Positions 1-64,000 of a DNA stretch of 64,000 nucleotides are shown here, one piece after another. The stretch is from Rebecca billardiae RCC1528 (Eukaryota; Protista; Haptophyta). A program made the position numbers and the translations under genes. Position 1 is the first letter of the stretch; every line of letters starts with the position of its first letter. The stretch covers positions 1,116,001-1,180,000 of the forward strand of contig OZ251223.1 of NCBI GenBank assembly GCA_965240325.2. The letters run 5' to 3'. The notes under the pieces were generated by a model, which was not told where the DNA came from, ran no database searches, and worked only from the letters and a program-made list of their open reading frames with translations.

Positions 1-80
1 CCGACGTACACGATGAGCGGCTCGTCAGGCGACGCCGACATGGCGAGCACAGCAGCCGCGGCAGCTGCCAACGCCATCAT
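1..80 (-). CDS. 5' end of a probable secreted protein gene running off the left edge
   Basis: Reverse strand from ATG at 80 reads MMALAAAAAAVLAMSASPDEPLIVYVG, open to the edge and signal-peptide-like. Too short for the ORF track. Confidence 0.45.
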   Translation of the reverse strand, partial: MMALAAAAAAVLAMSASPDEPLIVYV

Positions 81-179
81 CTCGACCACCCTTGTCTGCT
101 CTCGAAGGCTCGTGGTAGTATGGGGTAACCTACTAACTTTCCAACTTACTAATCTGCAGCCGCACCGGCTGAGCCGGAT

Positions 180-1312
180 CAAGGGCGGTAAGGGCTGTCA
201 ACTCCCAGTGGCGGCAGTGGAAGAGGTTGGTCGCCGCTTCGCTGCTGCGCGGCCTCGCTCCAGCGACTAACTCTCGTGGGCGCCCGCCCTGGGGGGCGAG
301 TGGGGCGCGCACGGCGCGAGCTCCTGTGGCCGTGTACGCGCGCGCGGAGGCGGCGCGCGTGGCTGGGCAGGTGCTAAGGAGTGTATGTCGCCCTCCCACG
401 CCGCGCGCCTTGCTCGCCGCCGCTTTCGCCGCGCCTCAGGCCAGCGCGCACGCGTGCGCCGCCTCCAGAGCCAGCCTCGGGCAATCGGCAGCCGCCCGCG
501 CATGTGTGGTGCGCGGTCTGGTCGGCGCGAGTCGGTCGGGGCCATCGGGCGAGGCTCGCATACTATAGACGCGCGCCATGCCGCCTCGCGCCGCCGCGCA
601 TGGGCCCGGTCCCATCCCGTGAAGCTGTTGAAGGAAGCTGATCGATGAATGCACGACAAGCAGAAATGAGCTCGAATACGTGACAGTGAGCGCACATGCG
701 CGTGATAGGCGGCCGCATTGGGCGCTTGTACGGCGTCCTATGAGTGCATTGCCCCGCTCTTCATCGCCTGCGCGCGTCTATTGTGCTCTCCAGCGTCTCC
801 ATGAGCGTCCAAACATGAGCATTTTCGCATTCGTGCTGCAGTTCGTGTCAGACCTAAGATGCTTGCGTGTCGACCCATGACAACCCACGCGCGGCGGCGC
901 GAGGCGGCATGGCGCGCGTCTATAGTATGCGAGCCTCGCCCGATGGCCCCGACCGACTCGCGCCGACCAGACCGCGCACCACACATGCGCGGGCGGCTGC
1001 CGATTGCCCGAGGCTGGCTCTGGAGGCGGCGCACGCGTGCGCGCTGGCCTGAGGCGCGGCGAAAGCGGCGGCGAGCAAGGCGCGCGGCGTGGGAGGGCGA
1101 CATGCACTCCTTAGCACCTGCCCAGCCACGCGCGCCGCCTCCGCGCGCGCGTACACGGCCACAGGAGCTCGCGCCGTGCGCGCCCCACTCGCCCCCCAGG
1201 GCGGGCGCCCACGAGAGTTAGTCGCTGGAGCGAGGCCGCGCAGCGACGAAGCGGCGACCAACCTCTGGCGCTGCCGCCACTGGTCAGGAGTTGACAGCCC
1301 TTACCGCCCTTG
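180..1312. mobile_element. Non-autonomous foldback/MULE-like element A with ~425-bp inverted arms
   Basis: ~180-604 is a near-identical reverse complement of ~884-1312, with a ~280-bp spacer. Mirror ORFs 227..568(+) and 920..1261(-) are almost identical. No TSD identified. Confidence 0.75.
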
Positions 1313-1784
1313 GCCGGATCCACAGTGAACGTCCGGGCAAAACGGGCGCGCCACAGGCCGCACATGAAGGCACGCGGCTCGCCTCGCGCTCAGGCGCCGT
1401 ACCAAAAGGCAGTCGCCCGAGCCATCGGCTCCATGGCTGCCGAGCCAGCGGGGGAGCGCACGAGCGCGTTTTCTTCATCGGAAGCCCGACTGGGCCAGCC
1501 CAAACCAGCGCCTTTGGCGGGCTTGGGCAGGCACCTGAGTCGGGCCTCCCCGGTCTCACCTAACTTCCCATGCATCATCAAGTCAGTGGTCAGGCGCAAG
1601 CGAGCGTCGCACTGCTAAAAGCCTATAAGTTCATCAGCACAGCTGCTGTCATGGCGCTAGGCCAGGCTGCCAGATTAGTGGTCCGGGCCGGGCTTCCTGA
1701 CCAGCTCTCGAGCAAGGGGACTCCCCTCGGCCTTGTCTCGAGCGGCCAGCGCGACATCACTCCGAAGTTTTCCGGCTGAGCGCC

Positions 1785-2740
1785 GGGCGGCGTCGGCGGC
1801 GAGGGCGAGTGCTCCGCTGGCGGGGCGCGCACGGGGCACGGCGCAGCGGGCGCGGATGTGCCCGCAGAGCCGGCGCGTGCGGACGGGCTGTTGCGGGAGA
1901 GAATCTGGCGCCCTCCTGCGCCGCGCGTCTTGCGCCACGCCTCTTTCGCCTCGGCTCAGGGCAGCGCGCATGTGCGCGCCGCCTCAAGGCCAGCCTTGCC
2001 TGCGCCGCAGCCGACCGCGCGCGCGCCGTGCGCGGCGTGGTCGGGAAGGAACGGGCGCTGCTGCCGGGCGAGATGGCGACACCATACGCGCACGCCATGC
2101 CGCCCCGCCACGCCTTGACGAGCGTGTCGTCGGTCCGTTTGCATGCCTCTCTGACTCACAAATGGCGTGCACGGCCTCGCGGTAGTGACCCTTGTCGGGA
2201 CGATCATTGAGACGCAGAACAGTGCCAGACGGGCGCGCGGGCTACTCTTACATGAATGTGCATCACCGCATGATCATGTAGAAGTGCTGGATGCGACGCT
2301 TTCCTCGCGCTGATGCTCTTTCATCATCTTCTTCGAGCTCAGGTCTGGCTTGGCACGACAAGCGATCAGCACTCATCAACAGCTGTGCAGATCTGTTGCC
2401 GTGCCCTGTCGCGGCATCGCAGGGCGGCATGGCGTGCGCGTATGGTGTCGCCATCTCGCCCGGCAGCAGCGCCCGTTCCTTCCCGACCACGCCGCGCACG
2501 GCGCGCGCGGTGTCGGCTGCGGCGCAGGCAAGGCTGGCCTTGAGGCGGCGCGCGCGTGCGCGCTGCCCTGAGCCGAGGCGAAAGAGGCGTGGCGCAAGAC
2601 GCGCGGCGCAGGAGGGCGCCAGATGCTCTCCTGCAACAGCCCGTCCGCACGCGCCGGCTTCACGGGCACATCCGCGCCCGCAGCGCCGTGCCCCGTGCGC
2701 TCGCCCTGCTAGCGGAGCACGCCATCGCCGCCGCCGCCGC
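1785..2740. mobile_element. Non-autonomous foldback/MULE-like element B with ~325-bp inverted arms, related to A
   Basis: ~1785-2110 is inverted at ~2415-2740. Weaker outer symmetry: gtccgggccg at ~1681 versus cggcccggac at ~2812. Arms share diverged blocks with element A. Confidence 0.7.
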
Positions 2741-2854
2741 AGGGCCGCGGGCAAAAAGCGAGTCCCAACAAGGGAGGTCCGGGGTGCCGCAGTTCTTCAG
2801 GAGCTCCCGACCGGCCCGGACCTACTGGCCAGGGCGCGGGTCCGCGTTCCGACG

Positions 2855-4447
2855 ATGTCGTCGCACGACCGTGTGCCGTCGAGCATCCAAGTTCGTGCGC
2901 GCGTTCACACCGCCGCATTCGAAGGGCTCCGCGGTATCGCGGCGCTCCAGGTGAGCTTGGGCCACTTCTTCATGTTCATGCTCTACCAGCCACTCGTGTA
3001 CTTCAACGGCACGGCGGCTGTACAGCTCTTTTACGTGCTGGCCGGATTCGTGACTTGCCTCGCCAACAACGAGGCGCCCTCGTCCGAAGCGGGGGCATGC
3101 GGCCCGTTTGCGCGCCGATTCGGGGCTCGTAGGATCGCACGACTTGGCCCCGTCAACTGGCTCTCTGTCGTAGTCGGGACGCCAATCGCCACCATTCTGC
3201 ACGAAGCAGTGCCCCCGGGGTACGTACCGCTTGCCGTCCTCCTGAACGCACTCTGTGTGCAGGCGTGGGTACCCGGCTTCAATTGGGTCAACGATCCACT
3301 CTACTTTTTGAATGGCCTTGCGGTGTTCTACGCCGTTTTCCCCGGCATCCAGCGCCGCGTGCAACAGCCGCGCTCCGCGCTGCGTGTCGTTCACCTGTGC
3401 TGCAGTCTCTGGGTTGCATACGTGGTGCTCTGGATGCTGACCGCTGCGGCTCTCATGTGTACCCTGTCGCCTACCCCGGTCAAGTTGCCGTTGCAGACGC
3501 CGACCGCCGCCCAGGTTCTGCATCACGCACGGCTGATAGCCCGTGCGCACCCATTGAACAAGCTTCCCTTGTGCGCGATGGGCGCAGTGGTCGGCAACTA
3601 CGCAATGGACCCCGCTACTGGCGCGGCGGACACAGCTGCTGGTGCTAAGGGCGGCTCCATCGCATCGCCGAGCCCCGCAACGCCGATGAGCTGGATCGGT
3701 GCTGCGAATGGCTGCGCTCTGGCTTACGCGCTCTTCACGCTCGGCTACCTCTGCGTGCCGCTGACGGTCTTCCACACTTGTGGGCACCAATACTCCGAGA
3801 TTGCTCGGGACGCCTTCGCATACGCAGCTGATCTGCTGCTCGGGCCAGTGTTCGCGCTGTGGCTGTACGCCCTGACGCAGGCTCCGGGCTGCGCAGCCGA
3901 GCTCTTTTTATCGAATGCGCTCCTTCAGTGGATTGGCAAGATCTCGTACGCATGGTACTGCATGCATTTGCCCCTTTTCTACATCTACGCATGGCTGAGG
4001 GGGCTGATGCGCGCACCTGATGACGGTATAGTTCCACGCTATGCAGCAGGCTGGTCTGGACCCCCGCTGCTGCAATGGTGGGACATTGCGCCCGCCATGG
4101 CCGTCGTGGCGATGGTGAGCGTGGCTGTCCATCGCTGGATCGAAGAGCCTGCGCGGCGGATCCTCTACGGTCTCATCGGCCGCACTTGTGCACCCCTCGA
4201 CACTGATCATGGGCCCCATCGAAATCCAGCTTCAAAGCCAGCAGTGGGTGCTGATGGCGAGTTGCGATCAAGCAGCTCGAAGGTGGAGGTGGCAGGCAAT
4301 GATGCAATGGCAACCGGGCGAGCTCAGGGATACGGCTATGGTGGATCTGATGCTGGGACCGGTGTCGAACGGTCGCTGCAGACTGTGACTGTCCCAGATG
4401 CTACGTTGTCTACGCCGCCGAAGACGACGACGATGCCATTGGTCTGA
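2855..4447 (+). CDS. Acyltransferase family 3 (OafA/YrhL-like) integral membrane O-acyltransferase
   Basis: FEGLRGIAALQVSLGH, AVQLFYVLAGFV, RRIARLGP, GKISYAWYCMH and HRWIEEPARR motifs with many TM segments. Start placed at ATG 2855 because the upstream ORF part lies in element B. Confidence 0.88.
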   Translation: MSSHDRVPSSIQVRARVHTAAFEGLRGIAALQVSLGHFFMFMLYQPLVYFNGTAAVQLFYVLAGFVTCLANNEAPSSEAGACGPFARRFGARRIARLGPVNWLSVVVGTPIATILHEAVPPGYVPLAVLLNALCVQAWVPGFNWVNDPLYFLNGLAVFYAVFPGIQRRVQQPRSALRVVHLCCSLWVAYVVLWMLTAAALMCTLSPTPVKLPLQTPTAAQVLHHARLIARAHPLNKLPLCAMGAVVGNYAMDPATGAADTAAGAKGGSIASPSPATPMSWIGAANGCALAYALFTLGYLCVPLTVFHTCGHQYSEIARDAFAYAADLLLGPVFALWLYALTQAPGCAAELFLSNALLQWIGKISYAWYCMHLPLFYIYAWLRGLMRAPDDGIVPRYAAGWSGPPLLQWWDIAPAMAVVAMVSVAVHRWIEEPARRILYGLIGRTCAPLDTDHGPHRNPASKPAVGADGELRSSSSKVEVAGNDAMATGRAQGYGYGGSDAGTGVERSLQTVTVPDATLSTPPKTTTMPLV

Positions 4448-5567
4448 CGACGGCGTGACGACGATTATGAGACGATTATAAGTAGTAGTGCCTGTTGAGC
4501 TTGAGCCTCGTGCCGGGGTTCTTACTCGCTCGGCCACAAGCAGTATGAAGCACGTTGACGGTGGCATCACCGGACGGACGACCGCGTACCAGTGGCATGA
4601 TCGAGTGACGCTGAGGCGCTGGTGCCGGTGGACTCAGCCGACGCGCAAGGCGCGCGCGGGCGGCGGAGACGCAGGCCCTGTGGGGGCCAGTGTCGACGTA
4701 CGCATTGACGAGACCAATCTGATTGAAAGGGGGGGGGGGGGGGGGCACTCATTGCTTGGGGCATATCCGATGGGGGTCGTGTATCAGTGGGTGATGGTGA
4801 CGGAGCAGTCTCAGTACTTTAAGACTGTCTGAGTGTCAACTGCGGACAGCGCCCATGCGGCGGTGACGCCGACAGTTAGAGGACGACGATGGCAACGGCG
4901 GCGAGACGCCGGCCGTCAAGCCGATGACGCGGGTCCACGCAGATATGTCGACGTCGGTCCGCTGGCGCAGCAGGGCAGGCGCGGAGCAGCGCGGGCGCAC
5001 AGCAGCACAGCCGCCGATGCAGCATGGCAGCGATCAGAGCAGCGCGGGAGCGCCATGGGCGCAGCCGCAGCGGTGGGATGAGATACTGTACCACTGGCGC
5101 AACTTTGGCACTGGACAGCAGCAGATGCGGGCGGGTTGCAGCGGGTCGCAGGTGCGATCAATGGCGGGCTCGAGCGATTCGTGGCACGAACACGCGTGCG
5201 AGCACGCGGATAAGCTACAGCAGCTGCCGCCAAGGCACTTCATTCAGCTAAGCAGCATGAGCAGGATTCGTCTGCATCAGAGTGATGTGCTCAATAAGTA
5301 CTGATGATAATCATCAATAGTCGTCCGTCGTAGATAATCGTCGTCATGTCGTCCGCCGTGTTATTTTTTTAGGACTGTTTAGTCGTGTTTAGCAGCCGAG
5401 CATCAGCTATACTAATACGATTCGTCAGGCTCAGTAGTAGTCAGTTGACGAGCAAAATAACTATATATATGCATATATATATAGTTATTATAACTAGATC
5501 GAGTGATGAGATGATCGTTGCGCGTAGGCACAGCGCGCTCGTCGTCAGCTGATTTGCCTATAATTAA

Positions 5568-6230
5568 CGGGGGTTCAGGAAAGGTTGTGCCCCCGGCTTC
5601 AGTGGGTTCCCAGTGGCGGCATGCCGCCCGGCTCGTCGCCCCAACGCACCTCGCCTACTGTGAGCGCTCAGAGTCCCGGCGTCATCGCCGGATCGTCCGG
5701 CGGGGTGGATGCCGGGCAAGTAGACACCGGTTGGAAGGGCATGCGCTGCATCGGCATGCTGTCATCTGTCGGCTCTGCCACCTTGTCCTCGACGCGCGGT
5801 CTGCACGGCAGTAGAACGTGACAGCTTGCACGTGCGCTGCCCGTTGCACGCCCGAAATAGGTATGTAGTGTGCGTGCTGACGCCGCTGGAGTTGCAACGC
5901 GCAGCGCTTTGACCCTGGTAGAGAAGAGCCGAGCTGCTAATGCGTCCTGTAGCTGCTCTCATTTCGATCTATTTTGAACCGTGCACGCGATGACGATCGG
6001 CGTCCGATGGCTGCCGCGTTGCTCACTGTGTGGCTTACAGGCTGTCGTGAGAGGCGTTAAGAGAGCTGAGAGGGCTACTCGGCTGGACAGGGTGCCGGTA
6101 TGGGGCAATGCTAGGGCCTCTCTAGCGACACCCAGGCCCGACAGCGGCGCGTGACATTGCGCTCATTGCTATTTCAAGCGGCCATCGGCCGGGCGGTCGC
6201 TGCTGGGGCACAACTTTTCCTGAACCCTCT
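5568..6230. mobile_element. MITE with ~25-bp TIRs and TTAA-like flanks (Kolobok/piggyBac-like)
   Basis: Left end: ttaa|cgggggttcaggaaaggttgtgcccc. Right end: ggggcacaacttttcctgaaccctct|ttac. No credible ORF inside. Confidence 0.65.
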
Positions 6231-6321
6231 TTACCATAACCAGCACTACCGCCAACGAGCAGGCACGCACGTGCTGGATACTCTGCTGCTCCCAGCAGTG
6301 CCACTCGAAGTCGAGCTGGTG

Positions 6322-8442
6322 TCATCCAATTGGGCAGCACCCGTCCACACGCGCAGCCCCTGGTAGCACGAAGAATCCAATCGAGCGTGCGAGCACGAGC
6401 AGCCTGCGCGTGCCAGCGCACCCGCCACTCTCCGCGTGCGAATTGCCCGCCTCAGAAGACCAGCCATGCGTTGGCTCCTCCACCCGGGTGTGAGACGAGT
6501 TGTTGGAAGCGCCGTCGACGTGCTCCGCACACGCAGCCTCCTCAGTGGCGAGCGGCACGTGCAACGCGCCGAGGGCAGGTAGGGAGCCATTGGGCGCGAG
6601 TCTCAATCTCAGCCCGTTGAGTTCGACGGAACGCGAGCGCAGTGGCGCGCGCAGCACGTACTCGTCGCGCGGGCGGGTCGCTCCGATGGCGTCGCCAGCA
6701 GCGAAGTCCAGCAGCGCGTCCGAGGTGGTGGGGTTCACGACAAGAAGTGCGATTGCGGGGCGGTCGGCGAGGCGAGCAGGTGATGCGGCGCTCAGCGGTA
6801 CGCGAGCGCAGTGCGCGAACACAGACACGCTCGGGGTCATCTTCAGAGATCTCTCCTCAGGGCCTTCTGCTGAGGGCGCAGCATGGCCAGGCGCCTCTAC
6901 GTGATCGGTGCGAACGCGAAGCACTGTCGGACCCATCAGCCGCGAGAAGAGCGCGGCGACGTAAAAGTCCGGGTTGGGCTCGAGTGTCGGGCGACGCAGC
7001 AGCTCGTATCCGCCGCCGATGAGCGCCTGGCGACACATGGCATGGACTCCCCCTGCATTCAGGCCGGCGAGAAATGGAGCATACCAGAAGCTGTTTGCAA
7101 AGGAGCCAGACAGCTGGGCATGCCCGGACCCGTACGCGCCGCCAGACTCGCTTAACCACACCTGCGGCACGCGGTGCTTCGCGCCCGCCGCAGGCGTAGC
7201 GTCGCCATCGGCGAGCGGGAGCGCCGCGGCCGCCGGCTGCGCCAAGGAGTCGGCGACGCCAGCGTCCACTGCGACGCGCGCGTCCCTCGCCCAGCCTGCG
7301 TACTCGCGCCAGTCGGCAGCGAGCATCCGGTGCAGGAGGCCCGGTCTGCCGTAGGCTGGCCCAAGCGGGTATGTGTGCCACGTGTATGCGTCGAGCGCGC
7401 CAGCAGTAAGGTTGACGTAGGCGCGGACGGCTGCCTTGTCGAGCCAGCACGCGCCGGGCCCAAGCACACGTGGCCTGTGCGCCCCTCCGCGAGCACCGTA
7501 CACGCGCGTTACGACCGCGTCGAGCTCGCGCAGCCCTGCGGCCAGCAGCTCTAGCGACTGCCCGGGCGTGATGGCCAGAGCGCATGGCGGGTCTTGGGGC
7601 CGGGGTGGCTCGCAGAAGACCGAGCTCGTAGGCGGCTTGTGCCCCATCTCGTTGCCGTACTCGACGCCCCACAGCGAGTGGTTCCTGGCGCGCGCACGCG
7701 TGAGCAGGGCGAGCGCCTGAGAGCTCTCCCACGCGTTCGCCTCGAGGCTGCGATTCGAGCGTCCGAACATCGCGTTGATCCCAAACAGGAGACGGGCGCC
7801 TGAGCGCTGCACAAGCCGGTTGAGCGCATCCCACCTGTTCGCGGTCAGGCAGCCGCCGAGGAATTCGCTCGAGTGCGCGGGCGGCTGCGGCATGAGCGGC
7901 GGGCACGCAGCCTGGTCGTCCGCAGCGGAGCCGGGCCCAACGTCGCGATTGAATGCATGGTACGTGACGTTGTCTTGCGTGGTGCCGGCGACACGCAGCG
8001 TCACGGGTGCGAGCGCGCGGAGCGCCGCCACGAGCCGCGGGTCGTCGAGGTCAGCGGTCAGCAAGCTGGAATTGGCCCACTGGCACCGCCCGTAGTCGCA
8101 CTTGTTGGCGGGCCACCAGTCCAGCGTCACGCAGACGGCTGGATCGGCGCTCGTGGCGCGCGCCCGAACGCCGTCGACAGCCACGCGAACCCAGGTGGTG
8201 GCCGAGACGGGCGTTGGGGACGCCTCGGGCGGCGGCGGCGGCGGTGGGGGTGGGGGTGGTGGAGGTGGCGCACGCGGCGAGGATGGAAGTGCTGAGGCAT
8301 TGTCACTGTCACCCATCCACGTCATCACTCGCCCAGCTTCGAGGAGCGTCGGGTCAGGCGGCATGCTAGGCAGGAGCAGCAGCCATATGGCCGCGATGTT
8401 CACGAGGAGCGCGGCGCCCAGCCAAGCGCGCGCCATTGTCAT
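6322..8442 (-). CDS. Glycoside hydrolase family 79 (heparanase-like / beta-glucuronidase) with N-terminal TM anchor and Pro-rich linker
   Basis: VTLDWWPANKCDYGRCQW, LRVAGTTQD, WGVEYGNE (acid/base), WLSESGGAY (nucleophile), RQALIGGGY and PNPDFY match plant-type heparanase-like proteins. Confidence 0.92.
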   Translation of the reverse strand: MTMARAWLGAALLVNIAAIWLLLLPSMPPDPTLLEAGRVMTWMGDSDNASALPSSPRAPPPPPPPPPPPPPPEASPTPVSATTWVRVAVDGVRARATSADPAVCVTLDWWPANKCDYGRCQWANSSLLTADLDDPRLVAALRALAPVTLRVAGTTQDNVTYHAFNRDVGPGSAADDQAACPPLMPQPPAHSSEFLGGCLTANRWDALNRLVQRSGARLLFGINAMFGRSNRSLEANAWESSQALALLTRARARNHSLWGVEYGNEMGHKPPTSSVFCEPPRPQDPPCALAITPGQSLELLAAGLRELDAVVTRVYGARGGAHRPRVLGPGACWLDKAAVRAYVNLTAGALDAYTWHTYPLGPAYGRPGLLHRMLAADWREYAGWARDARVAVDAGVADSLAQPAAAALPLADGDATPAAGAKHRVPQVWLSESGGAYGSGHAQLSGSFANSFWYAPFLAGLNAGGVHAMCRQALIGGGYELLRRPTLEPNPDFYVAALFSRLMGPTVLRVRTDHVEAPGHAAPSAEGPEERSLKMTPSVSVFAHCARVPLSAASPARLADRPAIALLVVNPTTSDALLDFAAGDAIGATRPRDEYVLRAPLRSRSVELNGLRLRLAPNGSLPALGALHVPLATEEAACAEHVDGASNNSSHTRVEEPTHGWSSEAGNSHAESGGCAGTRRLLVLARSIGFFVLPGAARVDGCCPIG

Positions 8443-8634
8443 GCCTGCTTGCGCCGATCCAACGGCTTGCTTCGTCTGGTGCGCGCCGGCGGATCTAGGC
8501 AGTGGCGATGTCTTGCATTTACTACATACCGGCGATCCCATCCTCCAATAAAGAAATAGAGTAGGGGGTTGCATCCTCGTATCGCCCTTGCTCGTGCGCG
8601 CCGGCCCGCGCTCGCTTGGCCCTCACCCGGGACG

Positions 8635-11600
8635 ATGAGCCCGAATACTTGGCCAGGCTCGCCACCACAGCGGGAGGGTGGCGGGCCCGACGGCCCGTAC
8701 GTGCGGGTGCTCGATGCCGATGACGAGGCCGCTGGCCCCTCGTCTGGCGCCGCTGCCAGTCCGCACGGCGCGATCGGCGGCCTGGTGCACTCGGTCTCTC
8801 GTCTCCTCTTCTGCACAGTGCTGCCGCTGCTGCGTCTCGGGCGCACGCGGCCGCTGCGCTCAGCGGACCTACCCCCGGCGCACGCGCAGCTCGGAGCGCG
8901 TGCCGCGAGCATCTCGCGCGACTTTGAGGCGGCGCTTGCTGCCGAGCGCGCGCGCTGTCTCACGCAGCGCGCGCAGCGCGGCCGCGCAGGCGCCACTGAT
9001 CGAGGGCCACCGCCCCAGACACACGCGGTGCTGCGGGCGTTGCGGGCGTGCAACGCACGCGAGCTCGCGCAGCAGTCGGCGCTCGTGCTGCTCGCCTCCG
9101 TGCTCTCGCTCGTCTCACCTGCCGTCATGCACCCACTGCTCACGTACCTTCAGTCCGCCCCGGCCGGGCCGCCGGGGTGCGCGGAGGAGCGGCGCGCGGC
9201 GCTCAGGGCGCTCGGCCTCGCGGTCGCGCTGGTGTGCTGCCCCACGCTCAGCACCGTCGCGCGGTACCACCAGTGGATGTGCGGCGTGCGCATCGGCGCA
9301 CGCACGCGCATCGCGCTCACGGCGGCGGTGCACGCGCGCGTGCTCACGCTGGACGCGCCGACGCGCGCCTCGGCCGGCGGCGAGGGTCGGCTGCACTCAC
9401 TCCTGCTCGTGGACGCCGCGCGGATTGCGGACTCCAACGCGGCAGCCATGGCGCAGTGGGGCACGTGGGGCGCGGCGCTGCAGGCGGCGGCGTGCGTGGG
9501 CGCGCTCACGCGGCTGCTCGGGGTGGCAGCGCTGCCAGGCGTAGCTGCTCTCGTCGCCTCCGTCGGCGCGACTGCCGCGCTGGCGCACGCGTCGCAGGCG
9601 CGAGCGCGTCGGCTCTCCGCCGCTAGAGACGCACGCGTCGGCGCCGTGGGCGAGTGGATCAGCGCACCTCTGTGGCAGCTTCTCGCACCTCCCTCCGCGG
9701 CGCGCGCGGTGGCGCGCGTGCGCGCGGCGCGCGCCTCCGAGCTTCGCGAGCTCCGCTCGCGGCAGCTTCTCTCAGTCGCTGGCGACGCCGTGGCCACGGT
9801 GACGCCTCCGTGCACAGCGCTGCTCGCCTTCGGCGCGTACGCGTGGCTCGCGTGGCGCGCGCCGGGCGCGCGCGCCCCGCTCGACGCGGCGCTCGCCTTC
9901 GCGGCATTCGCGTGGTTCAACCTACTCGCGATGCCGCTGCGACTCGTCCCGGCGACGCTCGGCATCTTCGTTGACGTCTCCGTCTCCATCGGGCGCATCG
10001 AGCGCTTCGTGAGCGCGAGCGCCAATGTGGCGGAGGCGGCGGCGGCGCGCGAGGCGGCGCGGGCGGCTGAGGTGGGCCGCGCGGCTGCCGCAGCAGGCGA
10101 CGAGGCCACGCGCACGGCGGCGGCGGCGGCGGCGGACGATGCCTCGCGGGGCGGCGCGACCCTCGAGCTCCGCGGCGCCACTCTGCGCTGGTCAGCCGCC
10201 ACGCCTGCGGTCTTCAGCGGCCTCGAGCTTTCGCGCGCTGTGCACCCGGCGGCGTTGGCTGGCGGCGCGTTCGGCACGGGCGCTCTCGTCGTCGCGTATG
10301 GCGGCCTGGGGAGTGGCAAGAGCACGCTATGTGCCGCGCTGGCGGGCGATCTGCCGCCGGCGCTCGGCGAGGTGACTCTTCACGCGCGCTCGCTCGCGCT
10401 GTGCACCCAGGTGCCGTGGCTGCGCGCGGCGACCATCCGCGCTAACATCGTCGCAGACGAGCCGTGGCATGGCGACCGCTTTGACGCGGTTGTGGGCGCA
10501 TGCGCGCTGCGCGCAGACCTCGCCAGCCTGCCCCGCGCGGAGCAAATGCACGTGGGCGACGGCGGCGCGCGGCTCTCGGGCGGGCAGCGCGCGCGCGTGA
10601 CGCTGGCACGCGCCGCCTACTCCTCCGCGCCCGCAGTCGTTCTCGACGAGCCTCTCGCCGGGCTGGACGCGCACACGGCCGCGCACGTGTGCCGCGCGTG
10701 CATCTGCGCGTGGCTCGTGCGCGATGGCGGCCGGTTGGTGGTGGTGTGCACGCACGACCCGGCGCCGCTGCTCGCCGCGGCGCAAGCCGTGCTCCCGTCG
10801 AGCGCTCTCTCTCTCGTCGAGCTCACGCGGACTGCGCGCGCGCCCGCTCCTCCGCCGTTCGGCGCGGCAGCGGCTGCCCCGTGTGCTTCGAGCCCAGCGG
10901 CAGCTCCAGCCGCGGCCGACCCGTCCGCTGCCGACCGCGGTGCCCAGGTGCGGCCTCCGAGCGGTGATGGCGGCCAGGCGCGCGACCGCGCTGTGGGCGG
11001 GGACGGCGACGCGGCGAGTGGCGAGCCGCTCTGCCAAGCGCGCGTGCGGCCGTGCACGCTCACGGCTGCGCCGCCTCGACAGGCCGACGGCCAGCAGCTG
11101 GATGCCGCGGCGGAGTGGCCACCCGAGCTCGCAGCGCCCGGCGCGATGGTTGCCGCGCACGGCCTCGTGCCCACGGTGTGCGCTGGCAGCGAGCTCAACG
11201 CCGACGCCGACGCCGACGTCGACATTGACGCCGACGCCGACGGCGGCCTCAACGAGCTGGGGCGCACGGGCGCGCTGAGCAGCGCGCACATCGGCGCGTA
11301 CTGGCGAACGTTCGGCTCGGCGGCACTGCGGGCTGTGCTCCTGCTGGCATTCCTCTCTTCGGCGCTGCTGCTGCTCGCCACCAACTGGTGGCTCGCCGTG
11401 TGGTCGCAGCACGCGCACACGAGCCCGTTCTCGCCTGGCGCGCTCGTGCCCCTTCCAGGCCGCTCGGCGCCGCTGCAGCTGCCGCTGTCGTACCTGGGCG
11501 TGTACGGCGCGCTCGGCGGCTGCGCGTGCGCGCTGGTGCTCGTGCGCGGCGCGCTGCTCGTCGAGAGCGCGTGTGCCTCCGCGCGCGAGCTCCACGACGC

Positions 11601-12465
11601 GATGGTCCGCGGCGTCGCGGCCGCACCCGCTGCCTTCCATGACTCGACGCCGCGCGGCACGCTGCTGCACCGCTTCGCGAAGGACCAGACGCTCGTGGAC
11701 GAGACGATCGCGCAGACTGGCGCGGACCTGCTCGTGCGAGCGCTCACCCTTCTCTCCGTACTGGCCGCGGTCGGCGGCGGCGCGCCAGCGGTGCTGCTGC
11801 TGCTTCCCGCACTCGCCCCCGTGTACGCGCGCGTGATTGCGCTGTATCGCACGTCGGCGCGCGAGCTGCGCAGGCTCGAGGCGGCAAGCAGAGGCCCGCT
11901 CGCGTGCGCCCTCGCCGAGGACGCTGCGGGCGCACTGACCATCTCCGCCGCGCGCGGCGGCGCGCGGCGCGCGCGCGCCCTGCACTTTCACCTCGAGAGG
12001 AACGCAGCCGCGTACCTCTGCTACTGGCTAGCAAACCAGTGGGTGTGCGTGGCCATGGAGCTGCTCGCGCTCGCGCTCGCGCTCGCGCTCGCGCTCATCG
12101 CCGTCTTCGCGCGCGCGAGCGGCAGCGCGTCGGGTGGCGCTGCGGCGGCGGCGATGGGCCTCGCGCTCGGCTACCTGGAGCAGCTCCCCGCGGCCCTCTG
12201 GTGGATCGTGCGCTGCCTCGCGCAGCTGGAGACAGACTTCGTGAGCGTCGAGCGCGCGTGCGAGCTCGCGGAGCTAGTGCGCTCGGACGCCGCCGAGCCG
12301 CGCCCCGCCCAAGGCGGCGGCGCCGCCGCCGCCGCAGCCAGCTGGGCCGCGCTCGGCGCTGCGCGCGCCGAGGGCGCTCGGCGCGGCGTGTCGGTGACGT
12401 TCGATGCCGTCGGTCTGTGCTACGCACCATGGCGGCGAGGGCCGGCGGCTGCGCCCACTACGCAC

Positions 12466-12511
<46 letters not shown>

Positions 12512-13428
12512 CCAAGACTCTGCCGCCCTCACTCGCGGACGTCTCGCTGGCCATCGGTCCGGGCGAGCACGTCGCCCTGGTCGGCCGCTCGGGCAGCGGC
12601 AAGTCTTCTCTGTGGAAGTGCCTGTGTGGCCTCTACCCATATACGGGCACCATCAGCCTCGGCGGCGTGGACGCGCGCGCGCTCCGCGGCGACGCGCTCC
12701 GCGCGCGCATCGCGGTGCTTCCCCAGGAGCCGGTCTTTGTAAGCGGCACCGTGCGCGACAACCTCATGCTGCACTGGCCCGCCAGCCGCCGCGGCGGCGG
12801 CAGCATGAGCAGCGCCGGCGGAGACGGGGGCGCAGAGGCCGCCGCATCGAAGGCGGAGGCCGCCCTGTGGCGTGCGCTCGGTGCTGTGGACCTCGACGCG
12901 CAGGTGCGCAGCTGGCCGCGAGGGCTCGACACCCCACTGTTCGCGAGCAGCGCCTCGGGGGCTGCCGACGAGCCCAGCGGTGCTTACCGCGCCAAGGGCG
13001 CCGGCGTCGAAGCCGGCGCCTCCGAGGCGCGCGCGCTCTCACACGGCGAGTGCGCGCTGCTCGCGGCGGCGCGCATGCTCGCGCACCCGACGTGCCTGGT
13101 CGCGGTGGTGGATGAGGGGAGCACGCCGCTCGATGCGCAGGCCGAGGCGGCGCTGGAGCGCGCGCTGGCGTCGCACGAATGCACACTGCTTGCCGTGTGC
13201 CACCGACTTGCGCATGTGCACACCTTCGCGCGCGTCGTCACGATGGATGGCGGCCGGGTCGTCGAGGAGGGCTCGCCCGCTGCGTTGCTCGCCGACCCGC
13301 GCTCGCGTTTGCGCGCTCTCGTCGACGAGTCGATGCGCGAGAGCCGTCAGCTGGGTGCCGTTGCGCATGCGGCTGGCGCATCATCAACTATCAAGGCGGG
13401 CGATGATCGGCATGACGATGCCGCATGA
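8635..13428 (+). CDS. ABC transporter, ABCC/MRP subfamily (TMD-NBD-TMD-NBD), apparently intronless
   Basis: NBD1: GGLGSGKST, LSGGQRARVTLARA, VVLDEP. TMD2: FHDSTPRGTLLHRFAKD, RELRRLE, FVSVER. NBD2: GRSGSGKSS, PQEPVFVSGTVRDNL, VVDEG, VCHRL. Confidence 0.92.
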
Positions 13429-13531
13429 TCTTAGCGACGCCGCCGCGCGGCGGACGTTATCATTATCAATATTTTATCGACCTGTCACATATATATATAT
13501 AGATATGTGCAGCGTGCTGATGACAATATAA

Positions 13532-14720
13532 TGGCCCGCGGTGCAGGGCGGAGCGCGCAGCGTGGAGCCCGCAGTGCGGGCCCGAACCACGTTTCAAAAA
13601 GATGATCTTTGATCCAAGAAAAAAGGGCCCGGGGCCGGGGCGATTTTCAGGGAGGTGGAGATCGCGACCGAGTTTCGATTTTTTGAGACCGCATAGAGAC
13701 GTTCATTCGGCGAGAAAAGACCGCGCCCACGATATTCCCTAAGTACAGTAAAGTGCGGTCTGCGTGTGAGCCGGACGTGACTTTAACGTAACGGTTCGTT
13801 ACGAGCGAATCGTATTCGTCGTCCCGGATCGCGTGACGTCCGCGGACTGGCCACATCCGGATCGGAGGTGTGACGTGCCCGGCGCACGATGGCGGATGGG
13901 ACCAACCCCTGGCTGCGAGCGCGCCTGCACGTGCCTCCGGACCCGCCTCCCGCTTGCTGCTCACGCAGTCAGCTGCGACCGTGGCGCATGATCGCAGAAG
14001 CAGTGCCGGCAGTACGGCCTGCATCAGCTAGTAGTGCCGCGCCGTCGTGGCGCGCGCGGTAGTTGCGTTTGCAGCCGGCTCGGCGCCCGGCACGCGCGTG
14101 CGGCTCAGGTGTGTCAAATGCGGTCTCGTCGGCGCGCTTTCGCCTGCCACCTCGTGCACCCGTGCCGCCAGGCGCCAGCTTCATCGTCTTCATGAGGACT
14201 GCTGCTGCTGTCGCCATCCGCTCTCCATCACCCCGAGTCGCGCGGCGCGCGCGGTAGCAGGGCGTACGGTCACACTCACTCCCCCGTGCAACGGGTCAAG
14301 TGGCCAGAGTACGTCTGGTCGTCGTTGGCTGGCACGGGCCGCAGCGCTATTAAAGCACCCTGCTGTCACACCCGACTCCTTCAGTACTCCGAGCTCCGCG
14401 GCACGACTCACTCGGCACGATCGCGGACGGGTCGGATCCGAGCTGATCAGCCAGTTGGACATTTGGCAGCTAGTCCGATTTGACGGGTGCCGGGTGCGGT
14501 CTCAGGTCCGCTGCTGTGATTGTGTGAAGTGTGAATGAGTCTCGCGGGATCGCAGGCACGGCGACGGTCGGACTAATAGTTAGACTATACTCTTCAGTCA
14601 TCTCAGAACCGACTTCAACTGGCGAATAACTGCCACTACGGCAGAGAGCCGCGATTGCACGGCCACCGCGGGCCCCCAACTGCGTTGATTCTATGCAGAA
14701 AAGGACCGCGGAACGCGGTC

Positions 14721-14721
<1 letters not shown>
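13532..14721 (+). mobile_element. Non-autonomous element copy 1 with asymmetric subterminal IR and terminal hairpin (Helitron2/Helentron-like)
   Basis: The first ~190 bp (tggcccgcggtgcagggcggagcgcg...) and last ~60 bp (...ggaccgcggaacgcggtca) are homologous to the two ends of 26074-28020(-). IR ggcccgcggtg at 13533 versus caccgcgggcc at 14664. Hairpin at 14704-14720. Confidence 0.72.
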
Positions 14722-14880
<159 letters not shown>

Positions 14881-15467
14881 TCCTGCACAAAGATTGAAGC
14901 GGCGCCAATCGATGTGTATATAGAATGACGGGAAGAGCGACTGAGCCGACGGTGCCAAAGCTGCGCGCAGACTGCGCCAGCGTGTGGCAGCAAGGTCCCT
15001 GGCTCAGGCGAGCATAGCACTCACAGGCCTGACAACAGCAAGCTCGTCAACCACAACGGAGGCTGCAGGGGCGGATGGCGGGTTGAGCGACGAGCGAGCG
15101 AGCACGAGCAAAGAACTCATCTTAAAGAAGCACGCGACGGCGAAGGAGATGGGGCCTCGTTTGCTGATGATGAGGCAAGGGGCCGACTGGCAGTAACTGA
15201 TGAGCAGCTTGTGAGCTCGGCGCGAAAGGTCGTAAAGTGCCGATTTGTGTGAGCTCGACTGGTTAGTTGCTTGATGAACTGGAAAGCTGCCACTCGGATG
15301 ACTGCAGATGATCTTGGATATGATCTCGAGCGCCGTACCAGCACGAAGCAACTACCTGCAGGATCAGGTAGACGATGGAGGCCCTTGGCCTTGGCTGTCA
15401 CGACACTGCGACGCATCACCTTCCAGCCTCCCGACACATTCGGTTATAACGACTGCGTTATAACGCC

Positions 15468-15472
<5 letters not shown>

Positions 15473-15562
<90 letters not shown>
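15473..15562. repeat. (TA)n microsatellite
   Basis: Read directly from the sequence. Confidence 0.97.
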
Positions 15563-15566
<4 letters not shown>

Positions 15567-15655
15567 CAGTCTGATGCATTTATTCATAGACATAGTATCA
15601 CGCGCGACCGGAGAGGACGATCGCGCGTCTGGCATGACGTCGGACGCCGCCGCTG

Positions 15656-18600
15656 TCACACACGCGAATCGTTCCCGTGATCGTTCCTGTCGATCGGCAC
15701 CGGCACTGGGCGGCTGTACTGGCGAGAAGACTCGTCGGGCGTCGTCGGCGCCGCACGATGCGACGGCGCCGACCGGGATGAGTGGAACGGGGACGCCTGG
15801 CTTTGCTCGTCGGGCACGACGTTGGATCCGAGCTGTGCTGCCAGGTCCGGAGCCGGCTCACGCCCAGCGCCTGCGCGGCCACCCGCAGGCGGCGGCGGCG
15901 GCGGCGGCGGCGGCTGCGCGGTGCGCGTGTCGCGCCGAGTGAGCAGCTTTCCAAAGATTGACCCCGAGACGGAGCCGGCGACAGACGCGCCGCGGGACTT
16001 GAGGCGCATCGCGGTACGCAACTCCTTATCCATCAGGTCGGAATAAAAAGTCTCATCCTCTTTCTGCGGGGCAGACGATGCGCACGCGCGCGCACAAGGG
16101 GGCAGGTGTCAGTGGCTGCGCTTCGATTCGCGCAATACCTGGGCGTAGCGAGCGCCCTCGGCGGTTGGGGGCCAGGCGGCAGGGCCATGCACGCACCTTG
16201 ATCTTGCGGTAGTATCCCACGATGGCGAACACGATGCAGAGCAGGCAACAGCAGACGAAGAGCGAGCTCAGGGTGAGGATAGAGACCTGGTGGCACAGCG
16301 GCGCGCGCGCGCGCGAACGAGCCGTGAGAGGCGTGTGGCCGGTGCGCAGTGCACCCGAGCGCACGCGGCCGCTGGACGGAGCAGCGCACGAGCGTTCGCA
16401 CCTGGCCAGCAAACGAGATGTTGGCCGCTGCGGGCCCCAGCAGGCTGTCATCAGTCCGAGGAGAAGCGGGCGGGGGAGCTGGCTGCGTGGGGGGCGGCGG
16501 GCTGGACGGCGACGGAGGCGTAGGAGGCGGTGGCGGAGGCGGCGGACTTGGCGGTGGGCTCGGCGGCGAGGGTGGGTTTGGCGGCGGCGCGGGCGGCAGA
16601 GGCGGCGATGGCGGCGGCGGCGGCGAAGGTGGCGGCGAAGGCGGTGATGGGCTGGGCGGAGGTGGGGGGCTCGGAGGGGGCGCGGGTGGCGACGAAGGCG
16701 GTGGCGAGGGAGGCGGTGACGGCGGGCTCGGCGGTGGCCGGCTCGGGGGGCTCGGCGGGACGGGCGGCGGCGAGTAGAAGTCGCACGTGCCGTCGTTGTA
16801 CGTGGCGGTCGGGTTGAAGTTGCGCGCGCTCTGTGCCGTGCAGCCGCCGTACGCACACTGGCCGTTATCGACGGTCGCGAAGGAGTCGAAGTTCTCCGCG
16901 ATCGAGTCGGTGCAGCCGAGGAAGTTGAACTCGCACCCGGAGAGGACGGTCGCCGTCGGGTTGAAGTTGGAGGCAGTCGGGTTGATGCAGCCCACGTACT
17001 GGCAGTTGGTCGACTCGATCACAGCGTCCGAGCGGTAGTTGACGGCGGCAGTGTCCAAGCAGCCGACGATGAGGAAGACGCACGCCGATGGCGCGTTGGC
17101 GGTCGAGTCGTAGTTGGTCGCTGTCGGCTCGAGGCAGCCGAGGAAGATGCAGCTCGAGAAGTCGAGCTGCGTGACGGACGCGTCGTAGTTGGACGCGCCG
17201 ATCACGTTGCACCCGACCACCTCGGGGATGCACGAGCCGTCGTCGTTATTCGCCCCGGAGAAGTAGTTCTGCGCGACGGGGTCGGTGCAGCCCGGCAGAA
17301 CGCAGCTGCCATCGTCGGTGGTGGCGCTAGAGTCGAAGTTGGCCGCGCTCGAGTCGGTGCAGCCCGGCACGGGGCACACGCAGCTGCCGTCGTTGGTCGT
17401 GGCGCTCGGGTTGAAGTTGGTGCAGCGCGAGTTGGTGCAGCCCGGATACACGCACGAGCCGTCGTCCAGGTTCGCATCCGAGTCGTAGTTCTGCGCGGTC
17501 TCGTCCGTGCAGCCGAGGGCGGGCAGCACGCACTGGCCGTCCGGTGCGTTCGCCGTCGAGTCGTAGTTGAACGCGACCGGATTCTGGCAGCCGAAGTAGG
17601 CGCAGTTGCCGTCCACGTCGGCGAGCGAGTCGTAGTTGTCGGCCGCCGGATCGAGGCAGCCGACGACCGCGATGTTGACACAGTCGTTGGAGTCGACGGT
17701 CGCGCTCGGGTTGTAGTTCCCCGCGAGCGGGTTGAGGCATCCGGTGAACACGCACGAGCCGTCGTCGGTCCCGGCGATCGAGTCGTAGTTGTCGGCGGCC
17801 GAGTCTGTGCAGCCGAGCACGTTCACGAACGAGCACGCGGCTGCGTCGCCCACCGTCGCCGTCGAGTCGTAGTTGTCGGCGAGCGAGGTGCGGCAGCCGG
17901 TGTACTGGCACGAGCCGTCGTTCGTGTCTGCCGTCGACCGGTAGCTGATCGAGGTCGAGTCGATGCAGCCGAATTTGGGGTAGATGCAGCTGCCGTCGTT
18001 CGTGTTGGCGGTCGAGTCGTAGTTGCGCGCGAAGGTGAGCGTGCAGCCGTTGAGTACGCAGCTGCCGTCATCAACGGTGGCGAAGGACTCGTAGTTGCGC
18101 GCAGCGGTGTGCGGGCAGCCCGGAATAGCGCCCGTGCACGAGCCGTCATTCGATGTCGCGGCGGACAGGTAGTTGTCCGCCTCCGGGATCGTGCAGCCGC
18201 GGATGACGCACGAGCCGTCGTCCACGGTCGCAGCCGAGTCGTAGTTGTCCGCGCGTGTGTCGAAGCAGCCACGGATGAGGTAGAAGCAACTGCCGTCGTT
18301 CACCGTGCTCAGCGAGTCGTAGTTGTCCGCGGCGGAGTCCGTGCAGCCGGTGAGGAAGCAAGAGCCGTCATCCACCTGTGCGTTCGAGTTGTAGTTGGTC
18401 GCGAGCGGGTCGGTGCAGCCGCCGAGCGGGGAGACGCACGAGCCGTCGTCCGTGTTTGCCGTCGAGTCGAAGTTGGTCGCGGTGGAGTCGACGCAGCCGA
18501 AGTGGCGGTAGCGGCAGCTGCTCGCCTGGAGCGTGTTGGCAACCGGGTTGAAGTTGATCGCTGCCGTGTCCGTGCAGCCCAGGATGCTGTAGGCGCAGAC

Positions 18601-21600
18601 GGTGCTGCCCTGCGAAGTTGCGTTCGAGTTGTAGTTGAGTGCGAGCGAGTCGAGGCAGCCGATGATGTCGTACTCGCAGCTGCCGTCGTCCACGGTGGCG
18701 CGCGGGTCGGTGTTAATGGCGTTGATGGCGGTGCAGCCGAGGAACTGGCAGCTGCCGTCATCGACGGTCGCCGTCGCGTCGAAGTTGTCCGCCTCGAAGT
18801 CGGTGCAGCCCGGCAAGGGGCACGCCGCTGCGCCGTACGTGATCTGGAGCTCGTTGTTGGTGCACGTCACATCCTGCAGCGCTCGGCCGCGCGGCGCGTC
18901 GAGCGCACGGCGGTCGCGCCGGAGGTCGAAGGCGCCGGGGCCCTGCCACGTGTCGATGGCGAACTCGTTTGCGGCGACCACCTCGTCCGCGACTCGCAGC
19001 ATGTCGATGGCGTTCGGTCCGTTGGCGGCAGTGAGGCCCGAACTGTCGCGCACCTCGACGATGAGATCGAGGACGTGCGTCCGGTTTGAGAGCACCGAGA
19101 CGGCCTGCTCGCGCTGCGCAGGGTTGTCGACGCAGGCATCGGCGATGGTCCGCAGCACGGCGTCCTCCACGGTGCTGCGGCTGGAGTACGGCCCGAATAG
19201 CTGCACCATCCGCCCAAGCCACTCGCCGATGATGATGGACGCACGCACGACGTGGATCGACAGTTGGTCGCCGCTGATGTACTGGGTGAGCGGCTTGTAC
19301 GTCGAGACGTCGACGAGCTGCGAGTAGTCGAAGCATGGCCACAGCAGGAGCTGCGCAGCGTCCTCCGTAAGGTCGTACGGGGCGTCGAGCATCCGCATGT
19401 ACAGCGTCGTCAGCGGCGAGATCACCTTTCCAGTGACCGGCCCGGTGATCTTGAAGGAGAGCGAATTGCCGCTGATGGAGTCGCGGCACTGCGAGGACGC
19501 GTCCACGACCAGGATCGCGTCGCGGTCGGTGTACAGCAGGTCGTACGCGCCGTTGAGCGCGCTGACGGCCTGGCCCACGCGCGTGCCGTCAGGGCGCATC
19601 GCCTCGACCAGGCAGCCGCGACGCTGCGCGACCACCTGCACGACGCCGCGCGCATACTCAAACTGGCAGTCCGACGGGCTCTGGATGGTCGCCTTCGCGT
19701 CGTAGTTGATCGCGTTTGTGTTCATGCACCCCGTGTACAGGCACTTGAGGTAGCGCGTCGCGCCCGACACAAAGTTGGCCGCGCTCGAGTCCTGGCAGCC
19801 GTACACCGGCGCGATGCACGTGCCGTCGTCAACCGTGGCCAGGGCGGCGAAGTTGACCGAGTTCACGTCCGTGCAGCCGGCGATGAGGCAGGTCGACAGC
19901 CCGAACTCCACGTTGGCGCGCGAGTTGTAGTTGGTCGCCGCCGGGTTGGTGCAGCCAAACACCTTTGCCACGCAGCTGCCGTCGTCCACGTTCGCGGTCG
20001 GGTCGTAGTTGAGCGAGTTCAACGCCGTGCAGCCGGCATACGCAGCGACGCACCCGCCTCCGTCGACCGTCGCCGCCGAGCGGTAGTTAAGCGCGGTCGA
20101 GTCGGTGCAGCCGGTCACTGGGAAGATGCAGCTGCTGTCGTCCACGGTCGCCGTCGAGTCGTAGTTGAGCGCCCGCGTGGCGAGGCAGCCCAGGTGGCGG
20201 TAGATGCACGAGTTGTCCTCCGTGTTGGCGGCCGAGATGTAGTTGAGTGCGGTCGAGTCGGTGCATCCGTCGACGGGGAAGACGCAGCTGTTGTCGTTGA
20301 CCGTCGCGTCACAGGCGTAGTTGATGGCGCGCGTGGCCATGCAGCCGAGCACGGAGTACACGCACGTGTCCTCGATGTTGGCGTCCGAGCGGTAGTTGAT
20401 CGCGGTTGAGTCGATGCAGCCCGGGACGGGCAGCGTGCACGAGCCGGGGCGCAGCGTCGTCGCGAGCGAGTTGTAGTTGAGCGCGTTCGGGTTGGTGCAG
20501 CCCTCGACGAGCAGGATGCACGTGCTCGGCACCGCCTCCGTGTTGGCGCGCGAGTCGAAGTTGGTCGCCTGCGGGTTGGTGCAGCCGACGCGCGGCAGGA
20601 CGCACGGCGTGGCCGCCGTCTGGATGGTTGCGTTCGGGTTGAAGTTGAGCGCGTTCGAGTTGCGGCAGCCCTCGACGCGCAGAATGCAATCGAGAGCGTT
20701 GTTCGAGCCCTCGGAGTTGTAGTTGAGCGCATCCGGGTTGTTGCAGCCGCGGTCGGTCACGAACTGGCACGAGCCGTCGTACACGGTCGCGGACGGGTTG
20801 TAGTTGGTCGCGCTCGTCGAGGTGCAGCCGAGGATCTGGTACTCGCACTCGGAGCCCTCGACGGCGTCCGAGACGTAGTTGAGCGCGAGCGAGTCCTGGC
20901 AGCCGCGCTTCACGAACGTGCAGTTGCCGTCGTTGGCGGTCGAGTAGGAGACGTAGTTGATGGCGCTCGGCACGTTGCAGCCGAAGATGACGCACTGGCC
21001 GTCGTCGACGGTCGCGAGCGGGTCGAAGTTGATCGCGCGCGAGTCCGTGCAGCCCGGGCGCGGGAACGAGCACGAGCCCGCCAGGAAGCGGTTGGCCGTG
21101 GAGTCATAGTTGGTCGCGTCAGTGGACGTGCAGCCTGGGTAGAGGCAGCTGCCGTCGTCCTGAGACTTGTCGGAGGCGTAGTTGGAGGCGGTGCTGTCGG
21201 TGCAACCCCTGCAGCTGCTCAGGTCGCAGTCGGACGCGGAGACCATCACAGTCGCCTCCGAGTTGTAGTTGCAGGCCGTCGAGATCGTGCAGCCCTCCAC
21301 CTGGTACAAGCACGAGCCCTCGTCCGTGTCGGCTGCTGAGTCGTAGTTGACGGCGGTCGAGTCGGTGCAGCCGAGCTTGTACGGCAGGCAGCTGTCGTAG
21401 TCGGTCGCGGTCGAGTCGTAGTCGGATGCCCATGAGTCCGTGCAGCCCGGGTGCGAGTACAAGCAGACGATGTCGTCCGGCTGGATGTTGGCATCCGAGC
21501 GGAAGTTGGTTGCGAGTGAGTCGAGGCAGCCGGGGACGGCGTACTGGCAGCACAGGTTGGGGCAGCCGCCGGCGAGCGAGTCGTAGTTGAGGGCGAGGGG

Positions 21601-24109
21601 GTCGATGCAGCCGACGCGCGGCGGCGGCGAGGAGGGCGGCGGCGGGTTGGGAGGCGGCGGCGGTGGGGGTGATGGCGGGGGGCTTGGCGGGATCGGCGGC
21701 GGTGACGGCGGCGGCGAAGGCGGCGGGACTGGCGGCGAGGGCGGTGGCTCGCGGGGACGGTTGGATGGCAGCGGCGGGCTGGGCGGCGGGGTTGGTGGCG
21801 GTGGCGGCTGGCTGGGCGGGGGCGGGCTCGGCGGGGGCGATGGCGGAGGCGGCGGCGGTGGGCTGGGCGGCGGGCTGGGTGGCGGGCTGGGCGGCGGGCT
21901 CGGTGGTGGTGGTGGCGGTGGGCTGGGCGGCGGCGGGCTCGGCGGAGGGGACGGGGGCGGCGGCGGCGGCGGGCTCGGCGGTGGGCTGGGCGGCGGGCTG
22001 GGCGGCGGGCTGGGCGGCGGTGGAGGCGGCGGGCTTGGCGGCGGGCTCGGCGGCGGCGGTGGCGGCGGGCTCGGCGGCGGCGAAGGCGGCGGGGCCGGCG
22101 GCGGCGAGGGCGGCGGGCTGGGCGGCGGGCTTGGTGGCGGCGGTGGCGGCGGGCTCGGCGGTGGCGGGCTCGGCGGTGGCGATGGCGGAGGCGATGGCGG
22201 TGGGCCTGGCGGCGGGCTGGGCGGCGGGCTGGGCGGCGGGCTCGGTGGTGGTGGTGGCGGCGGGCTGGGCGGCGGTGGGCTCGGCGGCGGTGTTGGCGGC
22301 GGCGGCGGCGGAGGGCTCGGCGGGGGTGATGGAGGCGGCGGCGGCGGCGGGCTCGGCGGCGGCGTCGGTGGTGGCGGCGGCGGCGGGCTCGGCGGCGGCG
22401 TCGGCGGCGGCGGCGGCGGCGGGCTCGGCGGCGGCGTCGGTGGTGGGGACGGCGGCGGGCTCGGCGGCGGTGTCGGCGGCGGCGGCGGCGGCGGGCTCGG
22501 CGGCGGCGTCGGCGGCGGCGGCGGCGGCGGGCTCGGCGGCGGCGTCGGCGGCGGCGACGGCGGCGGGCTCGGCGGCGGCGTCGGCGGCGGCGGCGGCGGA
22601 GGGCTCGGCGGCGGCGTCGGCGGCGGCGGCGGCGGAGGGCTCGGCGGCGGCGTCGGGGGCGGCGGCGGCGGCGGGCTCGGCGGCGGTGATGGCGGCGGTG
22701 ATGGCGGCGGCGGCGGTGGCAAGCTCGGTGGCGGGCTTGGCGGCGGCGGCGGCGGCGAGCTCGGTGGTGGGCTTGGCGGTGGGCTGGGTGGCGGCGGCGG
22801 CGGTGAGCTCGGTGGCGGTGATGGCGGCGGCATCGGCGGCGGCGTAGGCGGAGGGCTCGGCGGCGGCATCGGCGGCGGCGGCGGTGGCGGGCTCGGCGGC
22901 GGCATCGGCGGTGGCGGCGGTGGCGGGCTCGGCGGCGGCATCGGCGGAGGCGGCGGCGGCGGGCTCGGCGGCGGCATCGGTGGGGGCGGCGGTGGCGGGC
23001 TCGGCGGCGGCGTCGGCGGTGGCGGCGGCGGCGGGCTCGGCGGCGGCATCGGCGGTGGCGGCGGTGGCGGGCTCGGCGGCGGCATCGGCGGTGGCGGTGG
23101 CGGCGGGCTCGGCGGCGGCATCGGCGGTGGCGGCGGCGGCGGGCTCGGCGGCGGCGTCGGTGGGGGCGGTGGCGGCGGGCTCGGCGGCGGCATCGGCGGT
23201 GGGGGCGGCGGCGGGCTCGGCGGCGGCATCGGCGGTGGCGGCGGCGGCGGGCTCGGCGGCGGCATCGGTGGGGGCGGCGGTGGCGGGCTCGGCGGCGGCG
23301 TCGGTGGGGGCGGCGGCGGCGGGCTCGGAGGCGGCGTCGGTGGGGGGGGCGGCGGCGGTTTCGGCTTCGGCGTCGGCGGCGGCGACGGCGACGGCGGCGG
23401 CGGCGGCGACGGCGGCGAAGGCGACGGAAGTGGAGGCTTCGTCGGGGTGGGTGGTGGCTTGGGCGTGGGAGAGGGGGGGAAGGTTGTGCTCGGGATAAAG
23501 GAGAAGGTCGGGGTAGAGAGCAGCGCGGAGAGCGTGCTGAACTTGAACTGCGCGGCCGTGCGGATGGCGTCCCACGCGAGGGCTTCCGTCAGCATACGCT
23601 CTTCTCGCGTGTCCTCGCCGAGAAGCGGAATCGCCGCGGGCGCCTCGTCGAACTCGAGCAGTGCACGCGGCGAAGGTGTGTTGATGGAGTCCACTTTGTT
23701 GTGAGCGTCCGGCATGGCACCCTGTGCGCGATGCACAGCGCCCGTCGAGAATCGGCTGGGCAGGCGGCGTTTGTTCGGCGGCGGAATTGCACACACATGG
23801 GGCGGGCGGTGCAGACAGCGCCATGCGGAAGGCGCGCGCTGCGCGTCAGATGGATGCATGGGGTGTCGCAGGAGCGCTCTCTCCGCGAATCACCCCGGCA
23901 CGGACGACCCTGACATGTGATCAGTCCGCCTGCGCACGCGGGAGCGGCCGCGGGGCGCGCAAGATTGCATACCTGTCGACGACCGAGCCGCGTGTCGCTG
24001 AGAATCGCGCCGCTGACTCGAACTCACGGTACGACGGCCCATCGCTGTGCGCGGCAGAGCCGCCTGCAGCACCGAGCGCAGCGACGAGCACGAGCAGCGC
24101 TAGGACCAT
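15656..24109 (-). CDS. Giant type I membrane surface glycoprotein: signal peptide, ~600-aa SPn/TPn stalk, two arrays of GCxDxxAxNYDxxAxxDDGSC repeats, TM helix, cytosolic tail (spliced)
   Basis: Exon 1 (24109-23973) [17 protein letters not shown] ends at a GTATGC donor. Main exon is in ORF 16033..23859. Inferred GT-AG introns near 16401-16288 and 16197-16064 join the TM exon ([30 protein letters not shown]) and the tail ([16 protein letters not shown]...NDSRV*, stop 15656). Confidence 0.85.
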
Positions 24110-26073
24110 TGCCGCCGACGTGTGGGCGGGCGACCCCGTGGGCCCCGGCTGGCAGGCGGGCACAGAAGGAGAAGCAGCTCCTTGCGGGTGCGGGAGCGCG
24201 TCAGTTGTGTAGCTACGCGGAAGCGGGGGTTGGGGTTGTGCGTGTGGGTCCTAGCTACTTTTCTGCGGTCGAGGCGCCGGACGGCGCGCGCGGCCTTGCG
24301 TGCCCATCAATGCAACTTTCTAACCAGTGAACAAACAGGACTAGTAGTGATCTGAGTTTCGTCGCTATGATGGCTTAAACCTCCAACCCCCGGGGGCCCT
24401 ATGGTACTTGGTAGGGCCACCCATCAAAGTTGGGCGCGACGAAAATAATCAGCATGCGGTTGATGAATAACTTCCCGTTACTGTTGGCGGGCGTCAATCT
24501 CGCCTGCCTGAGCTGTGTGCGTCTCTTATTCTTAGTAAACTGTATGGGGGTACTTCAGACATATCTTGAGATGATGGGAAACCCATTCCGCGGCATAATT
24601 ACTTGAAATATCATCATCAAATATGCATGCGCCGAGCACGGCCTTGTCTGTATTTAATTGTATGTTCATCCCAGGTGCGCATGTGCCGCGCCGATACCCC
24701 GCCGGTGAGTAGGAGTCCGTCGTCGACGACGAGGCCCACCATCGCCTGCACCGAGCACCCGAGCTCGGCTAACAAGCGCTCTCTGATCAGCGGCTGGCGC
24801 TGTGACGCCGCTGACAGACGCCGAGCAGCACCTGGACCTGGTTGTCGTGACAGTGCGCAGATGTCGAGCAGCTCATCGAGGGAGGTTCAGTGATGAATCT
24901 GAGATTGAGTGGAGTGCAGGGAGCTTAGACTACTACAGTGTAGCGCTGGTCACTCCTTTGGCGCGCCTACACGCAGTGCTCCCACACGTCAAGTGCCTGC
25001 TCGTCTCGGCCGCTGCTGTGAAGGCGTGGCGGCGTGCCGCCGTGGCTGGCAGCGGCGGCGCCGGGCGCTACACGGAGCCCGACACCGCAGGCGCAGCTGA
25101 CTGAGTGAGCAAGCGGGCAGCGCGGGCGGGAAGCGCGGATCGCGCGCAGGCGCGCTCGGGGAGAGCGTTCGCAGCTCTCCCTCAGACCGCCTGCGCGGAG
25201 TGCGCCATCGCTCACTCACGTGAGGCCGACGCGTACGGGCAGAGCGCAGCCGCCGCGCGGCTCACTCCAACTCCAAGGCCTTGCGACCGAGGGCCAGCGC
25301 CACCACAGCTGACTGCTGAGAGAGCAACGGGAGGCGCGTCCGGAGGCACGTGCAGTTGCGCTCGGGGAGAGCGGTGCGCAAGGGCGAGACCAGCGGGGCT
25401 CCGGCGCACACGGTGTTCGGATGACGGCGCTTGTCAGCCAACACCGAGCGCGGCAGGCTTTATTCGACACCGAGAGTTCAGCTCAAGCTGCGCCGTGCGC
25501 GGCGTGCGGCGTGGCGCGCGTAGGCGCGCGCATGGTCAGCTGGACACGCAGCGAGAACACGCTTTCGGCAGGGCGGGCCGCGCGGGATGAGCGGGGAACG
25601 AAAGCGACGCCAACAGCTGAGTCGGGACCCGCGCCGCAGCCGCGCGCATCCAAGTGGCAAGTCTTCAACTGGCGCCGAGGCTTCTGAGCTGCGCGGTGCG
25701 CGAGGGCCGCCACCGCGCGTCGGTCAGCTGAGACGGTGCTGTCGGGTCGGCCGATGGCCCGGCCAGCGCGCCGACCTGCCCGCGCGTCTGAGCCGAGTGC
25801 CGAAGTCGGATCAGGCTCGACGAAAAGTTGCAGCGGCTCGGTGAATAAACGCACGATGACTTCCTTCCAACCATTAACCAAGTCTTCAACGCGCCGAGAG
25901 TCCAGCTCTTGAGCTCAGGGCTGGATGGGCCATGACGCGTCATGATGACGCCCTTATTTCTGGCGTCACGCAGCATGCCGCGTCACGCGGTAACCAAAAT
26001 AAGGCGGCGGATTGAACTACGCCCGTCTATGGGGCGGGGATGAATCTGGCAGTAAGAATAAAGCAATGATATA

Positions 26074-28020
26074 TGACCGCGTTCCGCGGTCCTTCCGTAG
26101 AACCAACGTAGTTAGGGGCCCGCGGTGCACCCTCCGTCGGCTGCTGTCTCAGTCTGGTCAACATGGCGGGCCGATGAGGACTGTCGCCGCGGGCCCGCGC
26201 GAAGAAGTACGGACGGCGGCCGGGGCAGCGGCGCGCGCGCGCAGGGCGAGCCTGCCTTGAGGTGCTCGCGCTGCGCCACGCGCTCGACGACGGGCCGCTG
26301 GTCGCTCAGCCGGCGCGCCTCGTGCCGGCAGAGCGAGAGCGCGCACCACTCTGCTGGCCCCACCCCCAGCGGCCCCAGCCTGCGCTCACGGCGCTGCGCA
26401 GCCGCGCACCGAGTCCGAGAGGCGAGACCGAGCGGAGCTCGGGGTGGAACGAGGCGAGCGGCGGGTCGCGCCTGCCGCCGCGCGTGCGCGCCTGCTCCAC
26501 CGCGCCACCGTGCTCGCCCGCCGCCTCCTCCGCCGCGTCGGCCTCGAAGCCACGGCGGCGGCCAGCCAGCCTCCGACCGAGGCGGAGCCCGTGCGTGCTC
26601 ACTCACTCACCCGGCGCGGTGGCGCCCTCGAGTCGACGGCCGTCTACTCCACAGCTGGCTGCTCGAGCTGCTGCACGGGGCGTCGCGACGAGGGCGCCGC
26701 GCGCGCCCAGCGCGTCCGTCGCCGCGTCGCGCAGCGCGTCGAGCTCGGCGCCGCGCTTCGCCAGCTCGGCGCCCAGCGCCTCCGTGCGCACTCGTGCTCA
26801 TTCGATTGTCGTCATCGCGCTCGTCGGCTCCGTGGCGAGCCCGCGGGGCGGACGAGCGGACTACTGCGCGCCGCAGCAGGAGCAGCGCGCGGCGCGCAGC
26901 GCTCCGCGCGCAGCAGGGCCGTCTCCTCATCCACCGAGTGCACAGCCTGCGCGGCGGCGACGGCGGCGCGCGCCGCCGCGGGGGGACGCACGCGCTGCGG
27001 GCCGAGATGAGTCCGGCTGCCGAGCCGCGGTGGCGGCGTCGGCGTGCGCGCCGGGCGAGGTGGGCGAGCTCACGCGGCCCGGGCTCAGCACGCCCGTGCA
27101 CAGCGCCGGCCGCGGTGGCGAGCGCGCACCGCTCGGCCGCGGTGGCAACCGGCTGAGCGGTTCGGTTTGAAGCCGCGAGGTCAGCGACGTCTCCGATGAC
27201 TCGGCCATGATTGTGGTCCTCCTTCGCCCACGTGTGCTTTGTCGACCATCCGCTGGAGGCGCGCCAACGTCGGTACGGACAGCGCCTGCTTGAGCGTCGT
27301 GATGTGCATCAGCTCGAGCCGGCCGAAGATGGGCCCGCCGACGGCGATGATATTATGTGCGCGCTTGCCGCTGGGCACGTCGTCCTCCTCGTCGCGAGAC
27401 GCTGGCGGGCGGGTAACCCGTTTTTCTTTCATTATGGCAAAGGAGGTTCATCCATCGAGGCAGGCGGGTAACTTGGTTTAACCAGCGCTATTCAAAACAA
27501 TCCCTTCATTATGACACAGGAGGTTCATCCATCGAGGCAGACGGGTAACTTGGTTGGACAATAAGCGCTATTGAAAAGAATCTCTTTTAATATGACGAGG
27601 CGGTTCATCCATCGAGGCAGGCGGGTAACGTATTTGAACAAGCACTATTCAAAAGAATCTGGCCTCATAGCTGTTTTCGACCCAAAACAATCAAACGTCG
27701 CTCGGCAAACTCGTACTTCAGCATACAAGAGGGGTAGGAATACTCACTTGTTTCACCCCCGGGGTATCTGATCCCACGTCCGTCCATCGACATACGGCGA
27801 ATTGGCGGGCGCGCTTATTTCGTCAATCGCGTCTTGCGGATAGACAGCAATGTACGGTACGTACCCCTCGAAAAAGCGAAAATTCACCCTCCAACAGCCC
27901 TCAAAATCGTCCCCCGTCCCCTTTGGCCTTTATTTCTTTGATCAAAAGATCTTTTTGACAACGTAGTGAGGGCCCCCGGCGGGGCTCCACGCTACGCGCT
28001 CCGCCCTGCACCGCGGGCCA
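26074..28020 (-). mobile_element. Non-autonomous element copy 2 (same family as 13532-14721), longer, with different interior
   Basis: Left end tgaccgcgttccgcggtcc at 26074 and right end ...ctccgccctgcaccgcgggcca at 28020 match copy 1 in reverse. 13-bp IR ggcccgcggtgca at 26117 versus 28007-28019. Confidence 0.72.
27428..27660. repeat. Three ~78-bp imperfect tandem repeats inside element copy 2
   Basis: Core ggttcatccatcgaggcag(g/a)cgggtaac...ctatt(c/g)aaaa recurs at ~27444, ~27521 and ~27602. Confidence 0.85.
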
Positions 28021-28724
28021 TAAAATACAATAAAGGCGGGCAGTGATATGTATATCTGTATACGCTTGCAAATGTAGCTTATTATTTTCTGCACCTTAAT
28101 CCAGTTACAAAATCTCATCCACAAAATCATCTGCGCGCATTATTATTTTGATTTGCGGAGCACGTGCGCCCCCCCCCCCCCCCCCCCCCCGGCCCCGGCC
28201 CCGGCTTTCGCTCCGACTCACGCTCAGCCTGGGAGGGGGGGGGGGGGCATATAGTGAAAGTCGTCGTATAGCTGCGACTGCCATTATACTGCTACTGCTA
28301 TAGAATTGTAAGACCGTTGACTAGCTACCGCCATGATCACTAATAATGACGATACGATATATTCAGTCGGACCGTCGCCACCGGCCGGCCACGCCCGGGC
28401 GGGCTGCGCCCTCAACCAGTCGCCGATCACTGATCAGATTCAGTGACACTGCCTACTGCTGAGAGCCGGGGGTGCGGCGCAGTCACTGCATTGTCAGTTC
28501 GGCTGCTGCTACGTACTAGCTAAGTAAACTGCTGCTAGCTAGCTTTTGCGCCGAGTATATTCAATTAATAATAACCACTCGGACGCGCAAAAGCTCACCA
28601 CGGCGCGCCTTTAACGTACTGACTACTACTGTCAATGCTACTGAGTAGCCGGAACTCAAACACCAGTTGCCTGAATATCATAGGCGGGTGTTATAATTAA
28701 TAATATTTAATTATTAAGCTAGGG

Positions 28725-28832
28725 AGAGAGAGATCGAGAGAGATCGAGAGAGATCGAGAGATCGAGATCCGTCAGATCGAGATCGAGATCGAGCTCAGAG
28801 AGAGAGCTAGACGGAGAGAGAGAGAGAGAGTC

Positions 28833-28906
<74 letters not shown>
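28725..28906. repeat. (GA)n / gagatc microsatellite
   Basis: Read directly from the sequence. Confidence 0.95.
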
Positions 28907-28908
<2 letters not shown>

Positions 28909-29300
28909 GACGACGACGGCAGATGCGGCCGCGGCCGAGCGCCTTCCGGCTTCCCGCTCCTATCCGGATCGGGAGAGTGAGTCGTCAGGCGCTCAGTCGA
29001 GTCAGTCGTACACTCGTACAGACAGTAGTGAGATCAGTTAGACAGCCAGACAGACAGAGCGACAGACGTGACGCCGAGAGACTATGACGGAGAGAGAGAT
29101 GATACGTACAGGTTTTCGCCGGGGCTGCAGACCCGGCGTCGTCAGACTCTGCGGTGATGAAGCCTGCTCGTGATAAGCCTCGTAACATTTAAGTAGTAAG
29201 GCTTACAGAAGGCACAGCAGTACGCGGTCTGACTCGGAGCTCGGACGAGTGCGAGTGCGCGTCACTACGGGTTACGTGGCACACCACAGTACGCATATCA

Positions 29301-30176
29301 TCATCCTGTGCGCCGACTGGGCGAGTCACCTGCGCGCGAGGGCTGCGCAGCGTCCGACACGGCCCAGCTTGCGGGCGCAAAGCGGTTCACGTACGCCAGC
29401 CCGTGTGGCAGCTCACCCTCCGCCTCCACGAGCCGGTTGCCACTGAGGGCCATCTGCTCGACGACCACCGAGACGGGCACCCACTCACCCAGGTGGTTCT
29501 TGCGCATGACGACCTTGACTGCGCAGCAGCCCTGCGGGCCGTTGAGCAGGAAAGTCGGCCGCCACGCATCGGAACGCATGGTGCCAGTAAAGATGGCGTC
29601 GCCGCTGGGCCAGACCGAGCTCGGCCACATGCTGGTGACGCCTTGGCCGATCACGCGCTGGACGTCCGGCTGGGTCTCCAGCTTTTGCACGAGCGCGAAG
29701 AGGGCTTTGTCCTTGGCATCAAGCTCCAAGCGCGTCTCGTTCGACCACCCGCTCTCGCTGACGCCGTAGAATCGGCGAGCTTCGCGATCATACGCCGAGC
29801 CATCTTCCGGCCCATACAAGAGGTCATCGGCTCCGTCTGGGTCGTACCACTCGTACACCAGCCACAGCCAGACGCCACCGCCTGTGATCATCAGCGCCCA
29901 TCGGCAAGCCGTGCCGAAGAAGCCGAGCACGCCACCGCCTCCGCCGCCGCCGCCACCGCCGCCCCCGGTGGCACGCCCAGTCGAGCCAGCACCATTGCCG
30001 ACGCCGACCCGACGCGACGGAGCGGATGACATGGCGCGCGCCGCGTGGCCTGCTGGCCGCGATGATAGGCGATGTGCTACACACATCGACGCCGCGGGTA
30101 CAGAACTTCTCAGCACTGACGGAGCCCCTCGCCGCCCTGCCGCGGCCGCCAGCCGGAACCCTGCTGCTGCGAGCAT
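29301..30176 (-). CDS. Probable mitochondrial inner-membrane protein, Coa1/Tim21-like
   Basis: Arg/Ala/Ser-rich presequence MLAAAGFRLAAAAGRR, one TM (WALMITGGGVWLWLVY), then ALFALVQKLETQPDVQRVIGQG and a beta-rich domain. Family call is by resemblance only. Confidence 0.6.
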   Translation of the reverse strand: MLAAAGFRLAAAAGRRGAPSVLRSSVPAASMCVAHRLSSRPAGHAARAMSSAPSRRVGVGNGAGSTGRATGGGGGGGGGGGGVLGFFGTACRWALMITGGGVWLWLVYEWYDPDGADDLLYGPEDGSAYDREARRFYGVSESGWSNETRLELDAKDKALFALVQKLETQPDVQRVIGQGVTSMWPSSVWPSGDAIFTGTMRSDAWRPTFLLNGPQGCCAVKVVMRKNHLGEWVPVSVVVEQMALSGNRLVEAEGELPHGLAYVNRFAPASWAVSDAAQPSRAGDSPSRRTG

Positions 30177-30394
30177 CGCGCCCGGGCTGTGACGTGGAGC
30201 TGGGTCGGGCCGCTGCGATGGGGGCCCGGCCGGACTTTGCCCGATGACTTGTAGTTGAAGAGTTGATCTGAAGCCGGTTGCCATGGCTGCGCCTTGCTGT
30301 ACCAGTAGTAGTCGCGCCTTGGCGTCTGGACTCCGGCCCTTGGCACCCGATCTGCCGTCCAGATCGCCGCGTGGCAGCCTTCGTCGTCGTCATT

Positions 30395-31331
30395 ATGCTT
30401 CGATCTGCATGCTTCCTCAGCCTCGCTGCGGCCTGCGCGGCGTACCACGGCAGGGCACCGGCGGCGTCGGGCTTGGCGAGCAGCCGCGTCGTTGCCTCTC
30501 GCGCTGCGGTCGCCAGCGGTCGGCGTGCTGTGGTCGGCATGGAAGAAGAGGTGTCTGCGGAGGTGGCGGCCGCAACGTATAGCCTGGACAACGTCGTGCT
30601 TGACGGCCCGTTGCAGCCGCTTAAGGACCAGGTGCGCGCATGCATGGGCGGGCATGCGAACCGATCTGCATACCGCGGCTACTGCGCGCGTCCGCTCGCC
30701 GGAAGCTCACGCCTCCTCGCGCCGCCGGCCGCGTGTGCGGCTCTGTTGCGCGCCCACGGCCGCCGCCGCGCAGATCCTCGTGAAGCTGGATGAGCCCAGC
30801 AAGCAGACCACGGGCGGTCTGTTCTTGACATCCGGCGAGTCTGACACACCAACAAGCGGCGTGGTGGTCGGTGCTGGGCCGGGCAAGCCCCACCCCCACT
30901 CGGACGTGCTCATCACCAACCCGATCAAGGCTGGCGACAAGGTGATGTTTGGCGAGTTCACGGGCACCAAGGTGAAGTACTGCCTGGATGACCACGTGAT
31001 GCTCACGCTCGACGAGGTGCTGTGCAAGGTGGTCGATGGCAAGCTCGAGCCCATCCGTGACCGCCTCATGCTCAAGCCGATCGAGAAGCCGGTCTCGACG
31101 AGCGCTGGCATCGTGCTGACCAATGAGGCTGCCAAGGCGCAGGAGGTGCCCAACCAGGGGGAGGTGATGGCAGTGGGCGAGGGGCGCTTCACCGCGCGTG
31201 GCGACATCGAGCCTATGGACGTCAAGGTTGGCGAGAAGGTGATGTTCACCAAGTACGGAGGTACGGAGGTCGTGTACAATGGGCAGAAGTACGTGTTCGT
31301 GTTTGCGGCGGACTGCCTGGCCAAGTACTGA
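30395..31331 (+). CDS. CPN20: Plastid co-chaperonin Cpn20 (two tandem GroES domains); exons 30395-30631 and 30774-31331
   Basis: PLKDQ|ILVK...TTGGLFL, GVVVGAGPG, GDKVMF; second domain PIRDRLM...TSAGIVL, GEVMAVGEG, VKVGEKVMFTKYGGTEV. Signal plus transit peptide. The GT-AG intron keeps frame. Confidence 0.93.
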
Positions 31332-32719
31332 ATGAACGAACGAACGACGAACGAGAAGCAGCTCTCGCCGACGAACACCTCGTGCGCGGTGCCGCTTCAA
31401 CACGTGGCGCTGCATTGGGTCGCCGTCGACACTGGCAGAGCCTCGTGATGCCGAGCGCCCCCCCTCCCCTCCCGGCTTGATGAGCACATGTGCCGCGCGC
31501 AGTCCTGACTGAGTGAGATGGGCTCTGGCAGACACGTAACTACCGACGTAGTCGTAAGTCATCCGCCGACCTGACTCTGTAGTCATCTGAGCAGTCACGA
31601 GTGTCAGTGTCCAGTCTCGATGACGTTGCCAGGCACCCGGTGACAGCTGTTGGGATCTTGGATCATGATGGCACCCCTGGCCCTGCGACCGCTCGGACCG
31701 GTCGGGCCGGTTAGTCCGAGCCCGACTGACTCAAACGGTATTCTGAATCTTCCGCGATGCTTCTTCAAATATTGTTTGTGATGACTACTGACTCTGAAAC
31801 TTGGATGACTTCTATACATCAGTACAGTACTGCTGTTGCTCATCTCATTTCGAGTCAATCGAGTATCGCGACGAAATCAGCCTGCGACTGAATCATGACT
31901 GTGTCTGTGAATCGAGTCTGAGTCTCGGTCGTAACACCGACTCGGACACACGGTACGTGGTGAGTGTAAGCTAGCTAGCGGCGCCACGTATGACGTAGCT
32001 TAGCCGATGTTACAACTCGAACTCGATGTAAATATTATTAAAATATCCGATGTTCCGCCTTAGAATGAATAATCAGCAATACGACGCTGAGTTCGGACGA
32101 CGTCACTGTATTATGCTACTTTATCGTCACTATTAGCTACTACTGTCTGTGAGTACCAACTTGCATCATTGGCAGGTACTGTAACTATAAATTATTATGT
32201 ATTCGTCAATCAGTGACTACTTTCAGTGTCCGTGACTAGCCGTGTAAGCTACTACTCACTGTTAGTACACGGTGAGTCGGTAGCTTACGCTATTCAGAGT
32301 GAGTATTCTTAGACTACCCATCACTGCACTTTATAGTTTATATTGGCGGGCATTGGGGGATTGCTCTCAGCGACATCAGTGGCGGCCGTCCGCTGCGCGC
32401 TCTGCTGCCGACAGAGTGCCGTCGCGGCGTCTGCGTTGACCATTACGACACACGGGCCTCACGGTCACGCACGATTCACGGCGCGCGCGGCGGTTGATAT
32501 AATTTGATAAATATATTTATAATAATATAATAAAAGATAATAATAATGACGCGGTTATTATAAAATACAATGCGATAGCTTAACGTTTTCGTCAAATAAT
32601 CTGATGACAATTGCAATAGCGCTGTATATAAATTATTAGTTTGTTATGAAAACACCACCAGGTTCAAGGAATCGCGCAGGATGAAAATAATGCCGCAGCT
32701 GACCAGGGACTGCAACGAG

Positions 32720-34213
32720 TCAGAGCGCCTGCCCGGTGGAGATTGTCAACAGAGCCAGAAGCTTGCGCACCCACGGCATGCTGAGCAGAGTAACGACCAG
32801 TGCGCCATTGAGCACCATTCCGCCGACAGCGAATGGGAACGAATCTGCGTCATCGGCCAGAGCCAGCGTGGAGCCGGCATTGCCCGCACACGAGAGCGAG
32901 AGCCCACGGGCGACAGGATCGCGAACGCCAAAGTGATCGAGAAGCGGCTTGCCGAGTGGGATCGTGGTCAGGCCGGTAATGACGACGGCAAGGATCGCAA
33001 TGCCTCGCTCTGCACGGAGGCATGCCGTCGCCTCGAGCGCCAGCGGCATCGTGATCGAGCGCGGAAGCAGCGCAGATCGCAGCCCGGGTGCAATGCCGAG
33101 CGCGCGCACCGACGCGGCCGAGATCGCAAGTCCCAGGCACGCGCTCGTACCGATGACCCCAAGCACTTGCACGCCTCGCGACGCAATGTCCCGCCGGTGC
33201 GTGTACAGCGCGAACGCGAACGAGGCCACCGCCGGTCCGAGCATCGCCCCAAGAGCGCCGCCACCGCCGGCGATGAACTCAGAGACGGCCGACTGCAGCG
33301 GCCGGCCAAGGGCTGTTGCCATGGCGGAGAGTGCCGCGCCGTTGAAGATCACGGCGAGAACGATCGGGTGGACCCACGTGCGCACGCGCGCAGGCAGGAG
33401 CTCGCCGACAGTGAGCCCGAGTGGGGCCAGGGCCATGTAGTAGCCATGCAGGGCTTGGTTGCCAGCAGATGTGCCGCGAAGGGCCAGGGCGGCGCCTCCG
33501 AGGATGGCGGTGCTCACAAGAAGCAGCCGCCGTGCTAGGGAGCCGCCGATGCGCGGGCTGGGGCTGGCATTGGTGCGCGTTCCGATTGCGGGAGCAGGCG
33601 TCGACAGGGGAGCGGGGGGTGGGACGTCCGGCGTCGCAGAGCCGCGTGCCAAGCACACCAGGGCTATCACAAGGGCTGCATGGAGCGCGAGGGAAGCGTG
33701 GCAAAAGAGGATCAACGCCAGGAATGACGCCGGCGGCAAAGCGGGAAGCGTCCATGGGAGCGGCACAATCCCCGGCACGTAGAAGGCGGGCAGCCATCTC
33801 GTCAAGAAGGAGCAGCCCGGAGCGAAAAACGCGTGCACGCGCTCGGCCAGGTCCAGACGCACCGCGGCCAGCATGCACATACTCGCCGCGATCGCCATCA
33901 TGGAGAGGAGAGAGGGGCTAAAGGTGAGTCCGATGGAGCTGAGCACGGCCGATGACGCCGCGTTGACGCCGGCCAGGGCCGCGATGGGCAGCACCGCCTT
34001 GCAGACGGCAGCAATCGATGATTGTCGGGCCGGCGCTGGCTGGGCGCGTGCATGCAGCGTAGGGCGTCGAGCGACGGCATGGCGGCGCAACCGAGTAATG
34101 TCCGTTGGACCACCCGCAGCAGGACGCAGCAGCGGTGACTCACTGCCGCACGTCGAGATGCACACGGCTGTGATAAGCAGCACGAGCACCGCGCGTCGTC
34201 CGCGCGCCATCAT
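32720..34213 (-). CDS. LrgAB-family plastid glycolate/glycerate translocator (PLGG1-like)
   Basis: FLTRWLPAFYVPGIVPLP, LGPAVASFAFALY, LLPRSITMPLAL and DPVARGLSL motifs. N-terminal signal peptide. Confidence 0.88.
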   Translation of the reverse strand: MMARGRRAVLVLLITAVCISTCGSESPLLRPAAGGPTDITRLRRHAVARRPTLHARAQPAPARQSSIAAVCKAVLPIAALAGVNAASSAVLSSIGLTFSPSLLSMMAIAASMCMLAAVRLDLAERVHAFFAPGCSFLTRWLPAFYVPGIVPLPWTLPALPPASFLALILFCHASLALHAALVIALVCLARGSATPDVPPPAPLSTPAPAIGTRTNASPSPRIGGSLARRLLLVSTAILGGAALALRGTSAGNQALHGYYMALAPLGLTVGELLPARVRTWVHPIVLAVIFNGAALSAMATALGRPLQSAVSEFIAGGGGALGAMLGPAVASFAFALYTHRRDIASRGVQVLGVIGTSACLGLAISAASVRALGIAPGLRSALLPRSITMPLALEATACLRAERGIAILAVVITGLTTIPLGKPLLDHFGVRDPVARGLSLSCAGNAGSTLALADDADSFPFAVGGMVLNGALVVTLLSMPWVRKLLALLTISTGQAL

Positions 34214-34381
34214 CTGTCGGGGTTCCTGAATCGTCCGGCTGATCAACAAGCTGAAAGCACCGTAGTGCGTCCGGACCAAGGGGTTCAATCCGGACGCACG
34301 CCGACTCGCGAGCGGGGAGCTCCGACGAGCTGAACGCTTTGCATCCCGCTGGCCGTGGGCCGAGCGCGCTCTTATCCCTAG

Positions 34382-35217
34382 ATGCGTGGCACTCAACACG
34401 CCATCGCTCTTGCAGCGGGTGTCGTGCTCGGGCTCGCTGGGCAGGCCCTGATGACGCGGCTGCGCATCTTGTACATGTCCAAGATGCGGCGCCGCCGTCT
34501 GCCGTACTTTCTCTCGGACCGCTGTGCTGAGGCACAGCGCTTGCGATCTGGCGGTCGATTCGAGGCCCGGCACCCAGATGTCTGGCCGATGCTGCGATAC
34601 GCCAAGGAGATGTGCGACGAGTTCAACTCTCAGCCACTCGGCGCGCGCCCGCGCGAGGTCATCCTCCGGGATCTGTTCGGCTCCATACCGACCGTCGGTC
34701 CACCGCCAAACGTGGAGGCCCCGATCTATGTATGTGCTGAGCGCGCCCGCTCTTGCTGTCAGCTATCCCTTCAGTACATTTGCCTTATCCGCCCCCATCC
34801 TGCTGACCCTGCTTGTGTGACCGCCCGCAGGTAGATTATGGCTGTCACATCACTGTGGGGAAGGACTTTTATGCAAACAACGGCTGCATCTTGTTGGATG
34901 GCTGCGAGATCAAGATCGGCGACTACGTGAAGCTCGCGCCAAACGTGCAGATCTACACAGCAGAGCATCCGCTTGACCACGTCGAGAGAAGGGCCGTGGA
35001 GTCAGGTCGCCCCGTCACCATTGGTGATGACGTTTGGATCGGTGGTGGCGCCATCATCCTGCCAGGCGTCACGATTGGGAATCGGGCGGTGGTCGCTGCG
35101 GGTGCCGTCGTCACCAAGGACGTCCAGGCCGACACCATCGTTGCGGGCTGCCCAGCACGAGTCATCCGTGACCTGCACTCTGATCCACCGGTTGTGGTGT
35201 CCACTCCGCGGCGATAA
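34382..35217 (+). CDS. Maltose/galactoside O-acetyltransferase-like hexapeptide-repeat enzyme; exons 34382-34729 and 34831-35217
   Basis: EAPIY|VDYGCHITVGKDFYANNGCILLD, PNVQIYTAEHP, PVTIGDDVWIGGGAIILPGVTIG, GAVVTKDV, AGCPARVIR. Confidence 0.92.
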
Positions 35218-35572
35218 GTATACGATTACAGCTAGCCTTAGAGTACGCTACGTCAGCATCACTATCATCGACGATGATATATTATATTAAATTAGCTAGC
35301 GTCGACGTGCCACTCACACGTCATGTCACATTGACATGTGATGTGGTGTCCGTCACAGTGTCCGTGACTCGTCCGAGACCGATTGATTATTATTATTAGC
35401 TGCTTACTCTCGAGACTATGTGACTTGTGAACGTGGTCGTGGAGGACGACCGAGTCGACTGACCGTCCGACGCCGACGGCGACGACTGACGACTTGTTAC
35501 TAAATAAGTAAAAGTTACATTTAAGTTACTCACTCACTCAGGCTGACGCGAGGCGGTTCGTCTTCGGAACAC

Positions 35573-35859
35573 CGAGTAGCTACACACTAGCTGACGATGA
35601 CAGTAACAGTTCCCGGGGATGATATTATTGATAATATCGTTATAGTCAGCACTCATGAGTCATGAGCGACTCATGCGTCTCATCCTAAGACACAGCGCAA
35701 AATGTATAAATTTTATACATATATTAATATAGTATCTGTGTCTTAGGATGAGACGCATAAGTCGCTCATGAGTGCTAATGACTAACGATATTATCAATAT
35801 AATATCATCCCCGGGAACTACTGTTACTGGATCATCGTCAGCTAGTGTGTAGCTACTCG
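35573..35859. repeat. ~290-bp AT-rich palindrome (MITE-like) with ~120-bp arms
   Basis: cgagtagctacacactagctgacgatga...gcgtctcatcctaagacacag is inverted as ctgtgtcttaggatgagacgc...tcatcgtcagctagtgtgtagctactcg. The loop has its own hairpin atgtataaattttatacat. Confidence 0.9.
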
Positions 35860-35987
35860 ATGATTCAGTCAGCGTATTATTCGTGAGACGTCTTCATCAT
35901 CGGTCAGCCAGCCAGCACACGACGGTGCACGACGGCATTATATTGGCAACTATTGCGCCAATGTTCACTAATGTTGACCATCAGGCA

Positions 35988-37409
35988 TCAGTTGTCCGTC
36001 TCCATCATGTCCGCAGAAGCTGCATCACCATCACGCGACCGCCCTGCTGCCGGCTTGGCATCGGCGGGTGTGCGAGAGCCTGCATCGCGCAGAAGCTCGT
36101 GGACCTGGTCGAACGACTCCGCCCTGCGGCACAACGCGAGATGCGCACAGGGAAGGCACAGGGGCGCAGACGCCATCAGAGCGGACGACTTGAGTGCCGA
36201 GCACACGCCGACATCCCCGCCATGCACGCGCAAGTGCCACGCACCACTCATGCAGCTCCTGCGCACACTCGCTTGATGGCCGCTCACGTAGCTGCGTCGT
36301 CCTCCACTCGAGGTGTCGCTCAGCCGCCTCGCGGTCTTCAGCCCGCACGGCGGCAAGTGCCGCGAGATAGCGCAGCTCCGCGGAATCCTCGTCCTGATGC
36401 CACAGCGACACGCGACCGCGGCGACGGTGCTGGGGAGGGGGGGAATCAGCCAGTGCGTGCAGTGCGTGCTGTGTGCACCCGCAGGCATCGGCAACGCGTG
36501 ACGCACCTCGAGGAGCAGCTGCTCAAGCACATCGCACGCGGCGTCCGGCATTTCTGCCTCGAGTAGCAGCTTGCCCGTCGTCGTGCGGAACTCGTGCGTC
36601 GGGAGCTTCGCGAGGTCACCGCTGTCGACGGCCGCTGCTGTGAGCGAGGCAACCTGCGTGAGTGCTGTGCGCGCCTCCTCACGCCGCGACTGGGTGAGGC
36701 GCAGGTTGGCGAGCGCCTGCAGGGCCTCAGCTTGAGCAGCTGGGGACGATTCGCCGAGGGACAACGCATGCTGCACCGCTGACTCGCACCGCTGCTCCGC
36801 ATCTGGCTCGTCGCACAGGTCGGTGAGGAACACCTGCCAGCACACCGCGTGCAGGCCAGGGGGTGGCGTTAGGCCAGTGAGCAACCCAGCAGGCTGGCAA
36901 TGAGACGCGCGGAGCGGGCACGCGGATGGGCCCCGGATCGAGGCGCGCGCGCGCACCTCGGCAATGGCGCAGTGCGCCGCACACATCTGCTGCTGCAGCT
37001 CGACGAGCTCGTCGTCATTCGCGCGCGCGGCCTTTTTGGACAGCTTCGACGAGCCTGCGCGCCGTGCTTTGAGCACCTCGGCGTGGGCGTCCATGAGAGC
37101 GAGCCCTTGCTCGTAGCAGCTCAGCGCCTCGGCCCCGCTGAGGAATTGCCCCAGGTTCATGTACTTGGCATAACCCTCATTCGGCTGCAGTTCGATGCTG
37201 CGCCGCAGCACGGGCACGGCACGCTCTGGCTCTCCCAGTCGCACCAAGAGCTCACCCGTCGCGTCAAGGACCTCGCAATCATCAGGGGCGACATCTAGAG
37301 CTCGCTCGTAGAACTTGAGCGCCAGCGGAAGCTCGAACGTGTCGACGCACTGCCGCGCGCGAGAGACCAGGTCGTCCCGCGACGCAGGGGCCTTGGCGGC
37401 CGTCGCCAT
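35988..37409 (-). CDS. ACL4: TPR protein, assembly chaperone of Rpl4 (ACL4-like), several introns
   Basis: LALKFYERAL, SIELQPNEGYAKYMNLGQF, and HCAIAE|VFLTDLCDEPDAEQRCE joined across a GT-AG intron. The 3' exon structure is approximate. Confidence 0.78.
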   Translation of the reverse strand: MATAAKAPASRDDLVSRARQCVDTFELPLALKFYERALDVAPDDCEVLDATGELLVRLGEPERAVPVLRRSIELQPNEGYAKYMNLGQFLSGAEALSCYEQGLALMDAHAEVLKARRAGSSKLSKKAARANDDELVELQQQMCAAHCAIAEVRARASIRGPSACPLRASHCQPAGLLTGLTPPPGLHAVCWQVFLTDLCDEPDAEQRCESAVQHALSLGESSPAAQAEALQALANLRLTQSRREEARTALTQVASLTAAAVDSGDLAKLPTHEFRTTTGKLLLEAEMPDAACDVLEQLLLEVRHALPMPAGAHSTHCTHWLIPPLPSTVAAVACRCGIRTRIPRSCAISRHLPPCGLKTARRLSDTSSGGRRSYVSGHQASVRRSCMSGAWHLRVHGGDVGVCSALKSSALMASAPLCLPCAHLALCRRAESFDQVHELLRDAGSRTPADAKPAAGRSRDGDAASADMMETDN

Positions 37410-37571
37410 TGGCCACGCGCCCGTCGTCTCCAGCTGAGGCCAGGCGGCTCCTGCAGTCCTGCTGGGCGGAGCGAAGTTGCAGGCCGGGCGGACGCAGGCG
37501 CGCGGCAGGACGCGGACGGCACATCTGCCCACGCAGCATGCGGCATGCCTGACTCACGATACTGTATCAGC

Positions 37572-38063
37572 ATGGCGTCTGCTGTGCGTGTGTCGGTCAA
37601 GGCGGCTGATCAGCCCCGCAGTGTCAGCGTGCTCTGCACAGTGGACGCAAGACAGCCGATGGATGCGTTCGTGCGCTCAGCGTGCGCACGGCTGGGCCTC
37701 ATGATCGGTAGCGACGAGCTTGTGCGCGTGCATCTGGGGCACACGGACACGATCGTGATGGATGCACAGGATATCCGCGAGGGTGACTTGCTGGTCCTGC
37801 ATGTCGATCGCCCTCCGAGACCCACCAGGCAGGTCGAGACGACAGACCATCACCGGATCACATTTCGAGCAGAGGTGCTGCGCGCCATCATGATCGTCCT
37901 CATCTTCGTCATGCTCGACTGCATGCTGCGACGGGCATGGTCCCCCTCACCCTCTGCAGCGCGAACAAACGCCCCTGGCGGGCTTAGCAGTGCCGAGCGA
38001 GCAGATCTGATCGCGCGTGTGTGTCCACGAGGAGTCGAGTGCACCATGATGGAGGGCGGCTGA
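37572..38063 (+). CDS. Small protein with a ubiquitin/KHA-like beta-grasp domain and a C-proximal TM helix
   Basis: VRVSVK...FVRSACARLGL...IVMDAQDIREGDLLVL, then AIMIVLIFVMLDCML. Confidence 0.6.
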   Translation: MASAVRVSVKAADQPRSVSVLCTVDARQPMDAFVRSACARLGLMIGSDELVRVHLGHTDTIVMDAQDIREGDLLVLHVDRPPRPTRQVETTDHHRITFRAEVLRAIMIVLIFVMLDCMLRRAWSPSPSAARTNAPGGLSSAERADLIARVCPRGVECTMMEGG

Positions 38064-38685
38064 ACAGCAACAATGAACGTACACGTGTGCTGGGCACCAA
38101 TGAGGCTGCCGATGACTTCCGCCTGAGTTCTGGTCAGACTCAGACGGTCCATATTCAATCAAGCGCAAGCTGTAGCGTAGTCTTGTGGTGCTCATAATGT
38201 CGTAGCCGTACGGGACGAACTACGGGCGAAGCCTGACAGGGCCACTGACGGGCTGCCAGCCTGGCAGGGCGCCAGTGAGACTGCGTCTGCCAGCTGGCCG
38301 AGCTGGCCGACCGCGGACCCCCGTCCGCGAACTTATATAGAATGAGGATGATGAATTCGCTTACTGCTCTAATATATATCTATGTTTCGTATCTCTGTCT
38401 CAGCTGCTGCTCAGTAAGCTATAGCAGCAGCCTCCGAGACTGATCCGATGAGACGGATGACGAGTCCGTCAAGTATTATCCAGCCAGTGTATTGGCGCTA
38501 ATTGGCGCTCCGATGCGCGGCCATACTACCGCCAACTAGCTACTAGTAGCTAAGCTCAACTACTACTGTACTATACTGTAGAACATGTATTAGTTATCAA
38601 AATTATACCACTCAGTTACTCATCCGAGTTAAGTTATTCATCAGAGTCAGTCGTCCGGACCAAATCTAATCAACTGTCACGATTA

Positions 38686-38688
38686 TAC

Positions 38689-38744
<56 letters not shown>
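38686..38744. repeat. (TA)n microsatellite
   Basis: Read directly from the sequence. Confidence 0.95.
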
Positions 38745-38747
<3 letters not shown>

Positions 38748-39529
38748 GATGACGATCGCTCATCACGCGGTGATCGCCGCAGTGACTGGCGGCAGATAAT
38801 CAGTAATCTGCGCGGGTGAGAATCTGCGCCATCCCGGTGCTGCCGATCTGGCATACAGTAGCCACTGTATTAGTGAGTGTAGGAATCGGAAGGTAGCAGC
38901 GCAGTCTCTTAATTTATGACAACTAGCGCTTAGGCTTATTATTCCGGATGAGGCTAAGTTGAATGAAGTGAGCATTGAGAATTTGAGACCAGTGACAGTG
39001 TCAGGCCGATTATGATTGCGGGATATGCCGATCGATCATGGTAGTGCGCGGACCGATCATATACTATCCGATATCTAGGCCGAGCAGACTCTAGGCTCAA
39101 GGCTGCGCGGGCCACCGCTGCGTCCGCTGCCGGGGCCTGCGCGCTCGGGTCCCGGGGCTGCCGGCTGGGCTCCGGTCACTGCTCGGGGGCACCGCCACCG
39201 GCGCGGAGCAGCCAGCTCAGAGCCTCGGCTAACCGACTGCGACGACTGCGCGCAGCTGCCGTCCCGGCGAAGTCAGTAGTCACGTCGTGCCCATCCGATT
39301 ATACTAGCTATTGCCCGCCATCATATATATATATATCGTAGTAGACGACATGGATCACACGTATTCACAGTGACAGATGGACCGCCGCTCATTGCACAGT
39401 GACCTGAGTAGTGAGTCAGTGCGGCACTACAGGCTTCTGTCTAGCTGGCGCATCCGCATGGCCACTGCGACGATGTGGACGGAGTCACGCGCCAGCACCC
39501 TCTCCCAAACGAGCGGCGAGACAACCCAC

Positions 39530-42159
39530 CTAGGCCTGCGTTTCGACGGCGTCCTGCAGCATATCTTCCGTTTCGGCTGGTGTTGGTGCGGCGGCGCCGC
39601 CGTTTGCGCTGATGGCGCCGGACTCGTCCGGCCGCGTGAGCGAGATCTTGTTGAACATGTCTCCGAAGATGGCCTTCTCCTTGCGCTTCTCCTCCAGCAT
39701 GCGCTCCTTGAGCTGCTTGAGCTCCTCGCGCGCGTCGCGGTTCTTCGGGTCCAGCTTGACCACCTGCGCAGAAGCAGCACGCGTCGGGGAGGCCGGGCGG
39801 TGTGAGCAGTAACGCGCGGCGCGGGGTCGGGCGTGCACCAGTGCCCCAGAGCACGTGCGCTCTCGCGCGAGCGGTGTCGCGCAGTGCACCTTCATGAGGT
39901 CCTCCTTCGCCTCCGCCGTGTGGCCAAGACGCGCATGCCCCTGCCCACGCCTCAGCAGCCCCTTCACCGACTCGCCATCGATGCTGAGCGCCTGCGGGTG
40001 CGCGGCACGACGGTTGGGCCCAGGGCCAGGGCGCGCACGGCCGTGAGCGCGGACGGCCGAGCGCTCCGCTGTGCGCGTGGCGACGCGCGCGCGCGGATGG
40101 GTGGGCGCGGCCGCGCACCTTGTCCGCGGCGTCGATGGCGGCCTTGTGATCCCCGAGCCGCAGGTAGCACGCCGCCTGGTTCAGGTGGCACTGCAGCCGC
40201 ACCTTCTCCGCGCCCTGCCTCTGCTCGCCCTCCGCGAGCTCGTCGCCCGCGTCCTGCACAACAGCGATTGACTTCTCGTACTTGGGCAGAGCGCGCGCGT
40301 AGAGCCCCTGCGCGAAGAGCGCGTTGCCCTGCTCCTTCTTGCGCAGCTGGAGCTCGACGCGCTCGGCGGGCTCGAGGTCCCACTCGTCCTTCGCCTTCTC
40401 AAACTCCACGAGCTCCAGCCGCACCTTGAGCGCCGCGCCCACCGCGCCCGCGTCGACGGCGCGCGCCGTCGCGAGCGCGGCCGTGTAGCCCCAGTCCCCC
40501 GGCACCTCGAGCTCGACGACGGCGCCCTTGGCCATCTCGCGCACGGCGGCGTCGATCGCCGGGATCATCACGTCGTCGTCGAGCACCCACGCCGCGGGCT
40601 CGCCGCCCGTCGTGTCCTCGAGCGGCGCGCCGCCCGCCGCCGCCGACGCGAGCGAGACGGTCAGGTGCGTGCGCGCGCGCGTGCGGTCGGCCGGTCGTTC
40701 ATAGGAGCCGTCACCCGCGCCGACGATCTTCATGCGCACGGCGCCGTCGGTCTTGGGCACGGTCTTGATCTCGACCCAGCCGACCAGCTCGATCCTCACC
40801 ACAACAGCCGCGCCGCCGCCCAGCGCGCTGCCGTCCGGCTTGAGCGCCTCGCTCGAGCCCGCCGCGCACGTGAACTCCGCACACTCGTTGCGGTTCATGC
40901 CTGAGACGTGATAGAACACAGGCGGCAGCCCGGCGCTCTGCTCGTCGCCGATGACGAAGGAGAGCGGCGTCGCGGCGTCGGCGGCGGCGCCGGCGGGACG
41001 CGAGCTCTCCAGCTCGGCGCCGCCCTCCGCCGCGCGCACCGCGTAGTGCACCTGCGCCTCCCAGCCCTCATGCGGCTTTGCCCAGCCGTCGCCAACAGTC
41101 AGCTTCTTCTTGACGAGCGCCCTCGCGCCTCCGGAGAGGTCCTCGATTGTGTGCACGTGCTTCGCCTCGAGGGCGCAGGTGATCGTGGTGTCGGGCGGCA
41201 CGCCGAGCGCCGCGTCGCCCGCCGGGCCGTACGCCGCCTCGGGCGGCACGCGCAGCTCGTACCGCGAGTGCAGGTGCACCTGCTTGATGACGCGCTCCAG
41301 AAACGGAGGGAAGCCTGCGCGCGCGTTCGCGTCCGCGTCGCCGACGACGAACGGCGCGCTCGAGAGCGAGCCGTCGGAGGAGGCGACGACGGTGCCGTCG
41401 GGCAGCTTGACCTCGTACGCCACTGCGCGCGCGCGAGCGGCGCGCGCGAGGCTCACGCGTGAGCGGAGCGCGCGCGGGCGCGCGCCAGGGTTGAAGCGCG
41501 CGCGCGCCGGGCGGCGCGCGCCGGCCGCCGCGCTGCGCCGCGCTGCCGCGCGCACAGAAGGCCTCGGTGCCGTCGTCGAAGATCTCCCACGACTTGGAGT
41601 CCATCACGCTCTTGATGCTGACCAGCCCGTCGTTCGACATCTCCACCTTGCACCAGTCCACCAGCTCGAGCTCGTACTCGACCGTCGCGTCCGGCGGCAC
41701 GCCGCGCGCCGCGTCGCCGTCCGCGCCGAATGCGAGCGCAGGCGCGAGCGTGATGACCACCTTCTCATTCCGCAGCATCGTGCGCACCGCGCGCACGATG
41801 CCGCTGGGCACGGGCGCGCCCTCGCCGTCGGCCGGGAGCTCGAAGCGCAGCGGCTCCTCCGCGTGCGCCGTGTCGAACGGCGCGTCCGCCCCCTTCACCT
41901 TCGCCGTGTACTTGACGGCGACCTCGTACAGCGGCAGAGGGTTGTCGTAGCCGATCCCGGGCGTGATCAGTTTCTTGAGCACCTGGCCCGGCGTGTCCTT
42001 GCTGGGCGAGATGTCCACCTCGTCGCCGATCATGTTCTCGCCCATGTGCGAGTTCATGTCCTCGGTCACGTCGAAGTCGTCGCCTTCGAGCCCGCCGAAG
42101 TTGCCCATGTCACCCATGCCGCCAAAGTCCATCCCGCCCATCCCGCCCATCCCGCCGAG

Positions 42160-42243
<84 letters not shown>

Positions 42244-42469
42244 AGGTGGCATACCACCAGCCTCCTCCTCGTCGGAGAGTTCCAGGTCTTCCGCACGCAC
42301 TGCGCGGCGTGCCATGCGCAGCGCGCCGTTCGCGCGCACCGCACCGCGCGTGAGCGACGAGCAGATTGGGGGGGGGGGCGCAGGAGCGGACGCGCAGGGT
42401 GTGACACATGCGGTGGCTCCCTCCGCCCGGCGGCGACGCACCGTTGGAGAAGCTTGTGAGATTCGCCAT
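39530..42469 (-). CDS. Multi-FKBP + TPR peptidyl-prolyl isomerase co-chaperone (FKBP62/65, ROF1-like), spliced
   Basis: Repeated FKBP units (GQVLKKLITPG...GVPPDATVEYELEL; GVPPDTTITCALE; KKKLTVGDGWAKP; MKIVGAGDGSYERP), TPR KKEQGNALF...CHLNQAACYLRL, C-terminal EKRKEKAIFGDMF. Exon 1 MANLTSFSN splices in frame to VRAEDLE. Confidence 0.88.
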
Positions 42470-42720
42470 GCTCGCAGTGTTGTGAGTGACGACGCGACAA
42501 GCAGGCGGGCGTGCGTTCCCGGTCCGATCGACCGTCGAGACGCGCGTCTCGAGCAGCATGCGGGTAGACTGCCGTCGCCAAGGCAAGCCGTTGCGCACCT
42601 GGTTCCGGATGCAGACCCTGACCGGTCCGGCCCCGCGTTCGGGTTCGCTCAGCGCGCCGCAGCAGGGTGGCCGCCGTCCGCTGGGAGCAGCTTGCATTGG
42701 TGCCCACGCGGCGGGACCCG

Positions 42721-44574
42721 ATGCAGGAGCAGCCCAACTACTTCAGTGTGGGCGCCACGATCGTTCCGAGCGCGGCGGCCTCGTCCCCCTTCTCGCAGCA
42801 GGCCAGCTCCTCCACGCCCGCCTCGCCCTCCGCGGTGCCGGCTGACCAGCCCGGCGGGTCTCGGCCTGGGCAGGACTTCCCGGACGGCGCGCAGTCCTTC
42901 CAGGATCTGGACATATCGAGCCCGCCAACGGTGCTGGTCGCGCGATCGGACCGCGTCTCATGCCGGCAGCCGCGAGACGGCTGCCGCGAGCCTCCCCCGT
43001 CCGCGCCGCGCGCAGCTCACGGCAGTTGCCCGGCGCGCGGTGGTGCGGCCCCCGCGCGCAGGAGCTCGAGGCAGAGGCCTCCACGCCGCAGGCGGCGGAG
43101 AGTCCTTTCCAGGTGACGGTGACGGACCCCGTGCGGCAGGGCGAGGGCATGAACGCGTACATGGTGTACCACGTCAACACGAAGACCAGCCTACCGCAGT
43201 TCCAGCTCGGCGAGTTCCGCGTCGGGCGCCGGTACCGGGATTTTGACTGGCTGTTCCACCAGCTCGTGGACAAGTGGCCCGGCGTGATCGTGCCGCCGCT
43301 GCCGGAGAAGGCGATCGCCGGGCGCGTGACGGGCGTCGGCTTCACGCCCGAGTTCATCGAGTCCCGGCGCAAGGCGCTCGAGCTCTTCCTGCGGCGCGTG
43401 ACGTCGCACGCCGAGCTGCAGCAGGCGGAGTGCGTGCAGGTGTTCCTCGAGGCTTCCGAGGACGCGCTCGAGGCGGCGAAGGCGAGCTCCAAGGCGGCGT
43501 CGGGGCGGCAGGGGAACTGGGGGCAGCTCTTCTCCGAGGGCTGGCAGGGGCTGCGCTCGTACTACGGCAAGTCGCTCGGCGGGATGGGCATGAGCGGCTC
43601 GGCGGCCGAGGGCGGTGTCGACCGGCAGTGCGCCGAGCTCAAGGCGTACGTTGCGCGCGTCGAGGCGCAGCTGGGCGCGCTGCACCGCGCGGTGGAGAGG
43701 CTGGTGAAGCGGCACCGCGCCGCGAGCGCGGGGATGAACGACCTCGGCCTCGCCTTCGCGCAGCTCGGCACCAACGCCGACAACGACCTCAGCCGCGCGC
43801 TCGCGTCCAGCCTCGCCGGTGTCGGCGTCACATGCGACTCGGCTGCGCGCACGCTCGGCACGCAGGCGGACGCGGAGGCCGACGCGCTGGAGGAGCCGCT
43901 GCGGGACGCGCTTCGGCTGCTGCAGCAGTGCCGACACGCGATCCACGCGCGCGAGTACTCCTTCCACGCGTGGCAGGCCGCGTGCTCCACGCGCGACGCG
44001 CGCCGCTCGCGCGCCGCGCGCACCATCGGTGCCGACGCGGGCGACAGCAAGGCGCAGCAGATGGCGAGTGAGGTGAGCGAGGGCGAGGCGCTCGTGCGCC
44101 AGACGCAGGCGGAGTACGAACAGATCAAGGAGCGGACCAACCGCGAGATCACGCGCTTCCAGGAGGTACGCGAATCGCGCTTTGGCCCGAGCACGCTCTG
44201 GCTGGGTGGAGGACCAGCCCCCCCCCCCTCCGACCAACTGTCCGCGCCCCACCCCTGTCTGCCCCGACACCGCTCGCAGGAGGTGATGCATGACGTCAAG
44301 AGCGTCTTGTCTCAATTCGTGAGGCTGCAGACGGAGGGCACGAAGCGGGTGTGCGCCTGCACCGTGCGAAGGGGCCCGGGGGCGCGCCCTAACCGTCCCA
44401 CCGGCATCTCGCGCGTATCTCCAGCTTCCGTCCTGAGTCCATCCGCCCGCCCTCCGCCCCCGCCCCCGGGTCGTGGCGTGGTCGCGCACCGGACTTGCGC
44501 AGGAGCACGAGCTGTGGGCGCAAATGCTGCCGAAGCTCAGCCTTGAGCTGGATGGCAAGGCCTCTGGCAGGTGA
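42721..44574 (+). CDS. SNX1: Sorting nexin 1/Vps5 (PX + BAR), three inferred introns
   Basis: VTVTDPVRQGEGMNAYMVYHV, RRYRDFDWL, PGVIVPPLPEK, EFIESRRKALELFL, then BAR helices. Last exon EHELWAQMLPKL...GR* ends at 44574. Confidence 0.9.
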
Positions 44575-46064
44575 CCTCCACGCGCAGCTTTCATCCATCC
44601 GTCTGTGTAACATGTACAACAACATTCGTCGCATCATCTTCAATCACGTGGAATGGTGGTCGCCTTTTTCATGATGGTGGCCCGGGCCGGCTGGATTTGC
44701 TGGCACCCTGAAGTGTGAGAGGCCCGAGTGCAATGCGCTCAGTGCTCCGTCCGGTCCAGCTGGCTCGCGCCACTGCTCGAGGGCACCTGCTCGCCTGCTC
44801 GGGGTGCCGCACTGCTCGAGGGAACCTGCTCCGTGCTCGACTTAGTGACGACTTCGAGCGGCGAAGCATTAGCAGCGCGGCGGTTCGGCCTCGGCGCGGG
44901 CTGCGCCGCCTTTACTGCACAGCGGGACAGTCGTATTATTATTCGATCGCCCGCCAGCACAGTCCGTGGACGAGTCCGGTCTGAGGCCACTGCTGATCCT
45001 CATGCCGATCAGTAGCTACTCTGAGACTGAGTAGTGAGTAGCAGTATCAGAGTCAGAGATGCCACGAATCACGATCGCGTCGATCGTCATCAGCCCAGTA
45101 GCAGCATCAGGCTCTCTGAATCATTATCAGACTATTCAGTCTCACTCAGTCTGAGAGTAGTCAGTCTGAAACTCCTCAGCGCGGCTCTCAGTGACCGCTT
45201 TCAGTCAGACTCAGCGCCGGCTTCCGGAGCCGTGATGCCGCCGTCGTTGACGTTAGTCGAGCCGGACGCCGCGGGGCCCGCGGCCGCGGGAGCGCCGGGA
45301 GACTCGTCAGACCCAGAGACTCCGGGCTCAGCTAGTGCGCTATACGGGCAGTATAGTACTTCTTGAGCAGTACTGCTCAGTACTCCCGCGGCCTGACGTC
45401 ATCAACTGTGAAGTGTGATGACGACTCGACGACTTGATGACGACGACGACGGACGAGTCCGCAACTGATGATCGTCGTCGATGCTGAGTCGTAGATATTA
45501 TTAAGATTATTCGAATACTAATAATATAATAAATATATACTCAGCGAGTCGTTTAACTGCTCAGCATCGACGATTCGTGATTCGACGATCAGTAGACTGG
45601 CGTCGTCAGTCATTCGTCAGTCAGTCATCTGATGATAATATACTATAATCAGTTGACGACGACTATACGACTGCGGACGGAGTACAGTGCACAACAACTG
45701 CACATTCACAACGAAGTCAACGTCACTCGTCAGGCCGCGGGTATATTACGACTGAGACTCAAGTGATATGATCCGACGAACGACTGCGCAATCGGTATAG
45801 CGCACTCGCGCCGCCCCGTCAGGGTCAGCGGCGCTCAGCAGTGACTACTCAGCAGTGACTGTTAGGTGAGCGCTGGAGATAAGTCGGAGTGAGACTGCGC
45901 TCAGAGTCAGAAACGGAGCGCCGCTGTCTGCGCCGTCGCGCCATGAGAAGAGCATCATTGTAATTATTTTTGCGGCGCGCGGGCGGACCGCCATTCCGAA
46001 CTCGTTGTCGGTAGGTGTGAGTCGCGGCCGTAGGCTAGCGTACCTTCATTCATCCGAAGAGAAT

Positions 46065-48048
46065 TCATCGCAATCGTGCCCTCCTGGCGATCACGGCCGG
46101 GTGGTCTTTCAGGGCGACCTTGATGCCATAGTGCTCGATCCACATGTCCAGCATCTGCTCGTAGGGCTGCATGATCTTCTTCAGCATCTCCGCCTCCTCC
46201 GCGCTCTGTCGGCATCCGACAGTCGCGCGGCCGTGGGGCGCGCACGGGTGAGTGAGCAGGTGGCGCGAGCAGTGCTCTGCCTCGCGCACCGCATCGCGCA
46301 TCGCGCGCGCACACACCATCCCCTTGGAGAAGGACATGTGGTTGGGCCTGCGCCCGCTTTTGGACGAGCGGCACTTGCTCGCCGCCACGCGGTCGTTCAG
46401 CGCGCTGCCGTCAAAGTGCAGGCCGGTGAAGTCAGCGAAAGCCTGGACGAGGTCTTTGGCAGGGACGACGTTCATGTCCTGTGATGGGAGAAGGGTGAGC
46501 GCGACACTGCGTCAGCGCTGGGCGCGTCGCACGCTCGCACGACCAGCACCTACCTTGGCGCGCGCGCGCGCGCGCGGCGATGCTCACCTCGGACCAGATG
46601 ATGAGGAACTGCGACGCGTCGAAGAGGCGCATGAAGTTGCGGAAGCCGTTGATGTACATCCCGTTGCGCACGTACTCCATCGCCTGGCCGGTGAAGCACT
46701 TCTTGTGGTACGCGCTGAACTGGTCGTGCGGCAGCGTAAAGACGAGGCTCGGCTTGTCGAAGATCGTGGCGTTGCACCTGCGCAGCTGGGCGATCTCCAT
46801 CTGGATGCGCTTGCCGAAGTCGCGCGTGCGCTCCCAGTTCCACTTGACGAACATCGACCACTCCGAGTACGCGCGCTTCACCGGGTTGCGCAGCGTGACC
46901 ACAAACTTGAGGCGCGTCGGGTCGGGCATGTTGTCGTACAGCCGCGTCGGCGTGATCGGGTCGAAGAGGTGGTTGGGCGTGAAGTCCATGTTGACGGCGT
47001 TGGGGTGCGTGCGCTTGTCCACCCACGGCACCGCGCACTCGACCATCAGGTCGTCGTGCTTCACCACCCGCTCCCCCGGCTTCGGGCTCTGCGGCCGGCT
47101 GAACTTGAGCCGCTTGCACGCCGGGTGGATCCGGCCGCCCTCCGGCACCTGCTCCACGCGGTTCTTGGGCCGCTTGATCTGCGAGAACGGGATGTCCTCG
47201 GGGAGGTCCTGGTAGCACAGCCGCTCGACGTCGGAGGGCTTGTGGCACATGCGCGCGTTGCGCTGCCAGTAGTACAGCGGCGTCGGCATGCCCGCGTACC
47301 AGCGCATGCCCTTGTGCGGGAAGTGGATCGCGTCCTCACCCTTCCCGCCGCCCCAGAAGAAGTACTCCTTGCGCTCGGCGCGGCAGCCGCCCGGCACGAT
47401 GCGGTAGCCCTTGAGCACGTACTTGCGGTTGTGGCACTTCGCCGGGGTCCACGCGTCCACCTTGTTCGCGCCGCACACGAGCGACGGGTCGAAGATCTTG
47501 GAGGTGCACTCCCAGAGGAAGGTCGTGCCGGTCTTGGCGCAGCACGGCACAAACACCTCCGGCAGCAGCGGCGTGGACGACGCGTTCGACATGATGTGCT
47601 GCAGCGTGGTGGGCGGGTCGGGCTCGCGCGGCAGCAGCGAGCGCTCGAGCGGGAGCTGCTCGAGCTGCGGCACCAGGAGCCGGAACGGGTTGATGTACGG
47701 CGCTTTGTTGGCGCCCACGCCGGTTTTGGGCACGATCGACGCATTAGCGTACGCGGCACGTGCCGGCGCGGCGCGTGGCGATGGCGCCTGGTACGCGACG
47801 GTACGCGGCGTGGCCGGCGTGGCCGGCGTAGCTGGGGCGGCGCTGGACGCGCTCGCGTCCACGCTGACGCCCGCCGGGCGGTCAAACGGTCGGGGCCCCG
47901 CGGCGGGTGCAGTGGCGTCTGTGCCGTCCAGCAGCACCGGGGCTGCCTGCGTCGGCCACACGTCGCCGCGGAGCTGGCCCCCGGCGAGGAGCCCAACAAT
48001 GAAGAAGAAGACGAGGGTGACAACTGTCGCCGGGTCGATACGGGCCAT
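46065..48048 (-). CDS. Type II membrane (Golgi-type) sulfotransferase, HS3ST/CHST15-like, two 3' introns
   Basis: N-terminal TM, 5'-PSB AKTGTTFLW, KEYFFW, DFTPNHL, 3'-PB VTLRNPVKRAYSEW. An upstream exon is possible. Confidence 0.85.
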
Positions 48049-48551
48049 GTCTCCACGGGTGACCTGCGCTACTTGGCGCCACGCGCACGCACGACGTGAT
48101 CGAACAGGGAGCGTGCAGTGCCGCCACCCTGCGCCGTCGCTCTGCGCAGCAGAAAAGTCCGGTCGTCGCCCGAAGTCCATTGCCGCCGGGTTGGCGCGGG
48201 TTCCACGCACGATGGCGAGCGACTCCCGGCTATGACCGGTGGCTTGGAACCTCGTCGACGTCGTGGCCTCTCCAGCGACTGTCTCGCCTGCTCCTCTGCC
48301 TATGCAGCTTGACCAAGGCTGAATCTGAGCAGCATACTCTGAACTCGAACAGCTGTCGTCGTCACGAACATGGGAGACTTCACCACCACGCGGCACATTG
48401 GCTGCCCGCCCGGACGCGCGGATCAGGCAGTTGGTAGTCGACTGAAGTCCCTCGTCTACCGAGTTGACGGATTCAGTGGTCACCGTCCGCACTGGCGTCA
48501 CGTTGGGCAAAGAGCGTATCATCACGGACACGGGCATGCTGTGCTTCTTGA

Positions 48552-51500
48552 TCACCACCCGAAGATGCGCGCGACGAGGAGGTAGACGTGGCCGCCCTTT
48601 CGCGCCTCCCTCTGGATGAGATGGCGCGCGTTCTCCCACTCCTGCGTGCGAGCGCCGCGAGAGGGCAGGGCGCGTGAGATGGCCGTCCCGGGTCGGCTCG
48701 CATAGTCGCGGACTGCCCACCCGTGGCGTGCGCGCGTCCCCGCGCACCCGGCCGGACGCGCGCGCGGCAGCCTACCTCGCGCGCGTACTCCTCGTAGCTG
48801 CCGATCATGTATCGACACGGACCGTCCTTGTACCCGAAGTGGGAGCCGCTGCACGTGGCACCGTTCCGACGCGAGGATCGCTCGCGCCGCGGGTTGGAGC
48901 GCGAGCTGTTGGCGTGGAAGCACTGCGTGCACGTCCACGAGCAGTGCGCCGACGAGTCCTCTGCGCGCAGCTCGGCAGCGCGCTCCTCGATCCACACGTC
49001 CTCAGGCGTCTCGGAGGGCACCTTGAATTGCGCAAACTCGTCGTCGAGCGAGCGCTCGCTGAGGAAGCGCGTGAGCTCGGAGGCGCGCGAGGAGACACCC
49101 GCCGGGCGCAGCGCCGTCGTCGCGTGCAGCGGAATAAAAGCGGTATTTGCGGCGATCATCGCGTGTGCGCCGAGGTCGCCCTGGCCGATGAGCCGCCACG
49201 ACGCTCCTCCGGACTCCGGCTTGGACCAGCCGGCGTCATCGCGCAGGCCCTTGTAGCTCTGGACGAGGCGCGGCGCGGCGGGCAGCGTGCCCTTCTTCAG
49301 GCCAAGATCCACCTTGAAGTGCCACTGCGTGAGCTCCACGTCTTTGGCATCGGGCAGGAGCCCAAGAATCCGGTCACCCTGCTTCAAGCCGCGCGCCTCC
49401 CCCTGCCCGTCGGCCTCGATCACGCCGTGCGAGTGCGCGCTGAGCTGGAGCAGCTCGCGGGCGGCTTGGGCCTTGACACGCACGAGCAGCTTGGGCGTCC
49501 ACCACACCGGCCCGATCGCGGGCACGTCCGACCACATCGAGCAGCTCGTGCGCGCAAAGTTCTCCTCGCTCATGCGGAGGCCGTACTTGAGCTCGGCGAG
49601 AGGCACAGTGGACGGCACGAGCAGGCCGCCCAGGCTCGTGCCGTCGGCTGTGGTCACGAGCTTGACGGAGAGCCGCTCGCCGAGGCACGCGGAGATGCGC
49701 GTCCAGAGCTTGAACACCTGCGCGGACGAATGCAGGCACGCGTGCGTTTGAGCGTGGTCGCAAGGGCAGCGCGGCGAGGTGAGTGAGTACTCGGCCCAGA
49801 GCGCGGCGGGACGGCGCGACGCGGGGCGCGGGCGATGGTGCTGGGCGCGTTGGCGGCGCACCGAGCCGTGCAGCAGGTGCAGCGAGCGCAAGTGCAGCTT
49901 CTGCGCCCGCGCGCCGCGGAGAAAGGCGTCCCAGCGCGCCTCGACGAGCTTGCGCAGCTGCTGGTTATGCTCCACGTCGAGGCACAGCCACTCGCGCACG
50001 AGCTGCGCCTCGCGCACGGCACTTGAGGCCGCCTGGTTGTGTGGCAGCACGAGCCGCGCCGTGCGACCTCCTGCAGGTGTGGGCTGCTTGAAGAGCGCGA
50101 GGCCGAGCTGGCGGGTCTCGCGCTGGACGAGGAAGCCAGCCTGCAGCCCACCCGCAAGCCAGCGCTGGCGCAGCGCCTCCGCCTCCGCGTAGCCGATCGA
50201 CTGGTCGACCTCGACGCAGAGCAACTCGACATGCCCGCGCGCTTCGGCGGCGCTCGCGGAGAGCTGCTCGCGGCTCACGACGCGCAGCGCGGACGAGTTC
50301 AGCCGCTCGAGCCCGACGCCGTCGGCCGCTGAGCGCGAGTCAGTGCCGGCACGTGCGGCGAGGAGCTCGACGAGCCGCGGCTGCTCGCTGATCGGCAGCA
50401 CCAGCGCGCTGTTGAGGAAAGCGTCGACGGTGCTCACGCCACCAAACGCCGGCTGCAGCGCCATCTCGCCGTGCTTGGCGCGCAGGGCGTCCAGCCACGC
50501 GCCGAGCTCGCGCTCGCGCTCGCGGGAGGGCTGGGCGCCAGCTGGCGCGAGCTTCAGGACGTCGCTGACGAACGTGGAGATCTCGCGCGGCGTGAGCGAG
50601 TGCAGCGCCGCGCCGCCGTCGCTCACGCCCCACAGCCCAGTCTCGCCCGCGGCCGCGCGCCGGTCGCCTTTGGTGAGCGCGCCGAGCGACTGCAGCCGGC
50701 GCGAGATGGCGCCGGCGACGCGCATCTCCACTGCGCACGAGCTGGTGAGCAGCACGTACTCGGGCGGCGTTGCCTGGTTGGTGCGGTGCGTGCGGCCAAA
50801 GGACTGCACCACGCGCGAGGCCGACCAGCCAAGCTCGGCGCAGATGTGCACGCGGCGCTGCTGGTTGGGCGCGCGCTTGTCCGCGTGGAGCGATGCACCC
50901 GTCGCGCCCGCGTCGGTGATGATGGCGATGCGCTTGGCGCCCGACTGGAAGGCGTGACGCTCGGCGAGGTTGATCGACTCCGCGTCGGCCGCCTTCCCAC
51001 GGCGCGCCCCGGCGCCCTCGACTGCGCGTCCGCGCAGCACGAAGCCACCGTTCCCGCCGCCCGCCTTCAGCAGCCGCTTGGTCCGGCCAGACATCTCGGC
51101 GACGTGCTCGGGCCCAAAGTAGTTGACCAGCTCATCGAGGCAGCCGGCGGGCAGCGGGATGGCGGCGAGCTCGTCGGCGAGGCTGTCGATCCGCGTGCCA
51201 AGGCCGCGATCGCGCAGCATCGTGAGCACACCCTCGCAGATCTCTCGTGCGGTGGACACGAGCGCGTCCACCGCGACCTCGCCGCCGATCGCGCGGCGCG
51301 TGGACTCATCGCCGGTCGAGAAGAGGCAGATGACCACCGAATGGCCCGCGCGCAGCGCGCGCCGCGTGAGCGCCTTGATGGTCGGCGCCTTGAGCGAGAG
51401 GAGGAGCTGCTCGAACGTGCGCCCAAGCGCGCGCGTGAGGGCGCCGCGCTGCACCTTCACGCCGCCACCACCGGCGCCCACACTCGCATTGTGGGCGTCG

Positions 51501-53248
51501 ACCGCGCCCAAGACGCCGCGCCAGAAGGCGGCGAGCGAATCGTAGGCGCGCGTTGCGTCCGAGGACAGCACGAGCTGCGTCGACGTGACGTCCACACCAC
51601 GGAAGCCCAGCGAGCGCGCGATGTAGGCGCCCTCGGACTTGAGCGAGACGGCGAGCATCTCGAGCGAGCCGGGCGACTCCTTCAGCACCGCGGCCACGTC
51701 GTTGAAGCTCTTGAAGGCACAGCGCACGCCCCACAGCCCGAGACGAGTCATGTAGCTCATGTCAGCAAACTGCGTCGCCGCGGTCGCCGAAACGTACACG
51801 ACGCGTGAGTTGGGGTGCTCGGCCTGCAGCTCGATTGCCGCGGCGCCGATGGAGCCGCTCTTCCCGGCTTTGGCCTTGTGCGCCTCGTCCATCGCGATCA
51901 GCCCGTCGAAGCCACGCCCGCCCAGCCATGCATGCAGCTGGTCGCGCCGCGCCGCGCTCGTGAGCTGCGAGTATGGGACGAGCAGACAGCCCTCCGTGAA
52001 CGCGCCGGCGATGGCGCCTCCCTGCGGCAGCTTGGAGAGCAACTTCACGGGCACGTCAGTGGCGCCAATGTCGCGCAGGTCGCGCTCCGCGTCGAGGAGC
52101 AGGTCTGCGCTGGCAGTGAGCCACACGCTGCGCTTGCGGCCGCGCAGCCAGTTCTCCCAGCACAGCGCCGCAATCTCGCGCCCCTTGCCGACGCCTGTGC
52201 CGTCGCCGATGAGGAAGCCGGCGCGCTCGTCAGAGGGCAGCATCTGCTCGTGCCGCTGGCAAGCGTACACGACGGCCTCAAGCTGCACGCGCGAGAGCAC
52301 GCCCGAGCTGCACGCCGCCTCAGGCAGCGCGAGCGAGTACGTGATGTCAGGTGGCTCGATAGTCGCGAGGGTGGCTGCCTCGACGACGTGGTCGTCGTGC
52401 ACCGGGCCGAACGGGAGCTTCCACGGCGAGTACTCGTGGAACGTGTCGTCGGTAGAGTCCCCAGCTGTCTCGGCCGTCGGCGCTTCGGCTTCGGCGGTGG
52501 AGTCGCGCTCGCGGCTGGCGGCGGCAAGGGCGTCACGCTGCGCAGCGGCGCCCGTTTGCGCGAGTTGTGCCAGCTCCGCAGCAGTCGCCAGCGGCGCGGC
52601 CGCAAATGCGTCGGTCGAGGGGGCTGGCGCGCCCGCTTCAGCTGGCTGCGCAGAGCCAGCGACCGTGGCCTCAGCCTCCTCGTCCGAGTCGTCGAGCCAA
52701 GCCATCGGCAGCGGCGCGGCCGGCGTTGCGCTGCATGCATGCGCGGTGATGATCGCACGCACGTTCGTCGAGCCCGGCGCTACGCTCGGCATGAGCGGCG
52801 AAACTTGAGCTTGTGCCACGCGCGCTGTCACGTACGCCGTATCAGCCGTCGCTCGCGCCATAGGCGTCACGGGAGCGCCCTCCTTGTCGCGGAAGCGCTT
52901 CCGCGCCGCGAGTTCCTGCCCCTTGCATTCGCCTATGAGCGCCGCAGCACCCTCAGCGCCCGACGGCGAGTCGAAGGGTGCGATCGTTTCAGCGACGAGC
53001 GCAGTCAGCTGTCTTGTAGTCTGATCTTGCTCCATCTCGAGCGGCAGCTCCGTGAGCGGTCGATCACGCTTGCGCGCGCTCAGCATCGCGGGCTCGTGCG
53101 CACGGTCCATAGACGGCATCTCACTCTCGATCACGTCCCTCGCGGCTCGCTCGAGCTCGAGAGCCGGCGTGGGCGGTGATCGCGCGTCCGATATCGCCAT
53201 GCCGCCATCTGCGCGCGGCGCAGCCTCCGAGCTGATCACCGTGCTCAT
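48552..53248 (-). CDS. Strawberry notch-like SF2 helicase-related protein with C-terminal extension
   Basis: [95 protein letters not shown]. Inferred introns near 49860-49718 and 48775-48642. Confidence 0.92.
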
Positions 53249-53490
53249 CTCGTCGTGCGCGGTCGTGAACAGGCCCGCACTCTCGGCTGTTCAAAGCAGG
53301 GTGCTCCCGCGCTGGGCGAGCGCGTGCACCGTCGCGCCAACTCAGGCTGAGGGGGAAGCGCGGAGCTGATGTCGCGCGCGAAATCGGTGGCTGGCTGGCT
53401 GCCCGCAAAAGCGCGCGAAAATCGCCTTATATTGGGGGTATCTTTTTTATTTCCTCGGAGTCCGGGACTCAGTCCCGCCTGGCATCAGCG

Positions 53491-56127
53491 ATGGGCGATG
53501 CCGGGGTCCGCCTGCTCCGGCGCGCGGCGGGGCGGGGCGACGCACGTGCGACGTTCCTGCTGGCGAGGCGCGCCGAATTGGGCGACGGCGTCGCGCAGGA
53601 CGTCGCCGAGGCGCATCGCCTCTATGTCCTCGCTGCGAATCGTGGGTTCGGGCAAGCGCAGCAACGGTTGGGCGAAATCTACGCGGCCGTGCTGAACTGG
53701 GCAGAGGCTACGCGCTGGTACCGACTGGCGGCCGAGCAGGGCGACGCGCAGGCGCAGAACAACCTGGGCTGGTGCTACGACCGAGGCGAGGGCGTGCCGC
53801 AGGACTTGACCGAGGCAGTGCGCTGGTACCGGCTGGCGGCCGAGCAGGGCTACGCAGCTGCGCAGAGCAACCTGGGCGTGTGCTACTATGATGGCAAGGG
53901 CGTGCCGCAGGACTGGGCCGAGGCGGTGCGCTTGTACCGGCTGCCGGCCGAGCAGGGCTACGCAGCTGCGCAGATCAACCTGGGCGTGTGCTACGAACAA
54001 GCCAAGGGCGTGATGCAGGACTGGGCCGAGGCAGTGCGCTTGTACCGGCTGGCGGCCGAGCAGGGCACTGCAGCTGCGCAGGCCCGCATGGGCGTGATGT
54101 TTGAACTAGGCAAGGGCGTGCCGCAGGACTGGGCCGAGGCGGCGCGCTGGTACCGGCTGGCGGCCGAGCAGGGCGATGCAGCTGCGCAGATCAGCCTGGG
54201 CGTGCGCTACCAACGAGGCGAGGGCGTGCCGCAGGACTTGACCGAGGCAGTGCGCTGGTACCGGCTGGCGGCCGAGCAGGGCTACGCAGCTGCGCAGAGC
54301 AACCTGGGCGTGTGCTACTATGATGGCAAGGGCGTGCCGCAGGACTGGGCCGAGGCGGTGCGCTGGTACCGCCTGGCGGCCGAGCAGGGCAATGCAGATG
54401 CGCAGATCAACCTGGGCGTGTGCTACGAACAAGCCAAGGGCGTGATGCAGGACTGGGCAGAGGCAGTGCGCTTGTACCGGCTGGCGGCCGAGCAGGGCAC
54501 TGCAGCTGCGCAGGCCCGCATGGGCGTGATGTTTGAACTAGGCAAGGGCGTGCCGCAGGACTGGGCCGATGCGGCGCGCTGGTACCGGCTGGCGGCCGAG
54601 CAGGGCGATGCAGCTGCGCAGATCAGCCTGGGCGTGCGCTACCAACGAGGCGAGGGCGTGCCGCAGGACTTGACCGAGGCAGTGCGCTTGTACCGGCTGG
54701 CGGCCGAGCAGGGCTACGCAGCTGCGCAGAGCAACCTGGGCGTGTGCTACTATGATGGCGAGGGCGTGCCGCAGGACTGGGCCGAGGCGGCGCGCTGGTA
54801 CCGGCTGGCGGCCGAGCAGGGCGATGCAGGTGCGCAGAGCAACCTGGGCACATGCTACAAACAAGGCAAGGGCGTGGCGCAGGACTGGGCCGAGGCGGTG
54901 CGCTGGTACCGGCTGGCGGCCGAGCAGGGCAATGCAGGTGCGCAGACCAACCTGGGCTGGTGCTACCAACGAGGCGAGGGCGTGCCGCAGGATATGGCTG
55001 AGGCGGTGCGCTTGATCCGGCTTGCGGTCGAGCAGGGAAATGCAGTTGCGCAGTGCAGCCTGGGCGCATGCTACGAACAAGGCGAGGGCGTGCCGCAGGG
55101 TATGGCCGAGGCGGTGCGCTTGTACCGGCTGGCGGCCGAGCAGGGCATTGCAGCTGCGCAGAGCAACCTGGGCGTGTGCTACTATGATGGCGAGGGCGTG
55201 CCGCAGGACTGGGCCGAGGCGGCGCGCTGGTACCGGCTGGCGGCCGAGCAGGGCGATGCAGGTGCGCAGAGCAACCTGGGCACATGCTACAAACAAGGCA
55301 AGGGCGTGGCGCAGGACTGGGCCGAGGCGGTGCGCTGGTACCGGCTGGCGGCCGAGCAGGGCAATGCAGGTGCGCAGACCAACCTGGGCTGGTGCTACCA
55401 ACGAGGCGAGGGCGTGCCGCAGGATATGGCTGAGGCGGTGCGCTTGATCCGGCTTGCGGTCGAGCAGGGAAATGCAGTTGCGCAGTGCAGCCTGGGCGCA
55501 TGCTACGAACAAGGCGAGGGCGTGCCGCAGGGTATGGCCGAGGCGGTGCGCTTGTACCGGCTGGCGGCCGAGCAGGGCATTGCAGATGCGCAGATCAACC
55601 TGGGCAGGTGCTACGACCGAGGCGAGGGCGTGCCGCAGGATATGGCCGAGGCGGTGCGCTTGTACCGGCTGGCGGCCGAGCAGGGCGACGGAGGTGGGCA
55701 GTACACCCTGGGCGTGTGCTACGAACGAGGCGAGGGCGTGCCGCAGGATATGGCCGAGGCGGTGCGCTCGTACCGGCTGGCCATCGACGGCGGCCAGCCA
55801 GAAGCCCACTTGGCATTGGCGCGCCTGCTGCTTGCAGGCGGGGCCGTGCAGCGCGACGTAGCGGAGGGAGTGCGGCTGCTGCGCCGCGGGCACGAGCTTG
55901 ACGGCTCCGTGGTGGATCCGAGCGAGGTGCTCGGCGACTATGCCGGAGATCGCGAGGTGGCCGCTGCGTGCTGCATGGTGTGCGCCAAGTCGGGCCGTGG
56001 CGTGAAGAAGTGCGAGCGGTGCCTCGTGGCGGTCTTCTGCTGCCGCGAGCACCTGCGGAGCGCGTGGAACACGCACAAGCCCCACTGCACGGAGTGGCGC
56101 GCCGCCGCGGCGGCGTTGACTCCGTGA
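53491..56127 (+). CDS. Sel1-like repeat protein with C-terminal MYND zinc finger, copy 1 (19 core repeats)
   Basis: 36-aa repeats AQxNLGxCYxxGxGVPQDxAEAVRWYRLAAEQG; C-terminal CMVC..KKCERC..FCCREHLRSAWNTHKPHC. Intronless. Confidence 0.95.
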   Translation: MGDAGVRLLRRAAGRGDARATFLLARRAELGDGVAQDVAEAHRLYVLAANRGFGQAQQRLGEIYAAVLNWAEATRWYRLAAEQGDAQAQNNLGWCYDRGEGVPQDLTEAVRWYRLAAEQGYAAAQSNLGVCYYDGKGVPQDWAEAVRLYRLPAEQGYAAAQINLGVCYEQAKGVMQDWAEAVRLYRLAAEQGTAAAQARMGVMFELGKGVPQDWAEAARWYRLAAEQGDAAAQISLGVRYQRGEGVPQDLTEAVRWYRLAAEQGYAAAQSNLGVCYYDGKGVPQDWAEAVRWYRLAAEQGNADAQINLGVCYEQAKGVMQDWAEAVRLYRLAAEQGTAAAQARMGVMFELGKGVPQDWADAARWYRLAAEQGDAAAQISLGVRYQRGEGVPQDLTEAVRLYRLAAEQGYAAAQSNLGVCYYDGEGVPQDWAEAARWYRLAAEQGDAGAQSNLGTCYKQGKGVAQDWAEAVRWYRLAAEQGNAGAQTNLGWCYQRGEGVPQDMAEAVRLIRLAVEQGNAVAQCSLGACYEQGEGVPQGMAEAVRLYRLAAEQGIAAAQSNLGVCYYDGEGVPQDWAEAARWYRLAAEQGDAGAQSNLGTCYKQGKGVAQDWAEAVRWYRLAAEQGNAGAQTNLGWCYQRGEGVPQDMAEAVRLIRLAVEQGNAVAQCSLGACYEQGEGVPQGMAEAVRLYRLAAEQGIADAQINLGRCYDRGEGVPQDMAEAVRLYRLAAEQGDGGGQYTLGVCYERGEGVPQDMAEAVRSYRLAIDGGQPEAHLALARLLLAGGAVQRDVAEGVRLLRRGHELDGSVVDPSEVLGDYAGDREVAAACCMVCAKSGRGVKKCERCLVAVFCCREHLRSAWNTHKPHCTEWRAAAAALTP

Positions 56128-56862
56128 CTCTGACTGCTGCCAATCATCAGCAGACTGATTCTGACTAGTGACTCTGAGACGGCAGTGTCGGAGTGAGTGA
56201 CCGCACGACGACGACGGGGCCGCCAGAGCCCAGAAGTGATGCGAGTATAAGATTTTTTGACGCGAGTATTATAGTATATAGCAGATAGAATAATACAATA
56301 AGCTGCTACGTACGGGCGATCGACGAACCGTAGTTCGTCGATCTGCGTATATAATCGATCTGCGTTGACTGGTTCACTGAAATCACTCAGACTGAGACTA
56401 GCTACTCAGTGAGTTCTCAGAGTCTGAGACGAGAGTAGCAGCAGGCAGAGTATAGATAGGGCGAGTAGCTCTCTTACGGTTCTTAGATGAGCCAGAGAGA
56501 GATCGAGACATTGTCATCGAGAGATGACGCCGAGACAGCCTGGTGATTATCACTCATCACTGCCGCCGACTGCGCCCCGCGTCTCGTTGACGTCTGACTA
56601 TAGTCTGTAGTCAGTGATGAGTAAGAGTTTCAACTGACTATAGTACAGCAGTAACGTACGACTACCATTCACATACAGACACATTGAGTGAGTATAGACT
56701 ATAGTCAGTGAGGTCGACGGTTACTCTGAGCCGAGTCAATACGGCTATATAATAGTCGCGTAGTACACACACACACACACACACTGACACACGGCACACA
56801 CACACTACACAGTGAGTCACACACACACACACCGACACACACTGTGACACTTAATTCACACA

Positions 56863-59436
56863 CTCCACCCAATCCTCGCCATCTGCCGGCACTTCCTGTA
56901 CCTGGCATGCTAATGGTGGCCACGGACGGCTCATTCGATGCAGAGAACGGACAGGCTGCATGTGCCTTTTCCTTCTTCAGTGGCAACAATTACACTGCCC
57001 CTGTGCATGTGTATTGCTCCAAGTTCGAGGGGCACCAGGCACCAGGCCCAGCCGAATTCATGGCCATCACCGATGCATTGGTGCAGATAGACCCCACCGC
57101 CAACCTGCTGGTGTGCACTGACCTGCAGGATATGGTAAAGGCAGCCGAAATGTGGCAAAACGACCCCTGGGACCGACGGCTGCGGCAGGGGCACCACGCG
57201 TACGCACCATACATCGCCAGGGTCATGAGCCTGGTGGGCTGGCGCCGCTTGATGCATGGCAGCACCACTTCATTTGAGCATGTCAAGGCGCACTCTGCTG
57301 ACGATGCGGCAGCGCTACACCTCAGCCTCACGCACACTCAGGGGGACCATCACTGCACTGTCAGCCAACACAGTGTGGCGGCTTTGCGCCAAGCAGGGAT
57401 GAACCCCAAAACCCTGCTCAACGCATGCAGCGATGCTGGGGCCAAGCTATGCTGCTCTGGCCCCACAACCCCCTGTGTGACTCACAAGAGAGGTGGCCAC
57501 CCAAATGCGGGTTCTCATGCGCTGGTACAGCTGGCCAACGGAGAGCCAGTGGCAGGCAGAATCAAGCCCCTTGTGTATGACAGTGTGCTGTCACAAAGGG
57601 CAACGCACCTGCAAGCCACCAAGTCCAGCTGTGACTTGGTGGGTAAATGGACTGGCGTGTGGCCAGAGGCCTCCACTGGCATCCTACGGACCTGGCAGGC
57701 CAGCACTGTGCCTGCCTACTACATACTCCACCACGGATATGAGTTCCTGCAGCCGGCTGCCCTGCGAGACCCGACGTTGTTATCTGTGCGATTCCAGTCC
57801 GGGGCTGCATTTAGCGATGCCTGCCCCCTCTGTGATCATACTCCACTGCTACATCCAGCGCCAGATACTGAACACCACCTCTTCTCCGAGTGCCCTGAGG
57901 TCGATGCCTACCGCGAGGCTGCTGCCAGAAGCATATCGCATATAATTGAGCCCTTCATGCAGGGACAGGCTGCAGCATGGAACTTGGCGCGACATGTGTG
58001 CTCTGGGGCTGCCCTCTTGGGCAGGGTGCCCAGCACACTGAAGACCACTGTGGGGGGCAACGTGCATCTCGGCAGGACCATGCACGTGGCCTTACTGAAG
58101 GCAGGGCTAGGCATCATGCAGGCCCGCAAGGACGTGGACTCCCAGCTGTCAAAGGCAGGGCGTCTCCTCCGACATGCCAGGGAGCTTCGGCCGCCGCCTG
58201 GGCACGACCAGGGGGGGCAGCCCCCGCCCCCACAGGCACAGGCAGGCCCAGGAGGGGCGATTGCCATGAATAATCAGTTACAGGGACCACCTGTCATCCA
58301 GCAGCAACCCCCTGCCCAGGCTGGCCAGGGCTGGCAGGCAGGCGCGGGGCAAGCCAACCTGCACCAGCCAATAGCGCGCGGTCACCACGTGCGCCCTCAG
58401 CTACTCTTGCGGGCATGGCCTCTACAGCGTGCTCGCCCCCTCCCTATGGTGATTGCGTGGCCTCTGCAGCCTGCCACACCTCTTGTGGCATGGCCGCTCC
58501 AATATGTTACCCCACTGGCTCGCCGCGATGTGCATCCGTCGGACAATGTGTTGACACATGGGGGCACTGAGATTGAGGCAGACCCTGCTGCGGGCAGTCA
58601 CACTGGTCACGGAGCTCACAACTGCATTACACAATCAGACACTGGACAGCAGGCCACACAGCCACCTGCTGGCTCTGCCAAGACACTGGCAGCCCCCAGG
58701 CGCAGGCTGCCTCCTCCTAGTCAAGCTCAGCAAGACAGCCCCCCGCCCAAACGACACTGCCCACCCCGCCAGGCAAATGTGCCTATCCTAACACCAACTG
58801 GCAGGCAGGCTCAGCCTGCGCAGCGAAGTATGCAACCCCCTGCAAAGAGCAGCAGAAAGAGGCGCGCAAACGACACCTCCCCAGGCGTATTAGCCATCGC
58901 CACCACTCTGCTTGCGTCCTACAGCGGCCCACGCCCTGACTTGATGCCCAATATCGCACACATGTCTGACATGACACCATCTGCCTCCATAGCAGCACGA
59001 GTGAAATACAGGCGCCTCACTGCCAGGACCAGTGGCCCAGACCCCGGCCCAGCTACTGGGCTCGCTGACAGCCCCCTCCGTCCCCTCCCCCGCGCAGGGA
59101 TCGGCTAGTGGCTGGCCCTCTGCCCACACTGGGGCACTCTAGGGGGTGCCCAGTCTGCCGACTCGGCTCAAACTCGATGATCTCGAATTGCAAGGCAGTG
59201 CACTGCTGGTACCTGGGACCACCCCACAGTGTTGGGCTTGTATGCTGTCGGCAATGGCATACCCCCGCCCCCTCTGGAGGCGGGCTGTCCACAGCGGAGT
59301 GGTGTCAAGGCACTTGGTGTATCGGTCAGTGGTTTGAGGTTGGGTGAGGGTGGTGGTTGGTTGGGGGCTGGCCAGGGTAGGGCTGGAGGCTTCGGCCGCC
59401 AGTCTGATCACCCGGAGCCCGTTATAAAGGGGAATA

Positions 59437-59437
<1 letters not shown>
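56863..59437 (+). mobile_element. 5'-truncated non-LTR retrotransposon (RNase H + CCHC zinc knuckle) between CA/TA microsatellites
   Basis: ORF to 59108: VATDGS, AEFMAI, VCTDLQ, FEHVKAHS, NACSDAGAK (RNase HI motifs); CPLC..EHHLFSEC. ~330-bp 3' UTR then (TA)n(CA)n. CA-rich 5' flank. No RT present. Confidence 0.8.
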
Positions 59438-59555
<118 letters not shown>

Positions 59556-59698
59556 TCACAGCTAGCGCGCATGATAGTGAGATATTTATTGTCATCCGAA
59601 TACGTGACCCGCCGGTCCCGGACACCGTATAGTCTGTAATCTCTGACTCAGACCCGCGCGCGGCATCGCCACCCGCGCTGCCCGCCCACGCCCCCGAA

Positions 59699-60964
59699 TC
59701 ACCGCACTGCAGCAGTAGCGGCAGCAGCGTCGGCAGACTCATTGAAGGAGGCCCTGGCCGCGGCCAACGCTCGCGCGCCGGGCGTGCTGGCAGCCTGCTT
59801 TCTGGGCGTGGACGCGCCAGCGCCACCTTGCAACTGCGGGAGTGTTGCGCGCGAGACCGGAGCCTCGGACCCGGCCCGTGTGCAGCTCCGCGAGCCAGAC
59901 CCCGCGCCCCCGACGGCGATGAGGACGCCCTGGAAGACGACGCAGCAGGCCAGCGCGAGCATCACGCGCGCGCACACCCACAGCTGCCGCTCGAGCGTGC
60001 GCGGCGCCACCGGGCCGAGCAGCCCGGCGTAGACCGCCTCCTCCCGCGCCATCTGCGCGCCGATCTCGGCGAGCTCCTCGCGCAGCGCGGCGATGCGCGT
60101 GCGCGCATCCGCCAGCCGCGCGCTCTCCGAGCCCACGCTCGCCCTCAGCTTCGAGTCCTCCGCGCCCGCCCGCTTGAGCTCGAGCTGGGTGTCGCGCAGC
60201 TCCCGCTGGAGGCGCTCGCCCTCGCGCTGCGCCGTCGAGTGCGCGTCGCGCGCTGAGATCAGATCTGCATCGAGCTTGCGCGTGCTTGTCTCGGCCGCGC
60301 TCACCGCGTCGTGGGCTCGATCCAGCTCTGCGGACAGCGCCTTGACCGCAGCCACGCGCTCGCGCTCCTGCTGCCGCGCGCTGCGCAGCTTGGCGCCGAT
60401 CTGCTCGGCCTCGCGAGAGGCCTGCTGCTCGGCCGCGCGCAGCTGCTCGAGCTCTGCGGCTCCGGCGAGCGCCGACGCCTGGGCGGCGGTCCGCTGCGCG
60501 TTGAGGAGGTCTCGCTCCACGGCGAGCGCACGGATGCGCTCTTCGGCGGCGACGAGGGTCACATTCAGCCGCACGACCTCCGCGCCGCTCTCGTTGGCCG
60601 CTCGGAGTGCAGTGTGCGCCGCCCGCGAGAGGTGCTCCTGCTCGCGTACCGAGGCGGCCGCGGCGGTCTCGAGGAGGTCGGCCTCCTTGCGCAGCCGCGC
60701 GACCTCGGCAGCGACCGCGTTTTCTTCCTCGCGCGCCGCTCGCGCACGCTCGCGCAGGCCGACGAGCTCAGCACGCGCCACTTTGGAGCGCGCCTCCATC
60801 TCCTGCAGCTCGGCCGCATCGCGCTCGACCGCCCGCGCCAGATCGGCGCCAGCGAGCAGCCACGGCGGTGGATTCGGCAGGAGCTCGTGCGTGAGGGCCA
60901 CGCCGACCGCAATGGCCACCGTCGCTGTGATCATCGCGCACGCAGCCGCGCCGGAGGGCGCCAT
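59699..60964 (-). CDS. Coiled-coil protein with hydrophobic segments near both termini; function unknown
   Basis: MITATVAIAVGVAL, ~270 aa of E/R/A/L heptads, then LWVCARVMLALACCVVFQGVLIAVGG. Confidence 0.7.
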   Translation of the reverse strand: MAPSGAAACAMITATVAIAVGVALTHELLPNPPPWLLAGADLARAVERDAAELQEMEARSKVARAELVGLRERARAAREEENAVAAEVARLRKEADLLETAAAASVREQEHLSRAAHTALRAANESGAEVVRLNVTLVAAEERIRALAVERDLLNAQRTAAQASALAGAAELEQLRAAEQQASREAEQIGAKLRSARQQERERVAAVKALSAELDRAHDAVSAAETSTRKLDADLISARDAHSTAQREGERLQRELRDTQLELKRAGAEDSKLRASVGSESARLADARTRIAALREELAEIGAQMAREEAVYAGLLGPVAPRTLERQLWVCARVMLALACCVVFQGVLIAVGGAGSGSRSCTRAGSEAPVSRATLPQLQGGAGASTPRKQAASTPGARALAAARASFNESADAAAATAAVR

Positions 60965-61203
60965 CGCCTTGTGTCGCCGCGCCCGCTTGTGGTCGGGGTG
61001 TTTTGAATGGCGGCCGAGGCGGCCATCAAACTCACGGTCGTCATCTTTTTGAAGCGCGCGCAGTATTTTGAATTCTTTTCTCGGATGAGACCTGCGCCGT
61101 CCTACCTGTGTCGTTAAATCATAGAATGAGTCCGGAGGCCGGACTCGACTCGACTCCGCTGCCGCCTGCCTGGCAAATTTGAAATTGGCATCAGCGATAC
61201 AGC

Positions 61204-62688
61204 ATGGCGGGCGATGCCGGGGTCCGCCTGCTCCGGCGCGCGGCTGGGCGGGGCGACGCACGCGCGACGTTCCTACTGGCGAGGCGCACCGAAGCGGGCG
61301 ACGGCGTCACGCAGGATGTCGACGAGGCGGTGCGCCTCTATGTCCTCGCTGCGAATCGTGGGTTTGCGCAAGCGCAGCAACACTTGGGCGAGATCTGCGC
61401 GGCCACGCAGAATTGGGCCGAGTGTGCGCGCTGGCTCCGGCTGGCGGCCGAGCAGGGCGAATCGACTGCTCAAGCCCGCATGGGCGCGCTGTATGCAGAA
61501 GGCAAGGGCGTGCCGCAGGACTGGGCCGAGGCGGCGCGCTGGTACCGGCTGGCGGCCGAGCAGGGCAATGCAGGTGCGCAGATCAACCTGGGCTTGTGCC
61601 ACGACGAAGGCAAGGGCGTGCACCAGGACAGGGCCGAGGCAGTGCGCTGGTACCGGCTGGCGGCCGAGCAGGGCACTGCAGCTGCGCAGAGGAACCTGGG
61701 CGTGTGCTACGCACGAGGCGAGGGCGTGCCGCAGGACTGGGCCGAGGCGGTGCGCTTGTACCGGCTGGCAGCCGAGCAGGGCAATGCAGGTGCGCAGACC
61801 AACCTGGGCTGGTGCTACAACGAAGGCGATGGCGTACTGCAGGATATGACGGAGGCGGTGCGCTTGTACCGGCTGGCGGCCGAGCAGGGCTACGCATCTG
61901 CGCAGACCAGCCTGGGCACGTGCTACGCACGAGGCGAGGGCGTGCAGCAGGATATGGCGGAGGCGGTGCGCTGGTTCCGGCTGGCGGCCGTGCAGGGCTA
62001 CGCAACTGCGCAGAGCAACCTGGGCGAGTGCTACGATCAAGGCAAGGGCGTGCACCAGGACTCGGCCGAGGCATTGCGCTGGTACCGGCTGGCGGCCGAG
62101 CAGGGCTACGCAGATGCGCAGAACAACCTGGGCGTGTGCTACGAACGAGGCGAGGGCGTGGCGCAGGACTTGGCCGAGGCTGTGCGCTTGTACCGGCTGG
62201 CGGCCGAGCAGGGCAATGCAGCTGCGCAGTTTGCCCTGGGCGCGTACTACCAACGAGGTGAGGGCGTGCCGCAGGATATGGCCGAGGCGGTGCGCTCGTA
62301 CCGGCTGGCCATCGACGGCGGCCAGCCAGAAGCCCACTTGGCATTGGCGCGCCTGCTGCTTGCAGGCGGGGCCGTGCAGCGCGACGTGGCGGAAGGAGTG
62401 CGGCTGCTGCGCCGCGGGCACGAGCTTGACGGCTCCGTGGTGGATCCGAGCAAGGTGCTCGGCGACTATGCAGGAGATCGCGAGGTGGCCGCTGCGTGCT
62501 GCATGGTGTGCGCCAAGTCGGGCCGTGGCGTGAAGAAGTGCGAGCGGTGCCTTGTGGCGGTCTTCTGCTGCCGCGAGCACCTGCGGAGCGCGTGGAAAAC
62601 GCACAAGCCACACTGCACGGAGTGGCGCGCCGCCGCGGCGGCGGTGACTCTGACTGCTGCCAATCACGCAGAGTCTGAGACGGCATAG
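61204..62688 (+). CDS. Sel1-like repeat + MYND protein, copy 2 (8 core repeats)
   Basis: N-cap and C-terminal ~120 aa are nearly identical to copy 1; the repeat array is shorter and different. Confidence 0.95.
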   Translation: MAGDAGVRLLRRAAGRGDARATFLLARRTEAGDGVTQDVDEAVRLYVLAANRGFAQAQQHLGEICAATQNWAECARWLRLAAEQGESTAQARMGALYAEGKGVPQDWAEAARWYRLAAEQGNAGAQINLGLCHDEGKGVHQDRAEAVRWYRLAAEQGTAAAQRNLGVCYARGEGVPQDWAEAVRLYRLAAEQGNAGAQTNLGWCYNEGDGVLQDMTEAVRLYRLAAEQGYASAQTSLGTCYARGEGVQQDMAEAVRWFRLAAVQGYATAQSNLGECYDQGKGVHQDSAEALRWYRLAAEQGYADAQNNLGVCYERGEGVAQDLAEAVRLYRLAAEQGNAAAQFALGAYYQRGEGVPQDMAEAVRSYRLAIDGGQPEAHLALARLLLAGGAVQRDVAEGVRLLRRGHELDGSVVDPSKVLGDYAGDREVAAACCMVCAKSGRGVKKCERCLVAVFCCREHLRSAWKTHKPHCTEWRAAAAAVTLTAANHAESETA

Positions 62689-62938
62689 TGTAACCACGAC
62701 GACGACGTCGGGGCCACCGGAAGTGAGTACTGGCGGGGACCGTTGAGCATGCATGCAGTGTCATCGCCAGACGGAGGCATAATATGGGCGGATAATATGG
62801 CGCACCGGCCCAGCCCCCTGACTCCTCAACTTAGGCCCTGATAGAGCGTGAGCAAAAGCCGGGCCGGGCCGGCGCACGTCTGCCCGTCGCGATGCAAGCA
62901 GGGCCGTGCTGCTGTCAGAGTCGATCGATGAGGCATCG

Positions 62939-64000
62939 TCAGGCCAGCGTCGACTGCTGCGCGGTCGCCTCTGACAGATTCCAATACCGCCGCCATGCCC
63001 ACTGCCGCCGCGGCCAGTCGCCCGCCATCCGGTTGGAGTTGCTGGTGTGCTGCTGGCGCAGTCCGGCGTCGGCATCCGCGTGGCGGTCGTCAGCGCGCAA
63101 CGCACCGCCAGTGCCGGCCTCCGCCGCCTTAGCCAGCGGCCCGCCGCACAGCACCACGGGCTCTCCTCGCTCGAGCTCAAGATTGCGCCGCAGGTACGCG
63201 ACCGAGCCAGCGGGTGCGCAAGTCGAGTGCGCTCGCACCCAGTCGAAGATCTGCTCGCACCAGGCGAGCGCGAGGCGCGTGCAGTCGGCTGGGAGCACCC
63301 CTGGCACGGCGGGCGCGAGTGGCTCGCAGCGTCCGCGGCACGAGCCGTCCGCCGGACCGCCGGCCGGGCAGCGCTGCCGCAGCACAGCCGTCGGCGGGTC
63401 GGCCGAGTACCGGAGCGTGCACGCGGCGCTGTCCACGGAGAGCTGGGGCGCGACGTCTGGGCCGCGCCGCACCATCGGCCACGGCGTCCGCGTCCACACG
63501 TCGTCGCAGTACGCGAGCGGCCACAGCCGCTGCGCCGTCGAGAACGAGTTCAACGGCAAGGTATTGATCGAATGCCTCAGCGGGGCCACTGCTGGAGTCC
63601 CCGCGGGCGAGCGCGCCATGCGTCCCGGAGGTGGCGTGCCCTGTCGCACGTGCGCGCGCAGCACCTCGAGGGGGCCCATGGGCAGGCCCAGCACCGCGCC
63701 GGGGAGGCCAACCATTGGGGACATGCGCAAGTTCGGGTCCACGAGCAGCGTGCGCCCCGAGCCCCGCTCGATCCGGAAGTCGCACTGGCCGGCGCCCGTG
63801 AAGCCGAGCGCGCGCATCAGCAGGCCAAACGAGCGCGCCGCCTCGGGCAGGTTGGCCGTGCGAAACATCATGCCACGCCCTGTCTCGCCTGCGTGTGCGA
63901 GAGGGACGTAGCCGAAGCCAGCGACCACCTCGCCGTCGACCACCGTGCCCACCCACGACACCGTCACGCCCTCCACCCACGCCTCCAGCAGCAGGCTCGT
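62939..64000 (-). CDS. ATP-grasp-fold protein, 5' end beyond the window
   Basis: Frame is open to the edge: SLLLEAWVEGVTV...LGFTGAGQCDFRIERGSGRTLLVDPNLRMS, resembling the ATP-grasp QEyIxG and ExNxR motifs. Confidence 0.6.
   Translation of the reverse strand, partial: TSLLLEAWVEGVTVSWVGTVVDGEVVAGFGYVPLAHAGETGRGMMFRTANLPEAARSFGLLMRALGFTGAGQCDFRIERGSGRTLLVDPNLRMSPMVGLPGAVLGLPMGPLEVLRAHVRQGTPPPGRMARSPAGTPAVAPLRHSINTLPLNSFSTAQRLWPLAYCDDVWTRTPWPMVRRGPDVAPQLSVDSAACTLRYSADPPTAVLRQRCPAGGPADGSCRGRCEPLAPAVPGVLPADCTRLALAWCEQIFDWVRAHSTCAPAGSVAYLRRNLELERGEPVVLCGGPLAKAAEAGTGGALRADDRHADADAGLRQQHTSNSNRMAGDWPRRQWAWRRYWNLSEATAQQSTLA

What the first reader, a model, noticed from the sequence alone, without database searches (positions are those of the whole stretch)
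53491..62688. Sel1-MYND paralogues with fixed caps and a hypervariable, shuffled 108-bp repeat array: candidate variable-receptor system
Seen: both intronless genes share near-identical N-caps and MYND C-termini but carry 19 versus 8 core repeats. The DNA scaffold (taccggctggcggccgagcagggc, gcgcag, ctgggc, ggcgtg..caggac, gccgaggcggtgcgc) is almost invariant even at synonymous sites. Whole codons change at ~7-8 fixed positions: after QG (D/Y/T/N/I/E), after AQ (N/S/I/A/T/C/R/F), after LG (W/V/T/A/R/L/E), after CY (D/Y/E/Q/K/A/N, then R/D/Q/E) and after QD (L/W/M/R/S). Variants recombine between repeats. Known: high internal conservation plus hypervariable codons marks fungal NLR WD40/TPR/ANK sensors and brown-algal ROCO/NB-ARC repeats; MYND is a protein-interaction module. 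Inference: a recombination-diversified sensor (Sel1 array) coupled to a constant effector (MYND), possibly algal innate immunity.
Basis: partly seen in the sequence, partly recalled or inferred. Interest (0 to 1): 0.8.

Follow-up and report, generated by a model that had tools for sequence, protein, structure and literature searches.

The report
Fast-diversifying Sel1-repeat/MYND adaptor genes
Two neighbouring genes of a GC-rich haptophyte alga encode a coil of near-identical 36-residue Sel1 units ending in a constant MYND zinc finger. Only the residues at peptide-groove positions change faster than neutral, as in candidate immune sensors of fungi and brown algae, but no target, expression or immune role is shown.

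Summary
Gene A (53491-56127, 878 aa) has 19 core Sel1 units and gene B (61204-62688, 494 aa) has 8. Both carry a shared N-cap and a C-terminal MYND finger.

Eight codon sites per 108-bp unit are hypervariable. Their omega is about 3.9, against 0.28 for the other codons. Six of the eight align with residues that contact a bound peptide in the concave groove of the solved Sel1 protein EsiB.

- Synonymous sites are not frozen (pS about 0.13).
- A's 19 units come from about 11, through two very recent 432-bp in-register duplications. One left an exact chimeric unit.

The genes belong to a family with at least about 130 C-termini in this genome. Homologues with the same architecture elsewhere, including another Pavlovales alga, have ordinary diverged repeats.

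"Diversifying binding surface on a constant docking domain" is supported. The same positions vary in all Sel1 proteins, so the excess rate is what is special here.

The scan had already found this family several times on other DNA of this genome. I class it as a new variant of a known kind.

The parts
53491..56127 (+). Gene A: intronless Sel1-repeat/MYND gene, 878 aa
   Evidence: Single ORF. Pfam Sel1 E 6.5e-176 and zf-MYND 25.6 bits against a cutoff of 22.7.
53491..53700 (+). Gene A N-cap (aa 1-70): degenerate Sel1-like capping helices
   Evidence: 89.4% nt identity to the N-cap of B. The motif is shared by family members. Predicted helical, based on the AF2 model of B.
53701..55752 (+). Gene A core array: 19 units of 108 bp (A1-A19)
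   Evidence: Tandem Repeats Finder period 108, 19.3 copies. Unit register and codon table.
53809..54672 (+). First recent 432-bp block duplication (A2-A5 copied as A6-A9)
   Evidence: A2=A6 differ by 0 nt, A4/A8 by 1 nt, A5/A9 by 1 nt and A3/A7 by 6 nt. Period 432 at 93% match.
54673..55536 (+). Second recent 432-bp block duplication (A10-A13 copied as A14-A17)
   Evidence: A11=A15, A12=A16 and A13=A17 are identical.
55105..55212 (+). Unit A14: crossover junction, an exact chimera of A18 codons 1-15 and A10 codons 16-36
   Evidence: 0 mismatches as a chimera against 5 to the best single parent.
55753..55968 (+). Gene A C-cap and linker (degenerate Sel1 units, aa 755-826)
   Evidence: Register. 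97.8% nt identity to B over the C-terminal region.
55972..56088 (+). Gene A MYND zinc finger (aa 828-866)
   Evidence: Pfam PF01753, residues 828-866. In the B-based alignment of 14 paralogues (gene A not included) the Cys/His ligands are invariant.
61204..62688 (+). Gene B: intronless Sel1-repeat/MYND gene, 494 aa
   Evidence: Single ORF. Pfam Sel1 E 9.2e-83 and zf-MYND 27.1 bits. AF2 solenoid pLDDT above 95 for residues 11-370, falling towards the linker, and below 50 over the MYND finger.
61204..61416 (+). Gene B N-cap (aa 1-71)
61417..62280 (+). Gene B core array: 8 units of 108 bp (B1-B8)
   Evidence: Tandem Repeats Finder period 108, 8.2 copies. Codon table. No unit is closer than 9 nt to any unit of A.
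62281..62496 (+). Gene B C-cap and linker
62500..62616 (+). Gene B MYND zinc finger (aa 433-471)
   Evidence: Pfam PF01753, residues 433-471. Invariant C432 C433 C436 C446 C449 C455 H459 H467 H470 C471 in 14 paralogues.

Best explanation
A and B are two tandem members of a large family of Sel1-like-repeat proteins specific to this lineage. The family has at least about 130 C-termini in this 72-Mb genome. No signal peptide, membrane segment or enzymatic domain was detected, so the proteins are probably intracellular. Each protein is a right-handed alpha-solenoid built of 36-residue units: helix B (13 residues), a 3-residue loop, helix A (13 residues) and a 7-residue loop. It is capped at both ends and finishes in a conserved MYND zinc finger.

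Shown: the scaffold of every unit is kept by purifying selection and by recent common descent or concerted evolution. Eight sites are hypervariable (unit sites 15, 17, 20, 21, 24, 27, 28 and 36). Six of them lie on helix A and two lie just outside it. Six of the eight align with residues that line the concave peptide-binding groove of the solved Sel1 protein EsiB. These sites accumulate amino-acid changes two to four times faster than synonymous changes. Arrays grow and are reshuffled by in-register unequal crossover. Gene A went from about 11 to 19 units through two such events.

Inferred: the proteins act as adaptors of variable specificity. The Sel1 groove would bind diverse peptide or protein ligands, and the constant MYND finger would dock each member onto one shared partner, by analogy with proline-rich PxLxP-type motifs bound by other MYND fingers. 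What the ligands are (viral, microbial or self) is unknown.
For: Domains and fold:
- Pfam Sel1 and zf-MYND.
- PDB sequence hits to 6ok3 at 2e-93 and 4bwr at 5e-90.
- AF2 pLDDT 86.8 with 13/3/13/7 helix-loop geometry.
- Foldseek top hits are all SLR proteins.

Family size: 143 matches to the 99-aa linker+MYND module, of which about 125 have no internal stop.

Selection:
- Variable sites were defined on non-window genes. On the window's units they give dN 0.71 against dS 0.155, and scaffold omega 0.22.
- A codon model on the variable codons alone gives omega 3.90, against 0.28 for the rest. The likelihood-ratio test against omega=1 gives 2dlnL 88.4, p 5e-21. The window-only estimate is 3.86, p 1.7e-4.
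- Per-site counts give dN/dS of 2.0-4.2 at the eight sites and 0.05-0.3 at scaffold sites.
- At the eight sites, differences at codon positions 1-2 outnumber those at position 3 by 403 to 99.
- Transitions make up 0.35 of changes at these sites against 0.51 elsewhere.

Codon bias does not explain the frozen scaffold: unpreferred A/T-ending codons are conserved in a genome with GC3 of about 0.86.

Groove mapping: the EsiB paper states that first helices form the concave, less conserved face. Its peptide-contact residues D304, T306, A309, N310, A313, R317, Y272, K280, A341 and N345 align to unit sites 15, 17, 20, 21, 24 and 28.

Shuffling: the exact chimera A14 and the identical 108-bp units. 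Four other long arrays in the family show the same block duplications.

Derived state: homologues with the same architecture elsewhere have only 20-54% identity between units, against 68-73% here.
Against: - No expression, population or binding data.
- The hypervariable positions are the ones that vary in Sel1 repeats generally (rho 0.76). Their location alone is therefore not special.
- Between subfamilies, scaffold synonymous divergence is about half that of the C-terminal domain (0.20 against 0.39 of identical-residue codons). If this reflects constraint rather than gene conversion, the estimates that scale to scaffold or pooled synonymous change are inflated up to about twofold. The per-site values for sites 21, 27, 28 and 36 would then fall to about 1.
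- Units recombine, which inflates likelihood-ratio tests made on a single tree.
- By their own synonymous counts, sites 15 and 27 are not individually significant.
- In the newest duplicates within gene A, none of the few point differences outside the recombinant unit A3/A7 lies at a hypervariable site.
- The 3D face was inferred by alignment to EsiB and by helix periodicity. It was not measured on model coordinates.
- The MYND finger itself was modelled poorly (pLDDT below 50).
Confidence: 0.6

Rival explanations
1. An ordinary Sel1 adaptor family. Exposed groove positions are simply unconstrained, and the look of a frozen scaffold with hypervariable codons comes from very recent tandem and block duplication, possibly with synonymous-site constraint. 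No diversifying selection is involved.
For: The same positions vary in 1,230 generic, mostly bacterial Sel1 units (rho 0.76). Much of A's array is days-old duplication in evolutionary terms. Scaffold synonymous divergence is about half that of the C-terminus between subfamilies. Sites 15 and 27 are not individually significant.
Against: Neutral sites cannot exceed the synonymous rate. Yet omega estimated from the variable codons' own synonymous changes is 3.9 (p 5e-21 for the family, 1.7e-4 for the window). The ratio of position 1-2 to position 3 differences is 4:1 against a neutral 2:1. Other surface positions that vary in generic Sel1 units (sites 1, 5, 9, 30, 33, 34) are far less variable here. 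Nucleotide identity between units exceeds amino-acid identity (85% against 73% in A).
Confidence: 0.2
2. A true innate-immune receptor system. The Sel1 arrays would recognise pathogen or virus molecules and MYND would trigger a defence output, functionally equivalent to fungal or brown-algal NLR- and ROCO-type candidates.
For: The evolutionary signature matches those candidates: conserved repeats, positive selection on the binding face, repeat shuffling, a large clustered and lineage-specific family. Homologues of the same architecture are few and diverged elsewhere.
Against: There is no NTPase switch, TIR, death or enzymatic domain. MYND is only known as a docking finger. There is no induction, expression or population evidence. 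The same signature is found in non-immune adaptor families.
Confidence: 0.2
3. A targeted mutagenesis mechanism writes the variable codons. This could resemble a diversity-generating retroelement, given the RNase H ORF next door, or it could use a DNA motif as a hotspot.
For: An RNase H ORF lies between A and B. Six codon sites in or next to hypervariable codons keep unpreferred A/T third bases family-wide, and sites 16-18 form the palindrome GCAGCTGC.
Against: The RNase H ORF is a 5'-truncated copy of a dispersed transposon family of at least 27 copies with no reverse-transcriptase hit here. Differences at variable codons involve all base pairs and are not adenine-specific (58% involve A against 60% expected). 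No template repeat was seen. The newest duplicates show no changes at the variable sites.
Confidence: 0.04
4. Assembly artefact: the 19-unit array of gene A is over-expanded by mis-assembly of near-identical 432-bp blocks.
For: Three consecutive units (324 bp) are repeated with zero differences, within a 432-bp block whose first unit differs by 5 nt. No reads could be laid.
Against: The junction unit A14 is a clean in-frame chimera, as expected from real unequal crossover. The first block pair has diverged by 1-6 nt per unit. Four other family genes have arrays of 17-21 units with similar block structure. The assembly is highly contiguous (41 contigs).
Confidence: 0.05

Closest known systems
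Highly internally conserved WD40/ANK/TPR repeats of fungal NLRs (Podospora nwd/het genes; Dyrka et al. 2014, PMC4986451)
   Same: Solenoid or propeller repeats that are near-identical to each other. Positive selection acts on a few positions per repeat, on the binding surface (concave side for TPR). There is repeat shuffling and concerted evolution within and between paralogues, and repeat-number variation (one search compared).
   Different: There is no NACHT/NB-ARC NTPase and no N-terminal effector domain here. The repeat type is Sel1, which is not among the types reported for fungal NLRs. Unit identity of 68-73% is below their 85% threshold. Allelic polymorphism is untested.
Brown-algal LRR-ROCO and NB-ARC-TPR candidate receptors (Zambounis et al. 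2012, PMC3341825; PMC11378527)
   Same: An algal, lineage-specific, fast-evolving repeat family proposed as variable recognition molecules, with shuffling of repeat modules.
   Different: According to those papers' titles and abstracts (I did not read the full texts), the brown-algal repeats are shuffled as exons and are joined to a GTPase or NB-ARC domain. Here the whole array is one intronless ORF, shuffled by unequal crossover, and it ends in MYND.
Helicobacter pylori Sel1-like (Hcp/slr) gene family (Ogura et al. 2007, PMC1941758)
   Same: Same repeat fold. Gene-family expansion shows omega above 1, and most selected residues lie on the SLR surface.
   Different: Those are secreted bacterial proteins with few, diverged repeats, and selection acts between strains. 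There is no MYND, no internal repeat conservation and no array shuffling.
EsiB/c5321 and other solved SLR proteins (4bwr, 6ok3, LceB 8sxq, LpnE 6deh, HcpC 1ouv, SEL1L)
   Same: Sequence E-values down to 2e-93, the same 13/7/13/3 helix-loop geometry and the same superhelix. The EsiB groove residues that hold a peptide align with the hypervariable sites.
   Different: They are single-copy or small-family proteins without hypervariable paralogues and without a MYND finger.
Substrate-adaptor superfamilies with a constant docking domain and a positively selected variable domain (F-box and MATH-BTB families of nematodes and plants; from my own knowledge, Thomas 2006, not checked here)
   Same: The logic of the architecture: one constant docking module, a variable binding module under positive selection, and large clustered lineage-specific expansions.
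   Different: The docking domain here is MYND, whose partner is unknown. No link to ubiquitin ligases is shown.
MYND-type alpha-solenoid expansions noted in green algae (PMC13126933)
   Same: Species-specific expansions of alpha-solenoid proteins that carry MYND fingers in algae.
   Different: That paper reports them only in Chlorophyta, as candidates from an organelle-targeting screen. It analyses neither Sel1 hypervariability nor selection. The present genome is a haptophyte according to other agents' notes and a weak lead of my own.

Membership tests
Sel1-like repeat (SLR) proteins, Pfam PF08238 | Tandem 36-residue repeats that match the Sel1 profile above the curated cutoff | tested here: met
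   565 bits for A and 270 bits for B against a cutoff of 30.7, with 19 and 9 stretches.
Sel1-like repeat (SLR) proteins, Pfam PF08238 | Helix(13)-loop(7)-helix(13)-loop(3) units stacked into a right-handed superhelix | tested here: met
   AF2 secondary structure shows exactly this spacing at pLDDT above 95. It matches Table 2 of the EsiB paper. Foldseek top hits are SLR structures, with TMt up to 0.93.
zf-MYND, Pfam PF01753 | Match above the curated cutoff | tested here: met
   25.6 bits for A and 27.1 bits for B against a cutoff of 22.7.
zf-MYND, Pfam PF01753 | Eight zinc ligands in the C4-C2HC arrangement | tested here: inconclusive
   Seven canonical ligands are invariant in 14 paralogues. 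The sixth position is an invariant His (C455-x3-H459) where homologues elsewhere have Cys. The fold was not confidently modelled (pLDDT below 50).
zf-MYND, Pfam PF01753 | Binds proline-rich (PxLxP-type) partner motifs | not testable with these tools
   Needs binding assays.
NLR / STAND immune receptors | Central NACHT or NB-ARC NTPase domain | tested here: not met
   No NTPase domain appears in the Pfam scan of either protein at E up to 0.01. The whole length is accounted for by caps, Sel1 units and MYND.
NLR / STAND immune receptors | N-terminal effector or death-type domain | tested here: not met
   The N-terminus is a Sel1-like capping helix pair.
Highly internally conserved (HIC) repeat receptors as defined for fungi (PMC4986451) | At least 85% amino-acid identity between repeats over at least 100 residues | tested here: not met
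   Mean pairwise unit identity is 72.6% in A and 67.5% in B; nucleotide identity is 84.7% and 80.4%. Criterion taken.
Highly internally conserved (HIC) repeat receptors as defined for fungi (PMC4986451) | Positive selection confined to a few positions on the interaction surface | tested here: met
   Omega is 3.9 at eight sites and 0.28 elsewhere. Groove mapping.
Highly internally conserved (HIC) repeat receptors as defined for fungi (PMC4986451) | Repeat-number polymorphism between alleles or strains | not testable with these tools
Only variation between paralogues was seen (6-21 units).
Highly internally conserved (HIC) repeat receptors as defined for fungi (PMC4986451) | Repeat shuffling or concerted evolution | tested here: met
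   Exact chimeric unit and block duplications. Scaffold synonymous divergence is lower than that of the C-terminal domain between subfamilies.
Diversity-generating retroelement | Reverse transcriptase, a template repeat and adenine-specific substitutions | tested here: not met
   No reverse-transcriptase hit. The RNase H ORF belongs to a dispersed transposon. Substitutions are not adenine-specific.
Brown-algal exon-shuffled repeat receptors | One repeat per exon, shuffled as exons, joined to ROC-COR or NB-ARC | tested here: not met
   Each array is a single uninterrupted ORF. No GTPase or NB-ARC domain.

The most novel reading that the evidence does not exclude
A non-NLR variable recognition system in a haptophyte. 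More than a hundred intracellular Sel1 solenoids would have peptide grooves kept diverse by selection and reshuffled by unequal crossover, and each would be docked through a constant MYND finger to one common output, for example a repressor or degradation machine. The system would restrict viruses or other intracellular parasites. A DNA-level signal may also be involved: unpreferred A/T third bases and a palindrome are conserved next to the variable codons, and could focus recombination or mutation there.
Probability: 0.15. Interest if true: 0.85.

Novelty: new variant of a known kind. Interest (0 to 1): 0.6.

Why it matters
Haptophytes are major marine primary producers and are heavily infected by giant viruses, yet almost nothing is known about how they recognise non-self. 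This family shows the evolutionary signature that has served elsewhere to nominate recognition molecules: conserved repeats, positive selection on the binding face, repeat shuffling, and a large clustered lineage-specific expansion. Here that signature sits on a different chassis, Sel1 plus MYND with no NTPase switch. If the ligands prove to be foreign, this would be an independent invention of variable intracellular receptors. If they are host proteins, it is still a natural library of peptide-binding solenoids with a defined set of specificity positions. That would be useful for understanding Sel1 and TPR recognition codes. The claim can be tested directly with strain resequencing, infection transcriptomes and MYND pull-downs.

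Tried and rejected
There is therefore no evidence on expression, strain variation or read support for the assembly.
2. The whole-protein word search was swamped by bacterial Sel1 proteins and gave no information on relatives. The region search on the C-terminus had its candidate list saturated in the same way. I therefore ran the exhaustive search on the 99-aa linker+MYND module.
3. The neighbouring Strawberry-notch helicase was searched to place the organism. The best hits are unnamed environmental proteins at 50% identity, so it gave no placement. The haptophyte/Pavlovales assignment rests on other agents' notes and on weak Pavlovales sp. CCMP2436 hits.
4. Codon bias as the cause of the frozen scaffold was rejected, because unpreferred codons are the conserved ones.
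5. A DGR-like or retroelement-driven mechanism was rejected.
6. The scaffold-only IQ-TREE run on the window's units returned default values (omega 1.000, kappa 1.000) and is disregarded. The family-level estimate for non-variable codons (0.28) is used instead.
I mapped sites through the EsiB alignment instead.
8. Retroposition as the origin of the A/B pair was considered, because homology stops at the CDS ends. I favour old tandem duplication with gene conversion, since N-cap and C-terminal identities differ (89% against 98%). This is not resolved.

Full report
WHAT IS THERE

The window is GC-rich (about 0.56-0.82 per 2 kb). It lies at C3:1116001-1180000 of a 72-Mb assembly in 41 contigs.

Pfam gives the following:
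- Sel1 at E 6.5e-176 for A (19 stretches) and 9.2e-83 for B (9 stretches).
- zf-MYND above its gathering score in both: residues 828-866 of A and 433-471 of B.
- No NTPase, TIR, death or enzymatic domain.

Tandem Repeats Finder reports a 108-bp period with 19.3 copies in A and 8.2 in B. For A it also reports a 432-bp period at 93% match.

Laid out in 36-residue register, both proteins consist of an N-cap, core units, two degenerate capping units, a linker and the MYND finger. The core unit reads AEAVRWYRLAAEQG-x-A-x-AQ-xx-LG-x-CY-xx-G-x-GV-x-QD-x.

The N-caps are 89.4% identical at DNA level over 208 bp and the C-termini are 97.8% identical over 370 bp. There is no similarity in 1.5 kb upstream or in the 1.3-1.5 kb compared downstream. 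No unit of B is closer than 9 nt (of 108) to any unit of A.

HOW A REACHED 19 UNITS

Units A2=A6, A11=A15, A12=A16 and A13=A17 are identical. A4/A8 and A5/A9 differ by one base. Unit A14 is, with zero mismatches, the first 15 codons of A18 joined to codons 16-36 of A10.

That is the footprint of an in-register unequal crossover between A18 and A10, which duplicated A10-A13 as A14-A17. An earlier event of the same kind duplicated A2-A5 as A6-A9. A therefore descends from an array of about 11 units, and "19 versus 8" overstates the difference in distinct content.

The same pattern occurs in four other long arrays (17-21 units) among the 26 family genes I extracted. Typical arrays have 6-11 units. 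So "shuffled" is correct, and the mechanism is visible.

THE CODON PATTERN

Among the 27 core units, most scaffold codons are nearly fixed, and some of the fixed codons are unpreferred ones. Ala16 is GCA in 24 of 27 units, whereas the neighbouring helicase gene uses GCA for 10% of Ala and has GC3 of 0.855.

The variable codons change at positions 1-2 and keep their third base. Site 17 reads GCT/GGT/GAT/GTT/ACT/TCT. Site 20 reads AGC/ATC/ACC/GCC/AAC/TGC/TAC.

Scaffold pS among the window's units is 0.13.

IS IT MORE THAN RELAXED CONSTRAINT?

To avoid circularity I defined variable sites on 247 units from family genes outside the window. Sites with entropy above 2 bits were 15, 17, 20, 21, 24, 27, 28 and 36. 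I then tested them on the window's units.

- Pairwise estimates on the window's units: dN at these sites is 0.71 against dS of 0.155 over all sites (omega about 4.6). Scaffold omega is 0.22.
- Codon model (GY+F3X4) on a fixed tree of 181 unique units of the close subfamily: fitted to the eight variable codons alone, so that it uses only their own synonymous changes, it gives omega 3.90. The remaining 28 codons give 0.28. Fixing omega=1 costs 2dlnL = 88.4 (p 5e-21).
- The window's 23 unique units alone: omega 3.86, p 1.7e-4.
- Parsimony counts per site: dN/dS of 2.0-4.2 at the eight sites and 0.05-0.3 at scaffold sites. Own-site significance is reached at sites 17, 20, 21, 24, 28 and 36, but not at 15 and 27.
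- In 116 independent nearest-neighbour pairs, differences at positions 1-2 against position 3 of the eight codons are 403 to 99. The neutral expectation is 2:1.
- Transitions make up 0.35 of those differences against 0.51 elsewhere. This is what selection for any amino-acid change would give, rather than a mutational spectrum.
- Nucleotide identity between units exceeds amino-acid identity: 84.7% against 72.6% in A.

CAVEATS ON THE SELECTION CLAIM

(a) Units recombine, which inflates tree-based tests.

(b) Between the close and the distant subfamilies, identical-residue codons differ in 39% of cases in the C-terminal domain but in only 20% in the repeat scaffold. If this is gene conversion, it affects variable and silent sites alike and the ratio stands. 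If it is constraint on silent sites, the omega values that scale to scaffold or pooled synonymous change are inflated up to about twofold. The per-site values would then stay clearly above 1 only at sites 15, 17, 20 and 24.

(c) The few point differences between the newest duplicates in A, leaving aside the recombinant unit A3/A7, are not at hypervariable sites.

(d) The hypervariable positions are the same positions that vary most in 1,230 generic, mostly bacterial Sel1 units (rho 0.76). The location of the variability is therefore a general property of the fold. What is special here is the rate excess. It is also notable that other generically variable surface positions (1, 5, 9, 30, 33, 34) are far less variable here.

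WHERE THE SITES LIE

AlphaFold2 on B, with a 14-paralogue alignment, gives pLDDT 86.8. Block means are above 95 over residues 11-370 of the solenoid, apart from one block at 91 and one at 94, and below 50 over the MYND finger. The helices are 13 residues long, separated by alternating 3- and 7-residue loops. Helix A covers unit sites 16-28, and helix B covers site 36 to site 12 of the next unit.

The best sequence and fold matches are solved Sel1-like proteins: 6ok3, EsiB 4bwr, LceB, LpnE and HcpC.

The EsiB paper (PMC3851747) states that the first helices form the concave face, and that this face is less conserved than the convex one. It also reports that in the crystal the groove holds the C-terminal peptide of a neighbouring molecule through D304, T306, A309, N310, A313, R317, Y272, K280, A341 and N345.

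In the phmmer alignment of B to 4bwr the chain numbering equals the paper's numbering. Those residues fall on unit sites 15, 17, 20, 21, 24 and 28. Six of the eight hypervariable sites are thus peptide-contact positions of a solved homologue.

Site 21 is Asn in 63% of close-subfamily units. It corresponds to the Asn that anchors the peptide backbone in EsiB. I could not compute concavity on coordinates, so this mapping is by homology and not by measurement.

FAMILY AND RELATIVES

The 99-residue linker+MYND module matches 143 places in this genome, of which about 125 have no internal stop. About 27 of them are at 80% identity or more, mostly on contig 3 between 0.78 and 1.53 Mb. A third member lies 4 kb beyond B.

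An exhaustive search of 1.84 billion representative proteins with the same module found 224 hits. None had E below 1e-30, and identity was at most 55%.

Several hits have the same architecture of Sel1 units followed by a C-terminal MYND. Two of them come from identifiable sources: a protein of Pavlovales sp. CCMP2436 and an MMETSP transcript. One 490-aa hit even shares the N-cap motif. Their units are only 20-54% identical to each other, against 68-73% here.

The architecture is therefore older than this genome. The conserved-scaffold state and the expansion to more than a hundred copies appear to be derived here.

Other agents' notes identify the genome as a Pavlovales haptophyte. I did not verify that beyond the CCMP2436 hits. 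I found no paper that describes a Sel1-MYND family. One paper notes MYND-bearing alpha-solenoid expansions in green algae, without any selection analysis.

INTERPRETATION

Shown:
- A large, mostly intact family of Sel1 solenoids with a constant MYND finger.
- Diversifying evolution at groove positions.
- Array growth and shuffling by unequal crossover.

Inferred: these are adaptors of variable specificity, whose groove binds diverse peptides while MYND docks them to one shared partner.

Not shown: any ligand, any partner, expression, strain polymorphism, or a link to immunity.

The family fails the architectural definition of NLRs. It fails the 85% identity criterion of fungal highly conserved repeats. 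It is not exon-shuffled like the brown-algal candidates, and it shows no features of a diversity-generating retroelement. It works like those systems in its evolutionary dynamics without being a member of any of them.

PRIOR FINDINGS AND LIMITS

The scan had already flagged and followed up this same family several times on other DNA of this genome. My tests agree with those that report faster-than-neutral change at groove positions. They also agree with the one that stresses that the positions are generic to Sel1.

Noticed in passing
window 56844-59108 (+): The 754-aa ORF with an RNase H domain between genes A and B is a 5'-truncated copy of a dispersed element family. The family has at least 27 copies at 94-99% identity, with full open frames of about 2,080 aa elsewhere, so it is a recently active transposon. 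Here it is flanked by (AC)n and (AT)n microsatellites at 56765-56842 and 59436-59553.
   Followed up: partly
window 53701-55752 and 61417-62280 (unit codon sites 15, 16, 17, 27, 28, 35): Six codon sites keep A/T at the third base across the whole family (GC3 0.07-0.34) in a genome with GC3 of about 0.86. They include the invariant Ala16 and Asp35. All six lie in or next to hypervariable codons, and sites 16-18 form the palindrome GCAGCTGC. This is unexplained. It could be descent, gene conversion or a DNA-level signal.
   Followed up: partly
window 48473-53248 (-): A 1,591-aa single-ORF Strawberry-notch-type helicase (AAA_34 plus Helicase_C_4). Its closest database relatives are unnamed environmental proteins at only about 50% identity.
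   Followed up: partly
window 59699-61261 (-): A 520-aa ORF that is Ala/Glu/Arg-rich and looks coiled-coil, with a hydrophobic segment and no significant Pfam domain. Its ORF overlaps the start of gene B by about 58 nt on the opposite strand.
   Followed up: no
L002:985-2688 (G000:C3:1181028-1182716, about 4 kb beyond the end of gene B): A third tandem family member of 568 aa. Its first 40 residues are identical to those of B and its C-terminal module is 99% identical. B and this gene therefore seem more recently duplicated or converted than A and B.
   Followed up: partly
L007 and L025 (G000:C3:942479-951486): Two adjacent family genes share three identical 108-bp units. This indicates recent exchange or duplication between genes as well as within arrays.
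   Followed up: no
window 62500-62616 and 55972-56088 (MYND): The sixth zinc-ligand position of the MYND finger is an invariant His (C-x3-H) in all 14 paralogues aligned. Homologues of the same architecture from other organisms have the canonical Cys.
   Followed up: partly
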